A stretch of 61,792 bases of DNA, counting the filler, from Dirinaria sp. TL-2023a (lineage: Eukaryota): the NCBI GenBank assembly GCA_051941275.1. It is 3 parts of 3 records of this genome, joined end to end, with 100 filler letters (N's around TTAATTAATTAA, not from the genome) between each part and the next. Parts side by side here need not be neighbours in the genome. Positions count along the whole stretch, not along the records: positions 20,670 to 41,226 come from JAVEBF010000283.1; 2 more parts are not named here. One strand, written 5' to 3'. The translations under genes and the position numbers were made by a program. A model generated the notes under the pieces. That model saw only the letters and a list, made by a program, of their open reading frames with translations, was not told the origin of the DNA and did not search any database. This document shows, in pieces, positions 1-61,792 of this stretch (position 1 is the first letter of the stretch; each line of letters opens with the position of its first letter).

Positions 1-44
1 GGTTTCAAATGGACAGTCTGTGGGTTCGACTCCCACCTATGTCG
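1..44 (+). tRNA. 3' half of a tRNA gene, cut by the window edge; TCA sits at the anticodon position if there is no intron
   Basis: Perfect T arm GTGGG-TTCGACT-CCCAC (20-36, B-box), 7-nt acceptor strand CTATGTC (37-43), discriminator G44, then T-runs. Counting back: 5-nt variable loop (15-19), stem strand TGGAC (10-14), loop TT-TCA-AA (3-9). Confidence 0.75.
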
Positions 45-47
45 GTG

Positions 48-99
48 TTTATCTTTGTTTTTTTTTTTTTTTTTTTATTTTTGGTTTTTTTGGTTTTTT
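48..99 (+). terminator. Oligo-T RNA polymerase III terminator / poly-T tract
   Basis: Long T runs immediately 3' of the tRNA acceptor strand. Confidence 0.6.
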
Positions 100-801
100 G
101 ACTTCCTGCCTTGAACCCCTGCCGGGGCCGGTCTTTCATCAACACTTCAAGGCAGCAGCGCAGCGGAGGTGAGGTATAATGCTTTCAAACATTTCATTTT
201 TTTGGTTATCCTCTTCTTCGATTTACTTGACATCTGGCTTGGGTGAAATAATAAAGCACCTGAGGTACATCCGATAACTTACTCTTTGCAAACCAAGATT
301 TTACGTCTTAGCTGAGAGAAAAAAACGTCGCTAACACAGTAAGTAGTAAATAGCTTGTGCCCAGATAAGATTTTCCTTCTTAATCAAAAATCCGTTGCTG
401 GAGAGATGCAATGACTGGGCACGAACCGGAACATTATATTCGAAAGAAGAGGAGGACCATGGCAAGCTCATACAACCTAGGCTAGCTCTCTGAACGAGTT
501 CAAGCGGAACGGAGACGTCAAGAAGCTACCTCAATTGTAAAAAGAAAAAAAACCCTGATCTGAGTCCACTCCCTTCCTAACGGCGCCTTCCCAAGGAAGA
601 TCACCTATACCTCTTATCCTTGCATGCCTGGTAATCTTCCATAATTCCTTTTCCCTACAACACAAACTCATCATCAGCCCTTCCATCCCTCAACATACTT
701 AGTCTCACTCCACTCCAGAACCTGGGAGAAAAATGGCAGCAGCAACAACTTCCATCCACTAGCTAATGAGAATGCGAACTCATACCTCTTGTAGTAGACC
801 A

Positions 802-1142
802 CTAATCAGGACTTTTCCCCATCGGCGGGAATTCTTTGCCCTCGCTCTCCACTTTCGGCGTGCATGTGCACCACTCGGTGACGGGGTACTGGTCCATGAC
901 CATGGGGATATGTTGTCCACATCCCCACCTGTTGTTGTTCGAGAGATATATTACTCCAGGATTAGCCAACTTTCTTCTATGTCGGACTGGGAAGATAGAT
1001 TGAATTTTCATCGAAGGTCGTAAGGATATTAAATGATGCTCTGAAATAAAAATTCTCTCCTTCGTAGGGCGTTTTGTTGTTTTGTTGCCCCATTTACTGG
1101 CACTTTCGTGATTGACACGGTTCTGGAAACAATGTACTTCAA

Positions 1143-1173
<31 letters not shown>

Positions 1174-1345
1174 AACGCCCATACCAAGTAGTTTTCTCTA
1201 GAAGTGTAAAGTTAGCTTAATAGGTACTCAAGAAGGAAAAGCAGTCTGCGGATTTGTTTCTGAGGCTGTGCAATGTGATAAGAGGGAGATTGTGGAAGAT
1301 AAGGAAAAGCTTACGGCAGTCAGAGCATGTGGACTTCTTGCACAT
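802..1345 (-). CDS. Small 56-aa Cys/His-rich protein (3 exons), putative metal-binding, uncharacterised
   Basis: Exons 1345-1315, 1197-1185 (13 nt) and 928-802 with GT..AG ends splice in frame to MCKKSTCSDCQKTTWWGCGQHIPMVMDQYPVTEWCTCTPKVESEGKEFPPMGKSPD*. Confidence 0.85.
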
Positions 1346-1606
1346 CGTGCAGACTCTTTTCTTTCAACTATTTCAATGGCAAAATCGATCGATACCTCTT
1401 GCGCACTTGAGAAATGCACCAGTGGGACAGTAGTGATCAGAGTTGAAGAGATTGGTGAGATAAGGTGCATAAGTTAAGTTAGGTGTACTCGTACAATGCG
1501 GCCGAGACCCTAGAGAAGCCCTACGTTCTAAAGTATGCGCCTTCAGATTTGATACAGTGAGATAATCTTACAAAAGCGCTATGATTGAAACACTCATTTA
1601 ACAGCC

Positions 1607-2794
1607 CTAGAATGGCGGTAGATAGAACGGATAGCCGCCGTTCTTGATGCGAAATACGCTGAGCAGGAAGCTGTACATCAAGAACATAGTACTGCCCCAG
1701 AGCACGATCGCCACCTGCTGACTTTTTGCATCCGCCATGCGCGGGACTTTGAGTGCGAGCGCAATGGTAGCAAACGACAAGATCCCATCTGCGTACGATT
1801 TAGCGAACAAAACCAAACCGACATGAGGGGGGAAAAAAGAGAACATAGATAAAAAAGGGTGGCTTACACATCCCCGCAACAATCTGCGTCTCCAAACCAA
1901 ACTGATTCGAGAAGCCACCGGCAAAATACGACATGCCGCCCCGCCCGTCGCCGACAACATAGGGCACCTTGCGAATATGGTTAAACATATGACCGCTGGT
2001 GAACAACAGCACGATAATCAAGCTGATGGCGGCCCAAAGGTTGCGATTCTGGATCACGGGTAGGATCCACGGCCACGCCACGCTCACGAACGTGATGACC
2101 CCGAGCAGAACCGTCGTTGTGGTCACTATCCGCACGTAGTTGTAGGGTCTGTAGATGGGTGGTTTGGGCCCCTCGGGAAGGTGACGTGAAATCCAATCTC
2201 GGACTTGTTCTGCCGGTTGCGCGCTGCAGAGTGGTTGCGTGTTAGTTATGGGAGAATTTAAGGGAGGAATGGTAGCGGACAGACCCTTGAGTAAAATCGT
2301 AGCGGATAGGTGTTCCGTCTGGCCGAGCCTTTTCACCTGTTGTAGGGGGAAACAAAAGTAACACGGGAGCGGTTTGCAGCATTAACTATTTCCATATCAG
2401 TCCCGAGAGTCTCAATGCTTGAATACTTATGGTGCTGAATCCATACCTTTTGAAAAGTTGCTTTCCCATCAGTGAAATCCAGTGTGCCGTAAAGCATCCT
2501 CGTTTCCCCCTTCCTATCGCCTCTAGCCCAGCTGCGAGCAAGCACGTCCCATTCCGGCTGGAAGTCGCGACATAATTGGCAGCCGAAGCGTGCTTCCAAT
2601 GCTGTGAGCAGGACGGCTACACTGTAGTCCCGAGGGAGTGTAGTCAATGCCTCGTATGCTGAGTCGTCGAGCTTCAGTGGTGCCGTGGACAGAAACTTGT
2701 CATGGTAACGCTCGAAGGTTCCCGTCTGAGCCTTCTTGGCGGCGAAGGTGAGAAGAGGGAGGGCACACAATGCTAATGTCTGAAGGAGTCTCAT
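1607..2794 (-). CDS. OST3: Oligosaccharyltransferase subunit OST3/OST6 family
   Basis: Signal peptide, thioredoxin-like CQLC, SGHMFNHIRKVPY, QFGLETQIVA, C-terminal FRIKNGGYPF; multi-exon. Confidence 0.92.
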
Positions 2795-3030
2795 GGCTCA
2801 GGTCCTGTGGGTGCCTGGATGGGACAGCAATTGAAGATATGAGTATTGTCTAAATAGTGGAAGTTGCTGGTTGTCCTATTCGGCAGTCCCTGAGCGGGAA
2901 CAACCGGCGCTAGCGCCTTATCGGGACTTCCCAGGACGGGTTTCAGGTGTGTTTACGGTCTCTCCTTCGCGTCGCCACCAGTACTACCACGCATACCTCT
3001 CTACAATCTGTTCTCGATTTAGCTCAGGAT

Positions 3031-4722
3031 ATGGCTACTATGGCTACTGTCGCATTCGATAGCTCTGAAGACGCGAACGCGATACTTGGCAATCATTACG
3101 CCCTGGAGTTGGCTTATGTGAAAAGTCTGCGGCAAACGGATGCTGTGTACGACGAGGAGCGAGTGAGGCAATTGCGCATGCAGATACTCATTCTTGAGGA
3201 CGAGAAAGACAGCCTCCATGAGCAATTAGCGCAAGACGACGATCGTATAGATGAACTCGAACAGAATAGCGAAGAGTATCGAGAGCAGCTGGATACGGCT
3301 CGTACTAGCCTTGAAACAGCACAGAGCGAATTGCGACTAAAGACGCGTGAGATTGAAACTCTCAGAGTAAGAACAGCAGTCAAGTTCTCTTGAGCGACGA
3401 AGCTGACAGGATCCTAGGTGGAGCTGCGCTCCCTGCACGAGGCGACCATGGACTCGACCAAGCTGCTGACAGAAAAGCTGACGTTGGCGCGCGAACTCTC
3501 CACCCTCAAGCCCGAAATCGATCATCTGCGCTCTCAGGCAGCGTCGAACCAGAGCCTCCTCTCTGAAAAGCTTTCGTTGCAGCGACAACTCAGTGCTCTG
3601 CAGGTGGAGCTGGAATTGGAAAAACGTACTACACAACGTGCGATGGCCAAAGAAGGGAAATTCCAGGCCGAAGGAACCAAAACAGCGACTCAGCTTGAGA
3701 ATTTACAAGCAGAATTTGCCAAGGAACGGAGAGAGCGACAGAGAGTCGAGCGGGAATCTCAGAAAGCATCGTCAGACTGGGAAACGAAGAGAACAACACT
3801 AGAGTCGCGCCTAGACGCGTTCAGGACCAAGCTTAAATCAACCAAGGATCAGCTCCAAGAGACACAGACGGAGTTGCAGGCGGCTCGTTCGGCTAGTCAT
3901 GCGGACGCAGGGCGCTCAAACCCAAACAACTTTACAAAGAATGCAGGGAAAGACGCTCGAAAGCGGATTGCTTCCCGAATGGACGATGATACAATGATCG
4001 GCACACCAGGCGATTCGCGACCGGCAAAGAAGACCAAGAGAGGATCAGTGCTGCCTGGCGATAAATCCACCTTCTCGATAACACCCTTCTTGAACCGTGC
4101 TACAAGCGTTGCGTTGGAGAGTCCATCGCAAGAGAGCGACGGTCCTAATACCGAACGAGACGCGGATGCCGGTGATGCTACAGAACCAGAGGCGGGCAAA
4201 GGAAACGAAGGTCCTGCGTCGTCTAGCATCGCCCAGTCGCCAACCAGGAAGCATAAGGCTACCACATCGCAGAAGGCGACAGTAAAGCCATCGATACTTG
4301 ACAATGCCCGGCCAGGTAAAACAAATCTCAAAGCACCACAAGGGCGCAAGCCAAAACCAGCACCGGTCCTCGAGCAAGTCGCCGAGGAGACAAACGACGA
4401 AAACGCGGCACCAATTGTAAAGCAGCTGAAAGTGTCAGCTACCGAAGCCAGCGTGGGCAATGATACGGAGAAAGGAGAGGTCAAGAAGCGGAAAAGAAAA
4501 TTGCTAGGAGGTGGACTTGGCAAAACTCTCTTCGACGACGACGAAGCTGAAACAGTCCAAGGGGATCGTAGGACGAACGGAGGGAGCCGAGCAGCCGGGA
4601 CACTTGGAAGAGTAACACTTGGTGCACCTAATGCTGGCCCTCGTCTTGGACTGAGCGGTGGGATGAGTGGGTTTGGTAACTTCTCGCCCCTGAAGAAAGA
4701 TAGGAAAACCAACGGTTTGTAA
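3031..4722 (+). CDS. Coiled-coil protein with basic disordered C-terminus (NLS-like KKRKRKL)
   Basis: Two exons (intron ~3367-3417, GTAAG..CTAG). Heptad-rich N-half; C-terminal blocks IGTPG, DKSTFSITPFLNR, TLFDDD, FSPLKKDRK. Confidence 0.8.
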
Positions 4723-4941
4723 CGGATGGCGGGTCTGATGTCAATATTCGGTGCAAGCGATTCAGCTGAGTTATGGATATGTTCTTTTAGATGTTGGCAT
4801 GATACCCCGATGTCCCGTTGAAGAGCCATTTTTGTAGTAATGTACCGTGGAACGCACTGAAGCACGAAACACTCTTAATCCGCCATACATGATTCAACTC
4901 TGCTTGTGGTATCGATATGATCTACAGCGTTCAGTGATGCT

Positions 4942-6744
4942 TCATATACCCTTCTCAAATGGTCGTATCAAGAATCCTTTGTTTGCCAAATGGTCTTTGA
5001 CGTCTTTGACACTATACTCACCTCGGTGAAACTGATCCCCTGTCAATCAGTGTTCTAGGAGATGACTGGATTCGAAACTTACCATGCCAGCACCCAACGC
5101 AGCGTCTGTACTCGTCTGTCTGAACACTTCCTCGAAATGAGCCGGCACACCGGCCCCACTCGATGCTATGATGGGAATCTTGACGGCGCTTTTGACGTCG
5201 TTGATAAGTTCTAGGTCGAAGCCGCTGTTGCTGCCATCTTTATCTATACAATTCAGTAAAATCTCGCCCGCTCCCATTGCTTCAACTGCGGTGACTAATT
5301 GGTGAACGTCAATATCGCGACCCTCACGACCACCTTTGACTGTGCATTGGTACCAGCAATATTCTGAGCCGAGCGGTCCTAAATACTGGGTTCGAATCGT
5401 ATGATGCTTGGTCTCGGCTGGCGATCTCACATATACTCGTCTTGGGTCCACGCTGACTACAACAGCTTGATTGCCATACGCCGCCGATATCGTTTCCATG
5501 GCTGAAGTGCCAGACAATCGGTTGCAGTTATGGATATATGCTTCAGCTGCCAGGACTGCATCCGAGCCTATGCTGACTTTGTCCGCGCCAGACTTGAAGT
5601 ACAAGGAAGCAACCTCAAGAGCAGAAACTTTCGTACCATCCGAGTCCGTTGTATCGCGTATGCCACCGCCTATAGTGAGCGGTACGAAGACATTTTTGGA
5701 TGTTTGCCGGAGGATTTCCAGCATAGGTAGATCGGCTAGTGGGCAGTTTCGAAAAGACATAATATTCAGAAAAGTGATCTCGTCGGCACCTTGCTCGTAA
5801 TATCTTCGCGCCATGTCTACCGGCTTCCCCAAATTTCTGACTTGGCCTCCAGTAACGCCGCGGTTACTCTCACGGACGTCGTATTGATCGCCTTTGGTAA
5901 CAACCAGATCTCCGTCATCATTGGTACGTACATCAAGGCAAGCGATCAATCGTCGTGTAAGCCCCTGAGCAGTCTTCTGGTGCGTCTTGGCGGGCGTGGA
6001 AGTCCATGTTTCGCCTCTGAGAAAAGCTTGCAAAACCCTCAGTCCAGCGGCGCCGCTCTTCTCTGGGTGGAACTGTGTCGCCAGAACATTGCCTCGACCA
6101 ATGGCACCTACGAATCTTTCGTGCCCATATTGGGCCGTTGCGACTGTCCAGCCCTTGGACTCAAGGAAACCATCAAGGTAAGGAACGGCGTACGAGTGAA
6201 CGTAGTAATATTTGCTATTACTGTCAAGACCGTAGAAAGTTTCCCCTGACTGCGGGCCCGTTGATAAGACCGCAGCTGAATTCCATCCAATGTGCGGTAC
6301 ACTCTTCTCAGAGTCATCAAAGCGCTCTAGGCGGCCTGGGATAATGCCTAGGCCTGGTATTGCAGGGTTCTCGGCAGAACCTTCAAATAGCGCTTGCTGG
6401 CCCACACATATGCCCATGAATGGTTTGCCAGAATCGATGTGCTTGCGCACGGGTTCAAGATAGCCATCTCGGGAGAATTGCTGGAGACAATGGCCAAAAT
6501 GACCAACACCGGGCAATATCAATTTCTACGTAAAACTCAAATCACTCTTTGCGCTGCACGTCTCAATAGGAGTGGTACCTACAACTCCAATAGAATGTAA
6601 GGAAAGTTGATATCAACCTACCTCTGCTTGCTCCACATCCTCGGGGCGCTGGATCCAGTCTATTCGATAGCCTAGCTTCTCGATCGCGTTGGCTAAAGAG
6701 CGCACATTTCCCGCAACATAGTCGAGAAGGTGCACTGTCTGCAT
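4942..6744 (-). CDS. HIS7: Imidazole glycerol phosphate synthase (HisH-HisF fusion)
   Basis: [17 protein letters not shown] start; PGVG, GICVG and FHPEKSG glutaminase motifs; IACLDVR..VVTKGD cyclase; last exon [12 protein letters not shown]...GI*. Confidence 0.96.
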
Positions 6745-7512
6745 GGCTTGATCATCGTCTGTGCCTGATCAAATTGCAGGAATGCTACCGGGGTAATGAG
6801 GATATTCCACATCAAAAGTCGAGGCTGACTGCGGAGGCGACCAGCGCCAAGACTGTGCTGGGAGGGGCTGGGTGGACCCTAGGCGGCAAACTAGGACTTT
6901 AGGTGACGATCTTAGGTGGCTTTCTGGGCTGCCTCCAGTTAGTCGCACCAGTCGCACCAGCTAGGTTTTTGCAAGTTTGAGCGATTTGGCCCTATAAAAC
7001 CCTCTGACCCCAACGATGGCTTTCACCAGTATCAGTACAAGCTGGATCAAATTTTAGGGGGCCCCTCGTCAACTGAATACGCAAGGGACTACGCAACGCA
7101 CTACAGACTCTCAACTACCTCTTAGGAGGCCGAAAAACCCGTCTTCAAACTTGCAAGTCCGATCTTTGGCGTGGCTAAGATTATTCAACCTGCGTGATGC
7201 TGGTTTCGTTCGCAGGTCGGATGGACTGTTAGGTAAAGTATCCTGCTACCGCAACTACTACAACATTCAAAAGCCTCTTGCGTAGTTTCCTAGCACATTC
7301 TCGTTGTAGCCGATGGCTTTTATTCAAACAACGCTTCGAGAATCTTCCCGTCAAGGACATATCTTCTCAATTCACCTAGGTTACATATGTGCTCATCAGG
7401 CGACAACTTTGAAAAAGCTTGGGCCAGTATATCTTCTCATAATCAACCCTGAAGTAGTAAGAAGACGCACCCGCCGCTCAGCACGATTGTATAACGGGTT
7501 TTCCTTTGTGTA

Positions 7513-8864
7513 CTAGGTGCTCAGATGAATGACTCCCTTTGGTGGCTGGGTAAACGCAGTGAGAAAAGCTCAATTTACCAGTCTTGAAGCCGACTCACAG
7601 AAGAGAATTGACGGAACTTGACTCCACCTTCGGAAAATACCCCTGCTGTCTTGGGCGTGTTAAGACTGTGGTAAGTTGGAAGATAGGTAGACTAGCTCAC
7701 ATCTTCGTCCATACCATAGCTTTGCGAGTAAACCACCTCCGATATTCCGACTTGGGTGATCTTGACACTACACGTCAAGCACGGGCAGCTGTAAGATGTA
7801 CAGAATCAGCGCATGTAGGTCTATGTCCTCTGTGTACATACGTATCGCAATACAGTATTGATCCTTCGCGAATCCGCTCCCGGCCTGCTTCAAGCAAAGC
7901 ATTCTCCTCCGCGTGGAGGCACAAGCATGTTGAGAGGCTCACTCCGGCTTTTTGGCCGCTGTTACAACGAGGACCTGTGGCATTTCGGCTCAGTTATGAA
8001 GGATCTGCTGGGTAAAAGGCTACAAACATCCTCCTTCATTGCAATTCCTTAAATTTCGCGGCGTTCCATTGTATCCGGTGCTGATAACTCTCCGTTCCCG
8101 CACTAGGACGCAACCAACTCGCCTCTTCATACAATTGCTCCTCTGCGCCGCCAGCGAGGCAAGCTGCATGAAATACTGGTCCCAATTTGGACGGAGACGT
8201 TGATCATTAGCCAGATTCAATTGTTCGAGCGCTCCATACAACTTAATTATGGAAGATCCTTGATTTATCAGCCGAATCTCAGCTTGATCTATCAGCGTAG
8301 CAAGACCTGTATCTTGATCATACAACTGACAGTCACTTCGAACCACGAATTCCGCAAGGCTAGGCGCCTTCTCATTGAGCTTCAAACACCTTGAAAATTT
8401 TTCAACAAACCAGAGAATTAGGAGATCCGGATTTCTCTACGCACCTCTGCTTGAAGCGCTCCCAACGTAAGCTTACAGGAGCATCAACGCTAACGAGGAT
8501 AAAGAAAGGTCGCTTCAGCAAGTCCCTGAGTGCCTTGCCGTCCCATATGTCCGGTAAAACCCAGCGTTCTCTCCACCTTTCAGTAACGAATTCAAGCAAC
8601 GATTCTACACTGGGGAAAGCTTTTTCAACTATTTTGTTGGCCTGACTGATTCTGGTAATACAAATTTGCTGAGGATTGACTGGGAAGTCGGCAGTTGAAG
8701 GCGCTGAGGCTATGTGTAATGCTGTGAAGCCGCATTCCTCGATCAAATACTTGGCCACGGATCGCTTGCCAGCACAGATCCCTTCTAAGGGTAAGCCTGC
8801 CCAGGCTCCTTCAACTCGAGCTCGTCGTTGAAGTGCACTTACCTCCACATAAACCAATCAGCAT
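7513..8864 (-). CDS. DCD1: dCMP deaminase with N-terminal P-loop-like domain
   Basis: MLIGLCG/GICAGK start; RPNWDQYFM..A..RSNCMKRRVG, STGYNGTP, HAEENA and PCLTC zinc motifs; multi-exon. Confidence 0.93.
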
Positions 8865-9725
8865 TGTCTAAAATGCGCAAGGTCATCCGACCTGGGTCGT
8901 AGGATCCGGCGATGTAGTACTCGTACCTATGTGTGCATATGAAAGCCCGCCTAATTTGACGGAATCATGAACCACTTTCGTTATTACCTGAGTTAGTCTC
9001 CTCAAGCCTTATCGTGGACGGTTAAAGACCGAGATAGATCTACGACTTTCAATCTTGTACTGTCGAGATGTATATGCGTACTTACTGATACTCGTACTCG
9101 AACCCCTAAAAGGCTAAACAGGGGTTTTGGATCGCTTAATGCGGGAGGCCTACCTTAGTAAAGTAAGATTAAGTACGGAGTGCGGAGTACCTTAAAGTAC
9201 CTAAAGTACTAACTAGTACTAGGGAGTAACCACGCCGCCACGGTGCTCCTACTGATTGCGGGCAATGAATGTACTTTGATCTTACCACCAATCAGATTGC
9301 ATCATTCTGGTCCCCTGAAAGTCTTTCAAGGCAACTAAAAGTAGGTACTGTCCAGTACTTACTTTTCTACCTTATTTCTACCTACCCTACGACTCTACGA
9401 GCCTCCCTATCTCGAGTGCTCTTGCATCAATCCGTCTCTTGCAGGATTCCATTTGACCGGATACTCTCTTCCAGGTAGTTAACAATTCTCATAAATATTT
9501 GGTGTGCACACTTCTTTACCGCATAGTTGTAAGTCAAGTAGATGTAATGTATCTATAACGTACAGCGCAGTTGTCATAGATTCATTATACCCCTACTATC
9601 TGTAAAGACTGGCTAGATTCATTGTCGGTGTCTATATGGTACTGCAAGCAACACTGAGTCCACTGAGTCACCTGGCACAGACGCCTCTTTTTCTTCCAAT
9701 CTACTCGAAGCAGGTAACAATAGCC

Positions 9726-11647
9726 TCAGATTGAGTCGACGTCAAGTTCCATGTTGTCGCGGCGACGAATTAGAATTTTTGCCGTTGGGCTCGCCATTGC
9801 TAGCACACCAAACATCATCGGTTCAACATTCGTGCCCGGCGCTAGTTTCCAGTCATACTTTATCAGCAGTTGACACAGGGCAATCTTGATCTCATTGGCG
9901 GCAAAGAAGCGTCCGGGACAGGCATGCTGACCATGTCCGAACCCAAGATGGTCCGCACTCGTCGATACCAGTTGAGCAAGATGTCCTTTTCCTTCTATCG
10001 CACAAAGCTTGAGGAAATGATATCAGTCCCACCGATCAGGGTCTTCATGCACTTCTGGATCCCACATTCGGCACGAGTCGACTCGGATACGCGTCCCTTC
10101 CTTCAGGTGGAATCCATTGGAAAGGGTGACATCCCTTTTTACCCATCGAAGCATCGAAGCTACAATAGATCATATGATTATTACTCTTAAAATTTCAGGA
10201 ATAAAGATCAGTAGGATATTGACTCACTAATCTGGCCCGGCTTCATACGCTGGGATTCTTTCACTACACTATCCAGCAGTTTCATGTTGCTCAGTGATGT
10301 CTTCTTCCACTCGCCATCGCGAAGAGATTGAACTATCTCCTTTCGAAGAGGATGGATAATCTCAGGATGCCGCGCCAAATCGAGCATGACCTGTGTGAGC
10401 AAGTCACTCGATGTGTGTATGGCAGCCATAGACAGCCCCAGTTGTGCTTGAGTTTCGTTGTATGCCATACCCTTTATCTCGGCCTCGTGCTCAATCCATT
10501 CAGTCGCATCATTATACAAGGGAACCGGTCGACCAGCTGCGCAATGTGCCTCTTTGGTACGCCGTCGCTCTTCAATCATAGTGGTTATCACACGTTGGGC
10601 TTCGACAAACCGTGCTCGCAGCCTTCTACAGCTAGGCAAAAACCAGTGAACCACCTTCCGAGCGAAGCGAGGGCAGATTCGAAGTTGTACGGCCGCCATG
10701 AACAGGTCGACGGTATATTCCTTGGTGATCCGCAACCAGTCTTCGTCCCGGCGCAGTTCTTTGCCCAGAAATACGCGCGAAGAAAGACGTGCAACGATAT
10801 CTAAGAAACAGTCTTTGACTGCGATCTCTTGCCAATCTGTTGCCAGATGAGAAATGTATTAACGATAGGTCCAGCTTGCGGATTGGATGAGACTCGCCTT
10901 TGGAGGCACCAATATTGATCGACAAAGCGAAAGTTGCCTCTTCGGACACGGGCTCGGTGATCGTGGCTGACCGTTGGATGAGCTTGTCAGTCAAGACCTC
11001 TTATCCTTCTGTCCAGAGCGTAGATAGGACTCTTGCTGGCCACGTTCGGAGCTTACCAAGGGACTTGGTCAGTTGTTTTTTAATGACCGATAGCAGGAGG
11101 TGCTGCGTAGAAGTGTTCATAACATCGAATCCAGGTATGCCCAAATGGAAGTCCTTGATTGAATTCATATTGAGAAACTACTATGACGCACAACAGCAGA
11201 TTGGATGTTACCTCATATATCGGACGATTAAAATCCAGATCTGGATGACATCCCAACTCGTCAGAAAATTCGGGTGGCATCAAGAGTACTATACCAACAT
11301 CTGTCATGATCCGGAAGGGTTGCTTAGGATACAGCGCTCGGGCGCTTGCCAGCAGGGCTTTGCTACGAACGAGGAACGCATACTTTCCATATTGGATATC
11401 AGCCTGGATTCTAGGTGGCCCTCCAGCTGTGACCCAGACTGACCTTGGCCTTATAATTGAACCATGAAAACTTCTTGCCGGAATTGATGACTGGCACTTC
11501 TTCCGAGGAGGTCTTCGACCAATTGAACGCCACAAGGATACCGATGGCGAAAGTCGATAAAGTGGAATACATAAATCTCTGCTGGTCAAACCTAAGTAGT
11601 ACTTGACCCTGCTCGGTCAGTGAGCCTAAAGTTGAATTGGCAGCCAT
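9726..11647 (-). pseudogene. Cytochrome P450 (ent-kaurene-oxidase/CYP68-like) with premature TGA at 10023-10025
   Basis: I-helix AAIHTS, ESQR (ExxR) and heme motif FGHGQHACPG are present. The last exon reads ...EDPDRWD*YHFLK, so the stop precedes the heme Cys. About 6 exons. Confidence 0.8.
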
Positions 11648-13191
11648 GTTTGAAACCACAGCGTCTTTGACTGCCAGCGCTGAAGAACAAATATTTGCGA
11701 GAGAACTGCTGCGGATGAAAGTATGGTCTTATACTTGTTTCCACCCGTATCGATCCTGCAGGACTACAGGGTACTGTATCCCCGATTGGGAAGTCATTGA
11801 TTGTGCACTGGAAGGTTCATACATGACTTTCAGGATAAGGCAATATCCTTGGAAATAATCTAGAGGATGACACAAGTCATGATGAGGCTAGCCGCAGATG
11901 AATCGTACGGGCAGCCGGTTTCCATTCTTCCTTGTGCTCAATTTGGTCGGCGGAAAGTTTATAGAGGCCCGAGCCTACATACTGTACAGTCATGTAGTTA
12001 CGGATGTAATGCCATGTAGGGCGATAAGTGGCGTCTAAAGTATGATAGTATCACACCTTCCCCTGCTCAAGCTAGCCTTACCATCCACACTCCCAGATAA
12101 TTCAATACTCATTGGTGGTGCGCGGGTATAGGCAATGAAGTTGCAGCAAATCATCTTCTTTTATTCCCTAAAACCACAAGTCCTGGCCAGGGCGATTGGA
12201 GTCACTGCCGTCGCTAACCCAAGGTCGCCGATCTACTACCCCCAGGTCCCTCGAGTTCACATATACCGCGTATGTAGCGTCATATGATAAAGTATGCGTG
12301 GGTTCTACGGTTCTACCACACAATAATCCCTGTGTCGACCCTTGCCTGCAGCGGGCGCTTTTCCACCCGTTCCGTCCCCACATATTCGCCCGATGTACAG
12401 TAACTGTACGTACCGAGCGTACTTACTCGTTCGAAGACCAAGTGCAATGCTTGGCAACAACCTAAGTGTTCGCTGGGTCTTCCAACATCCACTTCTTAGG
12501 ATAGCGATTTGTCAATGATAAGTTGAACGACCATCTCCTCAAGAACGCAGACCCTCACTTCCTCCACACCTTATACACGGCTACACCTTTGACGCAAGGA
12601 CCCTTTGCCTATTCAGCGCAGGACTGCGGGAACAACACTTGCCCCACTATTCAGCTGTGGGAAGACGTACGGAGGTACCGATCGTGGCCGACTTTGCTCC
12701 GTAGACACACTAGTGTTCCTTGATGTGCAACGCATGACCTTGATGACCGCAGAAAATACTGTACAGTAAGGTTAGTCGTAAGGTAGTTGTCATTGTATGT
12801 CCCTCGGTTGCGTGTATTGATATACGGAGATAAGGAATATCCGCGTTCTCTTGGCATCTCGTGGTAGAACCGCGGGACCATGAAGGACCTGCAGATCGTC
12901 CGTCCATGAGGCTCAGGTCATCCAGTAAAGTAATCGGACGATCTTCCTGACTTATGTACATGAGTGTATCTTAGAAGTAGGACTTCAAGCAACGACTTGA
13001 ACATCTCCTACCTGAGCTGGTATATTGATTACTCCTGTGCATGTACTGGAAATTGTACACATCTCAACCAGTACAGTCGTGTACTTGTTCTGCAGTATTC
13101 GATGTGATTTCAAGCATCATAGTTTCATGCAAAAATTCCGAGGCAGAAGCTCTTTTGATAGAGCTTAGCCCAATCAGCCAAAGGCATCACC

Positions 13192-15715
13192 ATGCTCAAG
13201 TTCGCTACGTTGACTTCAGACATAGAGCTACCTTTTTATACTTCCCTCGCTTCTCATAAGATAAATCATGACAAGCTTGATGATTCCGCCAGGCGGCTCC
13301 TCGGCTTGTATGAGATACGTCCTACAGACTCTCCAGATGCGTCATGCCGTTTACAGATACATGGCAACGCTTTGACAGCGGAAGGGTACGTTGCATTACG
13401 CCTTATTGAGATATGGGTGTTCAGCTAAGATTATTCCCAAAGGGTACCGGCTGGCTTTGCCCGTGCGGAGGGTATGATCAAAAACGTGAACACGATCGAA
13501 GAGTACCGAAGTTTGGACAAGGGAGCTATACTAAATCAAGCCGCGCAGACCGTGAGTTCGAGGCGCCCATTTCGCTGCTGCAAGGGCAATCGCTAAACCT
13601 AACTGTAGATATGGGATGCAATAAATGACGGCACTATATATTCTTGTCCCTCGCTGCTGTCTTCATTCACCATGATCTGCTTCGCCGATCTCAAGAAATA
13701 CAAATTCACCTATCTATTCGCTTTCCCGGCCTTGCACTCTGAACCTTCGTGGAAGATTGCGCCGGGATCCGCATCGCACAACTCTTCTATGAGCGGAGAG
13801 GATAAGACAACCGACGAGGTAGAGCCGCATCTTAATGGGAAAGAAACCACAGCCTTGGTGGACGCAGTCCAAACGTGGAGATATGGTGTGGACGCAAGAC
13901 AATATGGCTTTTTCCTTGCAAAAAAGAAGCAGCGAGGTCTGGGGTGGACTCCTGCTGCAGAGGATAACGAAGCCGAAGGCTTAGAGGACAGGCCAAACAC
14001 GCCAGGAACACCAGCGGACGATGTTGGATATGACTGGGTTATTGGTACCCTAGCAAGCTACGATCAAGGCTTTTTCGACGGCATTGATTTCAAAGACCGC
14101 TTTGTTTGTTTCGTGGATCCTTCGACATACGAGTCATACCCGGGTTGGATGCTGAGGAACCTCCTCGTCCTGATTCGCAAGAGATGGAAACTAGAACGGG
14201 TGCAAATACTGTGCTACCGGGATGTCCAGGCACGTCGCCATGAAGCTCACAGCAAAATTCTGCAGCTACAGTTGAACGAATCCAGCAATGCAGGTGCAGT
14301 TCATCATCCAAGCCCCTGGACCTCATCGGAAATACCTAAAGTTACAGGTTGGGAACGAAACAGCGCCGGCAAGGTCATGAGCAAAATTGCCAACCTTGGG
14401 GAATACATGGACCCGCAACGGTAGGTCAGCTCGATCTTTTGCTACAGCGCCATATACTAATCTTCGAAGTTTGGCCGACCAAGCGGTTGATCTTAATCTG
14501 AAATTGATCAAATGGCGGATAGCGCCAGCTCTTGATCTAGATAGGATCAAGCATACCAAATGCTTGCTCCTCGGGTCAGGAACGCTCGGCAGCTACGTCG
14601 CGCGGAATCTCATGGTACGTACAACAAGGATCAGCTCTACCAGAGAAAGATGTTAAAGGAGTGTGATGTAGGGCTGGGGAGTTAGGAAAATTACATTCGT
14701 CGACAACGGAAGCGTCTCATTCTCCAACCCTGTCCGACAGCCACTGTTCAATTTCGAAGATTGTCTCGCCGGTGGAGCGAAAAAGGCGCACCGTGCGGCG
14801 GCAGCGCTCAAAGAGATCTATCCAGGCGTCAACTCGGCTGGCCACGTCCTCTCGGTACCAATGGCAGGGCATCCTATCCTGGATGAGAAAGCAGTCAAGA
14901 CCGACTACGAGACCCTAAGAGCCTTAATCGAAGAGCACGACGCTGTGTTTTTGCTAATGGACACTCGTGAAAGCCGCTGGCTGCCTACGGTGATGGGCAA
15001 AGCCGCTGGCAAAATTGTCATGAACGCTGCCTTGGGCTTCGATAGCTTCGTTGTCATGCGACATGGTGTCAGCAACCAGGATCATCCGGAACAGGAGCTT
15101 GGTTGCTATTTCTGCAACGACGTGGTCGCTCCCGCAGACGTAAGCGTGCAGTGCGTTGCATTTCGATCGTCTTGCGCTGACAAACCGAGTTTAGTCTGTC
15201 GCAGACCGAACGCTTGATCAGCAATGTACTGTGACCCGTCCGGGCGTTGCCGCAATTGCGTCTGCGCTTCTCGTGGAAGTCATGGTGTCCTTGCTCCAAC
15301 ATCCACTGGGCGCCCTGGCTCCAGCCCCAGCCTTGCCTACGGAAGATCGGGGAGATCATCCGTTAGGCATCGTACCACACCAAATTCGAGGGTTTTTGTC
15401 AAGCTTCGACAACAAAGTGATACGAGGCAATAGCTATGACTGCTGTAGTGCGTGCTCAGGCCGCATCGTCAAAGCGTACAAGACCGACCAGTGGTCTTTC
15501 GTCAAACGAGCCTTGAACGAGAAAGGTTACGTTGAGGAGCTGAGTGGGCTCGCAGAGGTGAGTCAATTTCGTGCAGCACTATCTGAGTGTATCGTAGGGA
15601 AGCTGTGCTGAATAGGTAGTAGGTGCAACGAGCAGCGGAGAAGGCCATAGCGGACATTGAATTGAGCGATGAAGGAAGCACGTTAGAAGAGGACGGCGAC
15701 GGCGAGATGATATGA
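13192..15715 (+). CDS. ATG7: Ubiquitin-like modifier-activating E1 enzyme Atg7
   Basis: [71 protein letters not shown]. Confidence 0.96.
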
Positions 15716-15876
15716 GCACTTGATTTAAAGATACCCATGTGCATTGTCCGGCGTTTGGTCACCATGTCTCCCGTGAATGCCGGATTCCAAAAAGATGGGA
15801 TCGAAGCATCCGGGGTCACAGATGGAACACCATAGAGCATTGTTCTAATAGTAGTCAGTCCGAAAAGGGACTGCAT

Positions 15877-17159
15877 TTAGCAGTCGCTCAGTACGTCTTT
15901 TCTCTTGGCATCTGCCTTCCTACGCAACGCTACAAAATACGCCTCCTTCGATTCCTTGATAATCAATCAGCATGTCAGCTTTGAGAAAGCCATATCTAGA
16001 GGTACCTTGCGTGAAGACTCGGGCTTCTCTCTGTGTACCTTGGCAAACAGTGCCTTTAATCGGAGCTCCAGCGATTTATCCTCTGCTCCTTGATAGAATT
16101 TGCAGACCAAATGCCCACCAGTGCGCAAGGCATCGAAAGAAAATCGAAGTGCTGCATTGCACAAATCCTGTGAAGTTTTCGGATTCAGCAACTCCGAATC
16201 TCTTTGACAGTAGTGGCAGCCACAGTACGAACCATGCTTCCACCGTGATCACGCGTATTGATGCCGCTTGTGTTCATCATCCTAAGATAAGGGTTACTCT
16301 TGCTCCTCTTCCAAAACCCCTCTACTTGGTCCCAGGGTGCTGACATGTCACTCAACACGACGTCTACCATTCTTCCTTGAGCGTCGTCTTTCTTTCTTTG
16401 GCTCACGTCCTCCGGGAGTGCCTCGTCGCTATCATTGACGGGCACAGAATCAGCCGCCTTCTTCTCCATCTCCACATAGCTCATTGAACTCTCCTCTAAA
16501 TCCTCCTCCGTGATCTGGTCATCTTCTGTGTCGGAGCTTAGGGATGGCTGATGCCGAAGTCTCCCTCGATCGGAGTCCCTCAGAAACTTTTTAACCTCCT
16601 CTTGGACGGCCAAGGAGAGAAAATTGCCTTGAATTGTGGAGACACCTCGAGGCGGTTGCGCAGGGATGATATCAATACCTACGACACGGCCATTGGGCTG
16701 TGTCCGGTCGACAGCAACCTTGAATGACGTTCAGCTTCCCGGCTCCGTTCCACTGTGACAATTGTGACGTACCTGCGACCAAGATCCGGGAGCATATCCC
16801 TGCATTGGTGAGCTAAATAGATATGCGGTTGGAGGAGAAGGTTTAAATACCAGATCGACAACGGTTTGGCCCCCTCGGAAAAGCTTGTACCTCTCATTGA
16901 TCTCTAGAAGTTTGAAAGCTGCACGGCTTTTCAAGTCCTTCACTTTGGCATTGGCTACATATCTGTCCTTTCCTTGCCGGGCTTGCCACCTCTTAGAGGA
17001 AGCGGAAGAAGCATGCTTCACCGAGGGCAGTGAAAGTTGACCCAGATTTGGATTGGTGATTAACAGGCATGATCTCAGGCGTGGAGGAAACCGCGCGAGT
17101 GATGTGTATGATGCGAGCTTCGGAACAACAGGTGCCAAATGCGACCAAGGAAGTAACAT
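15877..17159 (-). CDS. MRM2: Mitochondrial rRNA 2'-O-methyltransferase (FtsJ/RrmJ family)
   Basis: SRAAFKLLEI, VVDL/GYAPGSWSQ, DVVLSDM, CKFYQG, KPESSR/ESKEAYFV; presequence-like N-terminus. Confidence 0.9.
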
Positions 17160-18068
17160 CAAAATCTATGGGTTATTCATCAGGTATTTTATGAATTAAC
17201 ATGTTCCGCTTAGTCGATTTCTGAAGGGGTCAGTCATATCAGCACTCTCTTATCGAAAGGACGCCAAGCATGTGACCAAAGGACACTCAGTCACTCACAC
17301 TCGCACATCACGCTGAGCTGGCTGAATAAGCAAACACGAGCGCTGCGCTAAGAGCTGCGGCAGATAAAGAGACTCCAGGTGTCTTTCACTCTCATTCAAC
17401 CTTCTCTTTCTTTCCACCCATCAACAATTCTACCTCCGCGCCTTTTTTGACCTCCACCTCCGACATCTAAACCGCCTTGTTCCTCTCTAGAGCAACTGAG
17501 CTTTTTTCTACCCCGAGCAACCCTTCTCTTTCCTGGTGAAAGTTGGACTCGGTCCTATCCGGCCTCAACCGGATCGCCTTTGCGACCGTGTGAATCTCAC
17601 CACCGAGTTTTGCATTTGCATCACACGTATCCCATCCAACGTACATTGCATCAAAACGAAGGACTAGGAGTATCAGGCGGTCGTTCGTTGGCCTCTTAAG
17701 CTGGTTCACTTCCTTGGGGTTGTTTGAAGTCACTTGAGTTTTCTGCTTTACAACCAACTTTCCACTGTATCTGAGCTGCGCCTCTTCTTGTAACCAGGTT
17801 ATACTGCAAGTTCCGTGCTCGTTTTTCTGGGCATAGAAATCCAAAGAAATTGTTTTGTGCTAGCAAAAGGCAACGCAACTGAAGCCTACCTTAAGTACTG
17901 ACCTGTTGATACCGACCTGAAGTCCCCGTATCGAAGACAAAGCGATCTTGGGTTCGAACAATATTTTCTTTTAGGTTTCAGATCGAAGAGGCATCGCCTT
18001 GATAGTGCTGTCGTGTCGCAGAGGTACGGTTTGACCGACCTCACCCTTGCCTCACTGCCCCTGTCATC

Positions 18069-20203
18069 ATGTCTTCCTCCGTTTTCTTTCGATTCAAATC
18101 CCAAAAGGAGCCTTCTCGTGTCACATTTGATGGTACAGGTATATCTGTCTTCGAACTGAAGAGGGAAATCATCACCGCCAACCGTCTTGGTGACGGTACG
18201 GATTTCGAGCTCGTCATTAGCGCCGAAGACACCAATGAAGGTAAATTGTAGACCTATTGATACTTATCAGCGGGTGAAGTATGACTGACTCTGCATAGAT
18301 TACAATGACGATACAACAATCATTCCTCGCTCATCAACTGTTATTGCCAAGAGACTCCCAGCTTCGAAACCAGGACGAGGTGGAGCGGCCAGATACATGT
18401 CTGGAAAGATGCCACAGACCAGCAAGAACTCGTACAGAGCAGAAGCTCCCACCTCAAAACCTGTAAACCCGGCTCGGCCGTCGAATGTCTCGCAACAAGC
18501 GTCAGATACAAATGGTGCGCAGACAGAAGAAGAAAAGATCGCCGCGATGTTCCAGAACAGCGCGAATCAATGGGCTGCACAGCAACAGGAAATGGCCAAG
18601 TAAGCCGCAGCTCTGCTACTTTAAATTTCCAGGTATACTAATTGTCTTAGTGCCACCCCAATTTATCGCGGTGCTCCACACGGCGGGAAGCACGCGAATA
18701 TTCCAGACCATCCTCCCCCACCTGGATATGTATGTTACCGGTGTGGAGAAAAGGGTATGTTGCTCGTAATTCCATCTGTGTTCGTATATTCACTAACACG
18801 CCACGGCGCTAGGTCACTTTATCCAAGCATGTCCTACCAACGACGATCCTAACTTCGACGGCCGCCCTAGGATCAAACGCACGACCGGTATTCCCCGCTC
18901 ATTTTTAAAGACGATTGAAAAGCCAAGTGCGATTGCCAATGATGGGACTGTGGATGATACAAAGCAGCCATCTGGAGTCATGGTCAATGCTGAAGGAGAA
19001 TGGGTGATAGCTGAGCCTGATCAGGCGTCTTGGGATCAATATCAAGCTAAGGCCAAGGTTTCGGCAGCAGCTCAGCAAGCTGCTGCTCGCGGTAGCAAGG
19101 AATTACAGGACAGAGGGCTTGAATGTCCAATTGACAAGCGCCTTTTCGTAGAGCCCACCAAGACCCCGTGCTGTCAGACGACATATTGCAATGAGTGCAT
19201 AACCAATGCTTTACTGGAGAGCGGCTTGACTTGTCCTTCATGTTCTACCGAAGATGTTGTACTTGATAACCTACTACCCGACGAAGAGACTGCTGCGAAG
19301 ATTCGTGACTATCAAGAGGAGAAGGGCTCACAGAAGGCGGAAGAGCTTTCTCAAACTCCGGCTATCAAATCAGAGCCACACTCTGACAAGGAACGACCAG
19401 CAAGCCCAAAGACAAAGTCTAAATCGCCTACTCAGGCCAAGCCGGAGATCAAGCGTGAGCGAAATAGTATGTCTCCGAAGTCTGCAAATCAGCCAAAAGA
19501 GAAGGCCCCTTCAAAGGAAACCACACCCCTGCTTGGAGCAGAAGCAAAAAGCAATAGTAAGAAGCGACCTGCTGAAGATGAGCTCAAGTCCGACCGGACA
19601 CCACCGGCACCGTCTGCTACGAGCATGGTAAAGCAATCTTCTGCCAACGGCGCCAGCTCCAAAGGAACCCAGAAGCCGGCTAACACTCCCACTATGTCAC
19701 ACAACAACCAAACACCTTTCAGCAATGGAAACTATATGATGCCTCAAATGATGACTGGCATGCCGTTTCCCAACATGAACGGTATGAACGGCTTCATGGG
19801 GATACCTCAGATGAACACTGGTCTGTTTGATCCAAGCATGATGGGCACCAATTCGTTCATGAACCCAGCCGGCAACTGGAACATGTGGTCCCAAGCACTT
19901 CCCGCACAGAACATGGGGATGACAGGCGCCGGGTTCCAAAACGGGATGTACGCGACCGCGGGCTACAATCCTCAGAACATGCAGATGCCGATGGGGAACG
20001 GTTATAATAACGGGATGATGATGAACAACACGAGCAGCATGGGCGGTGGTGGATACGGTAAAGGCTCATTCCCCAACCAACAGCGCAATCACCTCCACGG
20101 ATCGAATGACGAGGACAGCGCCTACTTCCGACGACCGGTGAACCCACATCGGCATCAGGCTCGGCGGAACGTCAATCGACCAACCGACTACCGCGAGATA
20201 TAG
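18069..20203 (+). CDS. MPE1: Cleavage/polyadenylation factor Mpe1 (DWNN domain, zinc knuckle, RING-like)
   Basis: MSSSVFFRFKSQK DWNN start, CYRCGEKGHFIQACPTN, RIKRTTGIPRSFL, CPIDK..TPCC..YCNECI..CPSC; 4 exons. Confidence 0.93.
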
Positions 20204-20569
20204 GGAGCAGAGAGCGAGGCACACACTGGTATTCGCAGGCAGCCCACTTACCCACAACTGCTACTGCGATCCTTTCAGTCACGAACACAATTCCAACTAT
20301 GCATGCATGCGACAGGCGTTTTTTCACTGTTATCCTTTTCAACACCCGAGAATTAGGTTGGGAACAGAGTTTTTGTTTGTTTGTTTTGAACGGCATCTCT
20401 TCGAAATCAAGATACCCTAACAGCATCAGCATCATCATCATCATCCAAAGTAAGATGCTGGAAAAATCAGGCGTGGAGTTTTTGCGTTATGGATAAGAAA
20501 GAATACCACGAACGGGGGTGCAACTACAGAGCAGAAGAAATGCGAAGCGTTCTTTATTTTACATAGCAA

Positions 20570-20669
20570 NNNNNNNNNNNNNNNNNNNNNNNNNNNNNNN
20601 NNNNNNNNNNNNNTTAATTAATTAANNNNNNNNNNNNNNNNNNNNNNNNNNNNNNNNNNNNNNNNNNNN
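20570..20669. other. Artificial contig spacer (44 N + TTAATTAATTAA + 44 N)
   Basis: All-frame stop linker flanked by fixed-length N runs; an identical spacer occurs at 41227. Confidence 0.97.
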
Positions 20670-21509
20670 GCTTCATGGGGCCTGGCTCTGGATCTCTGCT
20701 TGCGCCGCGTCGTGCGAAAGTATACCAGCGCCGCGAGGGTCACAATGAGCAATACCCCCAGCGCGACACCGACTCCGATACCGATCTTGGCCCCTTGATC
20801 CAGGGTTCCAGAATGTGCGGTCGCGGACGCGGTGACGGTGACGTTGGGCACCGTTGTTGGCGTAGTTGCTGCGGTTTGGCTCGTGGTAGTCGGCGGCAAG
20901 GCACTACTTGCCGTTCCATGCTCCTTATTCTCGGAATTCCTGGGAACGCATTTTTTAGATAGTGGCTCCCTCCATAATCAAACAAATACACCGAGACTGC
21001 GGTGAAGAAGGGCGACCTTACTGAAAAGTGCTCACCAGCTCGAAGCGGATCTTCTGCGCCACCGTCACCCCCACAGACCCCGGCACAGGCGATAAACGGA
21101 CCGCGGAGCTGAACCCATCTTTACTCGCATTGACGGCGCCGAAGTAGATCTGATCGTACTTGTCAAAGTTATTCGTCTGCGCAATCTTGGTCGCTGTCGA
21201 TGCTCCCGGGGCGGTTTTTGTCGTGTAGTTCCCAACGACCCTGACGAATCCTCGCTGGTCGCACGTGTCGTCCTGGATGCATCCCGGCGTGTACAATGTC
21301 ACCGAGTAGTTCCCGTCCGGGCTGATCTGAGATGTGTCGAAGGTCACGGATATGTCTCCTCCGCTGTTGTTGGCGATCAGGTAAACGCCGTCTTCTTGGG
21401 AACTGGTGTGGGGTTTCCAGGTGCCTGAGGTGGTTGCGTTGGCGGCGTAGAAGTATTGTGCCTGGGCCAAGGCTGCGTAAGATGCTATGATAAGGGAAAG
21501 AGAGATCAT
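20670..21509 (-). CDS. Type-I membrane protein with one Rax2 third-domain-like ectodomain; 3' end lost in the gap
   Basis: Signal peptide MISLSLIIASYAALAQA; YSVTLYTPGCIQDDTCDQRG..QTNNFDKYDQIYFG; intron ~21021-20941; S/T linker; TM AKIGIGVGVALGVLLIVTLAALVYF; basic tail. Confidence 0.8.
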
Positions 21510-23163
21510 TGTGTGTGTAACCCAAGAAAATAAAAAAAAAAAAAGAAATTGGAGCGTTCAGAGTATGAATGGGAGCGACTTGAAAGACGTCCTGCCTTCG
21601 CTTTACTCGCAAAAACTGTGGCAAACCCAAACACCCACCAATTTGGGCCAAAAAAGGCTTTTTGACGTCTTCCGGGGTCGTAAAATGATAGTGGTTGCAC
21701 GCCTGTCGAGAACCCACCTCACCTCAAGCGAATCCTTCACAAAGGATCACTGATCATTATGATCGCAATAAAGTAGGCCCAGGGGCCCAAGGTCACCGAG
21801 TCCGAGACTTCCAGCGAAAGAAAGCCATAAGGCTAGGGAGGCATGCTCCTCCTAAATACCATACTTCCACAATCAGTAGACGAGGCTGTACTGTACACAC
21901 ACACCAGGCTAAGCATCCCCCGCACTAGCCTCCCTGTCATTTAGTGCTTGTGGAGTGTGGAGGGATACCTTAAGATACAGTAGTCGTTTGTTGGTAGACC
22001 AGAAAACCGTCCAATCCTTGTCGAGCATTAACCGCTCCACGCACTAGAACTTAGATTACGACAAAAGGGGGTCAATTGTTTTACTCGAAGTATTTTAAAC
22101 GCCGAATCGAAATCCTTATAATAGCGTTCGAGAAAATTGATTTTTGTAATTGAGGCTTACTGCTGTCCGATTGTAATTTCGGCTTCAGATTTGGACAAGT
22201 CCAGATCTCGGCGCTGTTTCAAAAGAATGTGGGATGGTCTATACTTTACTAACCGCCATGCGATAGTACGAGCCATAGGACTGAAGTCTGCGGAGAGACT
22301 GTAGCTCGCAATTAGGGGTTTTTTGTTCTGGTGCAAGATCAGGAATAGTCAACGCGGGCCTTGTCTTGAAGTAAATGGCCTTTTGCGTGCCCGGACCCCT
22401 TCAATACTTCCAACGAGTCACAGACTGCTCTTTTGCGAAGCTATATACGGAAGTTTTGAAAAGATTGGCTGGAATTCAGGCTCTGAGCAATAGTGGTCTT
22501 CCAATATCATTTCGCACTCTCGCTGGCAGGCTCTTTCCAGATGGGTCTGGAGACAGCAGCAACTTCCCCTTTTTCTATGTGCGGAAAAGCTAATGCGGCC
22601 CCCCCTTTCCAGTTGGTGACATACTCAGCAAGGGCAAATGTATCTTTTGGCGGGATTTGCAGACATTTGCCAGCCTCCGGTTGAAGTTGTGCGCTCCATC
22701 TCAACATCAAACTCCAACTGTATCAGCGCAGGATCCAGCTACGTGGACTGCAGAGGTCCTCGTGCGGCAGGTGCAAGAATTGGCGAAGAAGTCTCGAAGG
22801 CGATGCGGCCTTTAGTATTGCTCGGTCCTTTCGTAATATAGCAGCAGCTATCAACTTAGGGATTTTGATAGGCCATAATGACTAGATTTGAATGTGTCTA
22901 GCACTCCCCCGACCATTGAGCCATTATTGGGTAATTTGAATCAAATAAGACCTTGATCTTGTAAGGTTGATCATGCTGATCTTGGAAATTCCTGTAGCCC
23001 TTTCCCACTCAAGAGATAATTGGCCGGTTGTTGTCAGATCAAGTACCCCCGACCCAAAAGCAACTCTTCCAAGGGTTGGTCGGATATTTGGAGGCTTCGT
23101 ACACTGAGTTTTCTGCAGGGATCTCGACCAGGCTACGTTCATATTGGCATCCCCATCAAGACC

Positions 23164-24274
23164 TCACGTATCATGTGTAAGGCTTTTCCCGTCCATTTCT
23201 TGCTTAAAGTGATCGCCCCCGATCTCATGAGCTTGGCCACCATTATCCATTTCATGAAGTCGAGTGTCAGGGTCCATCTCTCGAGCTTGAACGCTGGAGT
23301 GCTTCTCGTATCTCGCACTGTTCCCCTCTAATTCGGCGCGGGACATCTTTGAATGCCGGTCACCGTGTGGAGACGAAGAGTGTGATCTCTGGCGGGCCTT
23401 TCGACGCAAGAAGAATAGCAATGCAATGAGGAGAAGCACAAAAACCACAACGCCTACAGCAATACCAACATCCTCTCCAGGAGAAAGCTTGTTCGATGAG
23501 GAAGGTGGAGGAGTAACGGTGACTGTAGCAGCTACTGCAGAAGCTGTGGTGGGTTGATCGGCCTTCGCCGTGGACGCTGAGTTGGTTGGATTTATTGAGG
23601 TCGCAGAGGACAGGCTTGCACTCGAAGAAGTGGCCGTACGCGGTAAGGCTACGGAAAAAAATTGCTGTCAGTGTCAAGCATCCACATCGGTTTACAACTA
23701 TCTTACGGTCTTCGGCAAGGAGTAAGCCATCCAGACCTCCACCTGACCCATACCAGTCAGAGATATTCAGTCTCACACTATCCATGTTAATGACATTCAC
23801 AAAGAAAAAATCCTGATAAGACTTGTTCGAGGAGTGTGCGAGTGGGCAGAGTTCATCGCAGAATGCGTGTTTTCCGGTCTGCGGATCCGTGTAGGACAGA
23901 TTCGCCACTGCATTGGAAGGAAAGCCGGTGATGGCGAAAGCCTTTGTGCCTCGCCCATCTTGTCTAGTGTTTGACAAACGTAGCAGGGCAGGTGAGAAAG
24001 TTCCAGTCGAGACCCCAATCGCTTGCCAATACCCAGCTGTATCATCCGCTAAAAGCCAGGTCTTTCCAGCACCATCAACCCCGTCCGTACTCTTGAGGAT
24101 ATTCCGAGGGTCGTCAAATCCATCTAGGTTCGAACTGCCCTTGGCGGTTACGTTGGCAGAGCTGAGATCAACCGTCACATCTGAGGGAATGTTCGGGGCA
24201 ATATTATCCGTCATATCAACGCATCTGATCCAGACATACAATTTTTTTTGGCAAGGCGTCGTATCGATGACCAA
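23164..24274 (-). CDS. Type-I membrane protein with one Rax2 second-domain-like ectodomain; 5' end unresolved
   Basis: GFDDPRNI, DGAGKTWLLADDT.GYW, LRLSNTRQDGRGTK, CDELCPL, YQDFFFVN, ISDWYGSGGGLDG; intron ~23706-23648; S/T linker; TM VGIAVGVVVFVLLLIALLFFL; tail with repeated ELE/EMD motifs. Confidence 0.8.
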
Positions 24275-24730
24275 ATGACGAGAGGACCAAATTTCTCAAG
24301 ACTCCATTTCTGAATATGTCGAGAGAGATGAAAGTGGTACCACAGGCCATTTTTCAAACCGATTTCTTTCATGTACTCCGTAAGCGCCTGCTTTATCTGT
24401 AACCTAGCGGCGACCAATGGCTGTGCCCGCCGCCAAGGAAGTGCGGGCAGCATCACGATGTGCAGGTTCATTATTATGATGCCAAACATAGAACATAGAT
24501 TAGAAAATCTGGCTGTGACTTGTCAATATTAAGGAGTCGATCGCTCAAATGCATCGACGAAGAAGATTAAGATATTGAGATGATTTCGGCCCCCACTGAC
24601 TTCCGAATATGTCAATAATAATGAGAGCGAATAGATTGTCAATAGTCTCCGCAAATTTGAAGAAACATTTGAACCTAATTTGCGTGCATCTTGAAGATAC
24701 CCTGAATCCATCGTGTAACATTGATTCTCT

Positions 24731-25126
24731 TTGGCGCTCGCTAAAAAAAACACAAAAACACACACAGACCTTCCATAGAATTTGTATGTAGAACCTGTAA
24801 AAACGTCCCAATTGACCCACAATGCCGCGAATTATCGATATTGCACTTCGTAGCATCTTTTTTGAAGCCCCAATTCGGCATTCGAATTTCTTGATCCTAA
24901 GAGATTCTCCTCGTCGTCGCTATGCCTTTCAGAAAGCAGACTGTTGCTCAGAAGATCGCCAGCATTAGGAAACTCGATATACTGACGATTTGAGACTTAA
25001 GAATGATGCTACGAAGCGCATTATCGATAATTCGCGGCGTTGTCAATCAAATGAGTTGTTTTTACAGGTTCTACACACAAATTCCATGGAAGGTCTGTGA
25101 GATTTTTTGTGTTTTTCCGATGCCAA
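24731..25126. repeat. Long imperfect inverted repeat (~165-bp arms, ~60-bp spacer)
   Basis: 24731-24898 aligns to the reverse complement of 24961-25126, with shared blocks CACAGACCTTCCAT, GTAGAACCTGTAAAAAC, GCCGCGAATTATCGATA and CTTCGTAGCATC. Confidence 0.9.
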
Positions 25127-25659
25127 GCTGTTTGTCGCAACACTTGTGAGAACGCTACTAACCCTAAGATAATAACGGTTTCGGGAACGCTAAACGAAGA
25201 TTCGAGACTGTTCGAGACCTGACGCTGCGACGACTCTGAATTTGTATCATCGATCGCTAAATCCGATCACTCTGATTAATCAGAGTGACTTTTCTAGTTT
25301 CAGTGACGAGTAAAGAGCAGTGCAATGCACTACAAAGGCATAGCATTTCCCGAAAATAATAAACGACTTCGATACTTGATGCTGCGACTAACTTTGTTCC
25401 GACAAACATATAGGAAGCCTTGCGTAGTTGCGCTATGTAAGCATCGATTTTCGATGACTGATATATCCGTCTGCATGTCGCTGACAGATGCATTTGTACA
25501 CTACATTGAGTGTTACTCGAGATGACGTGAGCCTTCGAAGTTACGATTATCTCCGTGGTTTCTCGTCGTTTATATATACTTGATGCAGTCAACAAATAGA
25601 TTCAAGTGCCAGACTTGGACGAACGGCTGAAAGGACGGATCCATGACACTGATGAAGAT

Positions 25660-26861
25660 ATGGCAAGATTCGGACATGCGACAAAGGGTGCAGAGATTGT
25701 TGAAGCTTTCAAAGACAATCTGAAAGGGAAATCCAGTAAGCTTCTATTGGTCCTGACTGGGATATTCATGGTTCATAAACGCTTTAGTCCTCATAACCGG
25801 TCCAAGTGATGGGGGCTTAGGTGCCGAAACGGCAGTGGCTATTGCTGCTAAATCTCCGTCTCAGATCATTCTCGCTGGTCGCTCCCTCGAAAAGATCCAG
25901 CCCGTCATCGAACGAATAAACACCGCAAACCCGGAAGTCGAGACAGATTTCATACCTCTTGACCTAAGTAGCCAGCACTCGGTACGGGAAGCCGCCGACA
26001 AAATTAATGAGAGCGTGGACAAGCTCGACATAGTGATCAACAATGCCGCCATTATGGCTTGCCCGTTTGCAAAGACTGTAGATGGTGTCGAGAGCCAGTT
26101 TGGGACAAACTACCTCGGCCACTTCTTGCTTACGAATTTGATCATGCCGCAGATTCTGGCTGCAGGACCAGGTTCGAGAATCGTCAATGTGTCTAGTTCT
26201 GCACACCGCATGTCTGACATTCGACTTAAAGATTTGAATTTTGAGGTGAGGTCGTCATACGCCGCGATGGTTTGCAGGTTGACGTAGACTAGGATGGAGC
26301 GACGTATCATGCATTCCAAGCGTACGGATCAGCTAAAACAGCAATCATATTGTTTTCCATCTCTTTGGCAGACCAACTGAAGAATAGGGGCATAGTCTCT
26401 GTTTCACTGCATCCTGGCTGTTAGTACTCTCCCCTCTCAAAGTTAGTAGAAAGACTTGTGGCAGTCGGCTAAACTCATTCATAGCTATTAAAACCCATCT
26501 ACAAGCCCATATGACACCAGAGAAAGGGCAAGAAGCTGCGGAAATGATCACAGCAAACATCGGTCGTGAGTACCTCGTTCGAGAATGAAGTGTTCTTCTG
26601 GAGTGCGTAGAAGAAATCGAAGCTGACGTAGTAGTTCTCAAAGGCCATTTCCCCATACCTGAGCCCAAAACTCTTGAACAAGGATGTGCCACAACTCTTG
26701 TAGGAGCATTAGATCCTGCAGTGTCCTCTGGTTCCTACTTAGAAGACTGCATGCTTGCAGCACCGGAAGCTTACGCGGTGGACAAAGTCAAGGCTCAACA
26801 GCTCTGGAGCTTAAGCGAGGATCTGGTGAAGCAACGTTTTCAATGGTATCTTGCTCTTTGA
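25660..26861 (+). CDS. Short-chain dehydrogenase/reductase (retinol-DH/WWOX-like)
   Basis: ITGPSDGGLG, INNAAIM, QFGTNYLGHFLLT, VNVSSSAH, YGSAK (YxxxK), LHPG, KTLEQGCAT, AQQLWSLSE; 5 exons. Confidence 0.9.
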
Positions 26862-28239
26862 AGAGGACTATTGTGAGAGTGAGGGCACGATCGTAGTGGT
26901 TTGGGTCGGAACCGATGGTTTGCAAAGTTGAATTGAACATCCGAAAGCTGATCTGATACTCTGAAGGGAATAGAATGGATCTGCAGCCCTGTTACCATGT
27001 CGCCAGCCGTCACCATTTGAAGGCCATAAGTGGACGGAGATTAGACTCGATAAAATTGTAGACATAGATGATGAGCATGATTTGCCAAAATAGCTTAAAA
27101 TAAATGAATTTTGTTTCGTGCTCAGAATTTTGTGCGAATGCATTAACAGAGAAAAAATTCAGGAGAAGTCATGTAAGTTAACGGCGCGATCTTCTCAGAT
27201 GACCGCTTGAGAAGCGTTGAGTGAGATACTAAGAGTGAAGTTTTCGAAGACGTATGCTTTTTCTTTTTCTTCAATTTGATAGCATTTTGCGAATCCTGAA
27301 TGTCTCTAGCTTTAAGAAGATTTACGAGATGCTCGGTAAAATAAGCGCGAATAGCGTTGTTGGGCTTCGTCAATTTTCGTGTTGTCAGTGGGTCTTTCGA
27401 AATTTACGTCTTCAAAGGGGTGGAATTTTGTCTGAGATTATCTATTCGGAACCGGTAGGAGCGCACATCCTGATCTTCAAGCGAGAGAAAAAAATAAAAA
27501 TGAGTTGAGAGCCATGATCACTTGAAGAAGACCATCATAACCTTAATACTAGGCCTCTTCCATAACCCGAGAAAAGCGAGCGACAAACGACGTGAAGCTG
27601 AGAAAGGAGGATTGGGCTTTGACGACAGAAAGGCCGAGAGTGCGCAATCAGAGAGAAGGGATGTCTTTCTCTTTTCGCATCTTGATCATAGAATAGAAGA
27701 TGAGAAACTCAACCATAACCCTGCTTCTCCGTTGCTGCGACTAGCAGCGATTTATCGCTTAGTCGACGGCTCAACGGTCGATAGCTCGAGACGTCTCTGG
27801 AAAGAGCAACAGATCCGATGGTCGTAGATTCTTATAATATGGCGATACTTCTGAAGACCGAGTTTAACGAAATGGAAATGTGAAGTATGGAAGCTGTGTG
27901 AAGCGTTTTTAGTCTTGGAGGGCCGGGGTCGATGTCTGCTGTCATTTCAATGGGACCAATTTTTAGGTATTTGGTTGAAGGGAGTTGAGTACATTAGCTA
28001 TACGTTACGTACCTACATGGCTTTGGAACGTTCATGTTGTAGACGTGGTACATCGCTGTTCTTGAGAACTTCGTATTTACACTTTCTTGTTCGCGCTGTG
28101 GTTATCGGCTCAGTGGATTTCACCTACGTTGGAATAAGAAGCCCTCTTCGCTGCAGCGACAAGTCCTTAACCAGGGCATCCCTCAACAGGAAGTATGAGA
28201 AGGCATCGGGCAGGATGTTCATCTTCAACACGGCCACAA

Positions 28240-29559
28240 CTATAAACTATTCATATTCCGAAAAGCCTTGTAGGCAGCTCCATCTTTCTCAAACATCTTC
28301 TTCAGATCGCGCACAAGTAATTCGGGACATTCATGGGCGTAGAAATGTCCGCCACGATCATTCCTCGCCTCATACACTACGTTCCCCAAAGTTCGGCCCC
28401 AAGTGTTCGGCACAACATAGATATCTCGGGGACTGTACGTCAGGCCAATGGGCACGTGGGGCTCGTACTCCCGCATCGCATCGTAAGTGCAGGCTGCCTT
28501 GCCATCATCACCCACGGGAGAGGTATGCTGCACCTCGTAGTAGATCCTGTGAGCCGCACCCGGCCCGGCGCGGCTGAAGTAGTAGATGCTGACCCAGGTC
28601 AAGATCTCGTCGTCGGTCCAGGGATAGCTGTCGGTCCAGTCGCGCAGTTTCTCGTAGATCCAGGCCAGCAGAGCCACGGGGGAGTCGTGCAGGGCGTATG
28701 CCAATGTTTGCGGTTTGGTCGATTGCTCGAGATTGTATCCTTCAATAAACCATTTCCCATCAGCTTCTCTCTCGCAGCGACTTCAATAAGCCATCTCACG
28801 CAGTATTTAATAATAATAATTTTTTTTTTTTAAAAAAATGGGCTTACCCCTTCCCTCATCCTCGAACCACTGCGTCCGCTCCAACCCGGCCTTGTCCTCT
28901 CCCTCATACACCTTCCTCTTCTCCGCGCTCGGCGCGTTCGCGCACACCATATTGAAATGACTTGCTCTGCAACTCCCCGGGTAGAGCCGGCCCATGGCTC
29001 TCGTGATCCAGAATCCCCAGTCCCCGGCCTGCGTCACATACCGCTCATACCCCAGCTTCAGCATCAACTTGTGGCACGTCTCCGCATACTGGGCCAGTCC
29101 AAACCCTCGCTTCGAGACGCCCTGGCTAAAGCCATAATTTGGCAAGGAGGGCGCTACGACATGGAACTTTGGTTCATCGTCTGAGCTGCTCGTGCTGGAG
29201 AGGAGCGGGAGAATCTTCAACACTTCCATATACGATCCTGGCCAGCCGTGTACGAAGAGCAGCGGGATTGCATCTTTGCTCGGAGAGCGCTGGTGCACGA
29301 AATGGATATCCAAGGCTTCAAACCCATCCACGGAGATGTCGGTGTGGAACTGTGGATACCGGTTCAATGAGCGCTCCGCCGCCGCCCAATCCCACTCTTG
29401 CCACGCTTTTGTCAGGCGCTGGATTTCGGACAGGGGTATTCCGAGATCCCAGCCTGAGTTGGAGAGTTCGTCTGGGAAATCGGCGAGGGAGAGCTTTTGC
29501 TTGAGTCTGGCGACATGGGATGGTGGGGTGGAGATCTGGAATGGTTGGGGAGAAGTCAT
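28240..29559 (-). CDS. Microsomal-type epoxide hydrolase (alpha/beta hydrolase)
   Basis: IHFVH, HGWPGS, PSLPNYGFS, nucleophile QAGDWG, DSPVALLAWIYEK, GGHFYAHECP; one intron ~28847-28740. Confidence 0.93.
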
Positions 29560-30230
29560 TTTTTACCTACTTCTACTTTACTAGGTAGTTTCAGGATACC
29601 TTATCATTCGATTGGTCCAGAAATCCCATCCACACTTGCGCGATTTGATAAGGAGAGGGGAAGAAGATGGTGAAATGGCATAAGTAAGCTCTAAGAGTGA
29701 TGAATGAGAGGTGACGATGGCCTCACGATAATACTTAAGTACAGTAAGGTCATACCTTATCCACACTCCACGATCCTGGTCCCAGACTGCGTCAATGGCG
29801 GCAATACCTTAAGGTACCCTTATCAATATCCTTGTCTGGCGGGGTAAAGGAAGCCTTTTCTGTTTCTACAGTCAAATTGCAGTCACTGAATGAGTCACAG
29901 ATGAACGCTTTGACGATGTGCCTGATTTGGTCACGGCCCGGACGAATCCCCGGATTACTAAGCATGCGTTCACAGTGCGCAATCGGAGTCGGGACTCGGC
30001 GGAGTAAAAACCCCAAAAACCCCACCAAAAATTACAGTACCTTAAGGTAGCCCTATCAAAACCCCGATCTAGCATGGGTGACCATCCTCCTGCACTTCTA
30101 CCTTCTCTTCTCTACATAAAGTAGATAAGGAGCATCTGTAATAACCCATATAAGAGGTGGAAAGCTTGAGTTGTCCGATTTTTTCCTTTCTTTCTTTTCC
30201 AAGCTGAGTCTTGAATGACGGAAACAAAAT

Positions 30231-32194
30231 ATGGCTGCACTTTTAGATCGATCACGCTGGAGCCAATGGCTCAGGACCGCCCGCCATCCCCCCAAATATC
30301 TCACTGCTTCCATCTTCGTCTCTTTGGGCGGTCTTCTGAACGGGTAGGTTTCCTGATACCCTGTGTGATAGTGATGCGGTTACAACAATCAAACTCCATG
30401 CTCCTTACGCTACCGGTTTCTGACTTTTGAAAATTTCAAGGCTCGACACCAGCACCATCGGCCCAGTGATCGTGATGCCGTCTTTTAAGGAAGGCTTTGG
30501 TAATCTGTCGTCTTCAATGGAAGGCTTTGTCGTTTCTTCACTTCTCATTCCAGCTACCATCACCGCATTGTTTGCCGGCGCCGTGTCCGATAGCCTAGGT
30601 CGCACCCGGGCTCTGGCAATTGGTGCCTTTCTCTTTGCCGTTGGAGCTGCGTTCGAAGCCGGGGCTGTTCATCTGGCTATGCTGATCCTGGGACGATGCA
30701 TCGTTGGTATTGGTGAAGGTCTTTTTCTCAGCGCCATGATTGTGTAAGTTTCCGAGATTCTCCTAGGGTTGAGCTATGCTATAACGCCACTCAGGTATGT
30801 CTGTGAGATCGCGCCGCCCAAGCATCGGGGTCCCCTGGTGACCACTATTCAGCTCTTCATTACAATGGGTCTGTGTCTCGGCTTCTTTACGACTTATGGC
30901 ACAGTTGCGATACCGTCCTCGTTGTCTTGGCGCTTGCCCCTGGCACTGCATTCTGGTATCGCGTTCGTATTGATGATAGCTTCGACCTTCTACTTGCCCG
31001 AGTCTCCACGATGGCTGTCCTACAAAGGTCGCAAGCAAGAAGCCAGTAAAGCCTGGGACATCTTGGGCGTCTCCGGAGCAGAGCGAGAGAAAGACCTACA
31101 GCTCAATCCGGCAGGCGCAACGCCTGCAGGTGAGCCTGTCGAGGCTGTAGTCTCTTCACACCCTTCAGTCCCTAAAAAGACATTACGGAGCAGAATGCGG
31201 AGGAATTATGAAGATATTGCAGCAATTTTTAAGAAAGATGTTCGAAAACCGACACTCTTAGGGATCTTCTTGATGTCAATGCAGCAGCTCAGCGGTATTG
31301 ACGGTGTCATCTATGTCCGTACTTGATATGATCTACGAAGTTTCCATATTTCGAGATGTCCTTCCAAAGACAACCACTAACATTCAACATAGTATGCACC
31401 GCTGCTTTTCCAGCAAGCCGGTCTCAGCTCGTCCGAAGCTAGCTTCCTCGCTTCGGGGGTTTCGGCAATTTGCATCTTTGTCTTTACAATTTTGGCCGTG
31501 ATTTTCGTGGATCGCTGGGGTCGTCGACCTTCAACCATCTATGGCGGACTTATACTCTCCGTGTGTATGGCAGTCATGGGGATCTTGTACGCCAGCAAAA
31601 ATGTCCATCCAACAAGTGGCATAGGCCGTTGGATCGTGATCCTGATGATCTATATTTTTGCTATTGTGTATTCCATGAGTAAGTGAAAACTACTACTGGC
31701 GGTGGGAAGTTCTAAGCTGATGGCTGTGACAGCCTGGGCAATTGGAGTAAAGCTACTCGCTTCAGAGATTCAGCCCGTGGCGACCCGGGCTACGGCACAA
31801 AGTATAGGCCAAAGCGCTAATTGCGTAAGTTTGACTACAATATTATAATATCGATGTCGCTGACTCCTCGATTCAGATTTCCAACTTCTTCGTGGCCTTT
31901 ATTACACCCGTTTTGCTCTCTAGCTCCTCGTCAGCTTTCTATTTCCTTTTTGGAGGCGCAGTCATGATTACAGTCGGAGTCAGCATAATGTATATGCCTG
32001 AAACCAAAGGCCGAGACTTAGAAACCATCGGTGAAGCGTTTGCGACGCACAGTGCAAGCGAAATGCCACTGGTCGTCGGATTCAAGCGTTTAGTTAGTTG
32101 CTTTGCGAAAATGGCCGGGATCGGCAATGAAGCTCGAGGGTCCGAATCCGGGTCGAATGAGCAACATATTGCTTTAGAGACCTTGGCATCATAG
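30231..32194 (+). CDS. MFS sugar porter
   Basis: LGGLLNG/LDT, SDSLGR, EIAPPKHRG, PESPRWL, QQLSGIDGV, VDRWGRR, PETKG; multi-exon. Confidence 0.92.
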
Positions 32195-32286
32195 GAAGGA
32201 AGGCTTCAGGGACAGAAGTTGGTTCTCATGAGGTTGATGAATACAATACTCAACAATGTCGTGGTGCCCTCCAAGCGCCATCTGGC

Positions 32287-33036
32287 TTATTCTTTCGAGA
32301 CCTCCATCAAACTAAAATGGGGTTTTTCAACCAACCTATGCCAGGAGTCCTCGCTGTTGTCAGGCAATACCGCTGATCTCCAGATCACTTTACCATTCAT
32401 GCCACCTACTCTGCCCGCTGTCTCATAGACACTCTTCCTCAAATGATAAGAATCGAATTCGATATTTTTTGGCCCCGCAACAATGATAACACGCACTGCA
32501 GCCCCATCCTCGACCTCACCAGTCAATCGGCTCGCTACGCCGCCGTATTGCTCAGGATCGATCTCTGCGAGCTTCTCAGTCCACTGAAGCGGCTCGTTAG
32601 TAGGGGGCGGCGTGATGCCCACGAACCGACCGCCGTTCGTCAGATTCATGGCTATGGTTCGAAACATGTCCCCCATCTCTACCCCATTAGGTGCATAGCT
32701 CAGCAGCCAGACGGCAAGGACCAGATCGAACGGTCCTCCCTCGAAGGTTCTCGGCTTCGAACAATCATGCACGTGAAAGCTGATCTGATCTGAAGTATAC
32801 TTGACTCTTGCAACATCGATCATTACTGGAGATATATCTACCCCCACAACCTTCTCAGCTCCCATTTCGAGCATTCGGTTTGAGTAATGCCCGCTTCCGC
32901 AGGCAAGATCAAGCACTTTGGCACCTTTGACGTATGGTGACACCGAAGTCTCCACATTGTACTGAGTGAGTAGAGCGTTAGGTAGCTTCTGGTATGAATC
33001 GTAGGAAGCGCCGATACTATCGTATTGGGTTGACAT
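32287..33036 (-). CDS. Class I SAM-dependent small-molecule methyltransferase (ToxA-like), intronless
   Basis: VLDLACGSG, VVGVDISPVMI, FDLVLAVWLLSYA, GGRFVG; 249 aa. Confidence 0.88.
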   Translation of the reverse strand: MSTQYDSIGASYDSYQKLPNALLTQYNVETSVSPYVKGAKVLDLACGSGHYSNRMLEMGAEKVVGVDISPVMIDVARVKYTSDQISFHVHDCSKPRTFEGGPFDLVLAVWLLSYAPNGVEMGDMFRTIAMNLTNGGRFVGITPPPTNEPLQWTEKLAEIDPEQYGGVASRLTGEVEDGAAVRVIIVAGPKNIEFDSYHLRKSVYETAGRVGGMNGKVIWRSAVLPDNSEDSWHRLVEKPHFSLMEVSKE

Positions 33037-34088
33037 GATCTCTTAATGTGATAAAATCAGCTCCCCAGTCTCGAGAAAAGATTAGACTGACCTTAGATGA
33101 CTCTTTTGGTCTTGATTTTGGTTCATGATGTATACAGGTGAAATCTTCAATGAGGGGTAATTAACGTCACAGTGCAGCTTACGGTTATATGTCTCTTTTA
33201 ATCATTGGCTATATGGAAAAAAATTTGTCCGAGATCTTCGGAGTACAGCAATCATGAAGCTAGCTGATCACTGACTCTGTCTATAAGGAATAAATCTCAT
33301 TCTTACCCTCTGGGCCCCTTGAACTTGGCTTCGAAACCGGACAAGAGTCGGGGTTGAATCGCCTGCGAGAACGTATTCCAAAGGCCCATCTCATATCAGC
33401 TTACGATAGATGTTCGTAAGCCGAATTTTGGGAAGTATGTAAAAGACGTCCTATTCAAAAACCGGTAATTGCTTGACGGACATTCTGGGCCATCTGTGAT
33501 CCGCGAGCACGAGGACTTTCGATCAAGGAATTTTTAGTCGACCAATATGATCCAGAGTCCTCCATTGAACTGTCTATCGCACATGATACCTGCGAGCTAT
33601 TGAACAATGAATTGTCTAACGCTCTAAACCGAGGCCTCCTACTAAAACGAAGAAGGATTTTGAGGTGATTCCAAAAAGACATCGCTTGGCCACAAAATTG
33701 CGTATGGAATGATTAAGCACAGTATGGACTACGAAGAGCAGAGAAGCCAAGAAACCGCTGTCAACCATCGTCTCGCACTGAGCTTTAGTACGACTTCACG
33801 CCTGCTTTGTGGTCTTCGTTGTGCTCTTTTATCGGCTCGTTCCGTGTGATCTTTACTCATCATTGGTGCGCTTGTATCTTCTAGCTATCCCGTCCTATTC
33901 TTTGCTTAGCGAGTTATGGCACAGTACTAGATCAACTAGCTTCACTGATCCTCTGATCAAAAGCTACATATATCCTCATATCTCCTCTTATCTGTTCTTT
34001 CCAAAGTGTGTCAAATTGCCTGCTTTTCAACCAGAATTGAGAATCATAAGAGTTATATACGTTTGTTGTATCTGCTGAGGTGGTCGTG

Positions 34089-35803
34089 ATGGTTTCTTTA
34101 CTTTCCTGCGCGCTGTTGAGTCTCCTATTCAGCTGTTGCTATGTTTTATATTTAGCTACAATCAGGCTATACTTGAGCCCAGTGGCATCTATCCCAGGGC
34201 CAAGATTGGCGGCGTTGTCTTTCTGGTACGAGTTTTACTATGACGTGGTTCTTGGTGGGCGATACACGTGGAAGATTGCAGACCTGCACGAGCAATATGG
34301 ACCTATCGTTCGAATCAGCCCTTTTGAGCTTCATATCAATGATCCAGACTTCTATGATGAAGTGTACGTTGCGGGCGGTAAGCGAAAGACTGACCAGTGG
34401 TCTTGGACGGTGAGTTCAGAGGTTTTGTCGCTTTGCTTTAGACCTTCAGGCACCCTTAAAGAAACCTCGATTTGCATTTCCAGCAGGGTTGAGACAGATA
34501 GATCGCCAAAAAGGACCATTCAATGCAAAAACATGTATCAATTCATATCGCTCATGACAGGCGCTTACGAGTGCCAAAGGTCCCCATGTTTGGTACTCCA
34601 AATAGTATACTCGCCACCATAGAGCATGATGTACATCGCCGACGGCGCAATGCCTACGCAAACTACTTCTCCAAGCAGTCGATCAACAAATACAGCGACG
34701 TGATCCAAGCGGCCGTAGACAAGCTGTGCGACAAATTCTCCAAATGTCAAAAAAGCCAAAAAAAGATCAATCTGATGCATGCCTACAGCGCGATGACCGG
34801 GGACGTGGTGACCGAATACTGCTTCCCCAAATCGTACGGCTTGCTCGACCAGCCTGATTTCGCACCTGACTACCACGATTTGTGGGTCTCTATCACCGGC
34901 AATAGCCATGTGCTCAAACAATTCCCCTGGATGTTCCCACTTATGCTTTCTTTTCCGGACTGGTTCGTTGAGCGATACCTTCCAGATCTAGCAGTGACAT
35001 ACAAATGGCATCGCGAATGGCGCAAGCAGATTCAAGCCACCAAAGACGGATCGTATGCAAACGACGGTGCAGACAAAGAAAAGCGCTGCGGACGACCCAG
35101 TATCTTCGAAACGCTATTAGACTCAGAACTGCCACCATTCGATAAATCCGTCTCACGACTCGTGGAAGATGCTCAAACAATGGTTGGAGCGGGATCCATC
35201 ACCACGAGTCTCGCCCTCGCGCTTGGAACATACTACATCGCCTCCGACGCCCGCATCCTCTCCAGGCTCATGACAGAACTCGAAACCGCAATGCCCTCAC
35301 CATCCGCAAAACCACTCCCCCTCTCCGATCTCGAGAAACTCCCCTACCTCACAGCCATACAGCTCGAGATCCTGCGCATCAGCTACGGCGTCTCGCACCG
35401 TCTCCAGCGCGTCTGCCCCGACCGCGCGATCCACTACCACGACCACATTCTCCCCCCCGGAACGCCCATCAGCATGAGCAGCGTACATATTCACGACAAC
35501 GCGGCCATCTTCCCCAACCCTCGAACATTCACCCCCGAGCGCTGGCTGCCTTTGGAAAGCAAGGGTCAGCGATTGCAGAAGTATCTCGTCGCGTTCAGCC
35601 GTGGCTCCCGACAGTGTTTGGGAATGCATCTGGGGTCGGCGGAGCTTCTGATGGGCATCGCGGGAGTTTTTCGAAGGTGGGGGAGACAGATGCAGGTGGT
35701 GGACACGCAGTGGGAAAGGGATGTGAGAATTCAACGGGATTTCTTTGTGCCGATGATGGGTAGTGAGGCGAGGGGGATTTTTGTGAGATTGAATGAGGAG
35801 TAG
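34089..35803 (+). CDS. Cytochrome P450 (trichodiene-oxygenase-like group)
   Basis: N-terminal [51 protein letters not shown]; intron 34410-34579. Confidence 0.93.
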
Positions 35804-36297
35804 ATGAATGGGATGTTGGGTCCGAATCTTGTGCAGGTCTCTGGACGCCGGACGGAAGTTGATTACGGTAGCTCGTTGTGATGGTTATTATGGCCATCAT
35901 GGACAACATGGACAACTTGACTAGCAATGTTTTACTGTTCCGGAGCCTGCTTAGCCTTACACTTGGAATCAAGCCTGCATCAGGCTGCCTTAATCGAGGT
36001 GCGTCAAAGTACGGCATGTTCGTTGAACGATTGGGCAGGAGTGAAGTACCAATACGGCAAGTGAAGCGAGAAGGCAAGAATAGCCTTTGATAAAGCAGTT
36101 CTAAGCGCGTGCCAAGCCTCCGGTGTCTCAGGCAAAATCGACATGAGGAATTTGGTAGGCTTGAGATCGATTGCAGTGTTACAACATTTTTTATATGCCA
36201 TGCCGTGCTGCCTGCACACACTCTTGATCTACTACTGGTTCTAGTTACGGCTCTAGAGCCTGTTCAATCGTCGTCTCCGGCATATAAAGCGCTCAGC

Positions 36298-38021
36298 ATG
36301 GCTCGAGTCTCTGATCAGTCTCGCGAGCCGCTGTTGCGAACCCCACCCTCAAGCAGCACACCTCCGAACCCCACAAGCCAGAGTCGAAAGCGCAAAAGAG
36401 ATCAGAAAGCTTCGGCATTAGAGTCCAGCATTTCGAAACGAACGCGGCAGTCCACTCGGGCAGCACTTGAACTAACCCAGCCAAATCCCCAGAGTCCTGC
36501 CAAAGCTCACACTGACGGAGTTCATAAATCTCGCCAATCCGACCGTTTCCCTTTGAGCCCATCTCGACCTTCAGATCACGAAGAACCATCTTTACGAGAT
36601 TCCAAACCTCCCCGTTTTAAAGCACAACCTTCCCCTCCAAAGCCTGACCATCCGAACACACACACAGCCTCGAACCTGCCTACCAGCTCCTCGAAGCTAG
36701 AGACACAACCTACAGAGGCTGACGGCAAGACTGGCTGTGAAGACGTTAGCAAAAAGACCGAAGCATACATCGCAGACGGCAGAAGCGAGGGCAGCGGGCA
36801 GCGGGGTCATCCAATCTCTCATCAAGTCCACCAGAGCAAGAGTCCAATCACTTCGATCGGTCATTGGGTATTGGAAGGCGATTGGCCCAGAGAACACTCT
36901 CTAGAAGAGTACCCAATGAACCCACCACTGCCTAAGAAGCGCTCGCATTCGACGCTCAGGGATCAAATCTCGTCGGAAGCATCCGATGTCTCCTCGAAGG
37001 AAAAAACGTACAAAGTCCGCAGTTTCTAGTGCTCTTGAAAGCTGCTGGGATCTACATGGAAAACTATTCAATACAGCCGACGGAGTCATGTAAGGGCATG
37101 TGTACACAGCTGCTTCGAGCCGAGCAGAAGCTTCCAGAGGAATCATTGTTCAGCAACGAGGTTTTTCCTTCGGTGGTCGAGGAACTTCAATTGGAGAACG
37201 AGGCAATGGTTTTCGATGACATTACGCCGCTCATAGCTCAACGGGTTGAGCGTTTATGCGCTTGGGGTGCTGAACATCTGAAGTATTTGCATGGCCACAT
37301 AAACATGGCTTGGGGCCGGTCAATACCATTAGTCGCTACACCTCCACAGCCAGATTATTGTGTGGGCCTAGGCCTGAACGCATTTACTCAAGTGCAATAT
37401 CAAACTTTGAGAGCTCTTATAGGTGGAAGGGAACGAAATCCGCTCATGGCTTCGTTCTTGATGTTCTTTCCCTTTTTCACATGCATGGTCAAGGCTACTG
37501 GGGTAGGCCTCGGGGTAGCGAATAGACAGAATATATCGAGTGGTAGTGTTGCTGTCAATGCCCTCGTCACGCTTTATCGGGCAGCGGGTCGTGAGAAGGA
37601 ACTCGACAAGAAAATCCTGGCATTCTCAATTTCCCACGACGACAAAACCTTCGAGATATACGGTCACTACGCCTCATTGGAAACGCCAGAACCACGCTTC
37701 TATCAATATTCCATCAGGAGGGCGTACTTCGCAGAACAGGAGGATAGGTGGACGGCTTACAGATTTACTCGCAACGTGTACGACGTGTTCGCACCCATAC
37801 ATCTAAAAAGAGTGTGCGATGTTCTAGATTCGCTGCCGGAAAGCGCTTCGATCTGGAATCAAGGGTTTGCCTATCAACCTACGGGTAGCGAGAAAAGTAG
37901 GACTGAGTCTATCCAAGCAAGTGAGGCTCAAGTTCCCGCACCAGTCACACCGCCTTCGCCCGCTATAGAGGACGAGACCTTTCAAAAGCCCAAAAGTGCA
38001 CGTAGAAAGGGGAAGAAGTAA
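36298..38021 (+). pseudogene. DUF7924-like fungal protein (PD-(D/E)XK-like core) with a frameshift near 37013
   Basis: Disordered N-terminal ORF switches frame at TACAAAGTCCG into the ORF containing PQPDYCVG, FPFFTCMVK, NRQN, ILAFSISHD, IYGHY. One extra A would give YKSPQFLVLLK. Confidence 0.7.
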
Positions 38022-39457
38022 AAGTTTCACGTCAGTCTCGGAGCCACAAGTTCAGGATATCGTTTTCAATCACAAGAGCGACTTCTTATATTATTGAATG
38101 TGCTTGTAATGATCTATACGGCAATCCTTGAGCGAAAATTAAGGGAGGCCATTGTGGTTCGATGTACGGCGTCTTCTCCATGGCCAATAGCGCCTTCTAC
38201 AGTCGGTTTGATTCTTGTTTGTGAATATTTTACTTGCCATCGTTGAGGCGGATGAGACGGTTTCGTATAATAATCAAATTCCAGTGGATACGCGTTGTAC
38301 TTTGGACCGTAAATTTATTTCCACTTCAGTATTCGGATCATCAACTATACACCGATTCAAACAGACTATATCAAGCATAGCAGAGTCAGCCTTTGCGCTT
38401 TTCTTACTCAATAACTTAGATGAAGGCTCCTAGGGGGAAGGGTTCACGACGCGTTGTGTTTTCTTCCCTTTCCCTTGGTCGGCATCTTCTCCCCCAATGG
38501 TCGCATCTTCTTTCGAGTTTGCCATTAACTAAGCGGGAGTGGCGATTTCTTCATCAGGGCTGTCTGTCTCTTAGTTATAGTGGAACATATCTTCTTTTGC
38601 AATTTCTTTGTTTAGGTTAGTTATACCGCTAATCGGTGAAAGCTGTGCTGATCAATGGGAATGTCGAGAGAGTGCGTCCGACGACGATCAGGGAAGCCGA
38701 TGCTGTAGATTAGCTGACAAGTAAAACACTAGTGTCGATTGTTTTGTAGCACAGGTTAAGCTAATTCACTTATAGATTGGCTAGCCGGCCTTGAAAACCA
38801 CCATCTTAGTTAGATGCGATTTGAGATTTGTCGCATATGGCGGCTCAACAACCCGTCTTTCGTTTCGTCAAATGCAACTCAGGTTTTCGTTCGCCGCTTG
38901 AGATAGAAGCGACAAGCGCCTCAAGGCTATGAACGATTTATTTTCCGCGTTTAGCCTCCCAAGATCATGCAAGGTACGCGAACCCATGTGCTTTCCCGAA
39001 CTGGAGCACGGCAAAATTCGACCCCCTACTTCTACAGTCACCATGCTATCTCCATACACATTTTGAAAATAGTCATGTTGACGAGCCGGACAAATCTCGC
39101 TTTTACGATAGAGGATGCGCACCGCAGCTAAACGCCTTCTCCTGGTCAATCTAACTCTATGATTGCTCGAGCGAACATCTACCAGAGGCTCCGAAGTTTC
39201 AAAGAAGCCGGAAACACAAGTCGACAGTCACATTGATTTTGCAATGTTCTGCCACTAGTTCCCGCGCAGACGGGGGCCAACTAGTCTTGTGAACATTCCT
39301 CCTCCCGTCCATTAGCTTTAACGCCTGAAACCAGGGTAGCATTTCTGACGGCTTTCCATACATTCCAGAGCTCCCTTTGTGTGATGTTCTCTCTGGGACT
39401 TTCAGGCGCCTCAAATTTGTACAGTCAGCTTGAGAGGGTGCTGTACTGTCTCCTATC

Positions 39458-40899
39458 ATGTTGCTCTTCATAGTGGTATATATCCTTACTTATGCATTGG
39501 CTCTACCCTCAGGCGTCAACAAAGACTTACAAGGGAATGATTCATCCGGTCATGCACGGCGAGCGGCGGCTGCTCCCAAAAGCGCCAAATTGGCGTTGTC
39601 AAAGCTGCCAGACAAGAATACACCTTACTGGACGACAACTCTGGTGGTCAGTGGCCAAAAAGTGACAGTGATGGTAGATACCGGTTCTGCTGATTTGTGC
39701 GTATTCCATGCCATCCTATTTCAATCAAAAATTCCGCCTGTGGCAAGCCAAGGCGTTGACCTGAAACCAGTTGGTTGCACGGATCGAAAGCTCCGCCTTC
39801 GAAAGGTGGCCCAGGAGCAAAACTCATACCGGGCGAGAATTTCGACATCCAATATGGCTTTGCTAGCGAGCACCAAACGGGCGTAGGTGTCTCAACGACA
39901 GTCGACATTGGACCGCTCAGCATCCCCAACTTTACCGTAGGCGTAGTAACCCACGATGCCTATAAATCGTCCTTGGACGGAATAATGGGACTAGGCTTCA
40001 AGGGCGGGAACTCCTGTACGCATCTTCCACTTCAAAGCCAGATTTTCTGACCGGCGACTCCTCGACACATACTGATGCTTTTCTTGCAAACCAAAAGTCC
40101 ACCCGACTCAGCAGCCGACATTGATGGAGGCCGCACAACAGTATCTCCAGCAACCGGTGTACACCCTCGACCTCCAGCCTGACGGCCAAAGCACTCTGGA
40201 ATTCGGTCTCGTAGACCACTCGAAGCACAAGGGCGCTCTAATCGAAGCGAAAGTCGACAACATCACTTCCAGCTGGACAGTCGATAGTATGACATTGTCA
40301 GCGGGCAAAGCCAAGATCACTCAGACGATGCTCTTTGGTACGTTCAATTGATTTGGCTCTGCAGGGGGGGGAAAAAAAAATAGGAACCCCGTGTGTGTGA
40401 GATGATCAAAACTGACCAAAAGAGCGCTGCGCGCACAGATACCGGAGGCGGAGACACGATGTGGGCCGACTCCGATTTCGTAACCGCGTACTGGAAGCAA
40501 GTCCCTGGCAACACGAAATACGGCGGCTACACATGGCTTTTCCCGTGCAGCAGCGCATTGCCGGATATGCAAGTGACTATTGGTGGCGGCAGTGGTGGCT
40601 CGGCTACGATCCCTGGTGATGCCTTCAAAGGCGCTGCTATTGGCGGCGGTGAGCCCTTTTCTCCCTCTCTCTCCCCCCCCTCCCCCTTTTTGGGTTTTAG
40701 GCCGATTTGCTACCCACTACCAGTACTTTTGGGGATTGATTGACTGATCTTATTTGGGGATATAGGAGCTTGTATCGGTCTGCTCCAAGATGGGAGTACA
40801 GGGCCCGGGAGAGGGACGATGGGGAGTCCGTTCTTTCAATCTATGTTTGTGGTCTTCGATCAGGAGAAGCCGGGTATTAGGTTTGCGCCTCAGGCTTAG
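39458..40899 (+). CDS. Secreted pepsin-like (A1) aspartic protease
   Basis: Signal peptide, VMVDTGSADL, FDIQYG flap, DGIMGLGF, second motif LF|DTGG split by an intron, MFVVFDQEKPGIRFA; 5 exons. Confidence 0.88.
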
Positions 40900-41226
40900 T
40901 TTATGTGCGGATTCGATGCTTAATGTCAATGACCACCTCTGGAATGATTCTCGCTTTCAGTCAAATTTCGGCGATCATCGCGATTTGCTAGAGTTCGATA
41001 TGTAATGCGTACTACTCAGAGGCGTACAGAAAGAGGAATTTTGCCTATTCTCGCTTTTTCAAAAGCCCCTCGATTCCCTCCTCCCCATCCTCGTGCATGG
41101 TTCTAATTTCATCCACCGTGATGAAACCAACATACAGCCAGACTAGAATGTCTCCCACGCTTTCCGCATCCAGCAGCGTCTCCCCATCTCCCTTCCCCTC
41201 CTCCCTCCCAAACACAAACACAACAC

Positions 41227-41326
41227 NNNNNNNNNNNNNNNNNNNNNNNNNNNNNNNNNNNNNNNNNNNNTTAATTAATTAANNNNNNNNNNNNNNNNNN
41301 NNNNNNNNNNNNNNNNNNNNNNNNNN
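41227..41326. other. Artificial contig spacer (44 N + TTAATTAATTAA + 44 N)
   Basis: Same structure as 20570-20669. Confidence 0.97.
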
Positions 41327-44300
41327 GAGTGAGGCGGGTGATGGTAAATGTTGTGGCGTCGGCTATTATTGTGGTGCAACTATCTTCTGTCGGCTCCATT
41401 CGCATCGACTCCTTGATCTCTTCGTAGATTTTCTTGTATGGGTGAACGGCTTGCAGAGCGAAATCGGGATGATATCGCTTCAGCCAACCTGCTACGTCGA
41501 CTGCCGAGTCCTCTCTCGCGACCGACTGCTTCGCGGCGGCGATTCGGGAATGGAAAGCAGAGTGATCGTTGTAGCTGTTGGATGATACATGCGCTGGATG
41601 TTGCGAGTTGACGGATGAGCCATATGAGGAGGGGTATGAATTGGATGGCGGCAGGTCGATGTCTATTACACCATCGCTGGTGTCGACTGAGAGCTTCAAC
41701 GGGAACTCTTCCGGCTTTTCCCGTTCAGGTATATCTTTCGCCGGTGTTGCTTCCATCAGATTTTCCGGGCTAGGAGGCGAACGTACTGTGTCTCCGCCGC
41801 TTTCCTTGGCACTGGTCACGGGAATTGAGGCAGCTTCTTCTACCATCCGCTCCAGTTTCTTCGGTGAGCGAGGACTTGTCGAGTAAGATATTCCAGAGAT
41901 GCCAAGTCCGTCTTGAGAAGATGTCATGGCGTCGGTACTTTCCGTTGACGATCCTCTCCGGTTACTCCAGAAGCCGCTCAGCATACTCCCCCAACGGCTC
42001 GCAGATGGAGATGTCGGACTGAGACCCGAGCTGTCTGATCGTGACAAAGTCCGTTTCAAAGATAAAGAGGCTAGGCTACCACTGCTGCCTGGTCTTGGGG
42101 TAGGCGTGGTCCCACCCCTGTCCGGAGCTGCGCTCGAAAAGTGAGCCACGGGAACATCGCCCCCCGCTGTTGCAGCTGCATCAGTGGAGATACTGCTTTT
42201 CCGGGCATGGCTGCTGCTCTGTGGAATAGGTAATGCCAGACTCCGGATCGAGCGAGCATCAGAAGTACGACGCGTATGGTTGGGTAAAACAATAGGAACA
42301 TCATCATCGACTGGAGAATTAGGAGTTGAAAAGCTGATAGATCTCTCGTGCAAGTTGATTGAACTACCAATTCTTTCCCCTCTCGGCCTTCGCCCAATGG
42401 TCCGTCTCAAAGACACTTCTCGTGAAAGAGGTGCAGTTGGAGGGGATGCCGAGAGAGCCGAATTGGCCTTTGATGATACTGGCCGTTCCGGCTTGTCGCC
42501 ACGAGAAGCGACAAAACCGCTGGGGAAAAATGCGGATAGCAAGAAGATAAGCCTTCGGGCAGCCATTTTTTCAGAACAAATGATCACAGTCCGATGCCTG
42601 ATGATGGTGGCGTCTTCAGCCGATTTGATCGGTATGTTCGGTCCCACCCAGTCTAGGCCCGTTGATCTCAGCCATTGGCTATGATTTCCAAAGAAGGCCG
42701 TGAGCAACGTATACACGAAGTTTTGCTCCTTGCTCTTCGCCCATCGGCTTACCCATCGAGCTTCCTCTCTCCATACACCCCACCGACCTTGGCCTGTAAT
42801 GACTCGGCGAGTATTCAGAGCAGATGCTAGGTTGCGTTGAGCTACATCGGCCGCGTATGTTATGCTTAGACTTTGCTGAAGCGCCAAATCTGGAAGTTGA
42901 ACTGTTCGTTGAGAGGCGTGCTTGATCTTCTTGCGACGCGTCGATGGTTGAGAGCTGGAAACCGCTTCTGGTGAGTGCGTTTGCACATCAGAATCATCCA
43001 TTTGGTGATACCGAGATAATTGAAGGTGAATCTCGCCACGAGCTACCCCTTCGAGTAGTGCCAGAATCCTAGTCAGATTGTTCCAGTGTGCCATCAGTCG
43101 CTCGATCTCAAAGTCTGTGGCGTTTCCAACCCCATAGTCGGAGGAGTTACCTGACCATTTTTGCTCAGCTGAAGTTGGAGCCGATCGTCCGAGGAACGGT
43201 GCAGACCCATGGAGATGAGTCTTGACGTGCGGTAAACGTAGTATCAGACCCACAGCATATCTTGGAACCTTGGACTGCTTGACTTTCTCGTTTCCCGGTT
43301 CAGTCGATCGGCTGCCTTCAGAGTCCACACTAGGGGCGTCTTTCGCGGGTTTGGCTAAAATAGGCTTCTCAACCGAAAAAACTCTAGTTATCAAGGTCGA
43401 GGTGTTACTGTAGGAGTCAGAATCCCGACCTAAGTCAACAGCGCGTCGAGAGAGTGTGATTGCTTGAAGCTCTTCTGCAGTCATTGAACGCGTCAAAGGT
43501 GTCCGCTGTCTGGTCGATGGCCGAAAGGAACCAGTGGCGTTTGATCTTCGGAAGTTTCCAGCATTCCCAACCATGTTCGAGGACATTACTGGGCTTATGT
43601 GTAACTTGGTGCTGGACACTGTGGACAAGCCTGTCGATCCAAACATGCAGCCAAGAAGCGTGTTGGCCTCTTCTTGCCTCCCCTTGATGAGCTTCGCAAA
43701 GCTGGTTTCACTTTCTTCTGCGCTACCTACAGAATCTTGACCACGGGACTTTGGCTTGCTAAAGGTCGCTCTTGAATCTCGCTGCGGCGAAGTAGGCGAT
43801 TGGTTATTCTCCGACGGTGATCTGGGGGAGTATCCAGATATTGAGGTCCGACGCCCCTGTTCCGTCCGCACAACCCCTGCTTCAGCACGCTTAGGGCCTT
43901 CCCATGATCTTCTACTGTCCGTTCTGGTGCGGCTGGGCGAGGTATCTGCTTGAGGTTGTGTTGGCTGGGGGAGGGAATCGTACAGTACCCGAGGCTGCTG
44001 ACTTAGAGGATTACCGTCTTGTGCTATGATGACCCGAATACCGCTAGGAGACAAGTCCAGATCACCCCAGTCATCGAAGCTGTTGGCGGCCGAAGCTGCC
44101 AGAGTATGGTCGATGTGGCCAAAGGGAGCAGCGTGTTGTTGAGCATTCAGTAGCGTGTCAATTGTGGGATACAGTAGATTATGGGTATGCGCCTCTTCAG
44201 TGATTGATTCCAGGTGCTGTTGCTCGTGGGATGCATGCGACGTAGCTGGGCTACTCGTGAACAGGCGGTGTAGACCGGAGACGGGCAACTGCGTGAACAT
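41327..44300 (-). CDS. Folliculin-interacting protein / Lst4-like; 3' end lost in the gap
   Basis: IRVIIAQD, LLGCMFGS..STKLHI, LITRVFS, YAVGLI, RTVIIC..KMAARRLIFLLSAF, VAGWLKRYHPDFALQAV; ~990 open codons. Confidence 0.8.
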
Positions 44301-44884
44301 GGCGACTCTGGGACACAGACAGAGCAGCTCGAAGCTTCAGCGCTCACCTGGCTGCTCCTCCACAGTCACATGGTAGTTTGAACCTGCAGGGTGAGCGGCA
44401 GCCATGGTTATTGAAGAGCGGGCCAGTCATGCTGGAAAACCCGAGGGTCCGAGAATAAGGGACCGAGGACCGAGAGCAGCTTCGTGGAAACTTATTTCCA
44501 CAAGCTGAGACCTATTGGGGAGCGTGTGTCAGCCATTGCTCGTTCTAAAGCAGCAGCGCGATGGGAATAAGAGGTAAAAGGGGAAGTGAAACGCAGGCGG
44601 GGAGGAGGGTTGAGAGGGGCGAATGCGCCCGTTGATCTTACACTCAGCGCGTCGTAGCCAGCTGTGAAATACGAGCTGTCAAGAAAGTATGGAGCAGGGT
44701 CGAGAGGGCAGGGTCAACTTCAGCGATTGGAAATGGTATCCTTGAAGGCGATGGAAAGGATTCAGGAAAGGATTCAGGAGTTGAATCTTCATGTATCGAA
44801 CAGCGGAAGGAGCCGCCAAGGCTCGTATGACTTCTCTTGGACGCTGATTGGTCAATGGCTCTGCTACTCCAAGGACAGAGGGGC

Positions 44885-44906
44885 TGAGTCATCATTGAGT
44901 CATCAT
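44885..44906. promoter_or_regulatory. Tandem TGAGTCA (Gcn4/CpcA-type bZIP) sites
   Basis: TGAGTCATCAT twice head-to-tail (44885, 44896), ~600 bp upstream of the Lst4-like ATG. Confidence 0.45.
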
Positions 44907-46264
44907 GCCTCTACAGAGTACAGTAAGTAGAATCCAATACACAAGAAGCTCAGCCAAAATGTCAATTTACAGTAAACATGCTACATCTGAACTTCAGTGC
45001 TAATTAGGGAAATCCGACTTGCTTGCATTACGCCGTCAAGTCTTGGCTGACTTAGGCGCTGAGAATATCATTCTCAAGGCTTAGTCTACTCTATTCGCCA
45101 TTTGCTCCGTTCCTTTTAGAGTCTGCCCATCCATCATACACAGTATAACAAACGCCCGTCTATTGCAAGAGACTTGTCCGCTCGAAGAAGCAATCCGTGT
45201 GCGCTGCAGCCAGGAAATCGAGCATTCCTCCTGGATATTTCACTCAAGTCGTCTGTATCTTCAACGAAAACAAAAGGACTCTTATACGATTGGACGGATC
45301 CATTCTACTTAAAGTGCCTTATCTCAGGTTTCTTGATCAGCCTGCAAAAGTCCATCTTCTGCCTTACGCCTTGTAGGACCAACCAAAAGCACCTCTGCGC
45401 TGGCGTTTTTGAACTCCCAACACAATGATTAGGAGCGGAAGCATTGGCGTCAAGCGTGATGGCGCAAGTGTCCTCACTGAGATAAACCATTCACCATTCA
45501 GGATGCCAATATTGTTTATGAGTTCAAGAAAATGAACATCTCAAAACCTTGTCTTGGGAATGATGGGCGTATTGCGCACATTTCGTCAATGACCAATGGA
45601 TCGTGTTTCCCTCTGACCAATTGTCCATCTGCGGACCCTTATGTTGAGCGTTGACGTTCCTGTACCGCGATGGAAAGTGTACTGCCCAAATCCGTGCAAG
45701 TTTGTGTCTGATCATCAGCTATCAAGCTTTCACCCCATTATTATCTACCGGCCATGTGAATTGGGCTTGCTCTAAGTGAGCTCCGCCGTATGAGTTCGCC
45801 AATCGCCGTTCTTAAGGACCCTTTAACCTCAATTGCCGCTCAAAATTACCAGAAGAGACAAGTATGCAGACCGACTACGACCGAGGCGATCGATCATGCG
45901 CTGGGAGCCGCCAACAAGCCGCAGGGCACGTCCTCGACTCCGCTTGGTCCAGTATTGGCCTTAGTTTAGCATAGGCGAGCATCGGAAGATCGATTCTCCT
46001 GAACATGAGGCCAGGATATCCTTGGACGGCGAATGTTACCACAAACCTGAAATATTGTCTTCCCCACTTGCATGCAATCGATATGCGACTTGCGCCCGCT
46101 TGCGCCTTAAATGGAGCGGCCAATGCCTTCTGATGACGCCTACAGCTCTGTAAATTCTTCTCTTCGTAGCTACCTATCATGACTGCACAAATAATAGAGC
46201 GGAGGAGTCTTTGCTCTCAAGAACCGGCTTTCTCCAGATAGCGGGCTCCAACGGGTGCGCAACC

Positions 46265-46819
46265 ATGAATCGAACTTCACTGCTTCTCTTCTTCGCTATC
46301 ACTGGTATCGGCGCAGCGTCTCTGGGGGCAAAGTTCATTCCCGCCTGCTTCTCCACTCGGCCGCACTGCATCCGTCCCCGAGTTGAAGAGTGCCGCGATA
46401 CCATCGCCCTCATGATTCTTGCCGACCCGGGCTATCCAATCGTACTCGGCCGAGCCGATATCGTCGAAGGCCAAACTCGTGCCTTTGTAGTTCCTCGAAG
46501 ATGGATTTCTATACCCTACAATTGTGTGCTCAAAATCGATGTTGTAGATCCCAACGCTACTGATGAGTTAACATTGCGGTCGCTAATACCCTCGGCTGAA
46601 AAGATCATAAAATACTGTGTAGTTGGCAGTACTCAGTGTGGGGGTTCGATGCTTGTTGGGCCGAAGCGGGAATTGGAGATGACTCTGGGGTACTATAATG
46701 CAGTGGAGGAGGACGCTGAAACATTGGAGTGGGCTTCGAACGTTACCCTTCAACGCCCGATCATACAACCATTTAACAACACCCGAAGTTTGGCGACTTT
46801 ATCGGACGACTCATTTTGA
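46265..46819 (+). CDS. Small secreted cysteine-containing protein (effector-like), 184 aa
   Basis: Signal peptide MNRTSLLLFFAITGIGAA; 6 Cys; pattern PxxW..C.L.ID...D..T...A..II..CV...CGG...G; intronless. Confidence 0.8.
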   Translation: MNRTSLLLFFAITGIGAASLGAKFIPACFSTRPHCIRPRVEECRDTIALMILADPGYPIVLGRADIVEGQTRAFVVPRRWISIPYNCVLKIDVVDPNATDELTLRSLIPSAEKIIKYCVVGSTQCGGSMLVGPKRELEMTLGYYNAVEEDAETLEWASNVTLQRPIIQPFNNTRSLATLSDDSF

Positions 46820-47102
46820 TGAAATAGAGATGGATGCAGTATTGACCGTTGGAATTCGAAGATCGGATGAGAGAAGCAGTCGCATGATGCGAAGGGTGGC
46901 AACCAAGGCACTTTCGAGCGTAGAAGTCTGTAGAATTCAGAAGCTGCACGAAGAAGCAGTGGCACACAAAATCCAGACCAACTTTCGAAAGTACATTCCT
47001 CAGTCCTCGACAGAACTTTAGCTGCCTGGCCATGGCTCTCTCTTCTTCGCTCGATGGTGAGTCACTAGCTTGTTTATAAGTCGATGGAATCGTACGGTGG
47101 CT

Positions 47103-48100
47103 TTACTTCCAAAATCGCCGAGCACCGCCGTCCATTTCAGACCTCTGTGCGCTATCTGCTTCGTACGGTCTATCCACTGCAGGTAATTCTGACCGCACAA
47201 CTGAATGTCTTCCAAATAGCTCTGGTGGTCCTGCTGACTTTTCCTCATACTGTGAAGAAGCTGTTACACTACTAAATCCTCTTCGGCGCAAGAGCCAAAA
47301 TAGTGCGCTCGCCAATAGCGTACCTCCAGCTACACCGCCCACGACGCCGCCTGCGATTGCTCCAGTATTGTTGGATTTACTAGGGCTCGAGGACAGGGTC
47401 GGGGTAGAAGATGCGACTGAGTTGACGGATGATGTTGCTCTCGCAGCAGCTGAGGTCGAAGGTGCCGACGTTGCAATAGTGGAGCTGCTGGACGCAGTGT
47501 CCGATCTAAACGAAGTGTGGGAAGCGGACGCAGATTTATTCGGATTAATTCTCGTCTCTTCCCCCTTGTTATTGATCCATACGCCTCTTCCAGAATCACA
47601 GCACGATGTCGCATTCACTCCACAGCAGTAACTTCCATCGTCGCATGTCGTAAGTGTAATACCATGGTCAACGCCGCTCATTACATGACCAAAGGGATCT
47701 AAGGCTACAGGAAACGATCAGCATCGCACTAGAGGGCGAGCTCATATAGTGATGTTGTTTTACCGCTTCCATTGATACACAGTTTAATGCAATCCGGGCT
47801 TTGCCACGTTTTGTCCGTACACATGTTCCTCCAGAGCAAGGACCGATCGGCAGTTGTGCACAATCCATCACTTTGGCAATGATCCCGGGCGGATGGGTCA
47901 GTCAAATTCGTCTTGCAACACATGCTGACCTCCGCACTCCGATTGCATGGCTGGTAGGCTCCATAGTTGGGGTCATAATTGACCGCATTTTCACCATTGG
48001 GAAGGTAGCACGCTGCATGAGCCCCAAGAATGAAGAGGAGAAAAGCTACAAGAAAGATTGAATGTATGCGCGATTGGCGCGCAGAGGGAAGCAAGGTCAT
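47103..48100 (-). CDS. Mid2/WSC-like type-I membrane protein with Cys-rich ectodomain
   Basis: Signal peptide; CYLPNG..PC..SMCC..C..DGLC..WR.MCTD.TW.SPDC.KLC; CDDGSYCCG; S/T linker; TM GAIAGGVVGGVAGG; one intron ~47763-47699. Confidence 0.85.
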
Positions 48101-48855
48101 CCTGGTGTGAGTGAACAATCAGGAAGATGGATCAGGAGCCCCCGAGCACTTAAAACAGCTCCGGATGGTTTCTCGCCAACAAAAACAGCTGTGCATGGCC
48201 ATTATTGCTGATCGACAATGTTAGCTACAAACCAGAAATTAAGCGACGGAATCTGGTTCAAAAGTGGAAGGATTTTAGCAGTAAGGTAGTGACGAGACCG
48301 CCATGTAGAAGCGTGAAAGCATTTATGACGAACGGGACGCATGGCAGGTTTCAAAGCGTCCCTAAGCACCGCGATGAGATCCAATCTGCGCCAATCATGA
48401 AGATTTAGCGGGAGTGGCTGAAAGTCTGGCATGCTTCCGATTCACCCACGAGCCGAGAGTGACAGGCCAAATCTTAGTCAAGCGGCTTTTTGAACACTAG
48501 TCTACCGGATCGATCCTCTAGCTGATGTGCGAAACGACAACTGCGATCCTCCTTCCTTAGCTGAATGTTTGGAGTGGCAAAGCAATTCTTATTTTCGCTG
48601 CTCATTGTCAGAGGACAATGATGCTTCAAGGAAAGCGAGAAATGATCGCAAATCATCAGTCGCCGCTATGGCAGTGCATAAAATAGGCTTTGAACCGAAA
48701 TCTCACTTTATTGGTCCAGCTTGAGTTGGCTCCTCAAGAGTGTCCTCTTAGCACCGCCCGCTCTTCGATCCTCTTGGCTTGAAGATTTTGTAGGAGGCCT
48801 TACTGGGGGCTGGACACCTTCATACGAGAGTATGTAACAGTACCTTGATGCTGAC

Positions 48856-49560
48856 TTCAGAATTCATCCATCTTCAACCGGTACAGCTTTTGCTTCTCCA
48901 TTCGCTTTTCTACCCCTTTCATCCCCGCAGAAGCTCTTTAATATCTGTTGCCAGATCAGTGTACTTTTCACTCATTCTTCCCGAGGCGTCCTGTACGCAA
49001 AGCCCTACAATGCTATTGGTGGGCGAATTGTCGATCTTTCTTAGTCTTTGGAATTGAGCAAAGACGTGCTGTATTTTAATATTCCGTCTCAAGTCCGCCA
49101 TCTCCAGTGCACGTACAGTCGTGCCAGAACCAGTCTTGGTCGTTCCAGGGTGCGATACCAAGCATAAGACTCCTGGCCCTTCAAGCTCGACTCCTAGATT
49201 CTTGTTCTGCTTCATGATGGCTGCTTTGGAGCATATGCATGCGGAATTAGATGTAAAACCGTGTGATCTACTGGTGCGAGCCAAGAAGGAGATGATTGAC
49301 TTAGAGCCTTAAGCTTGTGTGCTTGGCAGCACAGCTCGAACTAATGAGACTTTTCCTAAACGGTTCACCGCTATCACTAGCTATAGCTGCTTAGACTTCT
49401 CGTCCTCGTCCTCTTCTTAAGGACGGTCTTACCTCTGAGACGATCCTTATGGTAGCTGGGGCGGATGAATGCGTAAACCTGCGATGTGTCCAAGCTGACA
49501 GTGCCAAGAACATGCCTGGTTCGTTTCATGTTGATTGAACGATAACCATGTACATCTCGA
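48856..49560 (-). pseudogene. Degenerate SDR-like gene relic
   Basis: Fragments CSKAA..NKNL..EL..GV.C..HPG..KT, SG..Y.D..DIKELL and QKLYRLKMDEF* lie in shifting frames with stops. Confidence 0.5.
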
Positions 49561-51410
49561 AATTGAGTAAGCTTGTGGATCTTTAGTCAGCGATCTTTGC
49601 AACATAAGAGACGGCTAACTGCATGAGAGAAGTCTATCATCTATCTCCGATCGATGCTACTAGCTGTGAACGCGCCGTCCCCACTACTAATCTCATTATC
49701 TCATGCTCATGTCTTCTCTTTAGAGAACCGAAGTGTAACAGCCAATGGGATTAGCCCCTATCAACCAACAAGAACACTCTCAGCTCAAAACAAGGGCCCT
49801 CTTTCTCATCGTTACGTACCTCAGCTGAAGCGGAAAAAAGGCTTTGCCGCTCGTAGCGGCCGCAGTCGACTCGAGGGGAGCAGATCAGCGGGATACTCCT
49901 AGAAACTTGAATTGGACATACAGCACGACATGTCCATTGCAGAACGAGCTTGCGCATCATGCCGACGGCAGAAAATATTGTGCGATAAAGATCTCTAAAC
50001 CTGCACATGCCGTCAGCATATTTCCGTAAATTGCAATCACTCGCAATTGCTATCAGTATCACCTTCAAGCGAACTATGTGAGCTACAGCAGAGAGTAGCT
50101 CAACCAGACCGTGAGGTTGATTGACGAGCACTGTGAACCAGCGCATTTCCAGCGATCAACTCTTGAAGACTGATGAACAATAATTGTTCCGTACCAGATG
50201 CTGCCAACTCACTGTCACTTCAGGATCGAATTCCCGTCATGCCATGCTTCTTTTTGAACCCTTATGCATCGCGTCATACTTGACGTGGGTATCCTGATCT
50301 GACGCTGCTATACCTCGAGCGGTGTCACTCTGGAACGAGGCAACCGAATCAAGATCAACCGTGTGTAATGGAGTTAGAATTTTCTGGAAGTGAACCGACA
50401 TCAGACGTGATGCTAGCAGATCAGTGAGACCGCGTCTGAGGCCGCCAGACTGGGAAGAAGAAGCACAAAGCACCTTGAGTGCTCAGACGAGCCTTTTTGA
50501 GTTGGAACTATCGGTCTAGAATACATATTTGCGTCATCGTTGCTCATTCTCACGTACATCCGTCCGCGTACTCGGTATATACCGCCCGTCTTTGCAAAGC
50601 CTAAGCAAGAACAACACTTAGTATAGCTAACATCGCTAAGAATAATGCCTGGAGCCATACGGCATAACTACACGAAGATAAATCTGCCTGTACAAATTCG
50701 GTGGCGACGATGACTATAGCGACGATGGAGAAGTCGAGGATGATTGCCTCGAGATCGCTCACCATTCATTTCACGTACCATGTCGTGTTCGTGATTCAGA
50801 AAAATTGATAGATAATTTCTTTTGAATCGTGGGATCACAGAGACGGTGGGTTCTCAGGGTCTTCTGAGCCACTATTCCGTCTTACAACCTCAAACTTGCG
50901 CCCGATCGATTGCGTGTTTTCGAATGACTTAAAATTTTATTCACGAATCAAGAATTAGAGAAGACTTGAAGATCTCAATGCGACTTCCCGTCATACATAG
51001 TTTTTGTACCGTAAGCGTTTGAAGGCTGAAGACAGGGTGATACATGCTTGCTGGCTTAAAAACACTGCTTAGTCTTTCTTGCGAAATTCTTAGCGTGGTA
51101 GCTGAGAGCTTTGAATTAAATTGACCCTCGAACAGGTATGAATTTGGCTATGAGATGTTATTGAATGACAGCCATAAAGTAGAACAATTCTCACTCCGAT
51201 TCAGCCCGAGGCTCAGTCTGACTGGGGCTTGGCATCGGCGAGCCGGCCCGGGATTTCCGCTTTCGAGCCAGATCTCGAGCGGCGTCAGCAAGTCGGTTTG
51301 TAAAACCAGCTCAATGTGAACTTTGCTCGGTCGGCATGGCGTGCTTTGGGCGTTGTTTCTTTTTAAGGCATCAATTTTATATATAGTCCTTAAATCGGTT
51401 ATATTTTGCC

Positions 51411-53306
51411 ATGGCCTCTACGCGTGTCCCTCGCTATGAATTGGAAGATACAAGCCTCACAAGCACGAAAGAGCTCCGTGGGTGGTTTAGCTATGGAATG
51501 GCAGCAGAGATTTTTGCTGTCTGTGGTATTGGTCAGTTTTCAGTTTACCGCATCAGCATATGCTAACTAGACGTCTGATCAAGGCTCTTTTCTCCCCGTG
51601 ACATTGGAGCAACTCGCGCGCGAACGAGGCGTGCTGTGGTCAGACAAGACTACTTCTTGCGTCACGAGTGTGAAAGATCCAGAGAAAGTTCGAGCTCTCA
51701 GGCATTCCTTAGTGAAAAGAGACGACAGCCAATGCATAGTGCAGCCCTTTGGAAAGGAAATCACGACGGCTAGTTTCGCCATGTATACTTTCTCACTCGC
51801 AGTCTTAGTGCAGGCCGCTGTCCTGGTATCTTTGAGCTCATTTGCAGATCATGGTATGAAACTCTCTGCTGTGTTGCGGTTTACAACAACTAATTGCTCG
51901 AAATAGGCAGCCATCGAAAGCGACTACTGCTTGTTTTCGCGTTCACCGGTGCTGTCTCTTGTATGATGTTTATCTTCGTAGTACCGCAACTGTATTTACT
52001 TGGTCCATTGCTCGTTATTATCAGTGTCACTTGCCTTGGCTGCTCTTTCGTTCTCTTGAATTCGTTCCTGCCTCTCCTAACTTCGAATCACCCGGCTCTA
52101 AGTGGCACCGGCGCTGAAGTCAATGGACATCTCACGACAGAATCAGATCCGGATCTTAGAGATGAGCACAGTCATGACCCGACCCGTTCTGATTACCATC
52201 AGAAAGCAGCCAGCGAGTACAACCGAACAGCGCTACGGCTCTCCACAGAAATATCCTCAACAGGTGTAGGTTTAGGGTACTGCGCTGCAGTCTCGATACA
52301 GTGTCTTAGTATCGTGGTGTTGTACACTATAAGCAAGACTCAATCATCGGATTCATCTCCTACATTAGCGCTCCGGGTGGTGCTGCTCATGGTAGGTTGT
52401 TGTTGGGCAATCGGGACTACTCCAGCCGTTTTATGGATTCGTGATCGGCCCGGTCCACCGCTCATGGCCAATCTTCACATAGGCTCAAGTGCTATACGTG
52501 CCTTGCATATCTATGTCTCATTTGCGTGGCGATCACTGTGGGCAACGATCAAGACTGCCGCCAAGCTACGCGAGATGCGCATCTTCTTGATATCCTGGTT
52601 CCTTCTGTCCGATGCTATAGCCACGGTTTCCGGCACCGCCATCCTATTTGCCCGTACCGAACTACACATGGGAACTGTTTCCGTCGCAGTACTCTCCATC
52701 ACAGCCACCAGTTCTGGGATTGTAGGAGCCCTAATCTGGCCGCGCATCTCCGAGCGGTTTCATTGGAGCACAAACCGAACTATCATAGTTTGTCTTCTTC
52801 TCATGGAGATAATCCCAGTATACGGCCTCCTCGGTTTCCTTCCCTTCGTCAAGTCTTGGGGGTTCGGTGGTCTCCAGCAAGGGTGGGAAATTTACCCCCT
52901 AGGCTTCATCCACGGATTTGTTATGGGCGGCTTGTCGTCTTACTGCCGCGCTTTCGTCGGAGAACTGATTCCACCTGGCCATGAAGCAGCATTTTTCGCG
53001 CTGTATGCTGTTACCGATAAAGGGAGCTCCGCAATTGGTCCGGCTGTAGTGGGAGTCATCGTTGATCACACTGGCGGGATCCGGCCCGCCTTCTGGTTTC
53101 TGCTGGTCATGATTGCATTGCCGGTGCCGCTTATCTGGATGGTCGATGTGGAGAGGGGTAAGAAAGACGCCGTGAAGATGTCAGAGATAATGAATAGGGA
53201 CAGCTCCGAAGCGTATGTCATGCAGGATAGGAGGGAAGAGATGGAAGACGAAGGGGAAGAGGAGGGGCAAGGGCTACTGACAACCCATGATCACGCAAGC
53301 CCATAA
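51411..53306 (+). CDS. ATG22: Vacuolar amino-acid efflux MFS protein Atg22
   Basis: ELRGWFSYGMAAEIFAVCG, GSFLPVTLEQLARE, TASFAMYTFS, LLNSFLPLL, WFLLSDA, PPGHEAAFFALYAVTDKGSS; 3 exons. Confidence 0.93.
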
Positions 53307-54729
53307 CACCTTATCTCCTCCATCGGCGCTCAAAACTTATAAGAGCTCATTTTCCGGTTGAATCTTGACGGTTGTTAGCGACAAATTAGACATGTCATCC
53401 GCAAACATATTAACAGGGTGCCGATGCTCAACACTCGACAATGCTCCATCTTGGGTAACTCTTTGCCTTCCTCGCTGTAAGGTTCTACTATATTCTGATA
53501 CCATTTTCTAACCACGCAGCTTCGGACATAATTCAGGTAATATTGTTTCGACTAGCTCTGCTCACGATTGAGTAGATGACTGGACTCTAGAATACAGGAG
53601 TTATGCTAGATTAAAGGACTCTTGCATGGCTTGGGTTGGAAACCTTAGAGATTATTATGACGATGAAAAAGTCTTGAAACTGATGGCTCGGGGAATGGCG
53701 AATCAAATAGAGTTGAGCATTAGTTGATGATGAATTAACTCACAGCTCTTCATATCTGAGATCTTCATGTCCAACAGCAGAAACTGTGGATTTAGTCTTG
53801 CTAAAGAGAATCGCTCACATCAATGAACACATCATAACCCAATATTGTACTTTCAACTCCCTCAGGAGTGAGCATGGGTTAACTCCGACAAAACCTGGAT
53901 AAGCTAAACGCCATGTATTATATAAACGTTTTAGGCGTCAGAGATAAATATCTTGCAATCAATCAAATGATCTTGTTCCTCTTCTAAACATTGTGTATTT
54001 CAAGGGAGTACTTGATCAATCAACAACACCACTGAATAACCATGATCCAGCCCAGAGACAAGGAAAAGCAGCACATTCAGCACCATACATAGATCAACCT
54101 ACAGCTCCAAGCTTTCTTCCTACATGAGAAACTCTTATTATATATACTGATGCTAAGATCTCCGGATCGGGTCCCAATCAGTGGGAACATGCAGCATCTG
54201 ATTGCAGACCATGACTGCAAGTGTATATACTGTATATTTAAAGGATGATATGCCTTGAGATCTTTCTCCAGGATAAGATGATTGCAGAGGAGAGAGTATT
54301 TGCTCCCGCGTCTCTAATACCGTTGCTGGATGAATTAAGCATGTGTTATCCCATTATGAAGCAAAGAGATTTGAGAATAGGTAAGTAAGCCCCGGTCTCT
54401 TTTCGGTTAGCCCCTCAATAAGCGAGCGTGTTTCTTTCCCCTCAAGCCCGTCTTGCAGTGCATCATCTACATCATTGCTTCGAAGGACGCTTCCTCATAC
54501 TCCTGTTTGTTTCCTGCTTATCGCTTGGCTCCCAGCTATCCCTCATTCTGAACTCTACCGCAAAGCCTATCTGGCCTGCTCTCCGATCTCCAACCTGCAT
54601 TAAGCGAGCGGCTTGTACGAGCCCCACCCATTAAGTACTCCAATACCCAGCGAGGGTGAGTCTTCAATGTTTCTCGCGTTATGTATGAAAGTTCATCATG
54701 AAGCTGACCAAGAAACAGTCTTAGCTGAA

Positions 54730-55083
54730 ATGGATCGCCTAAGCCCGGAGATCGTGAGCATGATCCTCAAGGAATGCGCCGACCTCGACACCCTGCACAG
54801 CGCGATCCACGCGTCCGCGACGTTCTACCGCGTCTATCAACTCTTTCGCCCGGATATCTTCAGCCGTGTCACCGCAGCGCATGTGCGGAGCCACAGACTT
54901 GATTCATTCGGGCTGAAATGTCCCCCAATGGATCTTTCCGCAGGCGCCCAGATCCGTCGGCTGCCCATGCTTGAGAATAAATCCAGCAGCGTGCGAAACT
55001 ACCTGCGAATGGTGGATTGCCTGAAGCTTTTACATTTCTCAGATTTAGGTACGTCACATTCTGACATGATGATTTACAGTTGA
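54730..55083 (+). CDS. Small protein with F-box-like N-terminus; 3' structure uncertain
   Basis: MDRLSPEIVSMILKEC.DLDTLHSAIHAS..FY.VY is a typical fungal F-box-like start; possible intron donor at 55048. Confidence 0.55.
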   Translation: MDRLSPEIVSMILKECADLDTLHSAIHASATFYRVYQLFRPDIFSRVTAAHVRSHRLDSFGLKCPPMDLSAGAQIRRLPMLENKSSSVRNYLRMVDCLKLLHFSDLGTSHSDMMIYS

Positions 55084-57203
55084 GCTACCCCTAACAAGAA
55101 CATAGTTTTACACAAAGAGGGTGCTCGATTGAAGAAGAAGAGGAGAGTGAACGCCCCATTCGAAGGGTGTTCCCACCTGTAGGAGCACATCCTTTCCAAC
55201 CTACCCTGTCATCGAAAGCAAGGAGTAGAGAATACGACGAGGGCAGTGGCGGAGCAAACTTCGATAGACTAGCAATGCTGTATGGCCTTAATAAAAGTGT
55301 TTCCTGACTCGACCGATGAGCTTCCGACTTGTGCTCCCCCCTTGCGCAAAGCAGCACAGTTGCAAATACTCCCATTAAGTATATTCCACCTGTGTTTTGT
55401 ATGAACGGGTAATACGAAATCAGATCGATCTATGTACTTTTCGATCTTGCTCACGTATCCTTGCACGGCTGCCCTGGGTCATTTCTCTAGCTTCTTCATC
55501 TTCCTAAACACAAGCAAAAAACAATCAATAAGCGGGCTAGTCTGTGTTGAGCTGGGACAGGCTCTAAGGCCGATACCGCGGATTACCTTCGCAGACATTG
55601 CTCAAAAAGTTCTAGTCTATGACGCGTCCAACTTTCTGCGATCCTTTTTCCTTTCACATACATGAGTGCAATCCTCACATCATCATCATCACGGCGAACA
55701 CTTGCAAAATGCACCCGCGCATCACTTATCTCCTCCCTGGACGGCCGAATTAACAGGGTGTCTCTGAAAACGCAAGTCAATTTGAGTGAGTACTTACATT
55801 ACCACATTATTTGACAAGTAGTTACAGAGCGAGCTATACGTCATAAAAGAGTTCTAAGGGTATATATAAATGGCTGCTGAATGTTGAGCCTGTTGCACTT
55901 TGAGTCTCAATTTCTTGCATTGAGAGCTTGGTAAGCACGCTCTGTTGTGTGACGTGATATGTAGTGTTGCTTTGATCTTATATGTTTCCTTTTTTTTTTT
56001 TACTCGAAGGAAGCGTCGAGAAAATACTGATAGTTGGGAGAGGAATAATGGCCGCTAGGCTATATTCTTTTCTAAGTAGAGCGTGAGGTGAAGTTTTAAA
56101 TCTTCTAGGAATTCGTGCCAGGCTCTGCTGACTCACATGATGAAAGAGCTGCATCGATGCAGAGAAAGTTGGAGGTGGAATATGAATATAAGGTACGTGA
56201 AGAAATAGGGACCATGAGGAAGGCGTCTTATAGTCGCAGCGGGCTAAGCGTTTCAAATCCTTGCGTAATTGTGGCTCGGCAATGTCTCATTCAAACGTCT
56301 TCTATCAAGCTATTGATGCCGGACTCTCGAGACGGAGGAATACTCTTCAGGCATTTTTGCTGATCCTAGGTCCCGGAAAAATTATCGTATTCACTAGAAT
56401 ACTCATACAACGCGGCCTGCAATCCCTGAAATCGGCACTGACGACCAGAAACCCCATTCATCAAATCCCTTTTCTTGTCGAATAACATTCCCTGCAGGCC
56501 CTAAATTCTCACTGCTTCTGCTATCGCAATTGCGTCGCTACATATGTAATCATTCCATGTCTACCTCTCCACGATTAGAAAAGCTTTCAAATGACTGACT
56601 CATGTTCGGTCCTGCACTTCTTTTAATCATCGTCGCTCCGACGGCGTATGTTTGCTCTTATACAGCTTAGTCGTGTGGATAGCAGTAGCTAAACCACGTG
56701 ATAGCCGCGCTGGGCTTCAAAATAACGAGTGATAGGGCTGATCTAGTCATGTCGGTCAATCAGGCTCCGCAAACGAAATGCTTGCCACGCTGCCATTAGT
56801 GAGAACCCTTTTTTCGCTCGATTTAAGTACGAAGATGACTTGCTTTCTCAGGAGAACAAATCAGTTGTGCTTTGATATATCGACAAGAAGTGCAATATAT
56901 TATTTAACCTCGGTCATAGTAAAGAAGTAAGTGTCTGGAAACTCCTATGTGTTCTCGATGAAGGAACAGTGTTCCACCTGAGAGCGCAGGTCCAAATGAG
57001 GCTTGATACTACACTCCACTCAGTCTTTTTTGAAAGCCAAAACCAAAATTCATGATTTCTTATATTCTTTTAGACACATCTCGATTACTCAGGCTTGAAT
57101 CCTGCTTCCGAAGGACTTGTTCTGAGACAAGCGAGTTTTGAGAGCAAACTCAGAAGGTGAGGAACAAGATATTGAAGTAACACTACCATATTCAAAGCCC
57201 AAA

Positions 57204-58181
57204 TTACTTATATGCCCAGCGAACCGCGGCACTAGTAAACACCAGCATGCCTAGAAGGAGGGACACATTTCTTTTCGCCGTTCGAATGTGAGAGACTCTC
57301 CTCTTGTTGATCGTGGCCATGAACGCTGGCGGTGCGTTTCCATTTGGGAATGGTACCTGCGGCACCGGTTGACCGAGGAATTCACACAGTGGTTCCCTTT
57401 CCTTCCGGTCATTACAGCTGCGCAGAAAGTTCAAAATTGTGAGACTCACCAGCCGTCCTCGACTGCCCAAGAAAGATAACGTTCACTGTTTGGACCTCCT
57501 AACATCTCCTCGAGCTTGCGATAATGTTCTCTATATACCTCCTTCCCATGCTTCTCAAAGCTGCCCCTAAAGAAGTCGTTGACTATGCGCATAGTGAATT
57601 GCCTGAGCCAAAAGTAGTCGGCGCAAAACAGAGCCAGGGCTTTGAGCCAGTAATTGTCTCGAAGCACCTTGCAGAGCGTCTCGCGGAAGCTCCGGTCCCA
57701 CGCGTCGATATCCTTGCGGCGGTTCAGAATTATCTATCACGATTTCTTTAATATCTATTTCTCGACACCGCAGAGTGGACTCTTGCAAGGTTTTGAAAAA
57801 AACGAGACTCTGCTCTACCTTTGCATCAGGATATGCAGCGATCATATCCTCCGCGAGCATGTTACATGGCACATCAGTCACCGCTTCAAAATCTCCAATG
57901 ACTCGATCTAGCTCTTCTCTTGGAATACTGGCCCCTTCTTGCATTTTCCGGTCAATCAATCTACACCAAGTCACGCTGTAACTGCCAGTTGTTTCAAAAC
58001 CGTGGTACACGCCCTGATATCCCAGTTCCCCAAGAGCGAGTTTGAGCGACTCCGTCCCGCATCGTGACAGCCCCAGAGCCAGAACGCGCATGGGCCGAGT
58101 CCGGGTTTTGGAAGGTTCAGGGACGGTGTAGAGGAAGGAGAAGGGAGGGTAGCAAAGGATGGAGAGAAGGGTTCTCTCCAT
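57204..58181 (-). CDS. P-loop sulfotransferase-family (Sulfotransfer_4-like) protein with C-terminal TM
   Basis: MRVLALGLSRCGTESL..AL..LGY..YHG, AVTDVP, AYPDAK/IILN.R, EDGW/EPLCEFLG.PVP..PFP; 3 exons. Confidence 0.88.
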
Positions 58182-59803
58182 GATTATCGAACGTTTCTGT
58201 GCGAAGCAAACGACTCGGGAAGGGGTATTATTTATTATAGGGCGTTTAATCTAGGTTCTGAACCAGCTACTTATTTTCGCATCCGCACAGCGCCGCTGCG
58301 TCTGTCCATTCTTAATTCGAGAAATCCAGGAGAAATTGAGGGCCGTACGTAAGTTCGGGAGTAAAGCGAAGACGTGGATTGTTCATTGACAGGATACCCG
58401 GCTGAGTAAACAAAATATACATAGACTTCGTAGCTACTGACTCGACGAAGAAAGTCACCGAGTAAAATTGATAGACTGTAGACATCCATGGTTTCGGACC
58501 GTTCTTGAATCCTTAAATACTGCACATCCGCACGTCTCCGGGAGTTAGCTTGAATCTTGATTTTCTGACAAGCTTTCCTTCGTAAGCTTTGCTCGATTGA
58601 TTGAAGTCGTCGTGTCTGAGGATCCAACATAGAAGGTTCGCTCTGCTGCTAGATTCGAAAGGGTTTATGCGTGATCGAGGGTGAATTTCACCATTCTGTG
58701 ATGATAAGAGTATTGCTTGGAAATTCTTGCCGTATCCTAGAACTGATTTTCTAGACCGACGCTGCCAACTGAATCTTTTTATTCGATTACAGTTTCGGCA
58801 TCTCAATAATTTCTTTCTCAAACTTCCTGGAATGTTGAGAAAACTTTGCATCACGATGAAGCTGGCTAAGAAAAAAAAGGAGTGCATCACGTGACTATAA
58901 CAACAACCCTAACCCTGAGAATGGCAGTTTGATGCAGGACGAAAGATTCCCGGTCGTAACTTCAAATAGTGGTCGTGAACTTTGAAGGATCACTTATCTG
59001 GCATAGTAGATCCTAGCCATCATCTGTTACTGCGCAAGTCTATGAAGACATGTTTCATCATGGTGCGCGATGAGCTAAGGTACCGCATTTTCGCTCCTAA
59101 GTATACGACCCGGGCTACCCAATCCCTCCATGTGCTGGAAAAACAGCTCCAGTGCTACGAATACTCACCCTCTTTCATCTTCCCCTTTCTTCGGCAGCGT
59201 CTCCCTGCTTTTCACAATCGGTGCCGGGATATACTTCGCCGCAGGGCTCTAGAAACATTATAACCATTATCTAGCCCAGGCCATCGTGGGCTTGGAGGAT
59301 TTCCCGGGTCTCATCCTCTTCCATCGTGCCGCATCGACCTTTCAAGTATAGATGACTTGATCAGCTCAATCGGGTCACAGCCACTTTTTAGGTTGAAGAA
59401 TCAGAGATTCTAGGGAGTGGCCAATATTTTCGTCGATGTTTCCGTGAGACTGATCTCAGTTTCGCAATTACAATCAAGGCTAGCTCTACCTTGACGGGCA
59501 CTTGGACTAATAAGCCCTCGAGATGAGTATGTGATGGAAATTCGGTATGAAAATTATCTATAAACAATACTTGAAGGGCAAAACTATGTACATTGTACAA
59601 ATGTGAAGTCCGGCCAGAGCCGATTGCCTATATCCTTCCATGAGTACGAGCAAGGAAGCTCACTGGTAGCTTAAAGTCTAAGAGTTTGCAAAAACAGAGT
59701 GCTTCTAGGACATTGCTAAAGCTCGACAACTCCTCTAAAAAGACTAAAAATGTACCAACAAAGAAGCAAAAGCTCAAAACAGGGGAAAAAAGACGGCGAG
59801 CAC

Positions 59804-61312
59804 CTAAAGTGAAACTTCCTTTCCGAGACCCAGGTCTCGATCACTCGTTACAAACCCTTTATCGTCGTCGCCAGCTGCGATGCTCGCCTTCCTCTCGTCT
59901 CTTCGAACATCTCCAATTGTGCCATCCTGATCCTGATAACCGATCTTCGTCTCCCGGAATCCATCCAATTCTTTCGCATAGAGCGTATTCAGGAAGATTG
60001 GAAAGGCGAACGCGACGGAGAACCCAATGAGGGGAACACACATGGCGATATGGTAGCCCTTGTGATCGGCGACCAACCCTGTCAAACTCGGGAAGAGCGC
60101 TCCACCCGAGACGGAGGCGACGACCCAAGAAGAGCCGCGTTTGGTGTGGCGGCCCAGACCGCGGATGGAGAGCGTAAAAATGGTAGGGAAGACGCAGGAT
60201 TCGAAGAAGAGGACGAGAGTCAGGACAGCAACGCCGCCCTCACCGCGCGCACCCATGGAAGCGGCGATGAAGATCATGACGCCTGTCATGAACACCATGA
60301 GCACCCAGCGAGGCTTCATGATCATCATCAGGCCCGCGGCGGCGAACCGTCCAATGGCAAACAGACCTTGGCCAATCGCATACCGATCCGAGCCGGCGGA
60401 GTCGCTGATGTTAGCAGACTCGACGCTGTACTTGATAAACTGGCTCGCGACACCGACTTGAGCGCCGACGTAGCAGAACTGCGCGGCCACACCGAAGAAA
60501 AGCTTGTACTGCTTGCGAAGGGGCCGATCCGCGAATCCGGTAAGGTTAGAAGACTGCTCGGCCTGCAGCGCCATGTCCGCATCCGTGACTTCAGGGATGG
60601 GCGAGAAAAAGAAGATGACGGCGAGGAGGAACACGAACGCCGCGATACCGAGGTATGTCCACTGCACGTTACTGAGGTCGGTGGAATCAGTATTCTTGAA
60701 AAAGACCCGCGACGCCAGCAAGGGGGCCATGACGGATCCGATGGCCTGGAAGGACTGGCTGAGCTCCAACCGGAACTCGGAAAGACGCGGGGGACCGCAG
60801 GTCGCGATGAACGGGTTCGCGCTGGTTTCCAGCGTCGACAGACCCGATCCGACGATGAACAGGGAGCCGCAGAAGCCGCCAAAGGAGCGATACACGGCCG
60901 ACGGCCAGAACATGAGCGCGCCGACGCCGTAGATGCACAAGCCGGTGATGAACGTCCAGCGGTACCCGAATTTCCGCACCACCCACCCGGAATACGTGGG
61001 CGGGCCGATGAGGTAGGCGCCGAAGTAGGCGCCCTGCAGCCCGCCCGCTTTGGCGGCGGTGATGTTGAGCGAGGTCTGGAATTTGGCGTTCAGCACGTCC
61101 AGGAGGCCGTAGGCGAAGCCCCAGAGGAAGAAGAGCACCGTCACCAGCGCGATGGGGATGATGGATTGTCGCACCGTCAGCGCCGAAGCACCAGTCAGCC
61201 CTTTGTTGGAGATGGATTTCCGGTGCTGCTGTGCAATGGCCTCTGTGTTGGAGGGGCGGCGCTGGTCGAGGACCTCGGTGATGGAGGGTTCTTCTTTGGA
61301 AAAGAGACCCAT
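59804..61312 (-). CDS. FucP-type MFS sugar:H+ symporter (L-fucose/glucose-galactose family), intronless
   Basis: LFFLWGFAYGLLDVLN, AYFGAY, GLSTLETSANPFI, AQFCYVGAQV, FESCVFPTIF, GLGRHTKRG; 502 aa. Confidence 0.93.
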   Translation of the reverse strand: MGLFSKEEPSITEVLDQRRPSNTEAIAQQHRKSISNKGLTGASALTVRQSIIPIALVTVLFFLWGFAYGLLDVLNAKFQTSLNITAAKAGGLQGAYFGAYLIGPPTYSGWVVRKFGYRWTFITGLCIYGVGALMFWPSAVYRSFGGFCGSLFIVGSGLSTLETSANPFIATCGPPRLSEFRLELSQSFQAIGSVMAPLLASRVFFKNTDSTDLSNVQWTYLGIAAFVFLLAVIFFFSPIPEVTDADMALQAEQSSNLTGFADRPLRKQYKLFFGVAAQFCYVGAQVGVASQFIKYSVESANISDSAGSDRYAIGQGLFAIGRFAAAGLMMIMKPRWVLMVFMTGVMIFIAASMGARGEGGVAVLTLVLFFESCVFPTIFTLSIRGLGRHTKRGSSWVVASVSGGALFPSLTGLVADHKGYHIAMCVPLIGFSVAFAFPIFLNTLYAKELDGFRETKIGYQDQDGTIGDVRRDERKASIAAGDDDKGFVTSDRDLGLGKEVSL

Positions 61313-61509
61313 GATGGCGATTTGTAGGATGCGAGCCGGTTTCTAGTCTTGATGGAGGCAAAAGAATCAAGTATAATCTGCTGAAGGTAGTGATGATTGA
61401 TGTCTTGATTGCTTGGAAGAAGCACCTCGATCTTGTTGATGAAAGAAGACATAATGATGGGAGGAATAGAGGTCTTTATATATTCAAGCCCGGAGAAGAG
61501 ACACAATAG

Positions 61510-61549
61510 ACCTACCTATACCTACCTACCTACCTACCTACCTACCTAC
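61510..61549 (+). repeat. (CCTA)n microsatellite
   Basis: About 9 near-perfect CCTA units upstream of the FucP gene. Confidence 0.85.
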
Positions 61550-61792
61550 TATGAAAAATAGAAAAAAAAAAAAAGCTATACTCTACCTACCTTCAAGACC
61601 CCTGGCAAGCAACCTTATTCCATGGTTCTGGAAGCCTGCTAGCGTCACCGTAGAGCGACTTAGGGCGTCTAGTGACGAGGTCATCATGCCCGCCAAGCAG
61701 CGCTGCCACCAGTGGTGGCTTGATAAATGCCTCACTCAAAGGAAGGGCTATTTCCATTGGTTCATATGTGCTAGGTATTGTTTTGGTGACTT

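Follow-up and report, generated by a model that had tools for sequence, protein, structure and literature searches.

Two tandem genes of a lichen-forming Dirinaria, each carrying a single Rax2 domain on a membrane stalk, and their probable origin by gene fission at an intron

The window analysed here is a stretch of 61,792 nucleotides from the lichen-forming ascomycete Dirinaria sp. TL-2023a, and consists of three contigs separated by linkers of the form N44-TTAATTAATTAA-N44. Two intact, neighbouring genes, designated gene A (upstream) and gene B (downstream), lie in tandem on the minus strand of the second contig. The frames of both are open and their splice sites canonical (a slash marks the exon-intron junctions below), and the positions of the two transmembrane (TM) helices were counted by hand. 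Exon 1 of gene A (23707..24214) supplies the start codon and the Rax2_2 (D2) head, that is, residues 1-169 plus one base. It is followed by a 58-nt phase 1 intron (23649..23706; GTAAGA...CTGAC...TAG) and by exon 2 (23164..23648), which encodes a serine/threonine-rich (S/T) stalk (41% S/T), a TM helix (V230-L250; 23407-23469), the sequence RRKARQR, an acidic tail of 80 residues and the stop codon. The 330-aa product is identical to a protein deposited at NCBI for Dirinaria sp. TL-2023a (P0121).

Gene B starts with an ATG at 21509. Its first exon (21022..21509) encodes a signal peptide, recognized as a hydrophobic N-terminus (residues 1-17; 21459-21509), and the Rax2_3 (D3) head. A phase 2 intron of 82 nt follows (20940..21021; CA/GTAAGG...CCCAG/G), with whose position the ends of the ORF-called orthologues P0381, P0385 and P0387 coincide. 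Exon 2 is partial in this assembly (20670..20939), and includes an S/T stalk (39% S/T), a TM helix (I215-F237; 20717-20785) and the sequence RTTRRKQRSRAR; the exon is cut by the contig end. Because the second contig begins at position 20670, directly after the artificial joint at 20570..20669, the tail of gene B is cut by the assembly and not by biology. The remainder of the tail is found on another contig as P0394, whose first 39 residues match window positions 20785-20669 at 100%, which brings the protein to ~323 aa in all.

Both products have basic residues C-terminal of the TM helix and one Cys pair in the head, and there are four N-x-S/T sequons in gene A and six in gene B. The 1.65-kb spacer between the genes (21510..23163) contains no ORF longer than 79 aa, no Pfam match on its nine ORFs of 62-79 aa and no Rfam family. 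No signal peptide is present at the N-terminus of gene A. A candidate for a missed signal-peptide exon was considered, namely a 103-aa ORF at 24211-24522 that could be joined in frame through a GTACAT...CAG intron of ~150 nt; it was rejected because the splice signals are weak, the ORF has no Pfam match, and five orthologues have the same start as gene A.

The domain identity of the two heads is clear. Exon 1 of gene A matches Rax2_2 (PF20842) with E 1.3e-44 and a score of 152.3 bits (cut-off 27), covering profile positions 5-146 of 146 (residues 13-161; 23732-24178), and the deposited P0121 matches the same profile with E 6.6e-44. Exon 1 of gene B matches Rax2_3 (PF20843) with E 3.1e-35 and 122.2 bits over profile positions 18-161 of 161 (about 21033-21449). 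These scores are far beyond chance. In an alignment of 50 D2 sequences, none of the 4 invariant or 23 nearly invariant columns is altered in gene A, and the same holds for gene B in an alignment of 29 D3 sequences, which has 6 invariant and 21 nearly invariant columns. The Rax2 motifs quoted in the initial annotation are all found on the minus strand, in gene A (KTWLLADDTAGYW, QDGRGTK, FCDELCPL, YQDFFFVN and WYGSGGGL) and in gene B (YTPGCIQDDTCDQRG and QTNNFDKYDQIY). That annotation had described tandem genes, each with one Rax2 module and an intron-separated S/T stalk, TM helix and tail, with a separate signal peptide for the downstream gene and the ancestral order of D2 then D3 on one strand; the gene models and profile matches bear out each of these points. 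There are no other parts of Rax2 in the window, as tblastn with P0024 and P0002 matched only D2 and D3, and the C-terminal beta-propeller (PF12768) is absent by Pfam from P0121 and from P0001.

Neither head has relatives in the PDB by sequence, and their folds were modelled (pLDDT 92.3 for gene A, 84.3 for gene B). The predicted structure of the gene A head is a discoidin/CBM32-like fold: the model matches F5/8-type-C, CBM32 and discoidin chains at Z 14.9-13.3, the best being 3nng_B (Z 14.9, rmsd 2.9, 138 aligned) and 4a41 (Z 14.6), and Foldseek returned 176 matches at E<=0.001. The modelled gene B head is a CBM35/CBM6-like jelly roll that superimposes best on the module at the C-terminus of xanthan lyase (6f2p, residues 905-1040; Z 15.3, rmsd 2.2, 128 aligned), with CBM35 and CBM36 chains coming next (Z 10-11.6). 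Similarity of fold is not in itself evidence of function. The nearest sequence family of D3 is Golvesin_C, with Pfam scores of 15.8 and 21.9 bits that are below the cut-off of 31.6. In the Protein Atlas, the gene B head also gave Golvesin_C clusters, as weak leads below 0.9, and the stalk, TM and tail of gene A gave clusters of Ascomycota proteins, some with Mid2, CFEM or chitin-binding heads, again with leads <0.9.

The boundary between the two genes can be compared with the exon structure of RAX2 itself. In 17 of 26 full-length Rax2 loci, an intron separates D2 from D3, with the junction G/GT directly after ...GGGL.G.ELFQ[DN]. The 5′ junction of gene A is C/GTAAGA after ...GGGLDGLLLAED, and in the alignment its position and phase are those of the D2/D3 intron. 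Many ORF-called proteins of ~390 aa likewise terminate just past D2. On the other side of the break, the reading frame of gene B begins at the start of Rax2 exon 2, and its signal peptide aligns without gaps to the exon 2 start, DI[FY].YAV..LNEP.CA; the match to the Rax2_3 profile starts at position 18 in gene B and at position 1 in full-length P0024. The stalk, TM and tail parts of the two genes are weakly related to each other (BLASTP, 120 residues aligned, E 3e-05). The introns that precede the two stalk exons are in phase 1 in gene A and phase 2 in gene B, and this difference in phase means that the two stalk exons are no simple copy of one junction.

Single-domain relatives of the two genes differ in their distribution. 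The gene pair, which was sought in relatives, is also present in cf. Caloplaca (Q9219_001405 and Q9219_001406, both on one contig of 174,431 b) and Letrouitia (Q9214_003098 and Q9214_003097, both on one contig of 5,482 b), so that the genes are adjacent in all three of the named genomes that have both, as judged in the relatives from locus tags and a shared contig; these genomes span two orders of Lecanoromycetes. D2-only proteins are found in three classes, including Sordariomycetes and Dothideomycetes, where examples are PFICI_11082 of Pestalotiopsis fici (P0238) and EV356DRAFT_527823 of Viridothelium virens (P0272), together with Trypethelium. Gene A has the features of this family, with one N-terminal PF20842 head, an S/T stalk, one TM helix, an acidic tail and no second Rax2 domain. 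D3-only proteins are represented by eight sequences, of which six are close to gene B; a hydrophobic N-terminus is present in 9 of 10 sequences, and a TM helix in P0001, P0380, P0392 and gene B. The D3 searches, whose sensitivity was limited, brought up no D3-only partner from P. fici or from Viridothelium/Trypethelium, and the D2-only gene may therefore predate the pair or be independent of it. A metagenome scan with the D2-only alignment returned 26 loci, all of them full-length Rax2 and none single-domain. The single-domain architecture of gene A is not peculiar to this locus: it recurs in the D2-only proteins of Sordariomycetes and Dothideomycetes, to which UniProt already gives the automatic name 'Rax2-like second domain-containing protein'. 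A literature search by domain and family names yielded no description of D2-only proteins in fungi, and no name for the D3-only membrane proteins was found in the databases or literature searched.

The domain phylogeny called for at the outset covers both D2 and D3. All eight D3-only rows form one clade (100/98), and the gene A clade of eight rows is supported at 100/100. Of the 17 D2-only rows, 16 fall in one clade (79/82), with the P. fici row placed elsewhere; in a careful D2 tree it groups with Sordariomycete Rax2 (89/83), which would mean a second origin of D2-only proteins. A tree in which all 17 rows are constrained together is not rejected (p-AU 0.264). Both the D2-only and the D3-only clades lie inside Pezizomycotina Rax2, and they attach at a similar depth that is poorly resolved.

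A break between the genes at a Rax2 intron is as a split or exon-shuffling origin predicts, and the intron position of gene A together with the frame start of gene B supports fission of a partial Rax2 duplicate. In the scenario that we propose, a partial RAX2 duplicate would have been cut at the conserved phase 1 intron between D2 and D3. Gene A would have retained the D2 end of exon 1 with the 5′ splice site of that intron, which would now splice to a stalk/TM/tail exon. The frame of gene B would start at the old start of exon 2; a signal peptide encoded by its first 17 codons would have replaced the first 17 profile positions of D3, and its last part would be another stalk/TM/tail exon, related to that of gene A. 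We consider the single-domain architecture and the fission origin together to be very probable. The idea that a Rax2 copy was split or shuffled onto Mid2-like exons is supported by the break at a Rax2 intron and by the weak relatedness of the stalk/TM/tail parts; for Mid2 it comes down to a resemblance, because PF04478 scores 22.2 bits on exon 2 of gene B, below its cut-off of 23.2, and Mid2 has no match on gene A at E<=0.01.

There are other possible histories. The two genes could have been recruited independently, with gene A drawn from the older and wider D2-only family, gene B arising separately, and the D2-then-D3 adjacency being secondary, through tandem placement or chance. The occurrence of D2-only proteins in three classes, compared with so few and such closely related D3-only sequences, is in keeping with this, as are the missing D3-only partners of P. 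fici and Viridothelium and the different phases of the stalk-exon introns. We nevertheless consider independent recruitment unlikely, since the pair is adjacent wherever both genes occur in the named genomes, the end of gene A and the start of gene B exactly flank one Rax2 intron, the two single-domain clades attach at similar, if poorly resolved, depth inside Pezizomycotina Rax2, and the stalk/TM/tail parts of the two genes are related. Far less credible still is that the genes are relics or annotation artefacts, in the sense of decaying, functionless fragments of a dead RAX2 copy. The truncation of gene B in this assembly and the length of the 1.65-kb spacer might give that impression, but the frames are open and the splice sites canonical, orthologues at 54-78% identity retain the core residues, and each head is joined to a complete stalk, TM helix and tail, which a decaying fragment would not be expected to acquire.

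With regard to function, the products of genes A and B are predicted single-pass membrane glycoproteins whose likely role is that of stalked, glycan-binding proteins of the cell surface. Each head would bind a glycan of the cell wall or extracellular matrix, an O-glycosylated S/T stalk would keep the head off the membrane, and the tail would report to, or anchor on, the cortex. The resulting proteins would resemble wall sensors of the Wsc/Mid2 type, and their heads would derive from the part of the Rax2 landmark that faces the wall. As a whole, the best explanation of the locus, and in our view a reasonably probable one, is that of two fission-derived membrane glycoproteins, each with one Rax2 beta-sandwich head, acting as glycan-binding surface proteins. 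A function as sensor or anchor is a more tentative suggestion. Wsc/Mid2-type sensors relay wall stress by way of the tail to Rho1, and no known signalling motif was recognised in either tail of the pair.

The main difficulty for an extracellular head concerns gene A. None of the 19 D2-only proteins examined has a signal peptide. To be exported, the ~225-residue N-terminal part of gene A would for this reason depend on signal-anchor (type III) insertion, an uncommon route for a folded domain that large. It could be, then, that D2 stays in the cytosol and that the protein is tail-anchored-like or N-in, with some other role. No D2-only protein of the 19 has even a hydrophobic N-terminus, the segment from the upstream in-frame stop to the ATG of gene A contains a single AG with no CTRAY branch-point motif close by, and the first Cys of the pair is missing from the orthologue P0125. 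Such a topology nonetheless seems very unlikely to us, as RRKARQR lies C-terminal of the TM helix and acidic residues lie on its N side. A lumenal or extracellular position of the head is also in keeping with the S/T-rich stalk, with the nearly invariant Cys pair and with an N-x-S/T sequon that 12 of 12 aligned D2-only proteins retain. The same question bears on a more ambitious scheme, in which the two heads, D2 from A and D3 from B, come together again in the wall space, rebuild the D2-D3 unit of Rax2 and form a heterodimer with two tails. The split Rax2 module would then be one two-chain receptor that jointly reads a glycan of the fungal growth-site wall or of the photobiont matrix and signals through two different tails, and the folded domain of ~170 residues in gene A would be carried to the surface through signal-anchor insertion. 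Conservation of adjacency and order across two orders, the position of D2 and D3 as neighbours in the parent Rax2, and the joint persistence of both families in pair-bearing taxa would suit such a receptor. D2-only genes, however, seem to be present without a D3-only partner in other classes, and only gene B has a signal peptide, so that delivery of both heads to the same compartment is uncertain. A predicted complex of the two heads, run without controls or custom alignments, scored 0.00, which speaks neither for nor against binding. We rate the two-chain receptor, including the route to the surface that it assumes for gene A, as distinctly improbable; if true, it would document an intron-site gene fission that created a new heteromeric receptor in lichen-forming fungi.

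The reading that we prefer, with two fission-derived surface glycoproteins, has several implications. Gene fission can rarely be traced to the base, and in this case the two flanks of one ancestral intron can still be seen in living genes, with the first strand of D3 apparently turned into a signal peptide in gene B. The pair points to D2 and D3, whose predicted folds are both CBM-like, as candidate wall- or glycan-facing parts of Rax2. The persistence of the Rax2 landmark at old growth sites is poorly understood, and the small single-domain proteins would therefore be simple reagents for module-binding tests. Because the known range of the pair is lichen-forming Lecanoromycetes, the proteins are candidates for a surface component of the symbiosis, in which the recognition molecules are poorly known. 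The D2-only family, with 19 members, presents a cell-biological puzzle, in that its proteins have no signal peptide and yet their other features all suggest an extracellular head.

Finally, we compare the two genes with known systems. Rax2 is a landmark in budding yeast, and the proteins of S. cerevisiae (Rax2p) and S. pombe (rax2) combine Rax2_2, Rax2_3 and the Rax2 C-terminal beta-propeller in about 1,200 aa. The heads of genes A and B are homologues of the second and third Rax2 domains, respectively; they show 44-46% identity to the lecanoromycete Rax2 P0024, and the intron position and domain order are those of Rax2. Unlike Rax2, PF20842 is found only in gene A and PF20843 only in gene B, in separate genes 1.65 kb apart, the N-terminal ~220 residues and the PF12768 propeller are missing, and each gene has its own S/T stalk, TM helix and long acidic tail. 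The extracellular part of Rax2 is described as large and seemingly heavily glycosylated, and Rax1/2 as keeping a memory of sites of growth (PMC13741952). The D2-only proteins P0238 and P0272 resemble gene A in having an N-terminal Rax2_2 head that no signal peptide precedes, an S/T stalk, a single TM helix with ..S.GA.AGI.. at its start and E-L/E-M motifs in the tail; in the head they are 38-47% identical to it. The order of head, S/T-rich stalk, single TM helix and cytoplasmic tail is also that of the Wsc1/Mid2-type sensors of ascomycetes, for which a nanospring model exists. These cell-wall integrity sensors are described as mechanosensors that span the plasma membrane (PMC9024836, PMC7915640). 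Both genes have the stalk, TM helix and tail of this layout and gene B, but not gene A, its signal peptide; neither has a WSC domain (no Pfam match), their heads being CBM-like beta-sandwiches according to the models. The predicted folds of D2 and D3 match the CBM32/discoidin (F5/8 type C) and CBM35/CBM6 modules of bacterial and fungal glycan-active enzymes, with a sequence identity of 8-20% and no Pfam membership of the heads in those families; whereas CBMs are carried on enzymes, the heads of genes A and B are borne on a membrane stalk.

Gene A, the upstream gene, and gene B, the downstream one, lie on the minus strand, right where the middle contig (20670-41226) begins. Gene A runs from its ATG at 24214 to a stop at 23164, is interrupted by a 58-nt phase 1 intron (23706-23649), and encodes a 330-aa product identical to P0121, an NCBI hypothetical protein of the Dirinaria sp. 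TL-2023a MAG. Gene B starts at 21509 and contains an 82-nt phase 2 intron (21021-20940); its tail is cut at 20670 by the contig end. The tail continues in P0394, an incomplete protein from that MAG encoded on a separate 2,096-b contig. Residues 1-39 of P0394 exactly match window positions 20785-20669; because P0394 supplies the missing tail, the whole protein comes to about 323 aa. The window joints (20570-20669 and 41227-41326) are N44-TTAATTAATTAA-N44 linkers between the three contigs, and sequence outside 20570-41326 has no known linkage to the gene pair.

The initial annotation described two tandem genes, each with a single Rax2 module, and this is what a Pfam profile check returned: the second Rax2 domain (Rax2_2, here D2) on gene A at E 1.3e-44, the third (Rax2_3, D3) on gene B at E 3.1e-35, and no further family above threshold on either. 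A tblastn comparison of two full-length Rax2 proteins with the whole window likewise found D2 and D3 only; neither the N-terminal region nor the PF12768 propeller was matched. Behind each head, and separated by the intron as had been claimed, come an S/T-rich stalk (41% S/T in gene A, 39% in gene B), a TM helix (V230-L250 and I215-F237, respectively), a basic cluster after the helix, and an acidic tail with repeated E-L/E-M motifs. The stalk/TM/tail parts of the Caloplaca A and B orthologues align with each other over 120 residues (E 3e-05).

Gene B has its own signal peptide, MISLSLIIASYAALAQA, as first described; gene A has none. This difference extends to the relatives: a hydrophobic N-terminus was found in 0 of 19 proteins with D2 as their only Rax2 domain (maximum 9-residue hydropathy 0.73-2.07), and nine of ten D3-only sequences score 2.42-3.28, the sole exception, P0392, beginning inside the domain. 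The gene A ATG is preceded, 27 codons upstream, by an in-frame stop, and the interval between the two, read by eye, holds a single AG with no branch-point motif nearby. A sequon at N105, a Cys pair, the stalk and the charges around the TM helix nevertheless point to a gene A head outside the cell. Signal-anchor insertion and an unseen 5′ exon are both possible explanations.

Upstream of gene A, about 530 nt from its start, is an inverted repeat (24746-24874 / 24988-25116) with 129-nt arms that are 83% complementary and 113 nt apart, possibly left by a foldback or MITE-like element. Farther upstream on the same contig, Pfam identifies ORFs for a short-chain dehydrogenase (25757-26287, +), an epoxide hydrolase (28807-29562, -), a sugar transporter (30748-32194, +), a methyltransferase (32287-33042, -), a cytochrome P450 (34502-35803, +) and a DUF7924 protein (36936-38021, +), which could form a small metabolic gene cluster. 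At the end of the first contig, the ORF list has a 468-aa open frame (18797-20203, +) with a Cys-rich RING-like stretch (CPIDKRLF...CCQTTYCNECI...CPSC) followed by a long N/M/G/Q-rich C-terminal part.

The pair is also present in relatives. The gene B head, searched against proteins of 288-2000 aa, gave 138 matches at E<=1e-3; among the best 120, which were listed, 119 are Rax2 proteins with PF12768, and one, the 318-aa P0001 of cf. Caloplaca sp. 3 (Q9219_001406), has a single domain. For the gene A head (308-2000 aa; 155 matches at E<=1e-3, best 120 listed), the top five matches are single-domain proteins of 311-338 aa, including Q9219_001405, on the same 174,431-b Caloplaca contig as Q9219_001406, and Q9214_003098 of Letrouitia sp. 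1. A D3-only profile search of proteins of 74-557 aa yielded 17 matches, among them Q9214_003097, which shares a 5,482-b contig with Q9214_003098. Since the Caloplaca and Letrouitia locus tags are consecutive, the pair is adjacent in all three named genomes having both genes, strand and spacing being seen only in Dirinaria. These genomes belong to the Caliciales and Teloschistales.

When the gene A head was compared with 1.84 billion representatives, 233 proteins matched at E<=1e-3, and the best 150, those listed, include 11 D2-only proteins, of which nine have a stalk and TM (P0125, P0238, P0249, P0250, P0266, P0268, P0272, P0288 and P0298) and two are ORF-called first exons (P0227 and P0228). 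Named members are PFICI_11082 of Pestalotiopsis fici (Sordariomycetes) and proteins of the Dothideomycetes Viridothelium virens and Trypethelium eluteriae. In UniProt these already bear the automatic name 'Rax2-like second domain-containing protein', and thus gene A is a member of an existing, undescribed family. Fewer proteins are D3-only: those close to gene B are P0001, P0380, P0381, P0385 and P0387; P0390, with its own signal peptide, and P0392, with stalk and TM, are distant. For P. fici and Viridothelium, two D3 searches brought up no D3-only protein, which is weak evidence because both picked candidates by shared words and listed or scored part of them.

An intron bears on how the genes arose. 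A metagenome search with a D2 alignment recovered 26 loci, all full-length Rax2 genes. In 17 of these, which reduce to six distinct sequences because many records are near-identical, an intron (G|GT...) follows the first base of the codon after ...GGGL.G.ELFQ[DN]; eight are continuous at this site, and a search of the remaining one did not locate the motif. Fungi are thus polymorphic for the presence of this phase 1 intron between D2 and D3, a feature that could help to date when the split genes arose. In gene A, ...GGGLDGLLLAED is followed by C|GTAAGA, at the position and in the phase of the Rax2 intron, and its ORF-called orthologues P0122, P0125 and P0227 switch to unrelated sequence at this point, as expected if the ORFs read into the intron. 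In gene B, the 17-residue signal peptide aligns without gaps to residues 1-16 of Rax2 exon 2 (DI[FY].YAV..LNEP.CA), and what lies downstream is collinear with that exon. The Rax2_3 profile matches gene B from position 18 and the full-length Rax2 P0024 from position 1, in agreement with this alignment. An alternative pairs QYFYAAN of gene B with IYVYAVN, at the cost of a 14-residue deletion. Under either alignment, the gene B frame begins no more than a residue or two from the old exon boundary.

From the intron position, the exon 2 start and the related stalk/TM/tail parts, we infer that a single partial Rax2 duplicate was split. A stalk/TM/tail exon would have come to lie in its D2/D3 intron, and a second, related exon would have been added after D3, in either order. 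An origin by splitting or exon shuffling, as initially proposed, is well supported and is sharpened by the intron evidence.

Trees combined all D2-only or all D3-only rows with 75 full-length Rax2 proteins chosen from 284 eligible ones (every named protein, 25 random and 25 distant; the other 209 were omitted). The eight D3-only rows form a single clade (100/98) within a Pezizomycotina clade (98/99) and adjoin Eurotiomycete Rax2 weakly (53/71). The gene A clade (eight rows, 100/100) joins eight further D2-only rows at 79/82. P0238, the P. fici protein, groups with Sordariomycete Rax2 (89/83), apart from the other 16 D2-only rows, which hints that the D2-only form arose a second time in Sordariomycetes. 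Forcing all 17 rows into one group lowers the log-likelihood by 6.84 units, a difference that does not reject the grouping (p-AU 0.264); the bootstrap of the D2 tree is not fully settled. Given the clade supports and this test, a single origin for each family is likely.

The suggestion of a wholly unknown kind of system stands in part. New here are the conserved pair, the family with D3 alone and the trace of fission at intron level; the D2-only form is already catalogued, if unstudied, and fungal stalked surface proteins have this layout. A literature search by family names found no paper on these single-domain Rax2 proteins.

With regard to function, the D2 model (pLDDT 92.3) matched F5/8-type-C, CBM32 and discoidin chains at Z 14.9-13.3, and a Foldseek search returned 176 structures at E<=0.001 (best 7jnb, 3.7e-07). 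The D3 model (pLDDT 84.3) matched the C-terminal module of xanthan lyase 6f2p (Z 15.3, rmsd 2.2, 128 aligned), followed by CBM35, CBM36 and CBM6 chains at Z ~10-11.6. The gene B head is 20% identical to residues 905-1040 of this Paenibacillus enzyme, the next chain scoring Z 11.6, and the third Rax2 domain has a sub-threshold match to Golvesin_C (Pfam); together these could be a lead to the D3 ligand. Judging from the fold matches, both predicted heads would be of a kind that usually binds carbohydrate, the fold alone showing no function.

Finally, the genes can be compared with Wsc/Mid2-type wall sensors. Genes A and B have no WSC domain, and the initial label of Mid2-like was not borne out, Mid2 falling below threshold, so that they stand outside that group. 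The likeness lies in a head on a glycosylated stalk, one TM helix and a tail. On the basis of this layout and the predicted glycan-binding type of the heads, we propose that genes A and B may encode stalked, glycan-binding surface anchors or, with low confidence for the signalling part, sensors comparable to the Wsc/Mid2 type.
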